A program made the translations under genes and the position numbers. A stretch of 64,000 bases of DNA from Oligoflexia bacterium (GTDB lineage Bacteria; Bdellovibrionota; UBA1018), in NCBI GenBank assembly GCA_963758495.1, contig CAVWVI010000001.1, positions 64,001-128,000 of the forward strand, written 5' to 3'. Under the pieces are notes generated by a model, which was not told where the DNA came from, ran no database searches, and saw nothing but the letters and a program-made list of their open reading frames with translations. Shown one piece after another: positions 1 through 64,000 of this stretch (the first letter of the stretch is position 1; each line of letters starts with the position of its first letter).

Positions 1-18
1 GACCTTCTTCAGCTCAAT

Positions 19-1368
19 TTGTGGCTTGAGCACATCAAGAAGCATTCTATTCAATTTCTACAAGAAATCAAAGAAGCGCCTTCAAATCGTATTGAGGACA
101 AGGACTCTCATACAAGGCCTCCTTTTTCACTCCTTCAAACCCAAGCTATGGGTTTTGAAGCCGCCCTTAATGACATGATGACCCGAATTCTCTCCAGTGG
201 AATCGATACAGCAAATGGTAGGTATTTGGCTTATATTCCTGGCGGAGGGTTACCTTCGGCGGCATTTGCAGATTATATGGCGGCGCTGACCAATCGATTC
301 GCTGGAGTATTTAATGCCTCACCGGGTGCTGTAGGAATTGAAAACGAAGTGACCCAGGCATTTTTAGATCTATTTCAATTTCCTGCTTCAAGCTGGGGAA
401 CTCTGACCAGTGGTGGTTCTTTGGCAAATTTAACAGCCTTATTGGCTGCGCGAGAGACTCGACCCCGCTCGGAATGGGATCAATCTCCTGTTTACATCAC
501 GGATCAATGTCACAGCTCTGTTTTCCGAGCGCTCAGAATGATTGGGCTCGATACTTCATTGATTCGAAAAGTAGCTACTGACAACGCCTATAGAATGGAG
601 AGTGGTGCACTGAAAAGAGAAATCCAAGGTGATTTAAAAAAGGGGCTTAAACCTTGGATGGTCATTGCTTCCTTGGGGACGACCAATACGGGAAGCATTG
701 ATCCCATTCGTGAACTAGTGGAACTTAGAAATAAGTATGGATTTTGGCTCCATGTCGATGCCGCCTATGGTGGTTTTTTTATCCTAACAGAAGTATTTAA
801 GAAAATGTCTCCCGATATTGCTCAGGTAGACTCTCTCGTACTGGATCCTCATAAAGGATTATTTATGCCCTATGGATGTGGGGCCGTCCTCGTTCGTCAA
901 AGCCATTTTCTAAAAAAAGCATTCTTAGCCGATGCGCCGTATTTGGCAGATTTAGCAAATTTAGAAGACACTCTACAGAGATCGCCCACAGATTACTCTC
1001 CCGAACTCACTCGACACTTTCGAGCGCCGAGAATTTATCTCAGTCTCAAAACGTTCGGAATCGCACCGTTTCGAGCAGCTTTGGAAGAGAAATTGCTTCT
1101 TACAAACTATGCCTATCTAAAACTTAAAACTTTTCACTCGATTGAGTTTGCTTGCGAGCCAGAGCTTTCAGTAATTGCATTTCGTTTAAAAGGAGAGGAC
1201 CTTCATACTCAGAATCTTCTCAATGAATTAATCAAAAGACGCAGAGTGCATTTGAGTTCAACGAGAATGAATGGTAAATTCTATCTAAGAATCTGTGTAC
1301 TCAGTTTTCGAAGTCATTTGGAAGAAATAGATGAGTGCATCAGAGAGATTACAAGTCTTATTCTATAG
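19..1368 (+). CDS. Group II PLP-dependent amino-acid decarboxylase (DDC/GAD family); true start may lie upstream of the window
   Basis: Motifs TSGGSLANLTAL, GTTNTGSIDPI, WLHVDAAYGG and DPHKGLFMPYGCG (PLP lysine). Confidence 0.9.
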   Translation: MWLEHIKKHSIQFLQEIKEAPSNRIEDKDSHTRPPFSLLQTQAMGFEAALNDMMTRILSSGIDTANGRYLAYIPGGGLPSAAFADYMAALTNRFAGVFNASPGAVGIENEVTQAFLDLFQFPASSWGTLTSGGSLANLTALLAARETRPRSEWDQSPVYITDQCHSSVFRALRMIGLDTSLIRKVATDNAYRMESGALKREIQGDLKKGLKPWMVIASLGTTNTGSIDPIRELVELRNKYGFWLHVDAAYGGFFILTEVFKKMSPDIAQVDSLVLDPHKGLFMPYGCGAVLVRQSHFLKKAFLADAPYLADLANLEDTLQRSPTDYSPELTRHFRAPRIYLSLKTFGIAPFRAALEEKLLLTNYAYLKLKTFHSIEFACEPELSVIAFRLKGEDLHTQNLLNELIKRRRVHLSSTRMNGKFYLRICVLSFRSHLEEIDECIREITSLIL

Positions 1369-1400
1369 AAAATACTTGATATATTCAATTTGTTGTATAT

Positions 1401-2234
1401 ATGTATCGAGTGAAAATTATTTCTTTTCTAGTTGTCCTGCTTAACTTCAATTTAGCGATTACAGCCTATGCAATGGATCAATATGAAGTTAGGGTACATT
1501 CGACTGATTTAGAAGCGAATTTAGGTCAAATCAACCACGGAGAAACTTGCTGTAAACTAGCTGAAGGTGCAATTGCGTCTGGAACTGAATGGACGGGATG
1601 GTTGTGGGCTGTAACCTTGTCCGAAGAAGCATGTGACCAAGTAGGATTAGCCAAATGGAGTACTCCTGTCGCTGCCTTCTCCATCGCGATGAACAGCCTT
1701 GCAGCACAGAAAATATACAATCCGCTCTTAAAAAAATGTTTGACCCCTCTCCAGCCCTCTATAAGGGAGAACGAAAAAAGTTTACTCAAGCCTATTCTCG
1801 CTTCAGCAACTTCTGGAATTACTTTTGAGCTAGTGGACACGGCTGTGAGTGCGGCGTGTCTGGCTGGAGGCTACTCTCTCCCTGTTACATTAACTTTAAG
1901 GTGTCTTGCTTTGTATGTTGCCGATAGAGGAGTTTTTGATGGAACCTGTGAGCTAGTGGATAGGGTTAAAACGGGGAAGTGGTTTACTGGCGCACCCACT
2001 AATTTTATAGATTCGGCTGATGTGGGAACTGCCTCTGTGTTCTATACTCTAGGCGCTGCACTGGGTGAAAGTGTATGTGAACTTTCTGATGTTTCAAATT
2101 CATGGATTAAAACAGGGATTAATTCCTGTTTTATTTTCGTTGGAACGACTCTGTCTCCCTGTTTGAGTTGGGCAGAAAAAAAATTATTGCGCCACCTTCT
2201 GCGGCAGAGTATTCCTCCTCAAGCAGAAACTTAG
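1401..2234 (+). CDS. Hypothetical secreted/membrane protein with several hydrophobic helices
   Basis: 277-aa ORF with N-terminal signal peptide (…AITAYA-MD) and Ala/Gly/Cys-rich hydrophobic segments. Confidence 0.6.
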   Translation: MYRVKIISFLVVLLNFNLAITAYAMDQYEVRVHSTDLEANLGQINHGETCCKLAEGAIASGTEWTGWLWAVTLSEEACDQVGLAKWSTPVAAFSIAMNSLAAQKIYNPLLKKCLTPLQPSIRENEKSLLKPILASATSGITFELVDTAVSAACLAGGYSLPVTLTLRCLALYVADRGVFDGTCELVDRVKTGKWFTGAPTNFIDSADVGTASVFYTLGAALGESVCELSDVSNSWIKTGINSCFIFVGTTLSPCLSWAEKKLLRHLLRQSIPPQAET

Positions 2235-2247
2235 GATAGACTTCAAA

Positions 2248-3024
2248 ATGAACCGATGTTTTCAATTGCTGATTGGACTTACCCTTCAAATTTGCCTCTT
2301 CCTGCCAGGAGGTACTCCAGCCCATGCTGTTATTAAGTCCGAAGGCTATCATACTTATTACTCCTCCGATGAGAGTGAATTCTCACGGCTCAATTACATA
2401 GTAGATCCTAAAGAACCGTTTAGCAGCGATTTTCACCCATTTCGGGAAATATCCAAGATCCTATTTTTAGGAGATGGCTTTGAAAAGAAGTCCGTTTCAT
2501 TAGCTGAATTAGTACAGCCTTTAATTTCTGAAAACACAACCATTTATCGCACTGATATTACTTGTCCCTATGACGAAGACTTAGGCAAAATAGTTAACCG
2601 ATACGTTGATCATCAAGGGAGTCTTCCATTCTCCGATAATGAATTTGGAACCATTGTTTTAAGGCAGGGATTGTGCCATTGCTACTGTCTCAAAACATCT
2701 TGTGCAGGAATTGAAAACAATCCTAAATCAATGTCCCATTTTCTGTCGGAAGTTTCTCGGGTTCTCGATAAAAAAAATCCCCATTCCATCGCCTATTTGC
2801 ATGGTGCCTATTTTTCATTTTGTAAGCATCAGATGGCCTCTTATTTAAGCAACTGGGAAGATGCAATTCGAACTGTCGAGCCGACCTTTCCAAATCTGAA
2901 ATATACGCTCATTCATAAATACATATACCCCTGTAAATACTGCATCAATAGACGTTTTTCTGAAGGCAAAAATACAGATGACTTTAAGTCTAAGTTTTTA
3001 GGAATAGCCGTGACAGTCTTGTGA
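2248..3024 (+). CDS. Class I SAM-dependent methyltransferase-like protein with apparent signal peptide
   Basis: ILFLGDG (motif I-like), YRTDI, SLPFSDNEFGTIV and FLSEVSRVL resemble Methyltransf_11 motifs. Confidence 0.55.
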   Translation: MNRCFQLLIGLTLQICLFLPGGTPAHAVIKSEGYHTYYSSDESEFSRLNYIVDPKEPFSSDFHPFREISKILFLGDGFEKKSVSLAELVQPLISENTTIYRTDITCPYDEDLGKIVNRYVDHQGSLPFSDNEFGTIVLRQGLCHCYCLKTSCAGIENNPKSMSHFLSEVSRVLDKKNPHSIAYLHGAYFSFCKHQMASYLSNWEDAIRTVEPTFPNLKYTLIHKYIYPCKYCINRRFSEGKNTDDFKSKFLGIAVTVL

Positions 3025-3205
3025 TATTATAAAGTAAAGCAGAATACTCCCAGTCATTCATTTCCTCAAAATATCGGATTTACGATGATTTGCATTTTTC
3101 CATTGAAAGGAGAACTACTTTTTGGTACATAACACAACGCGTTAAATACCTGCCTGCTTAATTATTCTTCCTGTTGATTGACTTTTAACGCAACAGGAGA
3201 ATGAT

Positions 3206-3913
3206 ATGAGAAAACAAGTATTAAGTCCCTTTTTATTGATCCTTTCACTCTTCATCAATCTGACGTCGGTTTTGGCTGATGATGGTCGCGTAGGGGACAT
3301 TCAATATTCGATTTTATCCGAAAAGCAGCTTCAGGAGCTTCACGGCAAAGAATGGGAACTCTTGCGTGGACAGGAGGTTCCCTCGGACTCTGAACTGAAG
3401 AATTTTTGGACAGAAGCTCATCTTCCCGATGCTCGTGGAGTTTTCTTAAGAATGGCCAACCATGGACGTCCTCGAGACGAGGGAAATCCTGACGGGCATT
3501 TGCCGATAGGAACTTATCGAGGAGATATCTTTAAGAGGCATGACCACTCCGGATGGACAGGAGAAGATACTCCCGACCACACTCACGGTCACTCTCACCC
3601 GGGGTTGTATGGCAACGGGGGCTACGATAATGGAAGCAAAGCTGGTGCCATCTGGCATGGTGCTCAAACCCAGGGGGCTTCCACTCGGCATAAGCACTCA
3701 ATCCCTCATGATGGTGGGGAAGAAACCCGCCCTAGAAATATCACTGTTAACGCCTTTATTAAAATAAAGGAAACACCTAAAGCGACTCCCGCGCCCCGAG
3801 CTGAAGTGCAGACTCAGTGGACCCAAGAGCAAATCACTCAACTCCTCAATATGCCCGAGTTTAAAAATGCTTTGGCCGATGCACTTCAAAACGCGCGAAA
3901 GAATAACAAGTAA
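3206..3913 (+). CDS. Signal-peptide-bearing phage tail-collar/tail-fibre-tip-like protein
   Basis: Tail-collar motifs LPDARGVFLR, His-x-His repeats (HDHSG, HTHGHSH, HKHSI) and ETRPRNITVNAFIKI; RBS aggag upstream. Confidence 0.75.
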   Translation: MRKQVLSPFLLILSLFINLTSVLADDGRVGDIQYSILSEKQLQELHGKEWELLRGQEVPSDSELKNFWTEAHLPDARGVFLRMANHGRPRDEGNPDGHLPIGTYRGDIFKRHDHSGWTGEDTPDHTHGHSHPGLYGNGGYDNGSKAGAIWHGAQTQGASTRHKHSIPHDGGEETRPRNITVNAFIKIKETPKATPAPRAEVQTQWTQEQITQLLNMPEFKNALADALQNARKNNK

Positions 3914-3927
3914 AGCAGGAGACTTCT

Positions 3928-6900
3928 ATGCTCTTCCCTAAAATGCAAAATCGTTGGACTGCCTCATCAAGACTTGCCCGGCTTCTCGTGATTGCCAACG
4001 TTGCCCATTTTGCACTCGTTGTTCAATCCGTGACTGTAAAGGCACAGGATTCTCAAGTCTTAGAGGTAGAAGTGAGTCAGAGGTCTGGATCGACTCAGAA
4101 ATGGAATTTCCCCTGTAATAATGACGGAAGTGTATCCCAAACTGGAACTAGACTCGATCAAAATAGCGAAGTTAAGGCTGTTTGGGATGAGTCCTGTAGC
4201 AAGGTCACTCTCCAGGGTCAGTCAGGTGAAATTGGGAAGAAGCAAAAAAAATCAGCCTCCCAAATTCAAGAATTAATGCTGAGATCTGCCCAGAGTGTCG
4301 AGCTGGAAGGATCTGTCTCGGTACCTTTGAACATTCAAGCTCCAGAGGTGACTATTGAAACCCATTGGTCAAGCCCAGAGCTGAATATCAGGGCTCTACC
4401 CAGTGGGGCACCCAACTCCGAGACTGGTAGTAAGAAATCCAAACAACAATCTGCAAGATCTTTCGTTCGTCCAGGAGCCGTCCTGAAAGTGGATCATTTG
4501 AGCTTGATCGATATGGATTTTGAAAACCAGGGCAGGATGGAGTCCTCAGATCAGCTTAGGATCACTCTTGCTCATGGAGCTTTTCATAATTCTGGTGAGA
4601 TCGAAGTGGGTGGAGCCTTGCAGTTTGAGAGGAATGGCTCAGAAAGAGTCTCCCTCTTCCAATCTGGGGTCATCTCCGCTCAGTCAATCGAAATGGGCGA
4701 CATTCTTGCTGCCATCAATATGTTTGAAAATACCGCTTCTGGAGTTCTCAAAGCCAATCGAATCTTTGGGGAATTCAAACAATTCATCAATGCGGGATGG
4801 CTAGAGAGTGCAGAAAAAATGACCCTCCTGGGAGTTGAGCTACAAAATCGAAACGGCACCATCGCTTCTGATCAGGAATTGTATATCGATTTTATTGAAA
4901 TCCAAAACGAAAATGGAAAAATCCATGGCTCAAAACAAACCACGATTCGAGTGGGTGAAAAATTAGAAAACGCTTCAGGCCTAATTGGAAGCGATGGACC
5001 TACTGAACTTAATTTTTCAGCGCAAGGGACAGCCCCATCTCTGGGTAAGCTTGTAGGAAGTGAGATCTTACTCACCCTACGTCACACCAGCCCCACTGAG
5101 CTTAAATCAGGAGAGCTTTTAGGTAAGGACAGTATCTCCATTTTTTCTGATGTAAAAGTATCACTTCCTGGTGTTCAATTTCACTCGCCACTTCTGAATT
5201 TAGTAGCTCCCGATTTTGCTTTAGATCCCCTCACTCAATGTAGCACTACCGTCATTCATTGTGATCCAAAACGAAACCTTTGTCTGACTTCCGATTTGTC
5301 CAGCCAAGGTGAGATTCGTTTCTTGGAGTCTGATTATTGTCGTTATCAAAATTCTGATCAGAATGAAGTAGCCAGTGAATCTCAAGCTCTTGTATCCATG
5401 AATGCCGTTGCTCTGAAACCGCAGCTGATGATCAGTAAGCAGATGAATCACCTTGGGGAAGTCATTCAGGATCTTCAAGTCCACTTTGAAAAGGATCGAG
5501 GCTACCTCAATCAGTATACGGTTTCCATCAATTCCCAGCTCATTTCTACTGGGGGAATTCACTTTTTGGTGCCTCACAGTCGGATCTTTGTCGGCTTAGA
5601 AGATCAGTCAAGGAATGTTGGAATTTTTGCCGACTCCCTACGAGCATTTACCGATCATTTTCTCATCAAACGCGGCAATGTGAGTGCTGCGGATACTTAT
5701 CTTGCAGCTCCAGGAGGGGTCACTGTAGGAGTTTTAGAGAAAGATTCCAATCAAAAGGTCAAAGCAGGAAACAAAGAGGTCCCTCTTCTTCGTAGAGGAG
5801 ATGCCTTTTTAGCAACGGCTGGCGACTGCTATCTCAAAGGCCCCTTAAGTTGCTCTGGAACAATGGAGGTGGGAGGCAACCTCATTTTGGATTCGGACAA
5901 GAAGCAATACGGCTTCTCTTCAGATATCCGAGTTAAAGGCAATCTCATTTTAAAAGGAGAAGGAGATCTGAGTCTCGATTCGTCATCTTGGAAAGACTCA
6001 ATATAATCAGAGCATCCCACTTGAATCTGACCACTATTCTGAGGAGGGAGTTTTTGTCGTTGATGGACAGGTCATTGGAGCCAATCCTACTGGCATTCAG
6101 CTTTATTCATCGAAATTTTTCGCAGATGAAAGTCATTCCAAGGTCAAGTTCACGCCCGTAGATTCAGTAAATGATAAGCCCATTGTGTTTCCAGGCGAGG
6201 CACAAGCTCAAGATTTTAAATCCGTACTGAGTACGAGAAAATCAGGATTTCTCCGCATAGAGGGACCTAAAACCGAAAGCATCATCTCCACCGGCGAAGT
6301 ATTTCTTTTGGAGGATGAGGGTCAGTTCTGTCTTGCTGTAAAGAACCCATTCTATCTCCCCCTTCGAAATCCACTTTACGATCTTGAGATTCAAGATTTC
6401 AGATCACCTAAGTACTATCGAAACACTCAGCTTGAAACCGAACTTTCCGTACAAAATTCGAATCGATTTGGTTTTGAACTGAGAGAGAGTGCTTTTTTTA
6501 ACCCGGATCAAAGTGAAGCCTTCATGAAATCGATTGAGAAGGATATCATGATTCACGAAGTTGAAGTGGGACTGACTCCGCTTCCTCATGGAAAGGCTGC
6601 TTTTAGTCTGAGTCCTGAACTTCTTTTATCACAGGTCCAAAAGGCTTGTCAGGACACACTCAAGCGCAGCTCTATTGACCCAAACCAACCCATCAACATG
6701 GATTATTTGGTCAAGCTCCATCAAAACGCTACTCAATATTTAAGAGACAGGGGCGTTTCATTAGGATCTAAAAAGCAGCCTGCTCGATCAGATGAGTTTC
6801 TAGCTCTGGCCGCGCAATCTCGCGAATCTGCTCCAGCAAACCCAATGATCTTCTATCAGGCTGTCACTCGTGAATCGGGAGTGCGCGTACTCAAGCCGAT

Positions 6901-9619
6901 CCTCATTCTACCAGTTAAGCTTCAGGAAAAAATCCGCTCTGAACGAGAGGGTAACGTATTTGCCAAGGTTTTAGGACGCTTTGAAGCAGGCATCACAACG
7001 GAGCAGATGTTAGAAAAACTCCATGAGGGGACCGAATTAGGAGATGCATTAAGAAAAACCCTCTTTGGAAAAGGAAATATTGCCAAAGATATCGATGATG
7101 CTGCCACTCGCTATCGTGAAGAACTTGCGAAAAAACCTGCTGATCAACGATTAAAAGACGATATCCACATCGAGCACACATTCCAAAGTGAAAACATTGC
7201 AATTGTCGCTAGAGACGACCTCATGGTGGACGCAAATCAAAAAGGCAAATCCGCCGCGTTTGCCTCTCTGAATGGTGATGTCAAACTTGGATCTAAAAAG
7301 AAGCGAACGCAAACAGGATCATCTACCTTCATAGAAGAAATCGATGACCAGCGAGAATTTGACTACGAGGGTAATCTTACCATTAAAGCAGGTGGGAATA
7401 TTGAAACCCAAGCTGTTAAACTCAAAGCCGGCTCAGGTAATCTGGAAGCCGGAGGATCGATCGTGGATCAAACGATTGCTCTTGAATCGAAGACGGAGTC
7501 TCACTCCGAGGGACGATCCGAAACCCGTAAAACGACCAAACATCAAGCGTCGTCGTTTCAGTTCGATAAGAATTTAAAAATCAAAGGAAACCAGGTTTTT
7601 CTTGTAGGAACTGAAGCCCAAGCAGATCAGATCAGCTTAGAGGCCAAGGAGCAAGTTCAGGTCTTAGGAGTCGTTGATGAAGAACATATTTCAGAGACGA
7701 AAGAAGAAGAAACTGGAGCATGGTTTTGGAAGGGTAAGAAAACCGAAACTACTCATACCTCTACTGGCACCTTTAAGGGAGCCCATCTCAAGTCCGCTCA
7801 ACCTATCGAAATGAAGGCGAAGGAAGTTACACTCCAGGCTCCAAAGCTCGACTCTACAGAGACTCGAATTGAAGCAGAAACCGTCAAATTCAAACTTGGC
7901 AAGAACGTGAAGCACTCTTCATCGGTCAAATCGAGTGAGAACGCTTTCTGGATCAGCCAGGATGTGGGAAAAAGAACTGACGAGTCTTACAACCAACTTC
8001 AAGCCCTAGGACCCCTCAAGATCAAAGCCTCCAAAATCGAACTCGAAGAGGCACAGGGTCACGCTTTAGAATACATTGATCATTTAGAGTTTGACCGAAA
8101 TCAGGTCGCGCAAATCCAAACCATCCTGGATGAGATCCACACTCATGAGCATGATTCCATCTCTGCTCCTGGACCCGCTCTCATAGCAGCTGTGGCGATT
8201 CTTTCGTCAGTGGCCACAGGAGGAGTCGGAGGAGCCGCCGTTGCAGGTTTAGGCCTTCAGGCCGCAGGAGGTGTGGTTGCTTCAGCTACTGCAGCTGCCA
8301 TTTCCTCTCTTAGTGCTCAAATTGCGACTCAACTGACTCTGGGTATCCTGGCTCAACAGAGTTCAGGAGACATCTTAGGTAAGATCTTTCAGACTGACAC
8401 TCTTAAGAACATGGTAACAGCCTCCGTCTCCGCAGGAGCTTTATACGAGTTAAATGGCGCTCAACAAGCGGCAAGTACCTCAGCCTTCGTAAGAAAGATC
8501 GAAGGAGCAGGAACCCAAGCCGGAATAGGCATGGGAGTTAACCTAGCCTTTGGGGAGCAAAACTTAGAAGATGCTCTTAAGAACGCTGGCGTTCAGTTTG
8601 TAGGCCAAGCATCAGGTCAAATCATCGCAGGTGAAATTGGAGAACAATTTAGGGATAAAAACGATGCCTGGGCGCGCGGTCTCCATAAACTAGCCCATGG
8701 AGCCGCTGCCGGAGGGATTGCAGCAGGTGGAGCAGCTCTTACAGGGCAGGACGTGGGTTCTGCTGCAGCAGGTGCTGCTGCAGGCGCTATGACGGCTGAA
8801 ATTGTGGCCGATATTCTAAGCCAGCCCCTCAATGAGGAAGTCTACAAGGACGTTCAGGAGAAACAAGCAGAGCTAGGAAGAGAGCTGACGCAAGGAGAAA
8901 AGCAGGCAATCTTTTCGTCGAAAGTTGGAAACATCGCTCTGATTTCAAAATTATCTGGAGCTGTCTCAGGACTTCTCGCCTCAGGAGAGCAGGGTCTAAA
9001 TGCAGGGCGAATGTCAGCAGGCAATGCGATTGATAATAATTTCTGGGCGACCGCAGTACCTGTGCTTCTTACAGGTTACATGTTTTATGAATGGGAGAAG
9101 AGTAATGTTCAAACTGAGGATGCGATTGTCTCAGACCCTCTGGGTGAGACGGTGTTCTTGGGGAGTGCTGCTGCAGGAACTAAGGCTATCGCCAAAGGCG
9201 CTCAGAAGTTGGCCCCTGTTGTCTCTCAAACAGTGAAAGGCTTAGTTCAAGCTGCGCAGGAATCTGAGATCATCGGTAATGAGATTGGAGCTGTGGGGGA
9301 TGGCGTTGGGGAGCTTGTTACGCAGCGTGGTGGTAGAGTTGCTGGAGCTGAAGGAAAAGTTATTCCATCTCAAAGTTCAAACCCCGTGTTCAGGACAGAC
9401 GGTGAGGCGGCCAAAGTAGCAAAGGACCTTGGATTCAGAAAAGTGAACGAACGAGTAAAAGGGCAGGCGATCTTTACGGATGGCAAACGCTATATCACAC
9501 GTGATGTGGATGGACACAATGGCGGAGCTTGGAAAGTCGCAGATAGTGTCAAGAATTTAGGCAGCAAAAAAACTCGACAGGGCACTTTTGACGCCAACCT
9601 TGGCAGAATTGGGGATTAA
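3928..9619 (+). CDS. CdiA/filamentous-haemagglutinin-like polymorphic toxin (~1900 aa if the frameshift near 5975 is repaired) with C-terminal Ntox21-type RNase toxin
   Basis: ORF 3928-6006 has beta-helical FHA-like repeats (N.G.I/L). The next frame is open from 5972 to 9619 with haemagglutinin repeats, a Gly/Ala-rich DUF637-like region, VENN-like IDNN (9029-9040) and the tip GQAIFTDGKRYITRDVDGHNGGAWK…RQGTFDANLGRIGD. Confidence 0.8.
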
Positions 9620-9621
9620 AA

Positions 9622-10173
9622 ATGACAAAAATTCGAGAAATATGGAATAAAGTATTCGAGAAGGCGCCGCCGCTGGGATATTTATTAAGACAAGCATACA
9701 ACGAAAACTGGATTAGAGTGCACTATCTTCCCGAAAGTAAACGATATCCCGAAAATGCTCAAGAATGGGATGAGGTGTTTGCCAGAGGTGAAAAATTGGT
9801 CAAGAAGTGTTTTTCTAAAAAAGAAACTTTTACCGTTATTATTGGATTTTACGATGATGACAGTTCGATAACGAAGAATTCCTTTTTTCCTAGATTACAA
9901 GAGTTTGGAACGATTTTACCGCCCGATGGTAGTAGCGAGGTCAGATTCTTTTACTTTGTGTTAACCAGTGAGGATTCAAAAGTACTAAAAGATATACTTT
10001 TTAATGTAGTGAATGAAGGCATAGGACCTGTTGTTTTCTTTGATGAGAACAGGAGGACCGCGTTGGCTCCTTATGATGGCGGATTTGATATTATTTCTTA
10101 TGATTCTGATTTAATTGAAGACATTCGTCATCAAATGAAGTCTTGCTTGTCCACTAGGGCAGATGGTTTGTGA
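9622..10173 (+). CDS. Putative cognate immunity protein (DUF3885-like)
   Basis: Starts 2 bp after the toxin stop; motifs WIRVHYLPESKRYP and APYDGGFD; lower GC. Confidence 0.65.
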   Translation: MTKIREIWNKVFEKAPPLGYLLRQAYNENWIRVHYLPESKRYPENAQEWDEVFARGEKLVKKCFSKKETFTVIIGFYDDDSSITKNSFFPRLQEFGTILPPDGSSEVRFFYFVLTSEDSKVLKDILFNVVNEGIGPVVFFDENRRTALAPYDGGFDIISYDSDLIEDIRHQMKSCLSTRADGL

Positions 10174-10237
10174 TCAGCATTGAAAGCAGGTGACGTACAT
10201 CAAAATGTACCGCACTCACTGGTAACGGCAGTGCCTC

Positions 10238-10652
10238 TAAGTCTATCGCCAAAGGCGCTCAGAAGTTGGCTCCTGTCCTGTCCCAAGCTGGGAAAGCCTT
10301 AGTTCAAGCTACTCAGGAATCTGAGATCATCGGCAATGAGATTGGATCAGTTGGGGATATTTCTGGATTAAAATCGGTATCGGCTGTCGTTGAACAAAAG
10401 TTACTGGGACAGACGTCTACAGGACGAATCGTGCCGAATAGTTTAAAAGAAAAACTCGCTATGGAAGAAGTCATGGCAAATCCTGCTGGGGACCAAATAA
10501 AGAAAATCAAGATGCAAGATCCGAGGTTTCCAGTTTCGGATGGATGGGTTAAAATGCAGCAAATAATTGGGGATAAGATAACTGGAGAAGTTATTATTCA
10601 TTATCTTAAGAATAATAAAACTGGTGCAGTCGTCGATTTTAAATTTAAATAG
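10238..10652 (+). CDS. Orphan toxin C-terminal module, probable BECR-fold RNase-type tip, lacking its own delivery region
   Basis: 10238-10358 is ~87% identical (105/121 by hand) to 9181-9301, then diverges after GNEIG(A/S)VGD; tip DPRFPVSDGWVKMQ…IHYLKNNKTGAVVDFKFK. Confidence 0.75.
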
Positions 10653-10663
10653 AGAGTGATTAT

Positions 10664-11005
10664 ATGAATTTTAAAGCAATATTTATCAAATATTTTAAAA
10701 ATTGTGACTATTCTGATGAATGGGTTTATAGCAAATTTACTGATATTATTGCAAGAGATCTTACTCCAGTAAAAGCTTTTGAACTTATCCCAGAAGTGGT
10801 GGCTGTGTTATTAGAACAATCAGATCACGATCTAAAAATTGCATTGCTTGAACTTTTGGTGGGTTTAGCAGGAGAAACTGGTACTACTGAATTACCAAAT
10901 GGTTTGATATCTAATCTTCCTCTGATTGAAAAATTAATTAATCAAGAGAACGACTACGTTAAATCACGATTTAATCAGCTTAAAAAATGGTACCGGCTTT
11001 CATAA
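10664..11005 (+). CDS. Putative immunity protein of the orphan toxin
   Basis: Small, AT-rich helical ORF directly after the orphan tip. Confidence 0.6.
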   Translation: MNFKAIFIKYFKNCDYSDEWVYSKFTDIIARDLTPVKAFELIPEVVAVLLEQSDHDLKIALLELLVGLAGETGTTELPNGLISNLPLIEKLINQENDYVKSRFNQLKKWYRLS

Positions 11006-11112
11006 TGAATGATCATTGGGAAGCAAGTGATGTGAAAACTAATCCAAATACTGGTGAAATTCAGTACAATAAATACGGAGCACCCAAATTTAAGAACCCT
11101 AAATCAAAGTGA
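11005..11112 (+). pseudogene. Remnant of a second orphan toxin C-terminus
   Basis: Translates MNDHWEASDVKTNPNTGEIQYNKYGAPKFKNPKSK*; toxin-tip-like and sits between two immunity-like genes. Confidence 0.45.
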
Positions 11113-11115
11113 CTT

Positions 11116-11400
11116 ATGACAACTGAGAGACAAAAGAAAATTATATATAAGGAAAATGTAAGGAAGTACCTTCAGAAGATACGCTGTTTTACTCGGCAAC
11201 CTGTAGAGGAATCCAATCTACTTTCATTGAACGAAACAATGATACTTCGAACCCGTTCAAAGGAGCGGATTGCCAAAGAAGCATATGGCTTTACAATCCC
11301 CTTCGAGGAGAAAACGTCAGAACGATTCCAAAAATATATAAATAGGCTTCAATGCGCAAATCCCTCTGGAGTATATAAACCCGCAGTAAAAGGATGTTGA
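11116..11400 (+). pseudogene. Probably truncated immunity protein of the second orphan
   Basis: Follows the toxin remnant; ends shortly after RLQCANPSGVY with an abrupt switch to AT-rich sequence. Confidence 0.4.
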
Positions 11401-11529
11401 GTCAATAAGAACGAAATTGTAGGAAAAAGCGAAGTTTTGATTTATGAACACTTTTAAAGTTAAAGATTTAAATATTTTGATTGGATTTAACAATCATGTC
11501 CCCTGCACGTTATTAACGGAGAATTTATT

Positions 11530-11946
11530 ATGAAGAAAATTTTAGTTTTAATCGTTACTTTCCTAAGCCTAATTTGTTTTGGCTGCGGCAAAGATAAGAC
11601 CCCCTCTGAACAAAGAGTTTTCGAATTTGATACTTCTCCGACGTCTACTCCTAATGCAACACCTACATCGACTATTTCAGGTCCTTGTGAAATTATTGGA
11701 AATATCCGTTCATTTGAAATCGTCTGCACAAAACCGATCGAAAGTTTCACATTTCATGCGAACAGAGTTGAATTAACTTACAGCGAAACTCTTATCATAA
11801 TGACCCGCCTGAATGGTGTCCGTTACAATACTCACATTAAAAACCTGGGTACAAGTGTCGTTGGTAGCGAAGGTATCGTAGAAAGTCTTGATCTTACTAT
11901 TAACTTTACGGACTCTACATCTACTCCTGTGGCTTTGAGCTTATAA
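11530..11946 (+). CDS. Hypothetical lipoprotein
   Basis: Lipobox-like MKKILVLIVTFLSLICFG-C; Thr/Pro linker; ggag RBS. Confidence 0.65.
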   Translation: MKKILVLIVTFLSLICFGCGKDKTPSEQRVFEFDTSPTSTPNATPTSTISGPCEIIGNIRSFEIVCTKPIESFTFHANRVELTYSETLIIMTRLNGVRYNTHIKNLGTSVVGSEGIVESLDLTINFTDSTSTPVALSL

Positions 11947-12294
11947 TTGTTGATTAAATCTTTGTGTGAGAAGCTTGCAATCCCTTAGGGATAGCCAAAC
12001 AGGCAGAGTTTCCGTTTTTGACTGTGAAGTGACCTCATCTATGCTCTTAAAAAGCTAGGGCTACTAATTCTGCAAGGGGAGAGGCTGGCGGATGTTCTTG
12101 CTCGGAACCACTATTGTTTGGAGTTGTATGAGCAAAAAGAGGATATAATTGATCGAATTACGAGCAAATTCATTCGTAGGGACTAACTCTCTCGACATCT
12201 TGCGCCTTGAAATGGTGTGTCTTTCTGGAAAAATTGCGTGATTTAGTATAAATTCTGGATTTTCTTACCCAGAACTGGCGTTAATATTGTTGCA

Positions 12295-12846
12295 CTAAGT
12301 AGTTTTTTCTTTGGTTTTTTTATAATCACATGACGCATAGATCACATGTCTGTGAGTTCTAGCTGTAAATCTCAATGCGCCTGAAACTTTCTCTTGTTGT
12401 TTTTCGATAAATTTATCATGAAATTCAAAAATTCTCTGGCAATCTAAGCATACGATATGGTCGTGATGACTCGTGTCGGTCAATTCGTAAAGAATCTGGC
12501 CATCTGAATCTGTCGGTCCTTCTTGGATGATTCCACTTTCAATTAAAATGGGAAGTGTTCGATAAAGAGTTGCTTTTCCTACCTCTGGGTACCTATCTTT
12601 TAATCGATCGAGTAGATCCTGTGCTCTAAAGTGCCTTGCTTCATAAATAATAGTTTTTAGAATTTTTTCTCGTGCCTCACTTCGCTTCAAGGATTTTTCA
12701 GCTACAAAAGCGTTTAACTTAACTTTCGCGGAATCAAAAAAAGAGGAAGTGTTCTCTGGCTGGTTCCTGTTTTTGGGGAGAGGGCGACCACAGGGGAGAA
12801 CTTGAGATTTTGAGATTTGAGCGTTCTGAGTAGATTTTGCCATCAT
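12295..12846 (-). CDS. Fur-family metal-responsive transcriptional regulator
   Basis: VGKATLYRTL helix and HHDHIVCLDC metal-binding motif. Confidence 0.9.
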   Translation of the reverse strand: MMAKSTQNAQISKSQVLPCGRPLPKNRNQPENTSSFFDSAKVKLNAFVAEKSLKRSEAREKILKTIIYEARHFRAQDLLDRLKDRYPEVGKATLYRTLPILIESGIIQEGPTDSDGQILYELTDTSHHDHIVCLDCQRIFEFHDKFIEKQQEKVSGALRFTARTHRHVIYASCDYKKTKEKTT

Positions 12847-12934
12847 GGTAAAAAAGGGTATAGCATTTTTTTAGTGCTTTATCGATAGGTACTCATTACA
12901 AATAAATAGTTGAACGTTCTTTGTCAAAAGGCTT

Positions 12935-13207
12935 TTAAGGTTGCTGAGTTGTGGGAAACTTCCCTAGAATCACATTGTCAGAATTAAACGTGGGTTGATC
13001 CAACTTACCCGAATTCTGTAATGCTAAACGCTTTCTCAATTCACCAGAAACTTCCCTGAGAGTTTCAGAAATCGCGATTGCAACCTCAGACGAAACGTTC
13101 ACTACGGTGGATCCAAAACTAATATGAACGACTCCACAACCACAAACTCGAACGTGAAACTGCTCCATGTTGGTCATGACACAGGGCACAGCATGATGAA
13201 AGCTCAT
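12935..13207 (-). CDS. Small hypothetical protein with a CxCG-x2-H putative metal-binding motif
   Basis: MSFHHAVPC…VCGCGVVHISFG; start at 13207 follows a gaggag RBS. Confidence 0.6.
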   Translation of the reverse strand: MSFHHAVPCVMTNMEQFHVRVCGCGVVHISFGSTVVNVSSEVAIAISETLREVSGELRKRLALQNSGKLDQPTFNSDNVILGKFPTTQQP

Positions 13208-13276
13208 AAGTTTTCTCCTCGCAATTTGATCATTCAAACCTCCTTTTGAGAAACAGACTTTACAATCAATATAAAT

Positions 13277-13295
13277 AATGAGACTGGGTCTCAAT
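13277..13295. promoter_or_regulatory. Putative Fur-family operator AATGAGAC-TGG-GTCTCAAT
   Basis: 19-bp inverted repeat with a perfect TGAGAC-N3-GTCTCA core, in the divergent promoter next to a fur-family gene. Confidence 0.65.
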
Positions 13296-13326
13296 ATCGT
13301 ATAAAACGTTTTGGAGGTCAATGTAT

Positions 13327-13953
13327 ATGTCGAGATTGGGAACAAAAAGAAAAGCGTGGAAGGTACAAAGAGCTCTTCTCTGTGAACTGCCCGGACTGGG
13401 AAAACCAGGAGCTTTAGAGCGTCGCCCTTATCCTCCAGGTCAGCATGGTCAAATGAGGCGTAAATTCTCTGAATATGCTTCGAGGCTCAGGGAAAAACAG
13501 AAACTTCTCTTTCACTACGGACTCAGAGAAGAACAACTTCGAAGGTTCGTAAGACAGGCAAAGTCAGGTCGTTCCTCGGACTGGATGTCTACTCTTATTG
13601 GGCTTTTGGAAACACGACTCGATAATGTTATTTTTAGATTGGGTTTTGCCCCAAGTGTTTCAGCTGCACGTCAACTCATCTGTCATGGCAAGGTACTTTT
13701 AAATGGCAAAAGAGTAAATATTTCTTCAGCACAAGTCTATCCTGGAAACGAAATTGCACTTTCCTCTGATGCCTATCAAGGAGTGGTATATCAAGTTTCG
13801 ATTCGTCAGCCACGGCTTCTCTTAGCGGATTGGCTTGAACATATTTCTGAAGGCGAGAATAAAAAGGGACGACTCAAACTGATTCCAGGATCAGAAGCGA
13901 TTCCATTTCCTTTAGAAGGACGTCTGGTAGCTGAATTTTATAGTAGGGTTTAA
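13327..13953 (+). CDS. rpsD: 30S ribosomal protein S4, stand-alone paralog lacking the N-terminal Cys metal motif
   Basis: RPYPPGQHG, SEYASRLREKQK, LLETRLDNVIFRLGFA and ARQLICHG, ending EFYSR; not in the rpsM-rpsK-rpoA operon; ggagg RBS. Confidence 0.9.
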   Translation: MSRLGTKRKAWKVQRALLCELPGLGKPGALERRPYPPGQHGQMRRKFSEYASRLREKQKLLFHYGLREEQLRRFVRQAKSGRSSDWMSTLIGLLETRLDNVIFRLGFAPSVSAARQLICHGKVLLNGKRVNISSAQVYPGNEIALSSDAYQGVVYQVSIRQPRLLLADWLEHISEGENKKGRLKLIPGSEAIPFPLEGRLVAEFYSRV

Positions 13954-14054
13954 TAGCAGAGTCTAATGGGAAAATGAAAATGGTGATCCTAGGTCAATCC
14001 CATGTGTATTCAAAAACGGACCTCAATAAGGTCCATTCAAAAAAGGAATAAAGC

Positions 14055-14684
14055 ATGTATTTAAGACAATTTGCAGTGAGTTCTACATTCTTGTGCATTT
14101 TACCTCTTATGTTGATTTCAAGCTCAATGGCTCAGGCTGAGCCCAAAGATGTGATTAAGAACTTGAGAGGCTGCTTCAAGGTCACTTACCGTTTTGTAGA
14201 AGATGGTGGTCGAGATAGTCGCTTTGATCTCTGGCAAGGACAGGAGTATTTTGAGTGGATTACTCTCAAGGAGGTTGAATCCACTTTTCAGCTCCAGCAC
14301 TACGGAGTTGCTGGTGGGCATGCCATGAAACACTGGCGGGAAGACTGGTCAGAGACTTCTGATCACGCTTGGAATCAGAAAGTATACAATCCCGCGGGGA
14401 CGGAGCTTCGCTATGAATGCACGGCTCCGATTCGTTTCAATCAATGGCGCTGTCATGCAGGTAAAGCTGCAAAGCCTGTCATCCGAGATCGAGATCGCAA
14501 TGACTATGAGACTCTTGATAGAGAGAACACCGTCCAAATGACTTCTAAAGGATGGATCCAAGTTGAGATCAACGACAAGCTAAACAAAGATGGAGTAGCA
14601 GTTTCCAACGAAGTAGGTTGGAATGAGTATTTACGAGTTGATGATTCCAAATGTGAATCTGCAAAAAAACTTGCAGGAAATTAA
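14055..14684 (+). CDS. Secreted DUF6607-like protein
   Basis: Signal peptide; GCFKVTYRFVE, MKHWREDW, RDRNDY and EVGWNEYLR motifs. Confidence 0.6.
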   Translation: MYLRQFAVSSTFLCILPLMLISSSMAQAEPKDVIKNLRGCFKVTYRFVEDGGRDSRFDLWQGQEYFEWITLKEVESTFQLQHYGVAGGHAMKHWREDWSETSDHAWNQKVYNPAGTELRYECTAPIRFNQWRCHAGKAAKPVIRDRDRNDYETLDRENTVQMTSKGWIQVEINDKLNKDGVAVSNEVGWNEYLRVDDSKCESAKKLAGN

Positions 14685-14699
14685 TTCTTAAATCAACGC

Positions 14700-14774
14700 C
14701 AATCCACAGCGGGCTCTCTGGGGAGCCTCTGAGCCGCTCGCACGGGGACTCCCCAGAGAGCCCGCCGTGGATTG
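14700..14774. repeat. GC-rich 26-bp-arm inverted repeat between convergent genes (bidirectional terminator or REP/MITE-like)
   Basis: caatccacagcgggctctctggggag … ctccccagagagcccgccgtggattg, 1 mismatch, 23-nt loop. Confidence 0.8.
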
Positions 14775-14788
14775 ATCGCTAACTAGAT

Positions 14789-15703
14789 TTAGAAGTAAAT
14801 CGTACCTCCGATATTATGGGAATTAGAATTGATAGGTTGAGTCGTTATGGAGAATGCATAGTCTAATGAGAATTTTGGCCCCACCCATCCTAAGCCAATT
14901 CCATAACCATTTCCTCTTTGTGCTTGAAACGGAATGTTCGAATTTCTAAAGCCACCGAGTCGAAATGAGAAATCATCTAAAAATGGAAACTCAGCACCTA
15001 TTTCGTAGCCTAGATTTATTTGTCCCAGATTCGTTTGTATTGAGTCGAGGGTAGGGGTCCAGTTGGGATCAATATAGAGTTGAAATAATGAAAAAATATT
15101 CAATTTTGTACCTAACGTATATTCACGGTAAAAGCCAAAGCTCGAGGCGGATTCAAAAATATTATCTGCCACAAAAGAAATTCGAAACCAATCTGTAATA
15201 ATTCCAGAAAAAGAAAATGTTGCGTCTATTTTTTTTGATTCAAAATCACCTCTGGGAAGAATGAGCTTTGATCCCATTCCAATAGAGATTCTATCAAAAA
15301 ACTGATGAGAGATACCCACATGAACCATCGAACTGTCATCTCGATGTGTATATCCTATACCTGATTGAATGATGGATTCACGATTTCCGTCTTGAGCTGA
15401 AATATTAGTATTATTTCCGGAGTAATCACTACTACTCGCAGGTGCATTTACGTTTCCTTCACTATATGCAAGGTAGTTCAAGCTCAAAGCGTAAGTAGAT
15501 ATGAAAGAAATAAAGGAAGGATTTAAATAAATGGCATCTGTAAATAGGGGACTTGCATGACCGGCTCCACCGAGTCCAACAGTTCGAGGAGATTGAAAAT
15601 CCGATGCGTGCACAGAAATAAAAAAAAGAAGCCCTAGTGTAGCAATTCCTAGTATGATTAGATGATTAATTCCCTTTGATTTTACGATATTATATAAGTA
15701 CAT
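14789..15703 (-). CDS. Outer-membrane beta-barrel protein (FadL/PorV-like)
   Basis: Signal peptide; SPRTVGLGGAG…DAIYLNPS N-terminus; alternating beta strands; C-terminal Phe. Confidence 0.65.
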   Translation of the reverse strand: MYLYNIVKSKGINHLIILGIATLGLLFFISVHASDFQSPRTVGLGGAGHASPLFTDAIYLNPSFISFISTYALSLNYLAYSEGNVNAPASSSDYSGNNTNISAQDGNRESIIQSGIGYTHRDDSSMVHVGISHQFFDRISIGMGSKLILPRGDFESKKIDATFSFSGIITDWFRISFVADNIFESASSFGFYREYTLGTKLNIFSLFQLYIDPNWTPTLDSIQTNLGQINLGYEIGAEFPFLDDFSFRLGGFRNSNIPFQAQRGNGYGIGLGWVGPKFSLDYAFSITTQPINSNSHNIGGTIYF

Positions 15704-15786
15704 TTTTCATATATTCTAAAGGAGGATCTGTTGCCTTGCAATTTAGAAGGGTAACGGTTAAAAGTCTTTATATGGCCTTAAGGAAA

Positions 15787-16038
15787 ATGGCATCTGAAAA
15801 AACCACTTATACAAATAGTAGTTCTCCCAGCGCTCGGGTGGGTTCATTTTTAAGAGACAAGAGAATATCTGCAGGGGTTTCTGAATGGGAAATTCTCCAA
15901 TATATGCCCGACATGACTCTTAATGAAATTCGAGATTACGAATCGGGTCGTAAAGCGATTCCTGTTTCATATGTTTATGCTATGTCAAATCGACTTAATA
16001 TTGCTCCACAAGAAATCCAACAGTTGCTAAAAAAGTAG
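15787..16038 (+). CDS. XRE/Cro-C1-type helix-turn-helix protein
   Basis: VGSFLRDKRISAGVS…IRDYESGRKAIP pattern. Confidence 0.75.
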   Translation: MASEKTTYTNSSSPSARVGSFLRDKRISAGVSEWEILQYMPDMTLNEIRDYESGRKAIPVSYVYAMSNRLNIAPQEIQQLLKK

Positions 16039-16052
16039 TTCTCACCCTTCTG

Positions 16053-16069
16053 TTGGCACTTAAATTGCA
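16053..16069 (+). promoter_or_regulatory. Sigma-54 (-24/-12) promoter upstream of the acyltransferase-HDO operon
   Basis: TTGGCACTTAAATTGCA with exact GG-N10-GC spacing, close to the consensus TGGCACG-N4-TTGCW. Confidence 0.7.
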
Positions 16070-16205
16070 AAAATCCATAAGAAATTCAAATACTCATCAA
16101 GGCAACGTGACGTTATAACGCGTCGGGCAGATTTTTAGGCAGATTTTAGTTAGTTTTTCTTAACTCAGTTATTTCAATTTTTAACCGAATAGATTTTTAA
16201 TTCGA

Positions 16206-16243
16206 AAAGAAAACTCAAGTTATGAAAGAAAACTCAAGTTATG
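16206..16243 (+). repeat. Perfect 19-bp tandem duplication covering the start codon
   Basis: aaagaaaactcaagttatg x2; the second copy supplies ATG 16241. Confidence 0.9.
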
Positions 16244-16921
16244 AAAACTGAACTGAATCAGCTAAAATACCTAGTTTTTCCTGGAGAAAATCCACAGGCT
16301 GAGTGGGAAAAGGCTTATATCGAAACTTATCGGGTATGGAGAAATGTCTGGTCAGCTACATTTCAGGATCTTGATGGAGATGGGACTCTATGTTCTGACG
16401 ATATGTGTCGTCAAACTATTATTGGAAGCATTATGAGGGAAAATCAATGCGTGGGTATTGGTATGCTCCATCGGTTAGATTTTCGTTTCCCTATGGCCCG
16501 TGCTGATTCATGGTTCAAGTCTTGGCCAGATTCAGCTATCGAAAAACTGATTGCCGAAGGATCGAGTGTTATGGTGTTTAGTAACGTCACAGTAGAACCG
16601 GATTATCGCGGTGATTTAGGAAATGGACTCCGACTTCGCAATCTTATTTCATCCATGATGTCCAAGACTTTTCTATCAACCGATGCCGATGTCATGGCGG
16701 GGAACGCGCGATGTGATCGAGGAGTCAACAAGGCATGCTACCTCGCAGGAGCAACTCATATTCAACCTAGCATTCTGCATGGAGTGCAGGTTGATATGCT
16801 CGCATTTTATCGGAGTCACCTTGAAAAAGAACACCGTTTTAGTTTTGCAGATGAATTACTTTGGAAAAACAGAGTTGTTTATAGTCAATCTCAGCAGGAA
16901 CTTTTGCGCAGGGCCGCATAA
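16241..16921 (+). CDS. GNAT-fold acyltransferase, LuxI/N-acyl amino acid synthase-like
   Basis: YRVWRNVW, SDD and the motif-A-like FSNVTVEPDYRG. Confidence 0.55.
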   Translation: MKTELNQLKYLVFPGENPQAEWEKAYIETYRVWRNVWSATFQDLDGDGTLCSDDMCRQTIIGSIMRENQCVGIGMLHRLDFRFPMARADSWFKSWPDSAIEKLIAEGSSVMVFSNVTVEPDYRGDLGNGLRLRNLISSMMSKTFLSTDADVMAGNARCDRGVNKACYLAGATHIQPSILHGVQVDMLAFYRSHLEKEHRFSFADELLWKNRVVYSQSQQELLRRAA

Positions 16922-16932
16922 CTAAGGAGAAA

Positions 16933-17577
16933 ATGATGATCGATCTAATGGCACTCAATCGAGAAGAGCTGAATATAACACGTGAAATTTTTCTTAAATT
17001 TCCGTGGGAAAATCGCCAAGCTTATGCGGAATGGTTGGCTCAAACCTATTACATGGTGAATCATTCTACGCGACTAGTTGCGCTTGCTGGAGCTTACACG
17101 CCATTAGATCAGAATAATCTCCATGCTCGATTTGTAGATCATTCGAAAGAAGAGCGTGGTCATGATCGCATTGCAATCGCAGATATAAAAGCTCTTGGAT
17201 ACTCTATCGATGATTTCCCCTGTCTATATACTTCGGCTTGTATGTATCAGGTTCAGTATTATTGGGTTCAACATCGAGGCGCTGTTTCTTTTTTTGGTTA
17301 CACCTTAGCGCTAGAAAGCATAGCTTCCGAATTTGGGCCAGAAGTTTATCGTAGAGTTTTAGCTGCTCATGGAGAAAAAGCTACGGTATTCATGAAAATT
17401 CATACAGTAGATGACGTGGGTCACATGGAGAAGGCTATTAAGCAATTCGATAATCTTAATGAACAAGAGCGTACCCTAGTTGCTGAGAATTTACATCTTT
17501 CAGCAAGTATTTATCGAGCTATGTTGAACGAAATAAGACGCGTCGCTACCCTAAAAATGGACCCAAAAGCCGCTTAA
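16933..17577 (+). CDS. Heme-oxygenase-like diiron oxidase (iron-containing redox enzyme; TenA/PqqC/CADD superfamily)
   Basis: YAEWLAQTYYMV, EERGH, ALE and HTVDDVGH ligand pattern; aaggag RBS. Confidence 0.8.
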   Translation: MMIDLMALNREELNITREIFLKFPWENRQAYAEWLAQTYYMVNHSTRLVALAGAYTPLDQNNLHARFVDHSKEERGHDRIAIADIKALGYSIDDFPCLYTSACMYQVQYYWVQHRGAVSFFGYTLALESIASEFGPEVYRRVLAAHGEKATVFMKIHTVDDVGHMEKAIKQFDNLNEQERTLVAENLHLSASIYRAMLNEIRRVATLKMDPKAA

Positions 17578-17614
17578 ATGCTGAATAGAGAGATGTAAGC
17601 GCTAAAGGAAGTAC

Positions 17615-18367
17615 TTACAGAGGGATTAAATTCAGATGTCGGCGCGGTAGTTCATATTTTTTTCTATCGCGCTGACTGCTTACGAGTTCACCGGTTTCTA
17701 AGAAAATGGTCGCACTCGGTTTAGAAGTCCCTTCTTGAAACAAGGGAGCGCCCCAATTCATCCCGACCGTGAGGACAAGTCGAGCTGCTGAGAAAGCCTC
17801 TCTTACCGTGTGGTTTGGAATATGCTTCAGTGAAACAGTCTTCTTGGTAACCCCTGAGAAAACATTTTCTACGAATTTAAGAATCATGGGTACAATGGTC
17901 TGATCATCCCTTGGAAATAAATCTGGCCAAGAGCCACAATAGAGCTCTTCGAGAGAGTAGCTACAGTATTGAAAAAAGCTAAAGGTTCTGAAAAGTTGTA
18001 TATTTTCGGATGAATAAACTTCGACCACCGTACAATCTTCCATGTGATTAAAGAGATCCGAAGGAGGACGAAGTCCAAGCTCTCTTAATGCTTGCCAGAT
18101 AAGCGCAGGTGAGTCAGTCATTTTTTTGTGCTGTGCTTTTGTATTTCTACAAATTTTTACGGACGTTTCTAGCGCATTCAATATTTCTCTTTGTTTCAAT
18201 TCCGTCTGTGTATTGAATAAGGGTAATGATGCTTCGTGAAAAGGAACTAGACCTACCCCTGCTTCACTCGCGTAACCGCGATATTCACAAGATAGTTCTC
18301 GAAATTTACTTGATCGTTTTAAGGCATTAGCCTTAAAAATTGAATTAATAAAAACGGATGAATTCAT
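17615..18367 (-). CDS. Stand-alone PAS-like sensor protein
   Basis: VVEVYSSENIQLFRTFSFFQYCSYSLEELYCGSWPDLF follows the PAS N-terminal consensus. Confidence 0.55.
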   Translation of the reverse strand: MNSSVFINSIFKANALKRSSKFRELSCEYRGYASEAGVGLVPFHEASLPLFNTQTELKQREILNALETSVKICRNTKAQHKKMTDSPALIWQALRELGLRPPSDLFNHMEDCTVVEVYSSENIQLFRTFSFFQYCSYSLEELYCGSWPDLFPRDDQTIVPMILKFVENVFSGVTKKTVSLKHIPNHTVREAFSAARLVLTVGMNWGAPLFQEGTSKPSATIFLETGELVSSQRDRKKYELPRRHLNLIPL

Positions 18368-18491
18368 TTTTATTTAAATAACATTCTATAATTATTTAGT
18401 CAATGATGCATAAGTCATTAATTTATTATTTAATTATTGTAATAAATTGTTTTAGTTTCAAATTAAGCTTTTTATTTAAATGATTATGTCT

Positions 18492-19880
18492 TTATTTGAA
18501 TTTGAACTTATTAGACCACCTTTGATCACGAGCCTTCTTGATAATTTTTTGAATCAAAGGAATGGTCGGTTTCATGGAAAAAATGGAAAGCTCAAGTAGA
18601 TCTGCTCCGCTGGGAGCGCGCACAAAGGGATTGGCGCCTTTTTCTAAAAGATATTGGACGACATCCAAATGTCCTCTTATAACTGCTTGGGTAAGTGGAG
18701 TCAGGCCATCTTTATTTAAGGAGTTGATGGCAGCTCCATTTTCTACAAGGAGTTGCACGATCTCTAAATTCCCGTAGTCAGCCGCTAATGCCAGTGCTGG
18801 CCATCCGTTTATGCTAGCTCCAGCTCGCAGTGCCTTTCTTACTGTTTCTGTACTTCCATATTCGATGGCCTTGCGAAGAGGAAAATTATCGGATTTTAGC
18901 TCAGACCAATTCGCGAGAATTTGAGAAATAGTTTCATCTTCTTTATTTTCCACTGCTCTATCGAGTAAGCCATGCTGCAAATACACTAGCTGTTCCTTTA
19001 ATGAAGCCAGGGTTAGGCTTCTTTCTAGTGGATTTTCACCTAATTCTGGAACCGAATACTCTAGTGCAATGAGGGCGGTGGAAAGTTTCTTCAGATCGAG
19101 TGGAATCATTGACTCCAGAGGACGAAGAGCACATCTGGAATAGAGTGCTTCCACTTCAAGGACCTTTTCATTGAGACGATGCTCAATCTGACTGCATCGA
19201 TAGTAATTCACATAAATATTGCAGTGTGGAGGTATCCCTTTGGCCTTGCGACACGAAGGATCTGAATCCACGTCATAGATTTGTAGTACTTTTTCAAAGG
19301 GCTGGATCAGGCAGGGTTTGTCTCGATTTAACCCATTTTTTGAACACGAGGTTTCGCCAATATAGACGAATCCATGAACATGCTCGAATGAATTTGCTGA
19401 GAGCTTTTTTTTGATGGCGACAATGTCTCCAGGTTCAGGTTCCTCATTCAATTTACGTTCGACACAAAAATTTGAAAGATAATAACCCCATTCGTCGGGA
19501 ATAGTATGTCTTGGAACTTTCAGGAGGCCTTGATCCAGTAACGCGGCGTTATAGCAATTTGGGCCATTGCAGCCCGAGACCTGTCCGTAATAGCTTTGAA
19601 TTGCTTTAGGGATAATGGGCGTGATATCTACCCGAGTAGGTGAAGGGTTTTTGGAACAATCCACTTCTAAGGATTCAGGAAATTCTCCTCGCGATAATGC
19701 CCACCTCTTAATGGCGTTAACTTCTTTTTCCAGCATTTGGCAATTCGGAGCTGTGAGGTAAATGGGGCCTTCTGGGTCGTGAAGAACCCTGATTCCATCG
19801 GAAAGCCCAAGTTGGGAGTTCAACAAAATAATCCCGGTAATCCAGGGTTTTATTCTCATCACTTCAACTATTCGGATCAA
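18492..19880 (-). CDS. Secreted protein with a papain/NlpC-P60-like Cys-His domain and C-terminal ankyrin repeats
   Basis: GPNCYNAA…EPGDIVAI…HVHGFVYIG; ankyrins ALALAADYGNLEIVQLLVENGA and GLTPLTQAVIRGHLDVVQYLLEKGA. Confidence 0.7.
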   Translation of the reverse strand: MIRIVEVMRIKPWITGIILLNSQLGLSDGIRVLHDPEGPIYLTAPNCQMLEKEVNAIKRWALSRGEFPESLEVDCSKNPSPTRVDITPIIPKAIQSYYGQVSGCNGPNCYNAALLDQGLLKVPRHTIPDEWGYYLSNFCVERKLNEEPEPGDIVAIKKKLSANSFEHVHGFVYIGETSCSKNGLNRDKPCLIQPFEKVLQIYDVDSDPSCRKAKGIPPHCNIYVNYYRCSQIEHRLNEKVLEVEALYSRCALRPLESMIPLDLKKLSTALIALEYSVPELGENPLERSLTLASLKEQLVYLQHGLLDRAVENKEDETISQILANWSELKSDNFPLRKAIEYGSTETVRKALRAGASINGWPALALAADYGNLEIVQLLVENGAAINSLNKDGLTPLTQAVIRGHLDVVQYLLEKGANPFVRAPSGADLLELSIFSMKPTIPLIQKIIKKARDQRWSNKFKFK

Positions 19881-20782
19881 TCTGAATAAAATTTGACCAA
19901 AACTTTGTCATTGTTTGAAAAAATCGCTTCTGACTTTGCGGATAGGGCACTTCCAATCGATGCTGTAATGATGCCGGCAATTGCTAACCATTGAATAAAA
20001 GACAAATGCTCCCCCAGAAACATAAGCCCTGATGCAGCAGCGAGGACCGGCTCTAAACTCATGAGAATGCCAAAGGTTTTCGCGGGAAGGTTTTTAAGTG
20101 CAATGATCTCCAAGGAATAGGGAAGAGCGCTCGCCAAGATGGCTACGCCGAAACCTAGGGGTAATATTTTAAAATCGAGTAATTGACCACCGCTCTGAAC
20201 CATAGCGACTGGAAGAACTACAAGGGTTGCCACCAACATTCCCCACGCTGCTACATTGTCTCCACGAACAGAAGCCCCTGCCTTCTTTCCAAATAAAATA
20301 TATAACGCCCAGCAACAACCTGCCCCCAAAGCTAAACAAACCCCCCAAGGGTCCAACATTGCGGATGCCTGAGAGAGAGGTAAAATCAAAGCAATTCCAC
20401 AGCTCGCTAAAATTGCCCAAAAGAAATCGAATGCTCGTCGAGAATAACATAATGCAACAGTCAAAGGCCCCGTAAATTCAAGAGCCACTGCGATCCCAAG
20501 AGGAATGCGCTCAAGCGCTAAATAAAACAATAGATTCATACATCCAAGTGAGGAACCATACAAAGCAATAGAGAGAAATTCGTTCCAAGTTAACTTTTCT
20601 CTCCAGGGTCGGCGAATTGCAAACAGCACTAAAGCCGCCAAACCTAAGCGCAACAGAGTTGCCCCAACAGCGCCAACAACGGGAAATAATTGCTTAGCTG
20701 CCGCGGCTCCCGTTTGAATTGAAACCATCGAAATCATTAAAATAAGGATTGAGAAAGGTATTTTCTGCACTTCGTACTCCAA
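19877..20782 (-). CDS. rhtA: EamA/DMT threonine-homoserine exporter, RhtA-like
   Basis: MVSIQTGAAAAKQLFP, RIPLGIAVALEFTGPL and FGILMSLEP. Confidence 0.85.
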   Translation of the reverse strand: MEYEVQKIPFSILILMISMVSIQTGAAAAKQLFPVVGAVGATLLRLGLAALVLFAIRRPWREKLTWNEFLSIALYGSSLGCMNLLFYLALERIPLGIAVALEFTGPLTVALCYSRRAFDFFWAILASCGIALILPLSQASAMLDPWGVCLALGAGCCWALYILFGKKAGASVRGDNVAAWGMLVATLVVLPVAMVQSGGQLLDFKILPLGFGVAILASALPYSLEIIALKNLPAKTFGILMSLEPVLAAASGLMFLGEHLSFIQWLAIAGIITASIGSALSAKSEAIFSNNDKVLVKFYSD

Positions 20783-20854
20783 GTTACTTTTGAAAAAGTC
20801 TTAGCACGTTTTGACGGTTGAAAGTTAAGAGTTAAGAGTATTAATGTGGTGCCA

Positions 20855-22212
20855 CTAGTGGGTCAGATGGCTCGGGGATGGCCATTGAAGCAGGCAACCC
20901 TTCGAGCGGCTTCTACTGATCGGCAATTTCGAAGTGGCACCAGAACCTGATAAAGCATGACGGCGTTCTCGGGATCGTTGTCTTCGGATTGCTCTTTTTC
21001 CGCCCCAAACAAATGGAGTAGGATTGTGGTTCCAGGCATGCGCCACTTGTTCAAAGTAATCGATCAAATCCTGAGGACTTTTTGGAATTGCTCCAGCTAA
21101 AGCACGGGCTTTCAGTATATTCTGAATTGATTCAGCCATATTCAGCCAGGACCCACTAATCGGCGTGTAGATGGGCATGACTCCATGGTAGACCCACCAG
21201 AGAACCATTTCCGGTGTTTTGTGGCCTGAGAGATTATCCAGAATCAGTAATATCCGAAGAGGCGGTAGTTTCTCAGGTAGAGTAAACTTGATTTGAAGTC
21301 CGTCTTGCCAGCGCTCCCAGATCGCATTGCGCTGGATTTGGGACATGTGTTGTTGCTTTTTTTGTTCAGGAGTAACAGGAGAGTGCTTAAGAATTGCCGT
21401 GAATTGCGTCTTCATCCAGGGATGCATTACTGCATTGGTGCAGCTTTCCACTCCCTTAATTCTTATTTTCCCATCTTGAGGATGAAACAAAGTCAACACC
21501 TTTGCCGTTCCACCTCGGATATATTCATGAGGAATTCTGGCTGGATGGGACTCCAATTGCCAGCTGCGGCCAGGTTGTGGGATCGCTTGAAAAGGGCCAG
21601 CCTCATCTTCACACCACAAATCTAAGCCCAACTTACTGGCTTCCGAGTACGCCGTCTCGATAATTTTTTTTTAGCAACTCGATCAATATCTTTAACTTCA
21701 ACAGGGCCGTCTTTGTGCATCCGCATTGTTTTACCAGTATCTACCCAAGTTCTATTATGCTGCCAAGAATATCCATTCTCGTGAAGAGTTTTCCAAATAA
21801 TGGAAGTACTCACAACTAATTGATCTCTTCTTTTGAGTGCCACTTGAAGAGTATTTAAGGACCAGGTCGCAGTCCCATCTTGCTCTCTATCTGGAGGAGT
21901 TTTAAATCGCTTCAAAATCTTTTCTTGTTCAGACGCTCCATACTGAATAGGATTCCCACCTCCATGGCGGAGATTGAGCGCCGTCATTCCCATTCGATTA
22001 AAGCGAAAGACCAGGTAAGAGACGGCGTCATTCGATCTCCTTCCTGCTGCTTGTGCAGCCTCGGAGTAAGAAAGTCCCGCCTCCACTGCCAAGAGTTCTT
22101 TAGCCCACGCAACTCGATAAGCGGGTTCTGCCGAAGAGTGGGTCAAATGCTCTAGAGCTTGATGTTCTTTTTGTGTTAGGGTTCGAAGTGCTTCTTTTCT
22201 AGCAGCAGCCAT
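20855..22212 (-). CDS. IS630 transposase, OrfA (HTH) + OrfB (DDE) joined by a -1 frameshift at an A9 run (21664-21672)
   Basis: CEDEAG, LILDNLSGHK and SWLNMAESI DDE motifs; the -1 frame reads KIIETAYSEASKLGLDLW. Confidence 0.88.
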
Positions 22213-22325
22213 GATTGAATTCCCTCCATGACTGACTAGGATTGCCTTTTCAGTGCCAATCCTTTCTGCTCGCTTTTAGAATCAGACAACAAAATTGGCC
22301 ATCCCCGAGCCATCTGACCCACTAG
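20855..22325 (-). mobile_element. IS630-family insertion sequence, apparently intact
   Basis: Perfect 30-bp terminal IRs including CTAG (20855-20884 and 22296-22325), TA duplication, two-ORF transposase. Confidence 0.92.
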
Positions 22326-22329
22326 AACT

Positions 22330-23991
22330 TTAAGGGGCACAGCCATTCAGTCGTCGAGTCTCTATCAAATCATTTATTACTTCAGTATTATCCGGTTCCA
22401 ATTGATGAGCCACTTCTAATTGGAGTATTGCTTGTTGACAACGATTCGCTTTCAGCAATAACCGACCTAAACCAGCCCTTGCTGCAAAAAGGTTTGGCGC
22501 ATTGCTTACGATATTCTGATAGTGATGAATTGCCTGATCCCGATCCCCCAATCTCTCCAGGCAATCTCCGACATTGAGTGCTGCCGAAATGTGAGAAGAA
22601 TTCATCTCCAGCGCCCGCCAAAAGTGAATCAAGGCTTCTTGCGGTTTGTTCTGATTTAAGAGCAATACTCCCTTATTATTTTCAGCCATATAGCTTTTCG
22701 GATTTATGCGCAGTATCTCGTCCAGCAAAGACTGATTTGTTCGCCAAACTGAGACCTGCTTTGAACTCAGAAAAAACCAGACGATGAGTATTCCTAAAAC
22801 CCCAAATGCTTTCTTTGAAAAAGGGTTCAAGGTAGCTGTAATCAGAATAGAAAGTCCCACAAGGGAGAAGTACCCATAACGATCCGCGACTGTTGAATAG
22901 TTTTGATAAGCAAAAGGAATCACGCCCGAAAGGGGGAAAATTGGAATTACAAAAAAAGACAAGGCAAGAACAAAGATAGAACGAAAGCCTTTGTTTATCT
23001 GAATTATCCCTGCTGTTGGCAAAAGGGCCACCAAAAAAATACCCTGTTCTACTGTCAGCCCTTGCCCGAGAATAAACTCTGGAGTTCGGCCATAATCTGG
23101 CGCCAGCGAAACTGGCAAGAGGATCTTTCTCAAATAGAATCCAAAACTATCCATCATCACAAGGAAGCGGTCGAAACCCCCGTATCCTATCGTTTGAGTA
23201 TATTCAGACTGAAGAAAGCGAGTGCCAATCATAATGAAAAACGTGCATAAGACCATTGGAATAAGAGGGACAAAACGGTGGTAGTCTCGGACTGAAGACC
23301 GATGTGGATCAAAGGGTGATCTTTGAGACGAGTAAAGATCCACCGCAACAAGAAGGACTGGCAGAATAAGCGCGGTAGGCTTGGACAAAACCGCTAACAA
23401 AAAAAATACATAAGTCAAAATCAGTCGAGAGCGATAGGATCTTAAAAACCTGAGACCCAAATCCTGGGTTTTGATCTCAGGCTCTAAATAAGAGAGGATC
23501 GAAAGCAGAGCAAAAGTAACCCAAATTAACTCCTTGAACCCCGACACCCAGGCCACGCTTTCCACTTGAAGAGGGTGAAAAGCAAATGCCATTGTCCCCA
23601 AGGCAATTGAAAGATAGTTCGGAGAATGGATAGAATCTGACTGGGTCAATCTCTTTATAAGTTTTGCGACAAGCCCGACATTGACGACATGTACAAGTAA
23701 GTTCAAACAAAGAAAAGGAGAGGCGATAAACTGCACAGCCCACTGTGGATAGAGAAGCTTTTGAACCAATCCTACCCATAAAGCCCATAGTGTATAAACG
23801 ACAGGAATGTATAACCCATAGTACGGATGAGCCCAAATCTGATACAAGCTATTGGGCTGAACTGGATTCATCACTGGATTCATGGATAGGTGTGTGACGT
23901 CATCCCAAACCAAGAGTTCTGAAGCTCCTCGTGGAAAAAACACAATCACAGTGAGAACAAATACGAGGAAAATAGGCCATTTTTTATTCAC
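22330..23991 (-). CDS. TMTC-like GT-C membrane glycosyltransferase with C-terminal TPRs
   Basis: WDD, FHPLQVESVAWVSG, LLAVLSKP and VADRYGY motifs; TPRs after VWRTN. Confidence 0.85.
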   Translation of the reverse strand: MNKKWPIFLVFVLTVIVFFPRGASELLVWDDVTHLSMNPVMNPVQPNSLYQIWAHPYYGLYIPVVYTLWALWVGLVQKLLYPQWAVQFIASPFLCLNLLVHVVNVGLVAKLIKRLTQSDSIHSPNYLSIALGTMAFAFHPLQVESVAWVSGFKELIWVTFALLSILSYLEPEIKTQDLGLRFLRSYRSRLILTYVFFLLAVLSKPTALILPVLLVAVDLYSSQRSPFDPHRSSVRDYHRFVPLIPMVLCTFFIMIGTRFLQSEYTQTIGYGGFDRFLVMMDSFGFYLRKILLPVSLAPDYGRTPEFILGQGLTVEQGIFLVALLPTAGIIQINKGFRSIFVLALSFFVIPIFPLSGVIPFAYQNYSTVADRYGYFSLVGLSILITATLNPFSKKAFGVLGILIVWFFLSSKQVSVWRTNQSLLDEILRINPKSYMAENNKGVLLLNQNKPQEALIHFWRALEMNSSHISAALNVGDCLERLGDRDQAIHHYQNIVSNAPNLFAARAGLGRLLLKANRCQQAILQLEVAHQLEPDNTEVINDLIETRRLNGCAP

Positions 23992-24588
23992 TTTTTAAAG
24001 ATTACTCGAATCCAGTAAAAAGGCAGAATAAAAATGTGAATCAACTTCCCATAAAGGACGCATGATTTCCCTTATCCTGTCGATTAGAGCTCTCAAAAAT
24101 AATCAAAAATATTGAATTGCTAAATACTAGCCAGGGGCTGCTGTTGCGAGGTATTTTTATTCGCGATAACTCCTCTTATCGTGAATAAGAAGGGGACTAG
24201 AGTAGCGATTTTAAGGTATTAGCATGACTATTTTAGTCTGGTATTTTTATAGAACTGGGAAATATAGCTTTTTAGCTAGAACGATGGGGATTACTTCGCC
24301 GATGAGTAAAAGCGCGATCGTGGGATGGTACCCCTGAAATTACTACGGTCCTTAAACAGCTGGGACTTCAAAAAGCACTCAAATTGAAGCTTACCGCCAA
24401 AACCTAAGAACAGAAAAGTCTCCCTCAAAAACTAGGAAAACCTCTCCTAGGTCCTGTACTGGCCCATCTCAAGCCATCTTATTGGATTTTAGGTGGCGAA
24501 GTCGGGCTAAAGCACTCTTTACACGATGCGTTAAATCTAGTAAAAGCTTCTGCAGTGGCTGATTGCTCCGGAGATATTGAGATCTATT

Positions 24589-26181
24589 ATGAAATTTCGA
24601 TTTTTGAAAAAGAGTCTCGTTCCGATACTCCTAGTGACACAGGTGTCAAATCTAGCATTCGCTGAATGTGATGCTGAAAGAAAAGTCGTTGCTGACCTCA
24701 AAGGTACTCAAAACATCTTAGATGACGCGAGTGGGATTGTCGCAGCCGCTGGCATGGTCGCCGGCACCATTCTTTTTCCCCCGTTTGGCGGACTTTTAGG
24801 TGGATTGGGATTACCCTCAGCAGGAGAATCTCAAAATCCACCTATAATACCAAGCCAAAGACAGGAAAACGCGCCTAGTTTACATTTGCCCCCACTTCCT
24901 CCGGGTTGGCAATATGACCCGAAGTACAATCCGCCGCCCCCTCCGCCTGGCCTATCCCTCTCAATGACCGAAGCTCAGGCTCGCGGAGTCGTAAACGCAG
25001 CCAATGGTATCATTCCAATGATTGGAAACCATGCCCCGAGCCCAGCTGAGATTGAATATCAGCAAGTAAACAATGCAATTGTAAAACAGAGGCAAGACAG
25101 AGCCGAACTTGAAGAAAAAACTCGACAAATGATGGAAGAGGCAAAGAAAGCCCCGGTCGATACACTTCCTCCAACAGAAGAATTTGTCAGGAAAACTTTG
25201 GCCGAAATGGCTGCCGAGCAGAGAGTTCGACTTTCGATTAACCCAGACACCATCCCCGACCCTGAGGAATCTCAGTTACCCTACCCCTTGCAGGCACCCG
25301 AAGGACAGTTCAGAAATGAACTCATGAGAACCTACAAGGACTTGCACAAGATAGACCCCAAGGGACGCAAGCAACAGCGTTCAAAGGAGATGGGGCTTCT
25401 AAGTGTGCGTGAAGCTGACCAATCCTTTATTGAGGGTGACCATGAGCAAGCCCAGTTTTGGAAATCTCTCGCAAAGGAAGCTCTAGAACTTGCTATTGGA
25501 CTGAATCCCACTACAGGCTTCGTTCAGAGCATGTACGAGCTGGTTGTGGGGAAAAGTATTGTCACCAGTGACGATTTGAGTACAACTCAGCGCGCTTTCG
25601 CTTTTCTAGGTGTGGTGAGCTTGGGAGGAGTCAAGTCCATTACTGTCACGGGCTCCATCATGAACAAAGTCTACCGAGGAGCTGCTGGGCTGTTGAGGGA
25701 CAGGGCGGCGATGGAAGTTGCAGTTCGAGAAGCAGAACTGCTAGTGCAGAAGGCCGGGAACCTGATTGAAGGTTGGCAAAAGGGGCATAAGATCGTTAAC
25801 ATTCATACGGCTGAGCACATCAATCAGTCTGTCTTTCCTTTTTGGCAAAAGACACCACCATTTCAGTTGGGATCGAATGTTGTTGAAGGGCAACTAATAA
25901 AATCACAAAACAGTTGGGTCCGATTACATCATGCAGATAATCAAGTCGGTGGTTTTGTAATGAGGAAAAGCTCAATTGAGGGATTGAACGTAGCAGAAAT
26001 AAGATCTAAATATGCAATCCCTAACAGTGTTGAACTTATGTCTGAATTTCATCCGCCAGTTGGTGCTGTATTTTACAGAGGAAATATTCAGGATCATGGT
26101 GCTGGATTAGAGGGTGCAATTCAATATTTTTTTAAAGACCCACAGCCGGAATGGTTTTTAAATACTAGGAGTTTTAAGTGA
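24589..26181 (+). CDS. Secreted polymorphic toxin: signal peptide, Pro-rich linker, pre-toxin TG domain, C-terminal Ntox10/ADP-ribosyltransferase-like tip
   Basis: PT-TG-like IGLNPTTGFVQSMYELVVGKSIVTSDDLS; tip VRLHHADNQVGGFVMRKSSIEGLNVAEIRSKYAIP…PVGAVFYRG…GAIQYF. Confidence 0.7.
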   Translation: MKFRFLKKSLVPILLVTQVSNLAFAECDAERKVVADLKGTQNILDDASGIVAAAGMVAGTILFPPFGGLLGGLGLPSAGESQNPPIIPSQRQENAPSLHLPPLPPGWQYDPKYNPPPPPPGLSLSMTEAQARGVVNAANGIIPMIGNHAPSPAEIEYQQVNNAIVKQRQDRAELEEKTRQMMEEAKKAPVDTLPPTEEFVRKTLAEMAAEQRVRLSINPDTIPDPEESQLPYPLQAPEGQFRNELMRTYKDLHKIDPKGRKQQRSKEMGLLSVREADQSFIEGDHEQAQFWKSLAKEALELAIGLNPTTGFVQSMYELVVGKSIVTSDDLSTTQRAFAFLGVVSLGGVKSITVTGSIMNKVYRGAAGLLRDRAAMEVAVREAELLVQKAGNLIEGWQKGHKIVNIHTAEHINQSVFPFWQKTPPFQLGSNVVEGQLIKSQNSWVRLHHADNQVGGFVMRKSSIEGLNVAEIRSKYAIPNSVELMSEFHPPVGAVFYRGNIQDHGAGLEGAIQYFFKDPQPEWFLNTRSFK

Positions 26182-26465
26182 TCATTTTGAAACCGAAATA
26201 TACTAGTTTTTTGAGAGTAATTGACTGTGGAGATGGCTATATTTGTTTGGAGAAAACTGGGACTAACTTCCCAACAGGGACTTCAAACCTATATAAACTA
26301 GATAAGCCTGGGAACTTGGTGTGGAGCGCAGAATTTGTCAATGAATGGATGCTGTATACGAATGTAGTCATAAGAGATAGAAAACTCTTTGCCTTGAATA
26401 CAGCAGGCGAGGCAGATTTAGATCCCACAACGGGAGAGCTAAGCAATTGGGTATTCACTAAGTGA
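26178..26465 (+). CDS. Putative immunity protein
   Basis: 4-bp overlap with the toxin stop; beta-rich NLYKLDKPGNLVWSAE…LDPTTGEL. Confidence 0.65.
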   Translation: MIILKPKYTSFLRVIDCGDGYICLEKTGTNFPTGTSNLYKLDKPGNLVWSAEFVNEWMLYTNVVIRDRKLFALNTAGEADLDPTTGELSNWVFTK

Positions 26466-26516
26466 GACCCATTGGGTCTTCACTCTTATTTGTTATTAGT
26501 TGAAAGGTAATTATAG

Positions 26517-27026
26517 ATGTTAAAAAGAGGATTATTTTCAGTTGCAATTTTAATGGCTTCTTTGAATGCTTCAGCGGCCTTTGAGCCAAGTGTCTTGGGA
26601 TTTTCATTTGGAGCCTCCGCGATTGGATCAGACCCAGGAATTAAATTTGAACTTTCATCTCCCTATTTTATTCGAGGTAGAACCGCACTTAATCTTGAAT
26701 ATGCTGGGTACGCCAGTTCATTGGAAGGGGGAGGCTTATATACTGCTTTTTACGTTGGTACGAAATCTAAAATCTATTCAAATGATTTATTAGCTTTTAA
26801 CCTTAAGACTAATATCATAGTAGTCCCAGCCAGTGATTTATCTTCTAAGAGTCCCTTCGGCCTCAATTACGCAATCACCAGTTATTTCAAGTTACCGGAT
26901 TCCGGCATTCAGCTACAGGGAGAAATTGGCTATAATGTGCTGTTTGGAGGAAGAGCTGATAACAGAAATGACCAATTGTTTGGCAGTGGGACTACTGTAT
27001 CAATCGGCGTTGCCTACCCATTTTGA
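26517..27026 (+). CDS. Small outer-membrane beta-barrel protein
   Basis: Signal peptide, amphipathic strands, C-terminal GVAYPF. Confidence 0.65.
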   Translation: MLKRGLFSVAILMASLNASAAFEPSVLGFSFGASAIGSDPGIKFELSSPYFIRGRTALNLEYAGYASSLEGGGLYTAFYVGTKSKIYSNDLLAFNLKTNIIVVPASDLSSKSPFGLNYAITSYFKLPDSGIQLQGEIGYNVLFGGRADNRNDQLFGSGTTVSIGVAYPF

Positions 27027-27071
27027 AACAAAGTTTTTTGTCATGTGGTAGTTATTTCTGGGAGGGGGACA

Positions 27072-27986
27072 ATGCACTTTTCTTGGCCTTTTTGGGTTGG
27101 GTTTCATATTTTTGTCTTTGGAGTATTGATTTTTGATTTAGGTATCATGAACCGGAAGCCTCGCGAGATTCGGTTCAAAGAGGCTATGGCATGGAGTGCT
27201 ATTTGGATTAGCCTTTCTCTTTTATTTAATGTGTGGCTGTACTTTTGGTTTGGAAAAAAGATGGCCCTAGAGTTTTTAAGCGGCTATCTGATTGAGAAGT
27301 CGCTCAGCGTGGATAATATCTTTGTTTTTTTAACTCTATTTTCATTCTTCCGCATCCCCTTACAATACCAACACAAAGTGCTCTTTTGGGGAGTTTTAGG
27401 GGCGCTACTGATGAGAGCCGCTCTTATTTTTGCCGGTATTGAGCTCATCGAACATTTTCATGGAGTGATTTACATCTTTGGAAGTTTTCTAGTTTTGGTG
27501 GGCATTAAGATGGCATTTTACAAAGAAGAGTCGCCCAATTTTGAAAATAATTCTGTCGTAAAACTCGTTCGAAAAATTTTTCCAATTTCAGATCAATTAC
27601 ATGGCGGTCGATTTATCTACCGTAAAGGGAAGAAGAAGTCAGTCACGCGTTTGTTCTTAGTCTTAGTTCTGATCGAACTGGCTGATTTGGTTTTTGCTAT
27701 TGATTCAATTCCGGCAGTGTTGTCGGTTACAACAACTCCATTTATTGTTTATACGTCAAATATTTTTGCAATTTTAGGACTCCGTTCTCTTTATTTTGCT
27801 CTGGCCGAGTTTATGAGAGTTTTTTTCTATCTTCACTATGGAATTGCTGCGATTCTAATCTTTATTGGAAGTAAGATGATGCTAAGTGACTTTTACACGC
27901 TGCCCATTGGGGTAGTTCTGTTGGTCATTTTTTTGATTCTTCTTATCTCAATCCTTGCATCCGTAGCATGGAATCAATCGGATTAA
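27072..27986 (+). CDS. TerC/Alx family membrane protein
   Basis: YLIEKSLSVDNIFVF, DLVFAIDSIPAV and TSNIFAILGLRSLYF. Confidence 0.92.
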   Translation: MHFSWPFWVGFHIFVFGVLIFDLGIMNRKPREIRFKEAMAWSAIWISLSLLFNVWLYFWFGKKMALEFLSGYLIEKSLSVDNIFVFLTLFSFFRIPLQYQHKVLFWGVLGALLMRAALIFAGIELIEHFHGVIYIFGSFLVLVGIKMAFYKEESPNFENNSVVKLVRKIFPISDQLHGGRFIYRKGKKKSVTRLFLVLVLIELADLVFAIDSIPAVLSVTTTPFIVYTSNIFAILGLRSLYFALAEFMRVFFYLHYGIAAILIFIGSKMMLSDFYTLPIGVVLLVIFLILLISILASVAWNQSD

Positions 27987-28164
27987 TTGAATCTATAGGG
28001 ACACACCCATGACTAAAAGTTAGTCTAATAGATAATAAATAAACAAAAGTGTAAGTCGAGTGCAGTGTTTCAATAGAGCCATTTCATGACCTTGAGATTC
28101 ACAACTTATTGAGAGTAAAGGTTTTAGACTTTTCTCATCCAATTGAGTGAGGAAGGGAGCTCTC

Positions 28165-28181
28165 TTGGAGCGGTACTTGCA
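28165..28181 (+). promoter_or_regulatory. Possible sigma-54 promoter
   Basis: TTGGAGCGGTACTTGCA with GG-N10-GC spacing, ~27 bp before ATG 28208. Confidence 0.4.
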
Positions 28182-28207
28182 ATCCCAAAGTAATATTGGG
28201 AGAATCT

Positions 28208-29110
28208 ATGAGCAAACTCAAGCTAGGAATTACAGTAGTTACTTTTTGTTTTGTAAATTTATATACATATTTAATTTATGCAAACTCAGATAAACTGAAT
28301 GATCAATTATTATTAGATAATAAATTTGATATTCATGAAATAATGCAGGGGTCTAATGCTGATGGCGACTGCATCAGTAGTTCATCGCTGCTCAATTCAA
28401 ACGTTTTAGATACGATAGAACACTCTCTTGCGATATCTAATGAACATCCAGTTGTTAAAGCAAAAAATAAAAACGTGAAATTTAGTGACAAAGTAAAGGT
28501 CAGATTAATGCAAGAAGCAAGTAGCGATGTTACTGAATTCGAAAGACCTCTAGGAATTATTTCAGAAGACCAAGATACAAGACCCGTAAATTTTACCAAA
28601 GAGCAGAAAAAAGCTCTTGAAGTGAGACTGATGGAGTTAGAACGAAAGGATATGGAAATTGATTATAGTGAAACTATACAGCAAGTATTAAAAGATTTTA
28701 AAAAAGTAGATATGGACCTTGAAACTTTACAAGGTAAAATAGCTGATAGACACAAATCAAGAATTTTTTCATTGGAATTTCAAAAAAAAATTGAAGGAAT
28801 TCGACTGGATATTGCTGCTCAGTCAAAAATACTTCTGAGAAATGAGAATCAATTAGGTAAAATAGAGGAAGCGATGAAAAATGCGCTCGAAGCAGTTTCT
28901 GCTTTGACCGAAAAAGAAGCAAAAAAATTTGAAGCGGTGTTAAAACCAATCATTAAAGAATACATAGATAAGACCGATACTATAAAGAGTTCTATAAACT
29001 CTATTATAGATAGTATAATTAATTTAGAAATATTAGAAAGTAAGCTTATGGCTAGTGAAGAAAATGCGTATTCATCTTTGGTGAATATTTTAAAAAATGG
29101 AAGTAATTGA
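28208..29110 (+). CDS. AT-rich secreted coiled-coil protein with an RVxF-like motif
   Basis: N-terminal hydrophobic segment, KNVKFSDKVKVR, long heptad-rich C-terminal half. Confidence 0.6.
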   Translation: MSKLKLGITVVTFCFVNLYTYLIYANSDKLNDQLLLDNKFDIHEIMQGSNADGDCISSSSLLNSNVLDTIEHSLAISNEHPVVKAKNKNVKFSDKVKVRLMQEASSDVTEFERPLGIISEDQDTRPVNFTKEQKKALEVRLMELERKDMEIDYSETIQQVLKDFKKVDMDLETLQGKIADRHKSRIFSLEFQKKIEGIRLDIAAQSKILLRNENQLGKIEEAMKNALEAVSALTEKEAKKFEAVLKPIIKEYIDKTDTIKSSINSIIDSIINLEILESKLMASEENAYSSLVNILKNGSN

Positions 29111-29187
29111 AGCGGTTGATTTGCGTAGTAAGTAGTTCCTGACAGTGCTTACTTTGCGTAATGATGCTTTCCTTATTTCTTTAGCGA

Positions 29188-30177
29188 TTAATTATAAGTT
29201 TTTGTAGCGACTCTTGTTCCAAGCTTTATGAGGGTTTCTCGCCCTTCAGCGGTTTGCTGTAATAAGTCTAAATCAGGCTTCCAAAGCCCAGGTTGACCTA
29301 AGACGATGACGGTAGATCCTCCAAAGAGAAAGTAACCCTTTTCGTCTCCTCGTAAAAACAGTGCAGCCGTATCGTGAGTTTGTATAATCTTTCCAACACA
29401 CAAAGCGCCTACTTCAATATAGGCAAGTTTTCCAAAATTTGTAGTCTCTAAAATAGTAACTCTGCGTTCATTTTCTAAATAAATATTTTTTTCTTCTCGG
29501 ATTGCTAAAGGGCTTACAGAGTGAAGTTTTCCATGAATGGCGTAAGTTTCGAGGATTTTCCCTTCGTCTGGAAAATGAAATCTATGGTAATCTACCGGAC
29601 TGAGTCGAGCTAAAAGGAGGGGGCCATTCAGAAAAGGTCTTGCTTTTTCGTCATTTCCTAACAGTGCGCCCACGGGAAGTGTACGGTCTTTAACTGGAAA
29701 AGCTTGGTCCTCTTTGATGCTCTCATAGGCAAAATACCTTCCTTCTACGAACGCAGGAAGTTCCAAGGGGATTTTCGTGAACTCCCGAACATGAGGTTTG
29801 AACTTTCGTGTAAAGAATTCATTGAAGTTAGAAAAACCACTATTTTCAAATTGCTCCATGGGGATATTAAATTTTTGAATAAATGGCTCTATTGAGCTCT
29901 TGCTCCAGCGAGAAGACTGATAAGCTCCACAAAACTGACTAGGAAGAGTTCTAGAAAATAAGAACTGATCCAGAAACCTCCCCGCCCTTGATCCATAGGT
30001 CCACTGTAGAAACTGACTTCCATAGACTTGTTCAATCTCTTCACGTGCCTCACTTCGATTCCAATATCGAATTTCATAGTGAGTGTCAGTATTTGCGGAG
30101 AGTTCTTTTGAAATAGTCAAGTTTATAAGAATGATGAAAAGAAAATTAAATACTGACAGTCTTCGTAAGTATGCCAC
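29188..30177 (-). CDS. psd: Phosphatidylserine decarboxylase proenzyme (GGST type)
   Basis: FNEFFTRK, RLSPVDYHRFHFP and KGYFLFGGSTVI cleavage motif. Confidence 0.9.
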   Translation of the reverse strand: MAYLRRLSVFNFLFIILINLTISKELSANTDTHYEIRYWNRSEAREEIEQVYGSQFLQWTYGSRAGRFLDQFLFSRTLPSQFCGAYQSSRWSKSSIEPFIQKFNIPMEQFENSGFSNFNEFFTRKFKPHVREFTKIPLELPAFVEGRYFAYESIKEDQAFPVKDRTLPVGALLGNDEKARPFLNGPLLLARLSPVDYHRFHFPDEGKILETYAIHGKLHSVSPLAIREEKNIYLENERRVTILETTNFGKLAYIEVGALCVGKIIQTHDTAALFLRGDEKGYFLFGGSTVIVLGQPGLWKPDLDLLQQTAEGRETLIKLGTRVATKTYN

Positions 30178-30275
30178 ACCTGATCTCCCGGACTCTTATT
30201 GAGCGAATGTTCAGGTGCCTGTATCAGGTGTAGTGATGATTTGTCAAATCTATCCAGTTTATCAAAAATATCAAA

Positions 30276-30791
30276 TCACCAGGCAAGTGGCGTCAGGTCT
30301 GTGCAAAGCTTATAGCGTTGATCCCGCGTGAGGCCGAGAGTGGAAGAGAGTTCATAACAACGTAAGGGTTCGTCTGAAATGGTCGTTGCACAAAGTCTCA
30401 CTCTTTGGTCATAGGTTAAGTAAAAATTTTCTGAAGCGTCAAAGCATATATTGGGGTCGGTGCTTGTAGCGACTACACATAGCTTGATTTGTTGATCATA
30501 AGTAAGACCTCGATGGAGAGAACTCTGAAAACAACGAAAAGGCGCATCAGAAATAGCTCTAAGACAGAGGGCAACTCTTTGATCAGTGGTGAGACCCGTG
30601 ACTGCCGTAAGCTCAAAACAGCGAATAGGTGCGTCAGTTTTTAATCCAGTACATAGTAGGATTCTTTGAGTGTTATCTAAGGAAGAGAGAATTGGATTTT
30701 CAAAACAGTTAACACGAATACTCGCATTTGCATCTACAGATACGCTCATGGAAAGAAAAATTCCAATAAAAGTAATAAAGATTTTTTTCAT
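30276..30791 (-). CDS. Secreted Cys-rich repeat protein, paralog 1
   Basis: Signal peptide plus ~29-aa repeats LTxDQRxxLC…PxxCF. Confidence 0.75.
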   Translation of the reverse strand: MKKIFITFIGIFLSMSVSVDANASIRVNCFENPILSSLDNTQRILLCTGLKTDAPIRCFELTAVTGLTTDQRVALCLRAISDAPFRCFQSSLHRGLTYDQQIKLCVVATSTDPNICFDASENFYLTYDQRVRLCATTISDEPLRCYELSSTLGLTRDQRYKLCTDLTPLAW

Positions 30792-31018
30792 ATGTAAATT
30801 TTCCTTTTTAATTCAATAAATGGCTGGGAGAAGCCAAGCAATTTATATTCCAGTGTTAGAAGAGGGTGTAAATTTATTTTGCCACTTATATCCAGATACA
30901 AAAAATAGGAAAGCTCTGGATAACTCAGATCTGTTTCGTCTAATAAAATCAAATTGAATTCACCATGGAGACAATGGTTCATCAAAAAACCTGCTGCGCA
31001 GACAGAAAAAATCTTGCG

Positions 31019-31516
31019 CTACCCAGAGCAAAGCTTAGCGCGTTGGTCCAGCGTGAGGCCGAGACAGGAAGAGCGTTCAAAACAACGTAAGGGTTCATCT
31101 GAATTGGTACTTGTGCAAAGAATCACTCTTTGATCATAGGTGAGGTAAAACTTTTCTGAAGCATCAAAGCATACATTGGGGGCGGTGCTTATAGCGCCTG
31201 AACACAGTCTGATTTGTTGATCATAAGTAAGACCTCGATTGAAACTATTTTGAAAGCAACGAAAAGGCGCATCAGAAGTAGCTGAGTAACAGAGGTCTAC
31301 TTTTTGATCACGGCTGAGACCTGTGTATGTTGTAAGCTCAATGCATCGAACAGGTGCGTCATTTCTTGAATCGCTACAGACGAGGACTTTTTGAGGAACA
31401 GTCAAGAAAGAGAGAATTGGATTTTCAAAACAATCGACACGAATGCTCGCATTTGCATCTATGGATACATTTATAGATAAAAAAATTCCAATAGAGAGAA
31501 TAAAAAGTTTTGCCAT
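31019..31516 (-). CDS. Secreted Cys-rich repeat protein, paralog 2
   Basis: Same repeats; clear DNA similarity to 30276-30791. Confidence 0.75.
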   Translation of the reverse strand: MAKLFILSIGIFLSINVSIDANASIRVDCFENPILSFLTVPQKVLVCSDSRNDAPVRCIELTTYTGLSRDQKVDLCYSATSDAPFRCFQNSFNRGLTYDQQIRLCSGAISTAPNVCFDASEKFYLTYDQRVILCTSTNSDEPLRCFERSSCLGLTLDQRAKLCSG

Positions 31517-31724
31517 GTAAAGCGTTCCTCTTGTATTCAATAACAACTGCGAACCCCATTCCCAGCAATTTATATTCCAGCATTAGAAAGGATTTTAGCG
31601 AAGAACTTCCTGCAGGAACGGATCAGTCCTGTCTCAATAAATTTATGACCGAGGTAGATTGAGACCCTACCGCAATTAACGAGAGACGGCTCGAACTCAT
31701 GCACCTAACGGTCAGACTCACGTG

Positions 31725-33236
31725 TCAATGGAGCTTAGCGTTTGCGACCTGTGCCATTTTTTCCTCAAGGATGGGAATGAAACTTTTCATAAAATAAGAA
31801 AGCTCTGGATAACTCAGACCCATCTTTGGAATACCCCTATTATTAATCGAAAATGTGACTTCAGATTTTCGAATATTAATACTCTCAAAACCACCCGAGA
31901 TTTTTCCACTCACAGAAACCGTGACTCGATATCCTTTTCTAAGAAGAAATCGATTCACAAGTGGAGTCTGAGCGATCAATTGCAAATTGAGTTGCAAATT
32001 CGGGAGCACTGGGGTGTGGAGATTTCCGGATCGGGAAAGCTTGGTTCTTAAGTCGTTGATATGTTTTTTGAAGTAATATTCAAGTTGGGCTTTGAAAAGA
32101 CCTTCTATTTTTGACTCTCTATTTTCAGAGAAAGCCTTCGGATTTCTTAATTTATCTGTGCCCGTTATAGTGATGTCATTTAGATTTTGTGGAGTATCTT
32201 TGAGTAATGCTTTTGCGATCATAGCTAAATCTTCATTTGAACTCGTATTGGCTTTAGAAAAAATCTGGTTGTTCTGTTGCGATCCTTTTGTTGCAAGTTC
32301 CTCTTTGAGTCTGCTAATTTTCTCGAGAAGATGTTCTATTTGGGAGTTTTTAATATCACGCTCTTCAGCAAGCTTTTGAATCTGGGATTTTTTTCCAGTG
32401 AGATCCCATTCAAGTGCACATAATCGAGCCAGTTGGGCATCACTTTCTAATGTAGATGATTGGATTTGAAGGTCCTTTTTAGTAAGTTCCTTTTCAGCGA
32501 GATTTTTTTCGAGAGTCGCTATTTGGAGTTCTCTTACAGCGCGTTCCCGCTCGAGGGTCTGTCCAAGAGTTTCGATCTCAAAGTTCTTAGCTGCTAATTC
32601 TTGCTGAAAAAGCAGAATTTGATGATGATTCGAAGTACTTTCTTGTTTAAGTGAATCTGAAAGGTCTGGGTTATTACGCTCATCATGAGGTATTGCAGAA
32701 GCATCTGTGTGCTCTTTTACCGCTTTTAGAATTTTATCCTGATACGCTACGAGGCGAGCTTCGCAATTTTGGGTTAAAGATTCAAGCATATCTGAAATAC
32801 TAAGAAATTCTTCCTGAAACCAACCCAGACTCCTCTGAAGATTCCCTGAGTCTGCACCCAGGTTTTTTGTAGGAAGAGTGGCCAGGCAAGTCTGGATTCC
32901 TTCTAATTTCTCCTTCATCGCTGGATAAGGGATTTCGCTTAAGCAGTAGCTGATTTCATTCGATAGATTAAGATGAATTGCAGCTAAATTACCGCTTGTG
33001 GTCAGAGCTGCGCCCATTTGAAATGTTTGGCCATTTTGCCGTGCAAGAGATTGAATATTTTCAATCTCGATCTTCTTGGAGTGGGCAGACGAGGAGAGCC
33101 ATTTGAGTTGGGTACAGACCCGGCTCATGGTGGAGAATTGACTGAGCATCGGCGTAATATTGGCCGATACGGAAGAAGTCGAGGTGGTAAACAAAACAAA
33201 AGAGATTGCAAGTGTTGCTAGACTTCTAAATATCAT
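31725..33236 (-). CDS. Secreted coiled-coil hypothetical protein
   Basis: Signal peptide; long heptad region; 503-aa ORF. Confidence 0.6.
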   Translation of the reverse strand: MIFRSLATLAISFVLFTTSTSSVSANITPMLSQFSTMSRVCTQLKWLSSSAHSKKIEIENIQSLARQNGQTFQMGAALTTSGNLAAIHLNLSNEISYCLSEIPYPAMKEKLEGIQTCLATLPTKNLGADSGNLQRSLGWFQEEFLSISDMLESLTQNCEARLVAYQDKILKAVKEHTDASAIPHDERNNPDLSDSLKQESTSNHHQILLFQQELAAKNFEIETLGQTLERERAVRELQIATLEKNLAEKELTKKDLQIQSSTLESDAQLARLCALEWDLTGKKSQIQKLAEERDIKNSQIEHLLEKISRLKEELATKGSQQNNQIFSKANTSSNEDLAMIAKALLKDTPQNLNDITITGTDKLRNPKAFSENRESKIEGLFKAQLEYYFKKHINDLRTKLSRSGNLHTPVLPNLQLNLQLIAQTPLVNRFLLRKGYRVTVSVSGKISGGFESINIRKSEVTFSINNRGIPKMGLSYPELSYFMKSFIPILEEKMAQVANAKLH

Positions 33237-33325
33237 AACGCATTTGCAATAGCCTATCCCGCTGTAGCAGTCAACTTTAGTCTCACTTAGGGCAGCTCAG
33301 CCGTAATTCGGAGTGCTTATGCTAA

Positions 33326-33490
33326 CATTGTGCGCCTGCCACGAAGGATGAATTGCAAAAATCCATAAAGAATTCAAATACTCATCTAGACAAAGTGACG
33401 ATGTGAACCCACTTGTCATGAAATCATCATAAAGGTAACGTCATCATGATAACTTAACTTGACCTCGTCCTTCGTGGCAGGCGCACAATG
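33326..33490. mobile_element. 165-bp MITE with 26-bp terminal inverted repeats and 8-bp target-site duplication
   Basis: TIR cattgtgcgcctgccacgaaggaYga (1 mismatch); TATGCTAA at both 33318-33325 and 33491-33498. Confidence 0.85.
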
Positions 33491-33494
33491 TATG

Positions 33495-35027
33495 CTAATA
33501 GTAGTGATGATAAATATCCTTCGGGTAGGTTGCCGGTTTACAATCAAATGCGGGTTTTAGTTCTCGTTCTAAAACAGTGAGGTCAATTTTAGAATTTTCA
33601 GGAATGAGATTGGTTAAGAGGTATTGGTTTCCTACTTGTATTTGAGTTTTAAATAACTGAAGAGTGTCTAATGCTATGCATTTTTCTAAATTTTGACCTG
33701 AAAGAATAATCCATCGAGGTTGATTCTTTTGAATTGCTGAAGATGCAGAAGCGCAACTCACAATATCCACTGACCGATCTGCATAAAAGTTGAGTACGAG
33801 TTGATAATCCATACTCGAGCCAATAGGTTCTCCTCCTGGAATCAGTAATATTTTGTCGTCGCAATGGCCATAAGATTGTATGAAAGGAATAAATTTTTTA
33901 AGCGCAATAAAAGCTTCTGGGCCTAGCGTGGTGGGAGTACAAAGTAAAAAGGCAAGGAAGATAGGAACGGTGCAGTTAAAGGCTGAATAGATTTGATCTT
34001 CAAAACGCTTGACTAATTCAATGATGGAATAAGCGGATAAAAAAGCAAGAAATGGAAAAACAGGATTATAATAATACCCCATCCGAGCACGAACCAGAGT
34101 GATCGCGATTGCAACAATAGAGATACTTACTATGGAGATTAAAACTACCGGTATTCGCCAAAGCTTTTTTCGAATGATTTCAAAGATACTGAAACACAGG
34201 AGGGGAAGCCAAGGTAGAAATCCCGTTCTGATCAGTTCAAAAAACATCCACGGGTCAGAGGCATGAGTATTATTTCTACCTCCTACTGCGGTTCCCCAGA
34301 CTTGTCTCATCCAATAATCTTTAACTAAGAACCACCCACCTAGTATTCCTGTAGCTAACCAAATCAGAGAACCTAAAATGAGAGCGAAAAATAAAGAAAA
34401 TAAAAGAGGTCGAATCGTTTTCTTGAGGCGTCCTTGAAGGGCGGCAACTAAGAAAGCAGAAGGAAAAACCAGGAGAACTACGGGTGTTTTGATCCAGAGT
34501 CCAATACCCGTTGCCACTCCCACCCATCTCCACTTATCTTTTTGCCAAAATATAAATGATAGAAGAACAAAAAACATCATAGGAGGGTCTAGGCTAAAAG
34601 TGGCACCTGTGAGGATAATATCGCGGGTGGTAAGAAGTAGGAGAGCAGCTATAAAACCAAAGAGATCGGAGCATAATAGAGATCCAAGGTAGAATGTGAG
34701 CAAAACACATCCGGTTGAAAAGCTGGCAGTTAAAATTCGAGCAGACCAACTGGAGGGTCCTAAAGCTCTCATAATCCAACCGTTGACCCAAAACATAAAA
34801 AAAGGATGGTCATTAAAATTAGACTCACTTTTCAAATGCTGTTCATTGGTATCCCGCATGGGAAGGTGAGGGAGAAGGCCGTGATCGGTTACATTAAGAG
34901 AAACCTTGGCGTGAATATTAGAATCGATTCCTCGAAGAGTATTTTCATAAGATTTTCCTAAGAATAAAACGAAAGAAAGAGCAATCAGTCCTATGATGGC
35001 GAGAAAAAGATTGGATTTTATCTTCAT
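33495..35027 (-). CDS. ArnT/PMT-family (GT-C) membrane glycosyltransferase
   Basis: FNDHPFFMFW, SWSARIL, LDPP and GLWIKTP; multiple TM helices. Confidence 0.8.
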   Translation of the reverse strand: MKIKSNLFLAIIGLIALSFVLFLGKSYENTLRGIDSNIHAKVSLNVTDHGLLPHLPMRDTNEQHLKSESNFNDHPFFMFWVNGWIMRALGPSSWSARILTASFSTGCVLLTFYLGSLLCSDLFGFIAALLLLTTRDIILTGATFSLDPPMMFFVLLSFIFWQKDKWRWVGVATGIGLWIKTPVVLLVFPSAFLVAALQGRLKKTIRPLLFSLFFALILGSLIWLATGILGGWFLVKDYWMRQVWGTAVGGRNNTHASDPWMFFELIRTGFLPWLPLLCFSIFEIIRKKLWRIPVVLISIVSISIVAIAITLVRARMGYYYNPVFPFLAFLSAYSIIELVKRFEDQIYSAFNCTVPIFLAFLLCTPTTLGPEAFIALKKFIPFIQSYGHCDDKILLIPGGEPIGSSMDYQLVLNFYADRSVDIVSCASASSAIQKNQPRWIILSGQNLEKCIALDTLQLFKTQIQVGNQYLLTNLIPENSKIDLTVLERELKPAFDCKPATYPKDIYHHYY

Positions 35028-35030
35028 AAA

Positions 35031-35432
35031 ATGATCCTTTTAACCTATTGTACCGTCTCCATGATGGCAAGATCTTTCACTTTAATTTTGATTGCTTTTT
35101 ATCTGGGTTGCGGGGGATGTTACCTGTTGCAGGCCTGGTTGGGGTGCAATGCTGTGCTGGCATCATCACTTTCTGGGTTGATCTGTACGTTCGTGCCGCT
35201 CCCAAGGCAGTTCAATCGAAAGGAAGTCTATTCGGCGTTTTATACAGGAACCTTTGCTGGAATGAGTTCTAACGTTTTGATTTCCGGGCACTCACAGGTT
35301 TGTATTGTTTCGGTGATAGGAGCAGTCGTTTACCTTTTGGCAAAACCGTATTTAGTGGGTTTTGGTGGAAAAATGGGAGCCATCGCCTTGGGTTCATCTT
35401 TGTTCCTCATTCTGATGAGGTTATTGGGATGA
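35031..35432 (+). CDS. Membrane protein, first of a pair of homologous halves; start may be ~35061
   Basis: YTGTFAGMS and GFGGKMGAIA motifs. Confidence 0.6.
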   Translation: MILLTYCTVSMMARSFTLILIAFYLGCGGCYLLQAWLGCNAVLASSLSGLICTFVPLPRQFNRKEVYSAFYTGTFAGMSSNVLISGHSQVCIVSVIGAVVYLLAKPYLVGFGGKMGAIALGSSLFLILMRLLG

Positions 35433-35863
35433 GCTTATTTTATATGGTTTTTGCTTCACTCACAGGAACTTATTTTACTTATTCGCTTATTCATAAATGG
35501 AAAATGAATTCAGTGAGGGCCAGTGCTCTTTCGGCTTTTCTTTTTGTGATTTTTTCTTCCTTTTTTCCCATTCCTCTTTTGGTATCTCTTCAACCTGTTT
35601 TCTTGGGTGGAACATTCGTCGCCATGACTGAGACTCACCGTTTGAGCGAAAGAAAAGTGTTCTTTGCAAGTTTTCTATTTGCGATGATCTTTTTTTGGAT
35701 CCGACAACTGGAGTTGTTGCGCTTTCATGGTGGGAATATCGGGGGGGCTATTGGCGGAACTGCTTTTGTAGCTTGCTTGATTGTTTATGGGGGGCAGAAG
35801 CTCATTCCAGCTTTTGCTCATTTCTTCAGTATATTTTTAAGTTCGGATAGTGATGTCATATAA
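35429..35863 (+). CDS. Membrane protein, second homologous half
   Basis: VRASA, GGTFVAMT and GGAIGGTA; ATGA overlap with the previous gene. Confidence 0.6.
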   Translation: MSLFYMVFASLTGTYFTYSLIHKWKMNSVRASALSAFLFVIFSSFFPIPLLVSLQPVFLGGTFVAMTETHRLSERKVFFASFLFAMIFFWIRQLELLRFHGGNIGGAIGGTAFVACLIVYGGQKLIPAFAHFFSIFLSSDSDVI

Positions 35864-35962
35864 AATGAATGAAATCTAAAAATTATTTAACAAACTTTGA
35901 GAACTTGATTCCCGGAGTTATTTCTCGTTGAATCTAGCCGGTTTTTACGTTCTTTACCCACA

Positions 35963-36551
35963 TTAATTAAAAATCGAATTCATGGTTGTTTCGACCATTT
36001 GCTCCAACGTTCGAACATCTTGCTTATTCACTCTCGCCATCACGTTCATGCCCATCGACGTGCCTATAATCGCAGAGGCCAAAGCCGAAGCGTCTTTGAC
36101 GCGAGATATTTCTCCTAGCTTTCTGGCCTTTTTGAATTTGAGAGAGAAAAAGAGCATGCATCTGCTCCACTGACTTCCGTATTTTTTTTGCCAACGCAGG
36201 AGGCACATTATTAAGGGAGATGGCAGTGTTAGCCAGAAAGCATCCACCGGGGAACTTCCGGTCAGTACAACAGCGAATTTGCTCTGCAAAAAAAGCCTGA
36301 AAGCCGACTTTTACTGAACTCGCATTAAGCAGCTTTTCAACCTTTGAAAAGGCAATCTCTTTTGCGTAGAGGTCAATTGCTTCTTCAAAAAGTTTATTCT
36401 TGTCACCAAAGGTCTCGTAGAGGCTCGACTTACTGAGTCCCATCGCTTCTAAAAGTTCCGGGAGATTCGTTGAATCAAACCCGCGGGTCCAAAATACTTC
36501 AATGGCCTTACGCAGTACTAATGTGCGGTCAAATTCTCGGGTTCTTGCCAT
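35963..36551 (-). CDS. TetR/AcrR (NemR/ComR-like) regulator with a 1-nt frameshift near 36122
   Basis: MARTREFDR…FWTRGF…GLSKSSLYETFGDK and GGCFLAN; the C-terminus continues in another frame as KLGEISRVKDASALA. Confidence 0.85.
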
Positions 36552-36571
36552 TTCTGCATTATACTGAATTC

Positions 36572-36585
36572 GGACCATTTGGTCC
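36572..36585. promoter_or_regulatory. Putative TetR operator GGACCA-TT-TGGTCC
   Basis: Palindrome ~20 bp upstream of the TetR start, in the divergent TetR/SDR intergenic region. Confidence 0.65.
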
Positions 36586-36767
36586 AGAATAATCTTTACA
36601 AGGGCCACGTTTGTACTTACGATTGTTTAAAGCAAATTAATTTTCAAGGAGAATAGCGAGGCGTACCCATATTCCGCAAGTTATTCAAATGCTTTAAAAC
36701 TAATAGAAGGCAGAAAAAATAATACTTATAAAGAACTATAATTAATAACCTAAAAAGGATAATAAAA

Positions 36768-37696
36768 ATGAACGAAAGTATATTGATAACAGGAGCAAAT
36801 ATTGGGCTTGGGAAAGAAACTGCCCGACAGTTAGCCTTGAAAAAAGAAACAAAAAAGGTAATTCTTTTTTGCAGAAATCAAGCAAAAGCCGAGGAAGCAA
36901 AAAAAGACCTTGAGGAGAAAACAGGAAAAAAGATTTTTGAAATTGTTATTGGGGATGTTTCGGATGCAAATTCTGTAAGAAAAGCAGTAGAAAAAATAAA
37001 GGACCCTATTGATGCAGTAATTTTAAATGCAGGTGGAATGGTTGGCAAAACTGCTGCGCAAATCACGCCTTCCGGTATGAATAATTTAGCTGCGACGAAT
37101 ATTTTAGGTCATGTAGATCTTAGTGGATGAACTTATAAAACAAGATAAGTTAAAAAAAGCAGTGCTATTTGTAAGTGCGGAAGCTGTACCGGGAGTAAAG
37201 CCTCTCGGAATGAAACCGGTTTCAATGAAGACTTCTTCTGTAGATGAGTTTGCTGCTGTTCTTGATGGTTCATATTTTGGTAAAAAGTTCGATGTAACCC
37301 AAGCATACGGATACGTTAAATATGCAGGAACGATGTGGACGTTATCAATGGCAAGAAAATATCCTGACCTCAAATTTGTTGTTATGAGTCCCGGGAACAC
37401 AAAGGGAACTCTGGCACCGGATAATCTTGCCCCAGCCAATGAGATTTATGTTGAAGTACGTAATGATGCCTATTGTATTTCCATTGATGGGAGGAATGGT
37501 GCATAAGATAGAAGTAGGTGTAAAACGCTTCGTAGATGGCATTTCGGATGAGCGATATAAAAGTGGCGTTTTTTATGCGAGTAAAGAGGGTAAGCTATCG
37601 GGGGACGTGGTTGACCAGAGCACGTTTTTTACTGCTTTGAAAAATACTACATTTCAAGATAACGCTGATAAAGCAATTCACCGGTTTATAAAATAG
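36768..37696 (+). pseudogene. Short-chain dehydrogenase/reductase split by two frameshifts (pseudogene or assembly error)
   Basis: ITGANIGLG, ILNAGG, YGYVK and SPGNT across three overlapping frames; breaks near 37114 and 37426. Confidence 0.8.
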
Positions 37697-37728
37697 TAAT
37701 ACCGGACATACTTATTTCCGCTCTTCTT

Positions 37729-37766
37729 AATGTAACACCTCAATAAGTTGAGGTGTTACATTTTTT
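37729..37766 (+). terminator. Rho-independent terminator
   Basis: aatgtaacacctcaa-taag-ttgaggtgttacatt followed by a T run. Confidence 0.8.
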
Positions 37767-37970
37767 GCTGCTGTTTTATGGAAAGATAATAACGCAATCA
37801 TTTGAGTATTTTTAGAAGAAGAGTAGTGCCACTTTGACCCCATTGAAACAGAAGAATGTACCCCCTTTGTTGTTTATTGAAAAATTACTGAATTCGTCTT
37901 GCACTTCATAGTCATTAATGAATAAGCTCTTCGCTAAATTTGATTCATCAAAAGGGGAGAAAAATAAGAA

Positions 37971-39329
37971 ATGACATTCTGCTCAAGAGTTAGAATTCGC
38001 TTTATTGGAATAGTGTGCCTATTTTTAAATTTCATAAGCATAGACACATTTGCTTTTCCTGTGGAAGTTTCTGACGCACCCACTAATGACTTAGCATTGA
38101 CCGTAAGCGCCATCCACAGTGCTCGCAGTTCTCTCCTGGTTAATATCTATGAGCTGACTTCTCCTGAGATTGTAGCAGCGATTCAGGAGCGAGTTCTTTC
38201 TGGAGTTCATGTTGAAATGATTGAAGAGGGGCAACCTGTAGGTGGTATCTCTGCTGCTGCAAAGCAGGCTCAAGCAAAGATTGTGGAGGCGATGCATAAA
38301 GCCAGACAAAAGGATCATTTTTATGAAATGACCTCAAAAGCTAGAGCGGCTGAGTCAGATGAAGAAGAGGATGAGGTCACCGAAAGATCTGAAGTCGTCA
38401 GAGTAAGCCGAATGAGCGAAGTAAAAAGACGATTTCGCTTTAATCATGCCAAATATATCGTCGTTGATGATCTTGCTCTTTTAATTGGTTCAGAAAACTA
38501 TTCACCCACTGGGCAGCCGGTGGTCGGCAAATTAGGAAATCGGGGTTGGGAAGTCTTGATTCATGATGCTTCGATTGCTCAGGAATTTAAGAGTATCTTT
38601 TACAATGACTGTAATACTTCTCACGGTGATATCGTGGATAGGGTCATAGCAGCTCATGATTTCATGATGAGTCCATTTGCATTCAATTTCACTCCACTCA
38701 CTGACGTGGTGTCTGCTTTGCGAGAAGGGGGTAGGCACAGAGGGGACATTTCACCGGAGATGCCATTTCTAAAAAAACAGCCCAATGCCTTTGAGGTTTC
38801 GACAGTATCAAAGTTGACTTCTCCTGAAACAAGTCTGTCTGGATTAGTCTCTCTTTTAGGTCAAGCCCAATCGAGTTTAGACCTTGAACTCCTGAGTTTG
38901 GACTTAAATTGGGGACAAGTAGATAAAAAATCTCCGCTATTGGATGCAATTATAGATGCGTCGCGCCGTGGAGTTCAAGTCAGAGTGCTCTTGAATGATC
39001 AGACCGCTTTTATAAAAAGAGGAGGCATTCATGGCGAATCCAGCTTTAATAATAAAAATCTGTTGACTGTGAATTATTTAAATCAGATCGCTTCTCATGA
39101 GAAATTAGGCCTTAATGCACGTATTGCGAACGTTAAGGCTATGGGTGTTGATTATATTCATAATAAGGGTGCCCTTATAGATGAAGATAAGACACTCATT
39201 AGTTCAATTAATTGGGGTAGAAATTCTATTGAGAATAACCGAGAAGCGGGTGTAGTGTTAATCAGTCCAGAGGTCCATGATCATTATAAAGCATTATTTG
39301 ATCAAGATTGGAATGCGAGTCGAAATTAA
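37971..39329 (+). CDS. Secreted phospholipase D-family protein with two HKD motifs
   Basis: HAKYIVVD…GSEN and HNKGALID…SSIN…NRE. Confidence 0.88.
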   Translation: MTFCSRVRIRFIGIVCLFLNFISIDTFAFPVEVSDAPTNDLALTVSAIHSARSSLLVNIYELTSPEIVAAIQERVLSGVHVEMIEEGQPVGGISAAAKQAQAKIVEAMHKARQKDHFYEMTSKARAAESDEEEDEVTERSEVVRVSRMSEVKRRFRFNHAKYIVVDDLALLIGSENYSPTGQPVVGKLGNRGWEVLIHDASIAQEFKSIFYNDCNTSHGDIVDRVIAAHDFMMSPFAFNFTPLTDVVSALREGGRHRGDISPEMPFLKKQPNAFEVSTVSKLTSPETSLSGLVSLLGQAQSSLDLELLSLDLNWGQVDKKSPLLDAIIDASRRGVQVRVLLNDQTAFIKRGGIHGESSFNNKNLLTVNYLNQIASHEKLGLNARIANVKAMGVDYIHNKGALIDEDKTLISSINWGRNSIENNREAGVVLISPEVHDHYKALFDQDWNASRN

Positions 39330-39368
39330 CTCAGCCAGTCACGCTAGTTAACATAATATTTCTTATCA

Positions 39369-39428
39369 GACTTATATTTTGGCTTATATTCTGGCTTATG
39401 TTTTGGTTCATACTCTGGCTCATGCTGC
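39369..39428. repeat. Degenerate 12-bp tandem repeat x5, intergenic
   Basis: Units resemble ggcttatattct. Confidence 0.6.
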
Positions 39429-39461
39429 CCTTAACTGGATCAATATGAGCCAGCCTTACAT

Positions 39462-39495
39462 AAAAAATCCCGGCAAGAACGATTTCTTGCCGGGA
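39462..39495 (-). terminator. Rho-independent terminator of the phosphoesterase gene
   Basis: tcccggcaagaa/ttcttgccggga stem followed by T6 on the minus strand. Confidence 0.8.
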
Positions 39496-39523
39496 CCCGG
39501 AGATAAACAAATTAAGGAACTAC

Positions 39524-40390
39524 TTACATAAGCCAAATATCCCCAATGACGGTGGCGGATTTGTCATTTTTATCTAGGGTATTCAAGGAAAAATTCTCTT
39601 CGATCGTTCGAAGTACATTATAGGGATTCTCCTGCTTGTTTTGGGTTGAGCCCGGCTTAACCATAGGACCTATGAAAAGGGTGAAAATTTGGTTTTCTTC
39701 ATCAAAAAATTCTGCTTCATCAAAGGTAACTTCAATGAGGGTTTTCTTCATGCCTTCCTGATCAGCGAGTAAAGGTTCAAGAAAGCTTTCTAGCCATTGT
39801 GCAGCGGTATCAAAATTGGTGTCATGGCCATTATGGTTCATGTTAGGGGTGAAAAATGCATAATGAGGTAACGTATGTGCTTGCCAGTCTTTATTAAATT
39901 GATCGGTTGAAACGACTTTTGCGCACCGTTTAGGGTCGTGTTGAATCGATGTGAAGCTCAATAAAGGGACATGCTTTCGTGCATAGGTCCTCTCTCGGTC
40001 TCCTAAAAAACAATGACCTGGATAATCCTCCGCGTAACTTTTCCAAGTGAGTCCTTTTGCCTCTAAAAGGTCGGCGATCGTTTTTTCAGTCAGGTTTTTT
40101 TGAGAGTCTGAATGAATACCAAAAGTACTCCCTGCGACCATAGCTAAATAATTAGGATAAGAGGGATGAGTGATGGCATTGAAGTGGGTAAATAACGCAC
40201 CTCGATTGATGAGAGTTTTAAAATAGGAATTTGTCACCGCATCTTCATACCCAGTATTTTCAAGAACTATGGTAATGATATGGTCAAATACTTTTCCTTG
40301 AGGTGTAAGGTCAGTTGGATGGTTTGCCATAACAAGACCACACGGCAATGAACCCATGGCAATCCATAATCCAAGCTTAAAGAATTTCAT
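39524..40390 (-). CDS. Secreted phosphoesterase-family acid phosphatase (SapM/fungal PhoA-like)
   Basis: FDHIITIVLEN, THPSYPNYLAMVAG, YARKHVP, NGHD and VTFDE. Confidence 0.85.
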   Translation of the reverse strand: MKFFKLGLWIAMGSLPCGLVMANHPTDLTPQGKVFDHIITIVLENTGYEDAVTNSYFKTLINRGALFTHFNAITHPSYPNYLAMVAGSTFGIHSDSQKNLTEKTIADLLEAKGLTWKSYAEDYPGHCFLGDRERTYARKHVPLLSFTSIQHDPKRCAKVVSTDQFNKDWQAHTLPHYAFFTPNMNHNGHDTNFDTAAQWLESFLEPLLADQEGMKKTLIEVTFDEAEFFDEENQIFTLFIGPMVKPGSTQNKQENPYNVLRTIEENFSLNTLDKNDKSATVIGDIWLM

Positions 40391-40451
40391 AGTTTCTCCT
40401 TTGGAATCGTTTTGCTAAGTTAGAAAGTAAATATAAATAAGAGAAATAACA

Positions 40452-41048
40452 ATGGTAATGATATTTTTATTTAGACATGGTGAAACAAATTGGAATGTAG
40501 AAGAGCGCTTCCAAGGACATATTGATATTCCCCTGAATGATAAAGGTCGCGAACAAGCTCGTGGATTAATTCCGATTTTACGTAATCATGCTATCGAAGC
40601 AATATTAAGTAGTGATTTAAGTCGGGCGTTAGAAACTGCCCAAATTATAGCTGATTCATTAAAAGTTCCAGTTTTCACGGAGCCTAAGTTGCGTGAAGCA
40701 TTTTTAGGTAACGCACAAGGTCTTACTCGAGAGGAAATTGAAAGTAAATTTGGTATGGAACTCGCATTTCGTTGGCGATCTTCTCATCTCTCGGATGCGG
40801 ATGTTTGTTATCCGGGAGGAGAAACAGGCCAGGAAATTATTGATCGGACTTTAAATTCCTTAGAAAATTTTTTAAATTCTAATAATTTAAAAATAATCGG
40901 AGTTGCCACTCACGGGGGGGTGATTCGAAGAATCATGCAAAAACTCCTGCCTCCCAACTCTCCTTCCGTGCCTATTCCTAATGGAGTCATTTATCCTATT
41001 TATTACGACCGCAGGCAAGGCTTTAGGTTATCGGTTAGCGGTACCTAA
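40452..41048 (+). CDS. Histidine phosphatase (phosphoglycerate mutase family)
   Basis: RHGETNWN, SSDLSRALETA and ATHGG. Confidence 0.9.
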   Translation: MVMIFLFRHGETNWNVEERFQGHIDIPLNDKGREQARGLIPILRNHAIEAILSSDLSRALETAQIIADSLKVPVFTEPKLREAFLGNAQGLTREEIESKFGMELAFRWRSSHLSDADVCYPGGETGQEIIDRTLNSLENFLNSNNLKIIGVATHGGVIRRIMQKLLPPNSPSVPIPNGVIYPIYYDRRQGFRLSVSGT

Positions 41049-41069
41049 AGGAACTCCTTACGTTAAAGT

Positions 41070-42314
41070 TTAAAAACTAAACGGATCTGTCATTCCATGA
41101 GGACGAATTTTCTTAGGAGGTTGTCTCACGGAGAAGGAATAAAGATTTCCCGCACCCGATAATATATAAAGCTTTTGTGTAAGAGGATCAAAGGCTGGAG
41201 AGCCGGTGAAACCACTTCCATTGCCTACATTATATCGGTAAAGGCCCTTCCCTGTCATTTTATCTAAGACGTACAAATATTGATAACTGGATCCCACGAT
41301 AATATAACGGTCAGTCATTGCTAATTGAGTCGGGACTCCGTGATCTAACTCAAATTTCCAGAGTACTTTTCCGTTACTTTTCTGAAGAGAATAAATATTT
41401 CCGTCCGATGAGGGGAGAAATAAATGTTGATCATCGATCACAACATCTTTACTTCCTCCTGCGTCAAACCGCCAAATCACTTGGCCATCCACACTTTTTA
41501 ATGCATAGAGTTGCCCATCGTAAGAAGGAATATAGACGATGCCATTCTCAAGAGCGGGATGAGCGTCTACATCGTTGAATCGGCTTTCTGAATGAAGTTT
41601 TCGTTCCCATTTGAGTTGTCCTTCCTCTAAGGAAAGGGCCACTAAAAAGCCATCACTTAAGCCTGTTAAGACTTCGTTCCCATTCACAAGAGGTGCTGAT
41701 GCACCACGAATGGTAGTCGAAGCTGAGGATCGTCTGCGATAGTGCCAAAGCCATTTACCAGTTCCTGCATCAAAGGCATAAACCGTGTCATCGGTCGTAG
41801 TTATGAAAATACGACCTCCCTCAACGGTGGGTTTAGAAATAATAGGATTTCGAACATCGTATCTCCAGTTAACCCGACCATTTTCTAGATTTACGGAATA
41901 GAGAAATCCATCTCCCCCACCAAAATAAACATTTCCATGGTCGACCGTGAGCTCGCTTACAACTCCATTCTGAATGGGAAGAACCCAGCGTTGTTGATTG
42001 AGTGAGGGGTAGAGAGAAATAATTCCTATGCTGCTATTGCCAAAAACTAAAGTATTATCAACAATCACCGGATTGGAGTACTCAGTTCCCCGATCTCCCA
42101 TGTCAAATGAACTATGAGTGGGTAAAGTCCATTTTCTTAAAAGGATATGGTTATCTTCATAGAGTTCAGGATGGAGTTGCGGTCCTGAACACCCTGAAGT
42201 CAATAAAGAGCCCATAATCCAGGCGAAAAAATAGATTTTGCTAAAGTTGATTCTTAAGAACTTCAGCAGACTTGGAAAATTCAGTGTTGGGTAAATCGAT
42301 AAGGATTTGGTCAT
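41070..42314 (-). CDS. bamB: BamB-like PQQ-repeat beta-propeller lipoprotein; start uncertain
   Basis: Lipobox LTSGC; repeated A.D..TG…W blades; adjacent to a YfgM-like gene and near der. Confidence 0.75.
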   Translation of the reverse strand: MTKSLSIYPTLNFPSLLKFLRINFSKIYFFAWIMGSLLTSGCSGPQLHPELYEDNHILLRKWTLPTHSSFDMGDRGTEYSNPVIVDNTLVFGNSSIGIISLYPSLNQQRWVLPIQNGVVSELTVDHGNVYFGGGDGFLYSVNLENGRVNWRYDVRNPIISKPTVEGGRIFITTTDDTVYAFDAGTGKWLWHYRRRSSASTTIRGASAPLVNGNEVLTGLSDGFLVALSLEEGQLKWERKLHSESRFNDVDAHPALENGIVYIPSYDGQLYALKSVDGQVIWRFDAGGSKDVVIDDQHLFLPSSDGNIYSLQKSNGKVLWKFELDHGVPTQLAMTDRYIIVGSSYQYLYVLDKMTGKGLYRYNVGNGSGFTGSPAFDPLTQKLYILSGAGNLYSFSVRQPPKKIRPHGMTDPFSF

Positions 42315-43011
42315 AGGTGCTCCGAGCCTTCGGTGTATCGTGGACTGCTTCATAACCACGTGCAATTCCCATTAGAAGATCGCCTTTGAGACTCCCCTCG
42401 CCTAGATTGATTGCTTTTTGATAAGTTTGAATCGCTTCTGCTGGTTTACCTAAATTTTCTTTAACGTAACCTAACGAGGATAACGCTAAAGCCTTTTCAA
42501 AGTTCCCAGGTGCCGTGTCTACCGCTTTCTCATACCAAGCGTGGGCTTTTTGATAGTCCCCATGGTTGTAGTAAAGGTCAGCTAATTTAAGTCTAGCGTC
42601 AAAGGCCGCGCGAGTATGACTAAAGCTTTCTTCTACCGCTTTGAGTTCTTGGATTGATTTTGGAAACTGCGCGTCAACATCCATCCTTTTAAAGTCAACG
42701 GATGGAGCTTTGGGTGCTCCCTGAGGGGAGTCGGTTCCCACTGAGGGCGTGAGTGCCTTCATTTCAGTTGCTAATGTTTTTTCCGCCAAATAAAGGCCAT
42801 TTTGAGCCTTCTCAGATTTCGAATCCATGCGATTGATCAAGAGGGTTGTCAACAGACCTACGCCGAAGAGTGCTCCAATGAGAATTGCAAACAGATTTGC
42901 GTTTCTTACCAAACCGCTAAAAAAGCGAGAGAGCGCCGCTAAGAAGCTATCTGGACGTTTTAATGATTTCCGATCAAGACCCGAATTTGATGAATAATAG
43001 TGTGATCCCAT
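42241..43011 (-). CDS. YfgM-like membrane-anchored TPR protein
   Basis: Single TM plus TPR repeats; directly upstream of bamB. Confidence 0.7.
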   Translation of the reverse strand: MGSHYYSSNSGLDRKSLKRPDSFLAALSRFFSGLVRNANLFAILIGALFGVGLLTTLLINRMDSKSEKAQNGLYLAEKTLATEMKALTPSVGTDSPQGAPKAPSVDFKRMDVDAQFPKSIQELKAVEESFSHTRAAFDARLKLADLYYNHGDYQKAHAWYEKAVDTAPGNFEKALALSSLGYVKENLGKPAEAIQTYQKAINLGEGSLKGDLLMGIARGYEAVHDTPKARSTYDQILIDLPNTEFSKSAEVLKNQL

Positions 43012-43041
43012 AGGACTGGTTGTCGCATAATTGAGAGGGAG

Positions 43042-43623
43042 TTGTCAAAAGAGAGGACGACGGTTACGCTAATAAAACGACAAAAGGAACTATTTACAAA
43101 GAATCTGAACAAAGGATGTCCATTGAGAACCCTCATTTTAAACTTATGGATCGGGATTAGTTTCATCAGCTTGTATGCTGGCGACTCGTTTGCGCGAGAT
43201 ATGCAAGGACGCATGGGGATAGGCTATAATGCAGAATTTGCCAATGCCTATACCAGTGGATTTCGAGCGCCTGCAGTCAGTGCCAAATATGGACTTTCTC
43301 GTGATTTGGCAATCGAAGGAGTGGTTGGCTTTGCCTCTCTCAGTCCTATCAATACAGTCTTAGGGGTTAAAGGTTTTAAGAACCTTTTTTATGAACCTAG
43401 CCTCAATTTTTACTTTATGTCGGGATTGGGGTTCCTGGGCGAAAATGGACAGGGGGGGGTTGAGGTGATGGGAGGGTTTGGGGTTGAGTATTTTATTCCC
43501 GGCGTAGACAGCTTAGGCTTTTCTATGGAGACAGGGATCTCGTTGGATAATGGAAGTGGCACCTATGCTCTTAAAACGTTAGGGGTCAGCTTTTTAGATG
43601 CAGGGATTCATTTCTATTTTTAA
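43042..43623 (+). CDS. Outer-membrane beta-barrel protein; start probably ~43123
   Basis: Signal peptide …SFA-RDMQGRMGIG; C-terminal AGIHFYF. Confidence 0.7.
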   Translation: MSKERTTVTLIKRQKELFTKNLNKGCPLRTLILNLWIGISFISLYAGDSFARDMQGRMGIGYNAEFANAYTSGFRAPAVSAKYGLSRDLAIEGVVGFASLSPINTVLGVKGFKNLFYEPSLNFYFMSGLGFLGENGQGGVEVMGGFGVEYFIPGVDSLGFSMETGISLDNGSGTYALKTLGVSFLDAGIHFYF

Positions 43624-44520
43624 GTGAAAGCGGATCGGAGAGCGGGTAAAAAATTGAGTTTATGCACGATGCGGCAAGCAGGAATTGTAAAACCGATCAT
43701 GAGGGGCATTTGGAGGAGCATATGGAGGGGCATCCTGCTCTGCCTGATCTGCTTCAGCGTTTTTACTAAAACAGGATTTGCAGCTCATTCTTCTCATGAT
43801 TCTACTCATGATCAAGGGGGGCAGCCAGCACAACCAGGAGAAGGCACTCCTTCAGAAACAAAGGCCGATAAACCCGAAGAAGAAGACTACTCTTCTACTC
43901 CTTTTACAGAGTTTGGTGAATTCAATGAGACTGGAGATGAAGAGGCGGATACAAAGTTCTTTCAATATGGAAGGCTCTTTGGGGCAAGTTTAGGAGTGGG
44001 GTTTGAATTTATAGACGGTTATCGGGGAGCTCTCTGGAATGGTGGGTTTCCTGCAGTAGACTTCAAATTTCACTATTGGTTTGATTTTAACTTCGCGCTG
44101 GACTTAGGATTTTATACTGCTTCCCATTACTTTGACTCAACGTCGCCTGCACAACTAGGTCATTATGACACGAATCTATTTAGTGTGTATCTCGATGTAA
44201 AATATTATTTTACGACTACCAACTTAAGTGCTGCACTCAGTTTTGCAAATCCTTACATCCTATTAGGAGTGGGATCATTCACGAAGACCCAAACTAACCC
44301 CACGGTGGGTACTCCTGATGTAGATACAAGCTTGGGCCTAAACGCTGGAGCGGGGCTTGAATTTATTTTGTCACCCCGAAAAACATATTTTGAAATTGAA
44401 GCGAAAATCCACGTGGTGAGCTTCAAAGATACTTATACTTCGAATTTTACATCCATGAATCTTCCTAATTTAACCGGAAATTTCTATACGGTTATGGGAA
44501 GTATTCTGTTTACGTGGTAG
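43624..44520 (+). CDS. Outer-membrane beta-barrel protein; start probably further downstream
   Basis: Acidic linker, NPYILLGVG and GLNAGAGLEF strands, C-terminal LFTW. Confidence 0.7.
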   Translation: MKADRRAGKKLSLCTMRQAGIVKPIMRGIWRSIWRGILLCLICFSVFTKTGFAAHSSHDSTHDQGGQPAQPGEGTPSETKADKPEEEDYSSTPFTEFGEFNETGDEEADTKFFQYGRLFGASLGVGFEFIDGYRGALWNGGFPAVDFKFHYWFDFNFALDLGFYTASHYFDSTSPAQLGHYDTNLFSVYLDVKYYFTTTNLSAALSFANPYILLGVGSFTKTQTNPTVGTPDVDTSLGLNAGAGLEFILSPRKTYFEIEAKIHVVSFKDTYTSNFTSMNLPNLTGNFYTVMGSILFTW

Positions 44521-45886
44521 CTTTTTTACTCTTACCTTCAATGAAGCGAAGTCGAATCGGGCTTCCCATGAATCCCCATTTTTCTCTGATGCCATTCACT
44601 AAATGTCTTTTTAAACTGAAGTGAATTTTATCTGGATTGCTGACATGGCAAACAAAGCTGGGGGGGTTACTGCCAGATTGATGACAAAGGTAGAACTTTG
44701 CATTCATCGGATTATTTCTTCTTGTTTCTTCTCTGACCCATTCCGTAAACTCATGAGTGGAAACTTTTAAATGACGTTGGTGCATGATTTCTTCAAGCAA
44801 GCTCCCTAAGTTTTCCAACCCTTGTCGTTCAAGTGCACTAATAAATAAAATGGGAGCATATTTTAGATAGGCCATCTTGCCACGGATTCTCTCGGCAGCA
44901 AGATCCGTCGTGAATTTCTCATTGCCTGATTGTGTATCCCATTTATTCATCACGAGAACAACGCTACAGCCCACCTCTTCAATTAATCCACCGATTTTCT
45001 CATCCTGGTCACTGATTCCCTTTTCACCATCTAAAAGGAGAAGGGCTATGTCGGCTTCTTCTAATGCTTTTTTAGTCTGTACAACGGATAAAACTTCGAC
45101 GCCTTGCTCGGTCTTACTCTTGCGGCGAATTCCAGCAGTATCAATAAATAAGAAGGGTTTGTCATTTAAAGTGATTAAAGAATCAATTGAGTCCACCGTA
45201 GTCCCAGCAATGGGACTTGTGATCATGCGGTTTTCACCTAAAATGGCGTTCACCAATGTACTTTTGCCCACATTGGGACGACCCACTACCGCAATTCGAG
45301 GGGGACGATGACTTTTCTCTCCGACTTCCGGTACAGACGGTACAGGAGGGATCTCACCGTCGATTGAAAAGTTTACGAGCTGCGCAATCACATCTTTTAA
45401 GTCGTCAATTCCTCGGCCATGTTCTGCAGATATCGTTAGGACTTGATTTAAGCCTACACTGAAAAAATCGGCAATCCGGTCTTCATGAGCTTCTGCATCG
45501 ACTTTATTCACCACTCCAATGAGAGGTATCCTTTGGGTAGCACCCGAACGATTGAGCTTTCGTAAAAGTTCTTCATCCAGGGGAGTGAGTCCTGCTTGTG
45601 AGTCAAAAAGAAAAAGGATGATATCGGCTGTTTCCAAGGCAATTTGAACTTGTTGTTCAATCTGTTCGGAAAAGTTCTCGCCACCGAGCCCACCCGTATC
45701 CGTGACGGTTGCAAAAAAGTGCCTTCCACCGACCCACCACTGAGTTTTCTCTTCTTGGCGATCACGGGTTACTCCGGGAAGATTATGAACCAATGCACGG
45801 CGTTTGCCAATCAGGCGATTAAACAACGTACTCTTTCCCACGTTGGGGCGACCTACAATGACAATACGATAAGACTGTAAAGTCAT
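44510..45886 (-). CDS. der: Ribosome biogenesis GTPase Der (EngA)
   Basis: Two [10 protein letters not shown]-loops, DTGG/DTAG and NKVD/NKWD. Confidence 0.95.
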
Positions 45887-46814
45887 GATTTATTCCTTAA
45901 AGGCGGAAGATTGTAACCGATTCTTCGAAGTGTTTCGGCATTTCGGCTCCAGTCTTTGAGAATCTTGACTTTGAGTCCGAGAAAAATTTGTTGTCCGAGG
46001 AAATCTTCAATTTCTTTGCGGGCAGATTGGCCAATTTCTTTGATTTTCTTACCCCCTTGGCCGATCACAATTCCCTTTTGGGAATCACGTTCGACGTGAA
46101 TCACCGCTTCAATTCGGGGGGCTTAGAATTTTCATCAAAATTTTCGATTTCAATCGCACAAGAATAAGGGACTTCATCTCCAAGAAGATAATAAAGACGT
46201 TCCCGTATTTTTTCGGCAACAAAAAATCGGATAGGACGATCTGAGACTTGCTCTGGATCGGGATAATAGATCGGTCCTTCAGGAAGAAGGGACCAACTTT
46301 CTTCCAAAAGCTCTGTGAGACCTATTTTTGAAAGACCTGAAATTTTTCGACTCTCTTTTAACGAAATCCCTGCCTCCTGCATGGCTAGCAAGAGTGATTT
46401 TTCAAAAGCCTCCAATTGAGGAGGAGGAATTTTATTGGCTGCCCAGTCCATTTTATTCATGAGCAGAATAACAGGGGCTTTGGCTCCTTTAAGTAGATCG
46501 ATGACTACATTTTCATGATGAAGGGTTGAGTTTGGATCTACGAGATACCAAATGAGATTGGGAGAATCGATTGCTTGCTTGGCTTCATTAACCATATAGG
46601 CATTGAGGCCACCCATCTTCGCGATGTGAATTCCAGGGGTATCAATAAATACAATTTGACCTTGAGCTTCAGTAAAAATCCCAAGAACTCGATCCCGAGT
46701 TGTTTGGGCTTTCGGAGTCACAATTGAAATTTCAGTTTGGAGAACCGTGTTCAGTAAAGTAGACTTTCCTGAGTTAGGTCTCCCAATAATTGCGATAAAA
46801 CCAGATTTAGACAT
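45883..46814 (-). CDS. era: GTPase Era with a 1-nt frameshift in a C6 run (~46116-46121)
   Basis: [21 protein letters not shown] and DTPG; KH domain [17 protein letters not shown] in the shifted frame; rnc-era-der order. Confidence 0.92.
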
Positions 46815-46822
46815 TTAACCTA

Positions 46823-47560
46823 CTAACCTACAGTCATAATTGCAGTACGCGCGGCATTCTGTTCCGCATCTTTTTTTGAAGAGCCCGTGGCTACTGCAAG
46901 TGTCTTACCATTCATTCGAACTTCAATCTCAAATATTTTCGCGTGATCGGGACCATGAGATTCAATGAGATGATAAGTGGGGGTTACCTTCCAACGAGCT
47001 TGAACTATTTCTTGCAGTTGGGTTTTATGATCATAAAACGCCATGAGTTCGCGTTCTTCCATAAAGAGAGGAGCAAAAATATGTCTTACAACAGGATAAA
47101 CGGCATTAAATCCACCATCCAAATAGATAGCCGCAATCAGTGCTTCTAACGTGCTGGATAAAATGGATGGTTTTTCGTTTCCCCCTGTTTGGGTTTCCCC
47201 TTTACCCAGGCGAACGTAGTTTTGTAATTGAATTGACTTAGCAAGTAATGCCAGTGTCTTTTCATTCACTACCGCAGCCCTCATTTTGGAGAGATGGCCT
47301 TCATTTGCATTGGGAAAAGATTCAAGCAAGATATCAGAGACGATCACATCGAGAATCGCATCTCCTAAAAATTCCAAACGCTCATTATCTCGTAGCGCAA
47401 TGGGTTTTTCTTGAAAAAACTCATGTCCATACGATTTATGGGTAAGGGATTGTAAAAGAACCGCACGGTCCCCGAAATTGTAGCCCAGATGCTCCTGTAG
47501 CCTCTCCAACGTCATATTTTTTATGAGATCTCCTGCACCGTGTCTTACAATACTAGTCAA
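46823..47560 (-). CDS. rnc: Ribonuclease III; start probably ~47515
   Basis: NERLEFLGDAIL signature; dsRBD GPDHAKIF…GSSKKDAEQNAA. Confidence 0.95.
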   Translation of the reverse strand: MTSIVRHGAGDLIKNMTLERLQEHLGYNFGDRAVLLQSLTHKSYGHEFFQEKPIALRDNERLEFLGDAILDVIVSDILLESFPNANEGHLSKMRAAVVNEKTLALLAKSIQLQNYVRLGKGETQTGGNEKPSILSSTLEALIAAIYLDGGFNAVYPVVRHIFAPLFMEERELMAFYDHKTQLQEIVQARWKVTPTYHLIESHGPDHAKIFEIEVRMNGKTLAVATGSSKKDAEQNAARTAIMTVG

Positions 47561-47704
47561 ATACTGTCAACCAATTTTGTTTCGAAATACAAAAAAACTA
47601 CCTCGGTTTCTAAAAATAAAAACTTCTTGGGTTGCCTGCTTAAGTTGAGATATTCATTTTTATAGTACAATTTTTGATTTTGTACTGTTCTATCCGGGGG
47701 GAAA

Positions 47705-49894
47705 ATGGAATTTCTTAAATCAGTTCAATCACTTATTCTCATTTGTTCATTTTTTGTGTTCAATGCAAACCGGGGTTGGGCTGAGGAGGCAACCTCAAAT
47801 TTAAATTCAAACTCAAACTCAAATTCAGAATCGGTCGTGATTTCAATTCTGCATACGAATGATCTCCATTCTCATTTTCGACAAGAAAAGGGTTCTCAGG
47901 CACTCGGGGGAGTTGCTCGTTTAAAAACGGCTATCCGTCGCTTGAGGAATGATCTACCTCATACTGTCTTGGTAGATGGGGGGGATTGGTCAGAAGGAAA
48001 TATCTACTACAATGAGAATGCTGGGATTGAGTCCGTCAAAATGATGGACCGATTAGGTTATGATGTTGCAGTCGTTGGAAACCATGATTGGCTCAATGGT
48101 CCAGATACTCTTTTAGATACATTGGTCAGTGCCGAATCCAAGACGCAGTTTGTTTCAGCAAATCTGACCACGGATCAATTCAGTCGTGAGCTAGAATTTC
48201 AGAAATGGGTACATCCCTATGTCATTCGAGAAGTCGGGGGGGTGAAGATCGCTTTCATTGGTCTCTCTACTTTTGAGCTGATTTACAATCAGTTTATGGC
48301 TCCGATAAAAATATTTGAACCCTTACGAGTCGCTCATAAAATTTCCTCGGAATTAAAAAGTCAGGGCAAAGCGGATGTCGTCATTGTCATTTCGCATAAT
48401 TCAATTTTAATGAACAAAGCTATCCTTAAATATGCGCCGAAGGTGGATTTGGTCATTGGAGGTCATGATCATGTTAAACTCACGAAGCCCGTAGAGGTCA
48501 GTCGATGGCCTTGGGGAAGTGGTAAGGGGTGGATTGTTGAAACGGGTTCTTGGGGACGCTATTTGGGCCGTGTCGATATCAAGGTCAGTCCTGGCAAGAA
48601 AGTAGAACTGCTGAACTATCAACTGACACAGATGGATTCATCCATTCCTGAAGATCCAGAAACTCTTACCGCAGTTGAACGTTTAGAGGATCGTTTGGAG
48701 CAACGGTACGGACCTGTTTTTCATGACGAGATTGGAAGAAGCGAACTTGAACTGAACCGCACAGGAATTGAGAATGGGATTGGAAATCTGGTGACAGATG
48801 CATTTCGTCAAGCATCGCGAGCCGATTTCGCCATGGATAGCACTCGGTTTATTTACGGAGAACTTCATGCTGGCAAAATCAATACTGCTGATGTCATTAA
48901 TGCAATTCCAGCAGTCTATAGCCCCATTACTCAAAAATCATGGACCCTTCAAGTTCTTCCGATGTTAGGTAAGACGGTCAAACGGATTCTCTATTTAATA
49001 TTTGCGACCAATAAACTAGCCTCTTATGGGTTAGTGAATGTTTCAGGATTAGAATTGACCTACGATCCCTTGTTTTTTATGAATCAGTATCAAAGTAGAA
49101 TTCAAAATCGTTTTGATCGTTTTGATTTGTCTGCTCGGTTTCAAGGTGTTGAAGAGGGCTTTAACTCAGGTGTGAATCCAGACTTTGATCCTGAATCAGA
49201 TCCTGGATTGGATCCTGGATTAAGTGATGATGAGGGTGTGAGTCATTTTTCAGTGGGTATGGAAAGTTTTAAAGTACTCAGTAATCTTCGAATTCAAGGT
49301 CGTCCCCTGAATGAGAAAGCGACCTACCGAGTCGCATTGGGAAATGGACTGGTTCAGGCCATTCAATTCCTCAACTCCTATCTACCTCATCTTATTTCTT
49401 TAGACGGCCTGGAAGATACTGGAGTTGAGAATTGGAGAGTGATTTCAAATTATATTCGTGAAAAATCAGTATTAAACCGAGAAACAGTACCCATCGGAAA
49501 TCGAATTCGAACTCTTCAGCCTGATTTAGGCATCCTTTCGGATGATATGACTTGGGAACCTTTAAGAATGACGGAAAAAGGAGTCATTGCTCGGATTCGA
49601 GTTCGGGTGAAAAACTATGGCACAAACCCCTCCCCTCTCGGCACTGCCAATGGCGGGCCTAAGCTCCATCTTTTAATGAATAAGAATGGTGTGAATTACT
49701 CAATAGACCCAGAATATACTGAAATTGGAGCGTACCAAATGATCAAACTCCTCAATTCAGGCGAATCCCAGGTTTTGAGTTGGGACGTAACTCTTCCTGA
49801 ACAGCAAGGGCTTTTTCCTATTACTGCAAAAATCGAGGGAAATTCTACTGAGAATAATCATGCTAATGATGAAGCAACGCTTTGGCTGAACTGA
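47705..49894 (+). CDS. Secreted 5'-nucleotidase/metallophosphoesterase with a C-terminal CARDB-like domain
   Basis: LHTNDLHSH, DGGD, GNHDW and GGHDH; C-terminal VRVKNYG…ENNHAND. Confidence 0.85.
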   Translation: MEFLKSVQSLILICSFFVFNANRGWAEEATSNLNSNSNSNSESVVISILHTNDLHSHFRQEKGSQALGGVARLKTAIRRLRNDLPHTVLVDGGDWSEGNIYYNENAGIESVKMMDRLGYDVAVVGNHDWLNGPDTLLDTLVSAESKTQFVSANLTTDQFSRELEFQKWVHPYVIREVGGVKIAFIGLSTFELIYNQFMAPIKIFEPLRVAHKISSELKSQGKADVVIVISHNSILMNKAILKYAPKVDLVIGGHDHVKLTKPVEVSRWPWGSGKGWIVETGSWGRYLGRVDIKVSPGKKVELLNYQLTQMDSSIPEDPETLTAVERLEDRLEQRYGPVFHDEIGRSELELNRTGIENGIGNLVTDAFRQASRADFAMDSTRFIYGELHAGKINTADVINAIPAVYSPITQKSWTLQVLPMLGKTVKRILYLIFATNKLASYGLVNVSGLELTYDPLFFMNQYQSRIQNRFDRFDLSARFQGVEEGFNSGVNPDFDPESDPGLDPGLSDDEGVSHFSVGMESFKVLSNLRIQGRPLNEKATYRVALGNGLVQAIQFLNSYLPHLISLDGLEDTGVENWRVISNYIREKSVLNRETVPIGNRIRTLQPDLGILSDDMTWEPLRMTEKGVIARIRVRVKNYGTNPSPLGTANGGPKLHLLMNKNGVNYSIDPEYTEIGAYQMIKLLNSGESQVLSWDVTLPEQQGLFPITAKIEGNSTENNHANDEATLWLN

Positions 49895-50132
49895 GAGTAC
49901 TTCGAAAGACGGAGTGAGGGGCTTTGGGTCGGGGGAGGTATTCCTCTTTCGTGTGGATTGAACCAGTCTACCTTTAGTCAGGCTGCAAAAAGAAATTCGA
50001 TCATTGATCGTTATTCCATTAATTACGGCTATTGCGCACCGCAGTTAAACCAAATTCTCTAATTTTTTTGTATTAGTCCTAGTTGTGCTTGAAAAGCTCA
50101 ACTTAAATAGCTTATGCGGGTTTATGCTAGAT

Positions 50133-50153
50133 TTAGCTAAGTTTATTAGCTAA
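50133..50153. promoter_or_regulatory. Putative antitoxin operator: two TTAGCTAA palindromes
   Basis: TTAGCTAA at 50133-50140 and 50146-50153, just upstream of the antitoxin ATG. Confidence 0.7.
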
Positions 50154-50163
50154 GATATAGGGT

Positions 50164-50388
50164 ATGAGTAAAGTTTCTGTGTGGAAAGCGAAGACAAATT
50201 TGTCAAAATTAATCCAGGATGTTTTGAATGGGGAGGAAGTGATTATTGCTAATCGGGACAAACCTCTTGTAAAACTTGTTCCTGTAGAAAATAAAGAGCG
50301 GAAGAGTCTACTGGGTTTATTTCAAGGAAAAATTTGGATAAGTAAGGACTTTCAAGAAATTCCAGAAGGTTTTGAGGATTATACGTGA
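50164..50388 (+). CDS. Phd/YefM-family antitoxin
   Basis: AKTNLSKLIQDVLNGEEVIIANRDKPLVKLVP. Confidence 0.9.
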   Translation: MSKVSVWKAKTNLSKLIQDVLNGEEVIIANRDKPLVKLVPVENKERKSLLGLFQGKIWISKDFQEIPEGFEDYT

Positions 50389-50780
50389 AGCAAAGTATAT
50401 TGTTAGATACTCAAGTCTTTATTTTTGCTTTGACTTCACCTGACTTAATTCCAAATAAAATAAAAAGGATAATCTCCAATCAAGAGAGTGAGTTTTATTT
50501 AAGCATGGCTAGCATTTGGGAAATGGCGATTAAGGCCAGTCTGGGGAAACTTAAGTTTGAGGGGTCAATCAAAGACATGGTTCAAACATCAGTGAAAGAA
50601 ACTGGTCTTGAAATTCTTCCTATTAAGGCGGAACACATTTACCGCATTGAATTAATGCCATTTCACCACAAAGACCCTTTTGATCGAATTATCATTGCAC
50701 AAGCTATGGTCGAGAAATTTTCAATTATGAGTAGTGATTCGGCATTTGATGACTATGAAGTCAAACGACTTTGGAAGTAG
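50385..50780 (+). CDS. vapC: VapC/PIN-domain toxin
   Basis: LLDTQ, SIWEMAIK, HHKDPFDRIIIAQA and SSDSAF. Confidence 0.9.
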   Translation: MKQSILLDTQVFIFALTSPDLIPNKIKRIISNQESEFYLSMASIWEMAIKASLGKLKFEGSIKDMVQTSVKETGLEILPIKAEHIYRIELMPFHHKDPFDRIIIAQAMVEKFSIMSSDSAFDDYEVKRLWK

Positions 50781-51150
50781 CGCCTTTTAATGGTTTATGA
50801 ACGATGAATTATTTTGAATACTCTCTCCCAATTTCAGTATTCTCTAAAAACCTCATTGCTTCACTTTTTTTCAGACATACCTACCCACAATATAATGAGA
50901 AATTACCCAGATCCTACAGAAATCGCCTAAACCAGGGCTTGGTCTCTCAGCTTTCTGTAGGTTTGGTAAATTTTGAGTGGGACCAATGATCTGTGAAAGA
51001 TTAAAGTTCTCTCAAGCCCCCCTTCGCCAGCCGGATAGCGATCCCATGTTCACAGTACAGGCTTATCTTGGGAATACCTCACCCGACCCTAAGCCCCTCC
51101 ACTCCGTCTTTCGAAGTACTCTCAGTTGAATCTTGATGTTGTCCTCGTTA

Positions 51151-52578
51151 TTATTCATGATTTATGAACGATGAATTGTACTGATAGCCTACGCCGTAGT
51201 CTCCGCTTGGAGAGCCATGGTTGTCGTGAATGTAACTCAGGAATTGAGTAGATACGACAAGCTCGCAGAACCAGATGACAGCAAGAGCTTGGGTCGCCTT
51301 CTTCGTATTGCCCTGAGTATCCTGAGTATCCTGGATATCCTGGGTATTACGAAAAATGAGTTGAGCGAGCCATAAAAACTCTAAGGGAAAAGTGATCAAC
51401 ATATAATGTCGATAAATGAATACTCCTAGGAGCGTGATGAAAATTCCGTATCCCCACATACCGGCGCTTCTTAAAAAGTCAGTTTCAGATGAGCTTCCTA
51501 TGAATTGCGCTTTCCAATTTAAGGGATGTCGCCACGTTTTTATAAAAGCTTTAGAAAGAATGAAAACACCTAAAGCCAATAGGATCATATGAGCTAAAGC
51601 CACCAGATAGGTAGGTTGATCTGAAACCAGAGGATAAGAAAGAAACTGGGTAAATTCCCTTTCTCCCAAGCTATACCAGACTCCTAATCCAAGTGGGTCG
51701 GTGATCCATAATTGCCAGAAACTCGAAGTCAGGAGGGGGTGGTAATCTAAGTGAATTAAATAGCTAAAAACTGAGCCATTTCTGGGCTGCTCAAACATAT
51801 AAATCAGCCACGGAATGAGAGGGATCAAGCCGAGTAAGCCTCCTGAAAGCAAGGCCCTGTAATGGATTTTCTTATTTACTTTGAGGTCATATCCAAAGAA
51901 AAACGTCCAAAAAAAGAGAGCGCCCGTGAAAAAAAAGCCCGTCATATGAATTTGTCCAATCAGGACACCGATTAACCCCCAAATGAAGGCACCCCAGATT
52001 TTATCTCGGCGCCACCACCCCATAATCAGTAAACAGCAGAAAATAGGGAGCACACTTTGAGCCCAAATTTTTCGTTCAAGGATGATCATAAATGGATTGA
52101 CCGATGCGAGAGCAATGGCCCAAAACCATTCTGGCTTCTGTTCTCTGGGAACGGTTTTGATGGCAAATACGGTAAAAGCGATCAGGGCTAGGATATTGAG
52201 GATTTGAACTCCTCTCGCAAGTTCTGGAGGGGTATCGGCAGATATGATTTTACTGAGAGCTAGAAATACCCAAATACTCATCCCAGGATTTCGGGTGCCC
52301 ACACCTGACGCCATACCTAGCGCAGGAAGGGGCTCTACTACCCCTACCCTTTGAGTTCTTTCAAACATGAAGTGCTCGTCATACTTGTATTCTATATCTG
52401 CACCCCACATCACTCGGAGGATAGCTCCGATAGTCAGAGTCAGGGCCAGAAAATACTTCCAATTTCCAGATAAATTTTGTCCAGATAAGCTTTGTCCAGA
52501 TAAGATTTGTCCAGATAAGATTTGTGATGATAAATTTTGTGCTTCTTGAGATTCTATCTTTTTAAATATTTTGAGCAT
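51151..52578 (-). CDS. GT-C-fold membrane glycosyltransferase-like protein
   Basis: Multi-TM; KYDE acidic loop, ERKIWAQ and QIHMTG; N-terminal LSGQx 15-bp repeats. Confidence 0.65.
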   Translation of the reverse strand: MLKIFKKIESQEAQNLSSQILSGQILSGQSLSGQNLSGNWKYFLALTLTIGAILRVMWGADIEYKYDEHFMFERTQRVGVVEPLPALGMASGVGTRNPGMSIWVFLALSKIISADTPPELARGVQILNILALIAFTVFAIKTVPREQKPEWFWAIALASVNPFMIILERKIWAQSVLPIFCCLLIMGWWRRDKIWGAFIWGLIGVLIGQIHMTGFFFTGALFFWTFFFGYDLKVNKKIHYRALLSGGLLGLIPLIPWLIYMFEQPRNGSVFSYLIHLDYHPLLTSSFWQLWITDPLGLGVWYSLGEREFTQFLSYPLVSDQPTYLVALAHMILLALGVFILSKAFIKTWRHPLNWKAQFIGSSSETDFLRSAGMWGYGIFITLLGVFIYRHYMLITFPLEFLWLAQLIFRNTQDIQDTQDTQGNTKKATQALAVIWFCELVVSTQFLSYIHDNHGSPSGDYGVGYQYNSSFINHE

Positions 52579-52656
52579 CCCATTTCCGAACGTGAAAATA
52601 GGAAAATCCTGTGGTATCCACAGGATTTTCCAAAAACAGCTAAGATTTTTCTACTT

Positions 52657-52944
52657 TCAGTTACCTACTTTGCCAGAGCCAAATTTCGGGTGATTCTTTT
52701 TGCATGCCGCTATGATCGAGGGATCAATGGATGGAAGTGGGAGGACCGACTTTTTGGCGGTAGTTCCTTGCACTACGGGATCAATACAATCCATCCATAG
52801 ACCTTTGCCCTCTTTGGCTTCGCCTTTCACGAATCCTGCTTTCTCACAAGCTTCTTTAATTTGCTTGCAGGGACCTTCATTCGCTCGGGATAAGGGTCCT
52901 GATGCCAACAACATAACCGATAATAAATAAATTAAATTTTTCAT
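52657..52944 (-). CDS. Small secreted Cys-containing protein
   Basis: Signal peptide; PCKQIKEACEKAGF…GLWMDCIDP…AACK. Confidence 0.65.
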   Translation of the reverse strand: MKNLIYLLSVMLLASGPLSRANEGPCKQIKEACEKAGFVKGEAKEGKGLWMDCIDPVVQGTTAKKSVLPLPSIDPSIIAACKKNHPKFGSGKVGN

Positions 52945-53048
52945 GACTAAAATTCTAATTAAATAGCTCAATATGGCAAGTGAATAGTATGACTGTTGTA
53001 GGCAGCCAGCTATGAAACCCGTCCCTCACAAAATACCTCACAATGATC

Positions 53049-54632
53049 TTAATAATGAGGTGGCCTTAAAGGAACGTAATGCATCTCATCCACCGTGTCA
53101 TCATGCACTTCACCTTGGTCATTTTTGTGTTCTTCATAACGAGGATGGTTTTTATGATTCCCAAAATTCCAATGCCAAGGATTTTTGCATAGAGGACATT
53201 CAATTCCATTACATCCATCGATTCGGTGAACCACTTTTCCACAGTAATAACAGGGGCGGTTCACGGCGCCACTCTGTGTGGCCCCACTCATGAATAGCTC
53301 CATTTCTTCTTTTTGAGCCTTTTCAAATTCTTGGCAGGGGTTAGCGTGATCTTTCCCACATTGCAGGTACCCTTTAAAATCACAGAGTAAGCAAATATAA
53401 TAAATCGATTCTTTGGGGTTAAGAGGATCCAGGATCGCTCCTCCTGGACAATCGACTCCAGGGCAGGGAGTATAATCCGGATTCATTTTGTTAAAATTGA
53501 GAACTTGCCTTTGGGTGACTCGGGTCAGGGTTTTTTCATCTAAGCCAATATTTTTGAAAAAAGAAAGCTGGGTGATCTCTTTACACTGTGGACAAGTACT
53601 GAGTTCAGCTCCTCCTCCTTTGAGTTCACATTCTGCATAAAACTGGGCACACTTCAGACAAAGGACACACGAACATTCAGCAGGTCCTGTCTCACACCGC
53701 ACTGCATTTGTGCCATCCGGTGGGCCATCCCGTAAATCATCTCTACAAACAAGACAGGACTGTTCTACTTGCTGTTCCATCTGTTCCATCTGTTCTGGCT
53801 GTTCCGATCTATGATGACGGAGCAGTGTCATCTCATTTTCTTTTTCCTGATAATAAAGCTCTTTGCCTTGAGATTGAATGCGTTTGAGTAAGAAAGCTAA
53901 CACACGAGCGCTTTTTGAATGGGGATCTTGAGCTTCCACCTCTTTTAGATCCTCCAGTAAATTTGCTTTCAGTGTTTTTAACTCACTGCTTTGAGTGGCC
54001 TTTGTCAGTTTAGGAAAATAATAAAGAAGATAATAAGGGGGGGTCATTAAATCACGAGCATAAAATAAGGCGGTCCTGCCTTTCTTATTTTTAACTTCTG
54101 GATCTGCTCCATTTTTCAGGAGAGTTTTTACAATTTGAGTACGGCCCTTAACGACTGCCCAGATGAGAGCGGTGTTGCCATAATGATCTGTATGATTTAA
54201 CTCAGCTCCGTGTTTGATTAATAATTTTGTAACCTTGAGGTTGCCCTCAATTGTGGCCCATAAAAGAGCAGTGTTGCCATAATGATCGATATGATTTAGG
54301 TTAGCCCCATATTGAATGAGGATCTTTACAACCTCAAAATAGGCATAAAATGCTGCTATGTTGAGGGCACTATTGCCGTTCGTATCTTGCTCTTCAAGAT
54401 AGAGTTTCTGCCTACGGTTTACTTTTTCCTGGAGAGCCGCTTCATCGCGATTGATCCAATAAGCCAGGGTTTCCGTCCAAGTAGGGTGAGAGATTTCGCT
54501 CAGGAGTTTTACTATCTTCCGTTGAGGTGAATGTCTTGAATGCACGAGCCAGATCAGCTTAGGTTCTGTCGCATAAGACAGATTCAGTGAAAAAGCCAGG
54601 AGTGTGGAGATCACAATGAATCGACTCATCAA
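53049..54632 (-). CDS. Secreted ankyrin-repeat + RING1-IBR-RING2 (RBR E3 ubiquitin ligase-like) protein
   Basis: GNTAL-type ankyrins; RING1 CLVC…CSCVLCLKC…CPQC; IBR CPGVDC…CLLC…CGKDH; RING2 RPCYYCGKVVHRIDGCNGIECPLCKNPWHW. Confidence 0.75.
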   Translation of the reverse strand: MMSRFIVISTLLAFSLNLSYATEPKLIWLVHSRHSPQRKIVKLLSEISHPTWTETLAYWINRDEAALQEKVNRRQKLYLEEQDTNGNSALNIAAFYAYFEVVKILIQYGANLNHIDHYGNTALLWATIEGNLKVTKLLIKHGAELNHTDHYGNTALIWAVVKGRTQIVKTLLKNGADPEVKNKKGRTALFYARDLMTPPYYLLYYFPKLTKATQSSELKTLKANLLEDLKEVEAQDPHSKSARVLAFLLKRIQSQGKELYYQEKENEMTLLRHHRSEQPEQMEQMEQQVEQSCLVCRDDLRDGPPDGTNAVRCETGPAECSCVLCLKCAQFYAECELKGGGAELSTCPQCKEITQLSFFKNIGLDEKTLTRVTQRQVLNFNKMNPDYTPCPGVDCPGGAILDPLNPKESIYYICLLCDFKGYLQCGKDHANPCQEFEKAQKEEMELFMSGATQSGAVNRPCYYCGKVVHRIDGCNGIECPLCKNPWHWNFGNHKNHPRYEEHKNDQGEVHDDTVDEMHYVPLRPPHY

Positions 54633-56119
54633 GAATCGCTTAAGCTAGAACACACGAAAGCCACATCATTGGCTTTTGAATCAATCATCAAATCAAGAGG
54701 ATTCACTGAAATGAGTTGATTTCGATGAATGGATTCACGAGCAGGAATAAGGATTCGAAGATAATTAGGCGTGTAACCGGCAATCCATTGATTCTCTCCT
54801 TGTTTTTCCATCAGGACTTGATTGAGTTTAGAGCCACTCGAGGAATCTTGAGAGGAGCACTGCCTTAAAATAGAGCGGTAATGTTGAGTGAGTCGCTCCA
54901 TACTGAGCTGGGTGAGTTTACGAGCCCTTTGTACACGGGTAGCCTGAGGAACTGAAGCGGGTAATCGGGTGGCTGGAGTCCCTTCCCTTTCGCTATAGGG
55001 AAAAACATGCAGTCGGGTCCATGGAAGAGTAGAAAGTGCTTGATAACCCCATTCAAATTCTTCGTCCGTTTCTCCAGGAAATCCTGTGATCACATCCATC
55101 CCTACAAAAACTCCTCCGATTGGAGAAGGAATTTGAGCAATTTCTTCGAGGCAATCTTTCACTTCTTCAAAACCGTAGCGTCTTTTCATCAGGCGTAAAA
55201 TGCGACTGTGCGGACTTTGAAGAGACACATGAAAGTGTGGACAAAATCGAGGATTCTTTTTCATCAACTGGAGAATCTGCGGCGTGATTTCGGTAGGATC
55301 TAAGGAACTGACTCGGATTCTCTCGAGATCGGTTTGTTCAAGAATCATTTCAAGCAAATCACCTAATGCAGGTTGAGAACCCCAATCCATTCCGTAATCA
55401 CCGATGTTGGTCCCCGTAATGATGACTTCGCGAATCCCTTGCTGAATGAGCTGACGGATTTGCTCAATCAGCTCTCTGGGTCTTAAACTTCGACTCGGCC
55501 CTCGACCGTAAGGGATAATACAATAAGTACAAAAAGAGTTACACCCTTCCTGGATCTTTAAAAAAGCCCTTGTTTTGCTGGATTGCCCCTTTAAATGAGT
55601 GGGAGGGGTCTGAAATGAATCTATCGCGGGAGGCCATTCCCGGTCCATGGGATGTTTGGAGAGTAGTTGTACATATGATTTTGTAGTTCCAAGGATTTCT
55701 GGGGTTTCGGGTAAGGGGGAAGATGGGCTGAGGATATGCGAAGGTAAAGTAGAAAGAGAATTGACCTGATTGAGAACTAAATCAACAAGCCCCGGTTTGT
55801 TTTGATTTCCCACGACATAATGAACACCCGGTGATTGTGCTAAACTCTCTGGATCCACTTCAGCACCACAGCCTGTAACCACTACGACTGCGTTTGGATA
55901 ATCCTTGGATAGCTTTTTAGCCATCTTTCGGCTTTGTCGATCCGCTTCGTTCGTCACGGTACAGCTATTGACAATACAAAGCTGGACTTGCTCCTGACTG
56001 CTATCGCTCCCTTCTCTCGGCAACCAACCCCGATTTTGAAGGTCATCCTCAATGAGTTGACTGTCGGAGAGGTTGGCTTTGCAGCCTAAAGTTTTGAGAA
56101 TATACTGATTTTTTCTCAT
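54629..56119 (-). CDS. mtaB: tRNA t6A37 methylthiotransferase MtaB
   Basis: TLGCKAN, NSCTVT and radical-SAM QEGCNSFCTYCIIPYGRG. Confidence 0.92.
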   Translation of the reverse strand: MRKNQYILKTLGCKANLSDSQLIEDDLQNRGWLPREGSDSSQEQVQLCIVNSCTVTNEADRQSRKMAKKLSKDYPNAVVVVTGCGAEVDPESLAQSPGVHYVVGNQNKPGLVDLVLNQVNSLSTLPSHILSPSSPLPETPEILGTTKSYVQLLSKHPMDREWPPAIDSFQTPPTHLKGQSSKTRAFLKIQEGCNSFCTYCIIPYGRGPSRSLRPRELIEQIRQLIQQGIREVIITGTNIGDYGMDWGSQPALGDLLEMILEQTDLERIRVSSLDPTEITPQILQLMKKNPRFCPHFHVSLQSPHSRILRLMKRRYGFEEVKDCLEEIAQIPSPIGGVFVGMDVITGFPGETDEEFEWGYQALSTLPWTRLHVFPYSEREGTPATRLPASVPQATRVQRARKLTQLSMERLTQHYRSILRQCSSQDSSSGSKLNQVLMEKQGENQWIAGYTPNYLRILIPARESIHRNQLISVNPLDLMIDSKANDVAFVCSSLSDS

Positions 56120-56183
56120 CTTTTTTTTCTATAAAACTTTTACATAAAAATTTTATGTAATATTTATTTTTATCAAGCGTTTT

Positions 56184-57311
56184 TTAGGCAACACCGACTT
56201 CAGCGCCCATACTTTCAATAAAAGCTCCGCCTAGAGTTTCATTGCCTTGGTAGAAAACAATGGCTTGACCCGGTGTAATGGCTCTTTGCGGCTCATCAAA
56301 TTCAACATGAATTCGATTTCCTTCAAAGCAGGTCACTTGGCAAAGTGCTTCTTCATGACGAGAACGAATTCGAGCTTTACAACGAATCCCATGGAGTTGA
56401 TCCACAGGACAAATCCAATTCATATCTGTAGCAACTAAAACACTATTGAAGAGGTGTTTTTCCGGGCCCACAATCAGAGCCTGGTTCTTGGTATCAAATC
56501 CCACTACAAAGTATTGATCAGGATTTTGAACTCGGAGTTGAAGACCTTTCCTTTGACCGATTGTATAACGATGAAGTCCCTCATGAGTTCCCACAATACT
56601 CCCGTCAACGGTGCGAATCATGCCTACCGGACGAAGGGGGGATGCCACTCTTTTTTCAATAAACTCTTTATAGCCCTCTTGGCCGATAAAACAAATTTCT
56701 TGGCTATCTGCTTTTTGCGCTACTGCAAGACCGTATTCTTCAGCTAATTTTCTGACCATCATTTTAGGAAGGCTTCCTAATGGCATTAAGGTTCTCTGCA
56801 AAGCTTTTTGAGTCAAACCAAATAGAAAATAAGTTTGATCTTTATGAGGGTCCACTGCTTTTTCGAGGTGAGCAAGATGCGTCGTAGAGTCTTGAATGAC
56901 TTGCGCATAATGTCCCGTAGCTACCCAATGGCAGTCCAATTCATCGGCTTTTTGAAAAAGGTAATTAAATTTAATTTGATTATTACATTGAACGCATGGA
57001 TTTGGAGTGCGATTCTGTAGGTATTCATGGACAAAGTAATCGACTACTTTATCTTTAAATATATCTTGTGCATTAATGACGTAATAAGGAATATCAAGCT
57101 TATCACAAACTCTTCGTGCATCATTTGAATCGATCAAGGAACAACACCGGCCTCCAAATCGTTCTAAATTCGCTTCACCATGATCCCAAAGCTGCATATG
57201 CACACCGACCACATCATAACCTTGGCACTTTAAAAGTGCCGCGGTCACAGAGCTATCGACGCCTCCGCTCATTGCTACTAATACTTTTTTCGACTCATTT
57301 CCTGACAGCAC
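56184..57311 (-). CDS. mnmA: tRNA 2-thiouridylase MnmA (CxxC type)
   Basis: AMSGGVDSSV, PNPCVQCN, ATGHYA, DSQEICF and TPGQ. Confidence 0.96.
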   Translation of the reverse strand: MLSGNESKKVLVAMSGGVDSSVTAALLKCQGYDVVGVHMQLWDHGEANLERFGGRCCSLIDSNDARRVCDKLDIPYYVINAQDIFKDKVVDYFVHEYLQNRTPNPCVQCNNQIKFNYLFQKADELDCHWVATGHYAQVIQDSTTHLAHLEKAVDPHKDQTYFLFGLTQKALQRTLMPLGSLPKMMVRKLAEEYGLAVAQKADSQEICFIGQEGYKEFIEKRVASPLRPVGMIRTVDGSIVGTHEGLHRYTIGQRKGLQLRVQNPDQYFVVGFDTKNQALIVGPEKHLFNSVLVATDMNWICPVDQLHGIRCKARIRSRHEEALCQVTCFEGNRIHVEFDEPQRAITPGQAIVFYQGNETLGGAFIESMGAEVGVA

Positions 57312-57314
57312 GAT

Positions 57315-58493
57315 TCAACCTCTCTTTTTTTCTCTATGGGTTTTCATTCGGGTTACAATTCGGTCTAAAGTCGAGACAAACCCTTCTAAAAGTACCCAAT
57401 CCATCTCATCTACAAGGGAAACCCTAATAGCAGCCATCGCCTGAGCTTTGGTTCGGCCCATAGCTAATAGCACATGAGAAGGTTCAAGAACACCACTTGC
57501 GCAAGCAGATCCAGAACTCACTGAAAACCCAGCTAAATCTAAGGCCATAATCAATCCATCACCCTCGATGCCCTCAAAACTCAAATTCAACGTATTGGCT
57601 ACGCGAAGGGCATCTCCTCCATTCACTAAAGTTCCAGGAATTCGCTCGCAGATCGCTTCTTGAAGTCGATTTCGCAAAAGAGTCACTGGAGGAGCCCATT
57701 GGAGTGGGTTTAAGCTCTTTGCCGCAGCACCTAGGGCAATTAAACCCAAAACATTTTCTGTTCCACCTCTTCGTCCCTTTTCTTGCTTACCAGGAATGAC
57801 CGAATAGGCGGGATTTCCCTTACCTAGCCAAAGAATTCCAGTACCAGCAAGACCCCCAATTTTGTGGCCAGAAAAAGTGACAAATTGAGCGTTTAGCCCA
57901 TCTAAATCAATAGGCAGCTTACCCCACGCTTGTGCCCCATCTAAGTGCAAAGGAAGAGAAAGGGATCGAGTGAGTTCTGCTAATTGTGCAACAGGAGTCA
58001 TGACTCCGGTCTCATTATTCACCCAAACAGAGCTAACTAACGCTGTTTCTGGCCTCCTTAGGCTTTCTAAAGCAGCCACTTGGGGTATTCCATTCGAATT
58101 CAAGGGGAGATAGCTCACACTTCCGCCTCGACGCTCTAGCCATGCTACCATTTGCAAATTGGAGTCATGCTCCACGGGAGTCGTGATCCAATGAGGTCGT
58201 TCTCCTTTTATGAGTTTAGGCTCCAATACTGAACGAATAGCGAGTTGATTTGCCTCAGTTCCTGAGGAGGTAAAAACCAACTGCTCTGGATCTGTTTTTT
58301 GGCCTAAAGACAAAGCAATTCGCTCTCTTGCTTCTGCTAATGCCCGTTTAGCTTGTCTGCCATGAGAATGAATACTGGAAGGGTTGGGGATGAAAACGCT
58401 TTCCTTTAAAAAAGGGAGGAGCGCCTCCAAAGCCGATGGCTTCAGGGGCGCTCCTGCGTTTGAATCAAGATAAATCGCGGTCCTTGCCAACAT
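57315..58493 (-). CDS. iscS: Cysteine desulfurase (IscS/NifS family)
   Basis: YLDSNA, NPSSIH, FTSSGTEAN, SGHKIGG and SSGSACASG. Confidence 0.92.
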   Translation of the reverse strand: MLARTAIYLDSNAGAPLKPSALEALLPFLKESVFIPNPSSIHSHGRQAKRALAEARERIALSLGQKTDPEQLVFTSSGTEANQLAIRSVLEPKLIKGERPHWITTPVEHDSNLQMVAWLERRGGSVSYLPLNSNGIPQVAALESLRRPETALVSSVWVNNETGVMTPVAQLAELTRSLSLPLHLDGAQAWGKLPIDLDGLNAQFVTFSGHKIGGLAGTGILWLGKGNPAYSVIPGKQEKGRRGGTENVLGLIALGAAAKSLNPLQWAPPVTLLRNRLQEAICERIPGTLVNGGDALRVANTLNLSFEGIEGDGLIMALDLAGFSVSSGSACASGVLEPSHVLLAMGRTKAQAMAAIRVSLVDEMDWVLLEGFVSTLDRIVTRMKTHREKKRG

Positions 58494-58980
58494 TGGGTTG
58501 ATTGCTTGGAGCTTGGAAATTTCCCATGTCCAGCATACTGTCAGTAGCTTTTGGAAGGTCTTGAGAACCACGGGCCTTACGAATCAGATCGCCTACCGAA
58601 GTAGTCGTCAAATATTCTTGCATAATCAGCCCTAAGTTTTCAAAATAAGTTTTAGTTAAAACAAATTCAACGGTATCGCTTTTAGCATCGCCGGTTCCGA
58701 CTAAATCCCGAGCAGGATTAATATTTTCCCCGACACTGACCAAAACATCCCGAATCGAAATTTCATCCATAGAACGGGAAAGAACATATCCCCCACCAGG
58801 CCCACGCACGCTCTTTACAACCAATCCTTTACGTAATCGGCGAAAAAGCTGCTCTAGATAATGAAGTGAAATATTTTGACGTTCTGAAATTTCTTGAAGA
58901 CGCACAGGTCTTCCATTTGAATTAAAAGTAAGATCTAAAATTGCTCGGACTGCATATCGTCCCTTTGAAGTTAAGCGCAT
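58465..58980 (-). CDS. Rrf2-family regulator (IscR/CymR-like) with no cysteines
   Basis: MRLTSKGRYAV, ISLHYLEQLF and SVRGPGGGY. Confidence 0.9.
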   Translation of the reverse strand: MRLTSKGRYAVRAILDLTFNSNGRPVRLQEISERQNISLHYLEQLFRRLRKGLVVKSVRGPGGGYVLSRSMDEISIRDVLVSVGENINPARDLVGTGDAKSDTVEFVLTKTYFENLGLIMQEYLTTTSVGDLIRKARGSQDLPKATDSMLDMGNFQAPSNQPNVGKDRDLS

Positions 58981-59216
58981 ATATTTTCTCCCTGTTCCTC
59001 TCACAAATCCTATATGTGGGTTATCATGTCATATCTTACACGTCAACTACTAAACCCCAAATTCCGAAGTTTTTTAGTCACTCTCTTTGATCAAATGGGC
59101 GCCCAGATTCGCTCCTAAGGTTTTAAAATAAATTATAGTTTTCTCTCTAAGTCACCGAAAAGATAACCGAAAGATAAGAGGAAAGGAACGATTACGAGGC
59201 ATTCACAAGGCATTCT

Positions 59217-60011
59217 ATGACTGACCCCAAAAACCCTAAAGACGATAAAACCAGCTTTACGATTGAAAATGACCGATCCCAAATCATGGATATGCCTAGT
59301 GTTACTAAACTTTTAAATAGAAAATCACTCGGAATTTCAAAACAGCCTCTGCCCCCCGCCCCCCCCTCTCCTCCAAGTATCACTGACTCCGTCATACCTC
59401 CCGTCATACCTCCCGTCATACCTCCCGTCATACCTCCCGTCATACCTCCCGCTCCCGCCCCCACTCCCTCACCTCCAACCCAAGTCCTCAAAGTTCAGCC
59501 AGCTTCCCGAAGATCGTCGGGATCGACTCAAAAGTTAAATCTTTGGGAGCCCCAAATGCTTCGGGTAGGAACTGACCCTTTGGGTAAAGGGATTGATCTG
59601 ATGCTTCAAAGAGGAGCAATCAGTGCATTATTTCTTGCCCTGTCCGCTCCCCCTATAGGCTCTCCAGTACCTCTTTTCGTAAGCACTGCAACCGTCCTAC
59701 CTCAGGATAGACTCAGTATTTGGACGGGCCTCAAATGGGATCCAAGAGTCGTTCCAGAAATGTGGAATTTCTATATTCGAAGTGGATACGTAGAGCTTCC
59801 TCCCCCGGGTGCAAATACCCATCAAAACAGTCATCGCAATATCGTAAGATTGGCATTTGGGATCACGCACCCAGAATGGCTTTTACTGGTACAAGTCGGA
59901 CCTTCCCATCAAAGTCGAGGGGTTGTGGCTTTTGTGTCTCATCAAAGCCTATTACCCTCTCTCAGCGAAGCGAAGCCCTTCCTCAGTGCGCCTCTGCCGA
60001 AAAATAGCTAA
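59217..60011 (+). CDS. Hypothetical Pro-rich protein
   Basis: 264-aa ORF with VIPP repeats. Confidence 0.6.
   Translation: MTDPKNPKDDKTSFTIENDRSQIMDMPSVTKLLNRKSLGISKQPLPPAPPSPPSITDSVIPPVIPPVIPPVIPPVIPPAPAPTPSPPTQVLKVQPASRRSSGSTQKLNLWEPQMLRVGTDPLGKGIDLMLQRGAISALFLALSAPPIGSPVPLFVSTATVLPQDRLSIWTGLKWDPRVVPEMWNFYIRSGYVELPPPGANTHQNSHRNIVRLAFGITHPEWLLLVQVGPSHQSRGVVAFVSHQSLLPSLSEAKPFLSAPLPKNS
59389..59448 (+). repeat. Perfect 12-bp tandem repeat x5 encoding (VIPP)n
   Basis: ccgtcatacctc x5. Confidence 0.9.
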
Positions 60012-60156
60012 CTTCTCAAAAGGACACACACGACGCCATTTATACGTAACGCACTGCACTCTTTCATCGTAAGTGTTCCTTTAGGGCTCCTTACAGTGCT
60101 TATTTTTATCAATCAGCTCATTCTCGCAATTCGGAATTGCCAAAGTATAAGGACTT

Positions 60157-61770
60157 GTGATGAAAAGGAAAAGCATGCTGACACCCATAAGAATTTGCTC
60201 CAGTGCTGAAATGAGAGAATTAGACCTTGTAGCTGAAAGAGACTACGACATTGAAGCTCATTTACTGATGGAAAATGCAGGTAGAGCTGCCGTTCAAATT
60301 CTGCTGGAAAGATTTCCAAATGCAGGAAGAACGACTGAAATTTTGATTTTTACGGGTAAGGGAAATAATGCTGGAGATGCATTTGTAGTTGCCCGCAGGC
60401 TCCTTTGCTTAGAGCGAAAAGTGAGAATCTTTCACCTGCAAGGCGAAGTGGGATATAAAGGTGCAACTCTAAAAAACTTTCAAATCTTGAAAAGAATGAA
60501 GGCGAAGCTCACTCACCTAGAGACTTCGTCCGATCTTCAAGAGTTTTTTCAAAGCTCCTCTGGACCTTTCACCCTTATAGATGGAATCCTAGGAACTGGA
60601 TTAAAGTCGCAGCTCGAAGGAATTTTTTACGAAGTAGTCGAAATCATCAATGGCCTGAATTCCACTGAAGTCGTCGCTTTAGATATTCCAACGGGAGTGA
60701 GCGGTGATACAGGCGCAATTCAAGGTACATCGATATTAGCCACCCTGACGATTTCATTTGGTTTCCCCAAATTAGGTCATTTTTTGCCACCAGGTGCTGC
60801 ACGACGGGGAGAACTGATTAACGTAGATATTTCCTTGCCACCCAAATTCCGAAGGGAAGGCAATAAATATCTACTGATGAAAAATCCTATGAGTGCTCTT
60901 TTAAAAGAGCGTGATCGATACGGCCACAAGAATTCTTTTGGCCATACTCTCCTTGTGGGTGGAAGCCCAGGCCGTCTGGGTGCAATTTCTATGGCAGCTC
61001 GGGCTTGCCACAAAATGGGAACAGGATTAGTCACTGTCGCAAGTTGGTTAGACGGTTTTGAAACTCTTCTCAATCGACTCCCGTGTGAAACCATGGCTGT
61101 GCCACTTCATTTAGAAGGTCCAGACTATGAGCTCTATAAAAAAAGCCTTCCTACTTATTCAAGCATTGTTTTGGGACCTGGCATGGGCTTACGCACAGAT
61201 GGAAAGCAACTCATAGAGGAACTGCTCAGTTATTACCCTGGACCCCTGGTGATCGATGCAGATGCATTGAATTTAGTAGCCGATTACAAGCTTCATCAAC
61301 AGCTTTTAGATCGCGGTGCTCCCACGGTCTTGACTCCTCATCCAGGGGAAATGGCAAGACTCTTAGGAATCAGCAAAGAAGATGTTCTCGCTGATCCTAT
61401 TCAAGCCGTACGGAATGCAGTCGAACTCACTCATGCAATTGTACTTCTGAAAGGAGCAGCGACGTTAATTAGCTCCACGGAAGATATCCTCTATTTAAAT
61501 CATTATCCAAATGATGGAATGGCGACAGCCGGGAGCGGTGACGTCTTAGCGGGAATGATCGGGGGATTACTGGGTCAAAAAATGGACCCATTCCAAGCCA
61601 CTTTGCTTGGAGTCTATCTTCATAGCTTAGCAGGAGATATTGCAGCCCAAAAATTTGGACACCGGAGCATGACCGCTCCTGACATTATTGAGAATATTGG
61701 AAATGCCTTCAAAGACCTTAAAGCCGCAGAGCTCTCCATTCCTATGGAAGGCCGCATCAAACTGCTCTGA
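60157..61770 (+). CDS. nnr: Bifunctional NAD(P)HX epimerase/dehydratase
   Basis: LMENAG, GKGNNAGDA, DIPTG, LTPHPGEMARL and ATAGSGDVLAG. Confidence 0.93.
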   Translation: MMKRKSMLTPIRICSSAEMRELDLVAERDYDIEAHLLMENAGRAAVQILLERFPNAGRTTEILIFTGKGNNAGDAFVVARRLLCLERKVRIFHLQGEVGYKGATLKNFQILKRMKAKLTHLETSSDLQEFFQSSSGPFTLIDGILGTGLKSQLEGIFYEVVEIINGLNSTEVVALDIPTGVSGDTGAIQGTSILATLTISFGFPKLGHFLPPGAARRGELINVDISLPPKFRREGNKYLLMKNPMSALLKERDRYGHKNSFGHTLLVGGSPGRLGAISMAARACHKMGTGLVTVASWLDGFETLLNRLPCETMAVPLHLEGPDYELYKKSLPTYSSIVLGPGMGLRTDGKQLIEELLSYYPGPLVIDADALNLVADYKLHQQLLDRGAPTVLTPHPGEMARLLGISKEDVLADPIQAVRNAVELTHAIVLLKGAATLISSTEDILYLNHYPNDGMATAGSGDVLAGMIGGLLGQKMDPFQATLLGVYLHSLAGDIAAQKFGHRSMTAPDIIENIGNAFKDLKAAELSIPMEGRIKLL

Positions 61771-62200
61771 GACAGAGCTTTCTGAAATTGCCTTGAGTTT
61801 GGCTCAAGAGCTCAAGCTAGGGGATCGTGTATTTTTAGAAGGCCCTATGGGAAGTGGGAAAACGACCTTGACTCGATCCCTTCTTTTGGGATTGGGAATC
61901 CATCAACCCCCTGAAGGCAGTCCTACTTTTGCGATCGCTCATGAATACGAGGCTCCTATCGGAGGAATTATTCACATTGATTTCTACCGAATTCACTCTG
62001 AATATGAAATCGATGAAGCCGGTATCTCCTCTTATTATTGGGAACGTCATTTAATTGTGATTTCGGAATGGATTTCATCCTGGCCTGAATTTTCCGATCG
62101 AGTTTCAAAAACTGGAAGGACTTGGCATGTGTCACTTTCCTTCGTGCCAGAAAGTGACCAGGCACGTGAGGTCCGTATTCTGCGCTCAGAAGTAAAATGA
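61703..62200 (+). CDS. tsaE: tRNA threonylcarbamoyladenosine biosynthesis ATPase TsaE; start uncertain
   Basis: LEGPMGSGKTTL, SPTF, HIDFYR and ISEW; follows nnr. Confidence 0.9.
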   Translation: MPSKTLKPQSSPFLWKAASNCSETELSEIALSLAQELKLGDRVFLEGPMGSGKTTLTRSLLLGLGIHQPPEGSPTFAIAHEYEAPIGGIIHIDFYRIHSEYEIDEAGISSYYWERHLIVISEWISSWPEFSDRVSKTGRTWHVSLSFVPESDQAREVRILRSEVK

Positions 62201-62244
62201 AGTAAAATGAAGCAAAACAAGGTAGTTTCTTTACAATGCTTACT

Positions 62245-63945
62245 CTAGCGGTGACCACGCACTTGAAGTTGAAACTGATGAATAGGCAGAAGCTTGCTCA
62301 GAAAAGGTGTGATGTCATCATAGACATCGTTGAAAGGGATTTTATCTTTTGCGGGTAGCGCTAAAGCTTGAAAATGATACTCAAGAGGCTTATTGGTGAG
62401 AATGCCACTATCGATGATTTCCGCATCAGTCCCAAAGCTTGTGAGTTTACTATCCTTGAATCTAATTCGGTCGATCCAAACTCGATTGGATAAATCTTTG
62501 GCCATGTGCCACTCCACAAGCCTTCCATCCAAGTGACTTTCAAATACTTGAACTGTGACGTCATTGCCTTTAATTTTATCGCCCGCTCTTAAAGTTCTAC
62601 TGGGGTCATTTTCTGAAAGAAGGAGGTGTGACGTCTGGTATGTCCTTACAGGTAGAGTCTTGAAGTCAGGGAAAAAGTCATGCAGGGGCTGTTTGTGATC
62701 GACTCCTGCAGGCCCTGAATGCCCTGAATAAATCATATCTGAGATCTCTGCATTGACTTGATCTAGGTACTCGTCGAAGTTGGGTATGGACTCTTGATCT
62801 CTATAAGTTTTATCAAAACAAAATCCAGGACGGCATTTTTGAAAAAAGGATAAATACCCCTTGTCGTCATAAAAGTGAGACTCTTCTTCAAAGCTAAATA
62901 GAGCTTTGAATTTTTCATTATTCTGATCTTCATATTTGTTTGGATCAAAATACTTAAGTACCTCATAGGCACTCTGATCTGAGCACTGCATTACAGTATT
63001 ATCGAGTGAATCATCCAAAAACCGAAAAAGGGTCTCATCTAATTTAGTTTGCTGGGTATAGTGAAACCGAATTTCACTTAGTTTCCCGTCATTTTGAACT
63101 AAAATAAATCCTAAATTTTGGTCTGCATTTTTGTCTGAATTTTGAAACGTCAATTGATGTAATGCTACTGCCGTCTTGTAGCCAAATTTTCCAAAGTAGC
63201 TACTATTTATATTTGTTTTATTTAGAACGATATAAGGGGCGACCCGCCAACCTCCGTCAGAGAAAGACTGATAAAGGAGCCGCGGAATAACTGGTTTACC
63301 TGCAACGGCTTCATACATAATGCGGATAGGATTTCTATTACCGGTAATAATCGAAGAAAATCCAAAGTATTTGTCTTTTATATGAATGACTTCCTTTGGG
63401 TTGGGGCGGCATTGTTTCAGTTGCAACAAATTGAAGGTGGTTTGACTGGGTGAATACCATGCTCCAAACCGAGCTTGAATTGCAGTGAGTGCCGCTACAA
63501 CGGCCTTATGAACAATGGGACTTGGATCCTTTAACGCCACGACCAAGGCAATATGAACCCTGAAATCACTGGGTATGATTTCACCCAATATCCATGCAGC
63601 ATGATACCGAACCCGAGGATTCTCATCTCTCAAAGCCTCAACTAACGCAAGTTGAACCTTGGGATGACTGGGCTTGAGGTGACCCAATGCTGTTGCAGCA
63701 GCATCCCGAACATCAAATCTCTGATCTTTCATGGCCTCGACTAGCGCAAGTTGGGTTTTGAGGTCACTGGACTTACTGCGATCCAACATCCTTATAGCAT
63801 AATGCCGAACTTCGGGACTCTGATCTTTCAAAGCATCGAGTAGCCCCACCGCCGAGGATAGGTTGCAAAAAAATAGGCTGCAAAGAAAAATAATCCCTGC
63901 ATGAATCGTTAGAACTCGTTTTAGAATGATCAAGGTAATCCTCAA
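62245..63945 (-). CDS. Secreted HEAT-repeat protein with an uncharacterised C-terminal domain
   Basis: Signal peptide; four L..AL.D….VR..AA HEAT-like repeats; ~400-aa unassigned region. Confidence 0.7.
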   Translation of the reverse strand: MRITLIILKRVLTIHAGIIFLCSLFFCNLSSAVGLLDALKDQSPEVRHYAIRMLDRSKSSDLKTQLALVEAMKDQRFDVRDAAATALGHLKPSHPKVQLALVEALRDENPRVRYHAAWILGEIIPSDFRVHIALVVALKDPSPIVHKAVVAALTAIQARFGAWYSPSQTTFNLLQLKQCRPNPKEVIHIKDKYFGFSSIITGNRNPIRIMYEAVAGKPVIPRLLYQSFSDGGWRVAPYIVLNKTNINSSYFGKFGYKTAVALHQLTFQNSDKNADQNLGFILVQNDGKLSEIRFHYTQQTKLDETLFRFLDDSLDNTVMQCSDQSAYEVLKYFDPNKYEDQNNEKFKALFSFEEESHFYDDKGYLSFFQKCRPGFCFDKTYRDQESIPNFDEYLDQVNAEISDMIYSGHSGPAGVDHKQPLHDFFPDFKTLPVRTYQTSHLLLSENDPSRTLRAGDKIKGNDVTVQVFESHLDGRLVEWHMAKDLSNRVWIDRIRFKDSKLTSFGTDAEIIDSGILTNKPLEYHFQALALPAKDKIPFNDVYDDITPFLSKLLPIHQFQLQVRGHR

Positions 63946-64000
63946 GGAGCTTGAATTGCAGAAATCATTTCCCTCACAGCTTGCTCTAATCCTACAAAAA

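Follow-up and report, generated by a model that had tools for sequence, protein, structure and literature searches.

Bacteria have copied or reinvented several kinds of E3 ubiquitin ligase, namely RING/U-box, HECT-like, F-box and wholly novel ones. The RING-between-RING (RBR) ligases are regarded as a eukaryotic class, a view with which the available parts of two reviews, an effector screen of 2026 and a cross-domain survey of 2015 are consistent, and a full-text literature search, with subscription-only papers outside its scope, brought up no description of an RBR ligase from bacteria. A gene of an Oligoflexia bacterium raises the question of whether this class has a bacterial branch and, if so, what such a protein would do. 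The original prediction, made from the letters of a 64,000-nucleotide stretch (the window; positions 64,001 to 128,000 of contig CAVWVI010000001.1, assembly GCA_963758495.1), read the gene as encoding a secreted, ankyrin-bearing protein like an RBR ligase.

The gene and its product

From N- to C-terminus the gene encodes a putative signal peptide, ankyrin repeats, a linker and an RBR module (Table 1). It starts with TTG, with an ATG immediately after, and in the junction sequence the stop codon of the upstream gene, TGA (54631-54629), overlaps this start whether it is taken as TTG (54632) or ATG (54629). The predicted overlap with the stop of the preceding gene is thus borne out, and the upstream product, for which MtaB is one candidate, belongs to the methylthiotransferase family, with Pfam matches to Radical_SAM (95.1 bits) and UPF0004 (66.9 bits). 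The downstream gene for a 104-residue protein, possibly co-transcribed with the RBR gene, matches no Pfam family and bears no relation to the FGE-like protein that accompanies the long paralogs described below; a terminator-like hairpin follows it. The GC content across the locus is 0.41-0.45.

Table 1. Positions of the features in the window, with the basis on which each was assigned
Feature	Residues	Position	Strand	Basis
RBR gene, 527 aa + stop	1-527	53049..54632	(-)	ORF list, translation
Sec-type signal-peptide-like N-terminus (MMSRFIVISTLLAFSLNLSYA)	1-21	54570..54632	(-)	read from sequence
Ankyrin repeats	about 80-195	54048..54395	(-)	Pfam
Linker, Glu/Gln/Lys-rich, Cys-free	196-292	53757..54047	(-)	composition
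RING1	293-350	53583..53756	(-)	C-x2-C-x23-C-x-C-x2-C-x2-C-x18-C-x2-C
IBR	390-433	53334..53465	(-)	C-x4-C-x18-C-x2-C-x4-Y-x2-C-x3-H-x3-C
RING2 (catalytic domain)	461-491	53160..53252	(-)	C-x2-C-x9-C-x4-C-x2-C then W-H-W-N-F-G
Codon of candidate thioester-forming catalytic Cys	474	53211..53213	(-)	alignment column
C-terminal motif M-H-Y-V-P-L-R-P-P-H-Y, penultimate His526	517-527	53052..53084	(-)	sequence
Upstream radical-SAM methylthiotransferase-family gene (MtaB/MiaB-like)		54629..56119	(-)	Pfam
Downstream 104-aa protein, signal peptide, four Cys		52657..52971	(-)	ORF
Terminator-like hairpin, 14-bp stem, after the 104-aa gene		52601..52631	(-)	consensus scan, pattern match only

The features of a Sec-type signal peptide, as predicted, are legible in the sequence: in MMSRFIVISTLLAFSLNLSYA/TEP a basic n-region leads into a core of ~12 hydrophobic residues and then into a c-region of small residues, with neither a twin-Arg motif nor a lipobox Cys. 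The N-termini of paralogs in the same genome are signal-peptide-like in five cases out of five, and a crude hydrophobicity heuristic flags such a start in 33 of the 71 Met-started database relatives (alignment A1). About four ankyrin repeats had been predicted, of which Pfam supports three in full and the fourth in part: over residues about 80-195, Ank matches in three stretches and Ank_4 in four (E 1e-24 to 8e-27), and the E-values across Ank, Ank_2, Ank_3, Ank_4 and Ank_5 run from 1e-14 to 8e-27. Against the PDB this region matches DARPin and ankyrin chains with E-values down to 7e-59, and its matches to models of Dot/Icm Ank effectors are below threshold. The only Pfam match of the linker is to Wtap and is sub-threshold (19.4 bits, cut-off 35).

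Zinc ligands and the candidate active site

All 21 Cys of the protein lie inside the RBR module, the C-terminal 243 residues, and residues 1-284 are Cys-free. The three Cys/His clusters stand in the order RING1-IBR-RING2 that had been read from the sequence, and profiles align their ligands to those of known RBRs. Conservation was counted in an 80-row alignment of the family or, for the RING2 core, in the 57 rows in which that core is recognisable. RING1 has all eight cross-brace ligands (C293, C296, C320, C322, C325, C328, C347 and C350), in columns conserved in 61-78 of the 80 rows; the fourth is Cys rather than His, as it is in the aligned RING1 of RNF144A. The IBR keeps seven ligands of eight (C390, C395, C414, C417, C425, H429 and C433), in columns where 72-80 of the 80 rows have Cys or His; at the remaining position stands Y422, in a column that is Cys in 73 of 80. 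RING2 has five Cys (C461, C464, C474, C479 and C482) and no second zinc site, W-H-W-N-F-G taking the place of the canonical [FW]-C-[WF]-x-C; C-W-x-C is missing from 55 of the 57 rows, and the chain ends 36 residues past the core. The earlier remark that some zinc ligands are degenerate fits Y422; the loss of the second RING2 site, with W-H-W-N in its place, goes beyond that remark.

The motif DGCNGIEC, singled out in the original prediction for its presumed catalytic Cys, is present, and that Cys is residue 474. Its column is Cys in every ungapped row (78/78) and is aligned, in the profile matches, with the catalytic Cys of parkin and of ARIH2; the context G-C-N-x-[MIV] is conserved in the family. 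Two residues further on, the canonical His is replaced in the query by Gly476, again as predicted, and this column is His in 15 of 78 rows. The +2 His is not fully conserved among active RBRs, and HOIL-1 is active without it, with a non-canonical second half of RING2 and with H510, at the extreme C-terminus, completing its active site (available text of PMC9834252). In the bacterial family, H-[FYWL] forms the exact C-terminus in 32 of the 57 core rows and lies at most three residues from the end in 34, and AlphaFold gives the last blocks a pLDDT of 90-97. By analogy with the C-terminal His of HOIL-1, His526 (or His487 of W-H-W) may serve as general base.

Homology and fold

Taken alone, the query is nearly silent in standard searches. 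Its C-terminal 243 residues match no Pfam family and nothing relevant in NCBIfam; IBR (PF01485) reaches 15.2 bits on the query against a cut-off of 24.3, and phmmer against the PDB finds RNF144A RING1 at E-values of 0.27 and 1.2, neither of them significant. A retroviral Gag zinc knuckle at E 0.013 in the same PDB search was likewise not significant and was superseded by the profiles. Since Pfam is blind to the query alone, profiles of the family and a fold based on a multiple alignment were required. The proposed search for IBR and RING models therefore had a divided outcome, with no Pfam match for the single sequence and clear matches of the family profiles to RBRs.

Profile A3, built from the divergent subfamily only (11 rows), matches parkin at 6.9e-10, ARIH2 at 5.9e-9, and HOIP and HOIL-1 at 1e-5 each, in single continuous stretches from RING1 through RING2. 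The broader profile A2 (22 rows) matches ARIH2 at 5.9e-30, and also ARIH1, parkin, HOIL-1, CUL9, HOIP and RNF216. E-values of this order exclude a chance resemblance to RBRs. Among 58 relatives, 45 have a Pfam match of the IBR type at E<=0.01 and 15 reach the IBR cut-off. Searches with single proteins, covering 40 relatives, gave a best E-value of 0.0045 and fragments of at most 85 query residues; a word-indexed homolog search with the module returned only the protein itself, and four proteins, none of them with a name, when profile A3 and longer lengths were used.

The fold agrees. AlphaFold2 on the 80-row alignment gives a model with a pLDDT of 91.5 (single-sequence AlphaFold, at 34, was unusable), and structure comparison, proposed earlier as a check, places this model among the RBR ligases. 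Foldseek returns 34 matches at E<=1e-3, with HOIL-1 as the best at 2.1e-6; all among the matches listed are RBR ligases, and the alignments of the module span 200-240 columns. With VIA-align, RBR ligases or RING1 domains taken from them fill the best 11 rows (Z 5.3-7.4), and by domain the values are 7.0 for RNF144A RING1, 6.7 for HOIP RING1 and 3.9 for HOIL-1 RING2. The ten nearest clusters listed in the ESM Atlas are all RBR/IBR families. The support from the predicted structure is moderate, with VIA-align Z below 8 and global TM-scores of 0.2-0.4, values that are no surprise where flexible linkers join three small domains. The missing second zinc site of RING2 marks a variant within the superfamily rather than an exclusion from it, since HOIL-1 also departs there. 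The C-terminal 243 residues are thus a true, if divergent, homologue of the eukaryotic RBR module.

Paralogs and relatives

The genome, which is 92% complete, holds about nine RBR-type genes spread over all five of its contigs. Two of these paralogs, L027 and L028, match Pfam IBR at 35.0 and 34.0 bits, respectively. The long paralogs share a conserved cassette with the gene of a secreted, FGE-sulfatase-like protein, and other RBR-type genes of the genome carry a weak Lcl_C/FGE-like region at their end, from which domain shuffling with typically bacterial modules can be deduced. A BTB/KCTD-like N-terminus of the FGE-like neighbour proteins was considered and dropped, there being no Pfam match at E<=0.001.

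The relatives collected number 108. Of 57 other genomes sampled in the same family, 3 have relatives, and of 343 sampled elsewhere in the phylum, none. In public records the proteins are called only "ankyrin repeat protein" or given no name, which makes the family invisible to routine annotation. A giant-virus or other viral origin was also considered and set aside: a narrow, pattern-limited scan of viral contigs produced 66 pattern matches and no relative. Phage records gave no match by tblastn, and plasmid records gave none either, in scans narrow enough for distant viral relatives to escape. No RNA dataset was listed as matching the RBR gene.

Export, ubiquitin and the function of the protein

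Ubiquitin (PF00240) and E2 (PF00179) were not found in the 92% complete genome, and U-box and OTU models had no match there. Because the E2, U-box and OTU models found nothing in any of the 14 control genomes either, their silence is weak evidence. Further eukaryote-type ubiquitin domains are scarce in this genome, with one F-box-like match just below the cut-off. Neither a VirB4-type T4SS gene nor a T6SS sheath gene (VipB) was found in it, and the T2SS-K marker PF03934 was discarded as evidence for a T2SS, being uninformative (it scores in 10 of the 14 controls).

The explanation that we favour, with moderate confidence, is an exported E3 ligase aimed at the eukaryotic ubiquitin system. The Sec signal peptide would carry the unfolded protein out of the cytoplasm, and a eukaryotic cell would then be reached; RING1 would bind a host E2 charged with ubiquitin, which would be handed as a thioester to Cys474 of RING2, a putative one-zinc variant with a W-H-W-N core in place of the second zinc site, and would move from there to the target that the ankyrin repeats hold. 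The original prediction had proposed a host-directed effector with substrate choice by the ankyrin repeats and a eukaryotic host such as a protist, and we would likewise infer a host-directed role, because no ubiquitin or E2 gene was found in the genome and the protein has a putative export signal. More generally, an exported ligase module of an otherwise eukaryotic class suggests that the bacterium interferes with eukaryotic cells. Against this explanation, export by Sec would bring a zinc protein with 21 Cys into an oxidising periplasm, and the Bdellovibrio-group class is known for bacterial prey, and bacteria are without ubiquitin. The missing matches for VirB4 and the T6SS sheath, the scarcity of further eukaryote-type ubiquitin domains and the silence of Pfam IBR and RING on the query also count against it.

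Other explanations have to be weighed against such a ligase. The module could be inactive or altered, given the IBR Tyr, the Gly at the +2 position and the missing second RING2 zinc site, and the protein might then be a pseudo-ligase or decoy that keeps the RBR fold and has lost ubiquitin transfer, perhaps still binding E2~Ub or ubiquitin and so sequestering parts of the host ubiquitin system, or serving as a mere zinc scaffold for the ankyrin repeats. The family-wide loss of that zinc site and the scores of the query below Pfam thresholds point the same way, but an invariant candidate catalytic Cys in a conserved context is hard to explain without catalysis, and the activity of HOIL-1 despite its missing +2 His and non-canonical second half of RING2 (available text of PMC9834252) weakens the argument further, so that we regard a decoy as improbable. 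We also think it unlikely that the protein works in a bacterial context, by Cys-based transfer of some other acyl or protein modifier in the periplasm, at the cell surface or in bacterial prey, and together with the FGE-sulfatase/lectin-like partners that lie beside or are fused to its paralogs. The purpose of RING1 in RBRs is to bind an E2, PF00240 and PF00179 find no ubiquitin-like or E2 gene here, ankyrin repeats joined to an RBR or RING form a eukaryotic E3 layout, and zinc-thiolate domains suit a reducing cytosol more than the periplasm; these points stand against a lineage belonging to a class of bacterial predators, a signal peptide that points to the envelope or the outside, and the long-paralog cassette and Lcl_C/FGE-like ends, all of which speak for such a role.

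That eukaryotic or viral DNA was joined to a bacterial contig is very improbable. Exact contigs of 151 and 211 bases from a soil metagenome (9% of sampled words), the one DNA dataset listed, match 53441-53591 and 54355-54565 inside the gene; they stop short of the junction and speak neither for nor against a chimera. The large look-alike clusters are all eukaryotic. However, the gene is free of introns, its start overlaps the stop of a bacterial gene, and it sits on a 578-kb contig of even GC; the contamination estimate is 2.1%, the paralogs occupy all five contigs, and in other bacterial assemblies relatives have PBP1, TolC-like, MFS and SelO genes as neighbours. On the strength of the long contig, the start/stop overlap, the spread of the paralogs and the bacterial contexts of the relatives, the claim of the original prediction that the gene is no contaminant stands.

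Relation to known ligases

The query has the same RING1-IBR-RING2 order in one chain as the eukaryotic RBRs (parkin, ARIH1/HHARI, ARIH2, HOIP, RNF216 and RNF144A), with the eight RING1 ligands, the C6HC-type IBR pattern, in the query with seven ligands of eight, and the RING2 pattern C-x2-C-x9-G-C-N-x-[MIV]-x-C-x2-C, its Cys at the catalytic column. It differs from them in being a bacterial gene with a Sec-type signal peptide, and its family has [W/F]-[H/D/N]-W-N-x-G for the second RING2 zinc site and a C-terminal tail of its own, P-L-x-x-P-H-[FYW]; searches of the query for autoinhibitory elements of the Ubl, REP or Ariadne kind detected none. The known bacterial E3 effectors (NEL/IpaH, HECT-like SopA/NleL, RING/U-box NleG/LubX, SidC and F-box AnkB) share with it the absence of an own ubiquitin system, so that each would use the E1, E2 and ubiquitin of a host, and ankyrin repeats are common among such effectors. 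None of these classes is RBR, however, and their export signals are of the T3SS or T4SS kind; they are not known to use Sec signal peptides.

The best Foldseek match, HOIL-1 (RBCK1), is an atypical, ester-forming RBR. According to the available text of PMC9834252, it too has no His at +2, and the second half of its RING2 differs from the canonical zinc finger; its C-terminal His may be the analogue of the conserved penultimate His of the bacterial family. That second half forms a Zn2/Cys6 binuclear cluster in HOIL-1, where the bacterial family has no Cys, and HOIL-1 has Ubl and NZF domains, whereas it lacks the ankyrin repeats and signal peptide of the query. A bolder proposal, which we hold to be doubtful, is that these are the first bacterial RBRs, exported by Sec, with a one-zinc RING2, a HOIL-1-like site completed by the C-terminal His, ester or non-protein ubiquitin linkages, and FGE/Lcl_C (C-type-lectin-fold) partners. 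If this HOIL-1-like reading were true, a branch of the Bdellovibrionia would attack or live with eukaryotic cells, not bacterial prey alone.

With a bacterial RBR family, every one of the eukaryotic E3 classes would have been taken up by bacteria. Mechanistic work would gain a minimal RBR that is uninhibited by nature, with 243 residues and about five zinc sites, and the limit to which RING2 can be stripped down would be put to the test. An uncultured soil lineage of Bdellovibrionia with about nine such genes would probably be a partner or an enemy of microbial eukaryotes, and the ecology known for this phylum, whose members are regarded as predators of bacteria, would broaden.

The original prediction had compared the layout of the protein to that of ANKIB1. 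N-terminal ankyrin repeats followed by an RBR module are indeed common to both, and ANKIB1 is among the nearest full-length clusters (score 0.90), but the likeness does not extend to the Ariadne domain, which is present in 98% of ANKIB1 cluster members and for which the query gives no match (PF19422) even at E<=10. ANKIB1 is not known to have a signal peptide. The shared layout may be convergent.

Homology of the Cys/His module to RBR ligases

We regard the homology of the query's Cys/His module to RBR modules as established, and it is the family, together with a predicted structure, that carries the case. When the 243-aa module was searched alone, the profile check that had been expected to recognize IBR and RING failed: Pfam returned nothing at E ≤ 10, and the genome-level search scored the query at 15.2 bits against IBR, under the cut-off of 24.3. 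A phmmer search of the PDB with the module found RNF144A RING1 alone (E 0.27 and 1.2), and folding the sequence by itself gave no usable model (pLDDT 34). When 1.84 billion representatives were searched exhaustively with HMMER, 108 related proteins emerged at E ≤ 1e-3 (44 at E ≤ 1e-10). Among 58 relatives scanned with Pfam, 45 matched IBR, IBR_1 or IBR_2 at E ≤ 0.01, 15 reached the curated IBR cut-off, and most carry N-terminal ankyrin repeats as well.

A 22-row profile run against all PDB sequences matched ARIH2 (5.9e-30) and also ARIH1, parkin, HOIL-1, CUL9, HOIP, RNF216 and RNF144A, each in a single stretch from RING1 through RING2. As a few of those 22 rows look canonical, a second profile was built from the divergent subfamily alone (11 rows); its matches likewise spanned the whole module (parkin 6.9e-10, ARIH2 5.9e-9, HOIP and HOIL-1 about 1e-5). 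Structure prediction bore the assignment out: AlphaFold2 with the 80-row alignment gave a mean pLDDT of 91.5, and of the 34 Foldseek matches in the PDB at E ≤ 1e-3, every one among the matches listed is an RBR ligase, HOIL-1 being the best. Global TM-scores were 0.2–0.4, a range to be expected when three small domains are joined by flexible linkers. In an independent all-against-representatives alignment (VIA-align), the 11 best-ranked entries were all RBR ligases or RING1 domains of such ligases, at only moderate Z (5.3–7.4), and the ten nearest large clusters in a protein-language-model comparison were all RBR/IBR families, all eukaryotic.

Departures from the canonical module

All 21 cysteines of the query fall within its last 243 residues, in three clusters that follow the predicted RING1-IBR-RING2 order. 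RING1 has all eight ligands, the fourth being Cys rather than His. The IBR follows the C6HC pattern with Tyr422 where 73/80 rows have Cys, and RING2 has a single zinc site (C461, C464, C479, C482). The C-W-x-C that opens the second RING2 zinc site is missing: of the 57 rows in which the RING2 core pattern was recognized (it was missed in the other 23), 55 have [W/F]-[H/D/N]-W-N-x-G in its place. The DGCNGIEC motif is likewise present, its Cys being residue 474 (window 53211-53213), and the His normally found two residues further on (+2) is indeed Gly; just 15/78 rows have His there.

The proteins end 22–48 residues past the RING2 core, with an exact His-[F/Y/W/L] terminus in 32/57 rows. A C-terminal His only is found in 31 rows, a +2 His only in 9, both in 3 and neither in 14, which hints from sequence that the two may be largely complementary; since the rows are mutually related, the counts do not amount to a test. 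By homology the module is a member of the RBR superfamily, but a variant one: its RING2 is of a one-zinc kind, the +2 His is lacking, the C-terminal tail carries a conserved His and the protein begins with a putative signal peptide. In the portion of the source available, the atypical HOIL-1 is described as having Trp at +2, a non-canonical second RING2 half and a very C-terminal His510 required for transfer to substrate (PMC9834252), a logic that the bacterial family may share. The likeness to ANKIB1 drawn in the original prediction holds for the ankyrin-then-RBR layout only, as ANKIB1 clusters have an Ariadne domain (Pfam) that the query lacks.

Distribution and paralogs

The window's own genome (G000) has four further copies of the module at 35–38% identity. 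A Pfam IBR search of it added four frames (L027–L030 in the table), which brings the RBR-type genes to about nine, with at least one on each of the five contigs. L027–L030 differ in build from the Ank-RBR genes: L027–L029 have signal-peptide-like starts, L027 and L028 a long RING2 insertion, and L029 and L030 a RING2-like G-C-N-A-A-x-C…F-C-Y-L-C motif, while sub-threshold C-terminal Lcl_C (DUF1566) matches occur in L027 (17.8 bits) and L029 (18.5 bits, with weak FGE also).

Across 401 genomes sampled from the phylum, the subfamily profile matched four at E ≤ 1e-5, all in the window's own family (G000 and 3/57 others; 0/343 outside it), with 6, 6, 4 and 1 copies. This pattern, patchy and multi-copy, would suit an accessory gene family of the interaction type. 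The relatives in named genomes come from MAGs that bear the labels Bdellovibrionales and Bdellovibrionia, and a pattern-limited viral scan found no viral relatives. Relatives elsewhere adjoin PBP1-type, TolC-like, MFS and SelO genes. On one metagenome contig (L035, 2354-3127 (+)), the gene for an Ank-IBR relative (IBR 26.6 bits) precedes those for a leucine-rich-repeat protein and SelO, so that here too an RBR gene has a eukaryote-like repeat protein next to it.

Directly downstream of each of the three long paralogs (812–825 aa, rich in ankyrin repeats) is a gene whose secreted product, 400–413 aa long, starts with a signal peptide and ends in an FGE-sulfatase domain of C-type-lectin fold. 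This two-gene arrangement is also present in another genome (39% identity, E 1e-83), as well as on a metagenome contig (56%, E 2e-151). The window copy has no such partner. At L002 (G000 C3:740275-743901), 3.5 kb from the L003 paralog, lies a decayed tandem copy (ORFs 1957-2589(-) and 1495-1941(-)) with no ankyrin region, an in-frame TAG splitting the RBR module and an FGE-like neighbour shortened to 240 aa, which shows recent duplication and loss in the family.

In full-text searches of openly accessible literature for bacterial or prokaryotic RBR ligases, the term turned up only for rubrerythrin or in other unrelated senses; RBR figures as just one among the E3 families in two reviews and in an effector screen of 2026, in the portions available. 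Database names for the relatives are 'ankyrin repeat protein' or none.

Features of the RBR-type genes and their partners (L, extracted loci; C, contigs of G000)
Feature	Location	Strand	Remark
RBR-type ORF, 527 aa	53049..54632	-	open frame in window
Ankyrin repeats	residues about 80-195	-	Pfam Ank 1.3e-24, Ank_4 7.9e-27
Upstream gene, MtaB/MiaB-type methylthiotransferase	stop overlaps RBR-gene start	-	Pfam Radical_SAM + UPF0004
FGE-sulfatase partner	L003 167-1396	-	directly after long paralog
FGE-sulfatase partner	L004 2238-3440	+	directly after long paralog
FGE-sulfatase partner	L005 2239-3480	+	directly after long paralog
FGE-sulfatase partner	L013 6733-7962 and L034 895-2124		also listed
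RBR-type, no ankyrin	L027, G000 C4:226948-228534		Pfam RING + IBR cut-offs passed
RBR-type, no ankyrin	L028, G000 C4:41198-42997	-	Pfam RING + IBR cut-offs passed
RBR-type, no ankyrin	L029, G000 C3:187825-189318
RBR-type, no ankyrin	L030, G000 C2:117112-118407

Proposed function and alternatives

Neither ubiquitin nor an E2 was found in G000 (the E2 model was also silent in all control genomes), and bacterial prey are not known to have them. Since an RBR module requires a ubiquitin-charged E2, the simplest reading is that the target is a eukaryote's ubiquitin system, reached after export. The protein would be exported and act there, RING1 docking E2~Ub, Cys474 accepting ubiquitin as a thioester and the ankyrin repeats holding the target. 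We consider this full host-directed ligase reading moderately probable. A problem for it is that a 21-Cys zinc protein must cross the oxidising periplasm; neither a VirB4-type T4SS gene nor a T6SS sheath gene was found in the genome, and the T2SS marker is uninformative. Other ubiquitin-system mimics are scarce in G000, with one borderline F-box-like match (C4:466226-466339 (+), 361-aa frame, 23.3 bits, cut-off 24.3) to a model silent in 14/14 control genomes.

The lost zinc ligands bear on the possibility that the protein is a pseudo-ligase or decoy, to which we assign a low probability; Cys474, in a G-C-N-x-[MIV] context, is kept in 78/78 ungapped rows. A transferase of bacterial context, working with the FGE/lectin-like partners that accompany the long paralogs, also seems unlikely. 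That the gene is an artefact is very improbable. Contamination or chimerism is very unlikely given the genomic and taxonomic setting: the window sits in a 578-kb contig (C1) of a five-contig, 3.66-Mb genome (92.1% complete, 2.1% contamination) with even GC, paralogs on every contig and bacterial neighbours, which agrees with the earlier view that the gene is embedded in a bacterial chromosome.

The gene and its neighbours in the window

The query N-terminus, MMSRFIVISTLLAFSLNLSYA/TEP, reads as the three parts of a putative Sec signal peptide, on the basis of its residues and their conservation. Some four ankyrin repeats had been claimed; Pfam finds three in full, and the fourth is only partial. 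The predicted overlap with the upstream methylthiotransferase stop is visible in the junction sequence (...TCT TGA TGA GTC...), and mnmA and a class-V aminotransferase gene lie farther upstream on the same strand. Directly after the RBR gene, 52657-52971 (-) encodes a small protein (104 aa, four Cys, signal peptide) for which no family was found; the RBR-gene transcript may end with this gene. Past it lies the region's strongest terminator-like hairpin (52601-52631). A 475-aa multi-pass membrane protein at 51151-52578 (-), with no Pfam family at E ≤ 0.001, repeats SGQ(I/S/N)L in its N-terminal part and QDT in its C-terminal part. At 50164-50780 (+) there is a type II toxin-antitoxin pair, in which a Phd/YefM antitoxin (74 aa) overlaps a PIN-domain toxin (131 aa).
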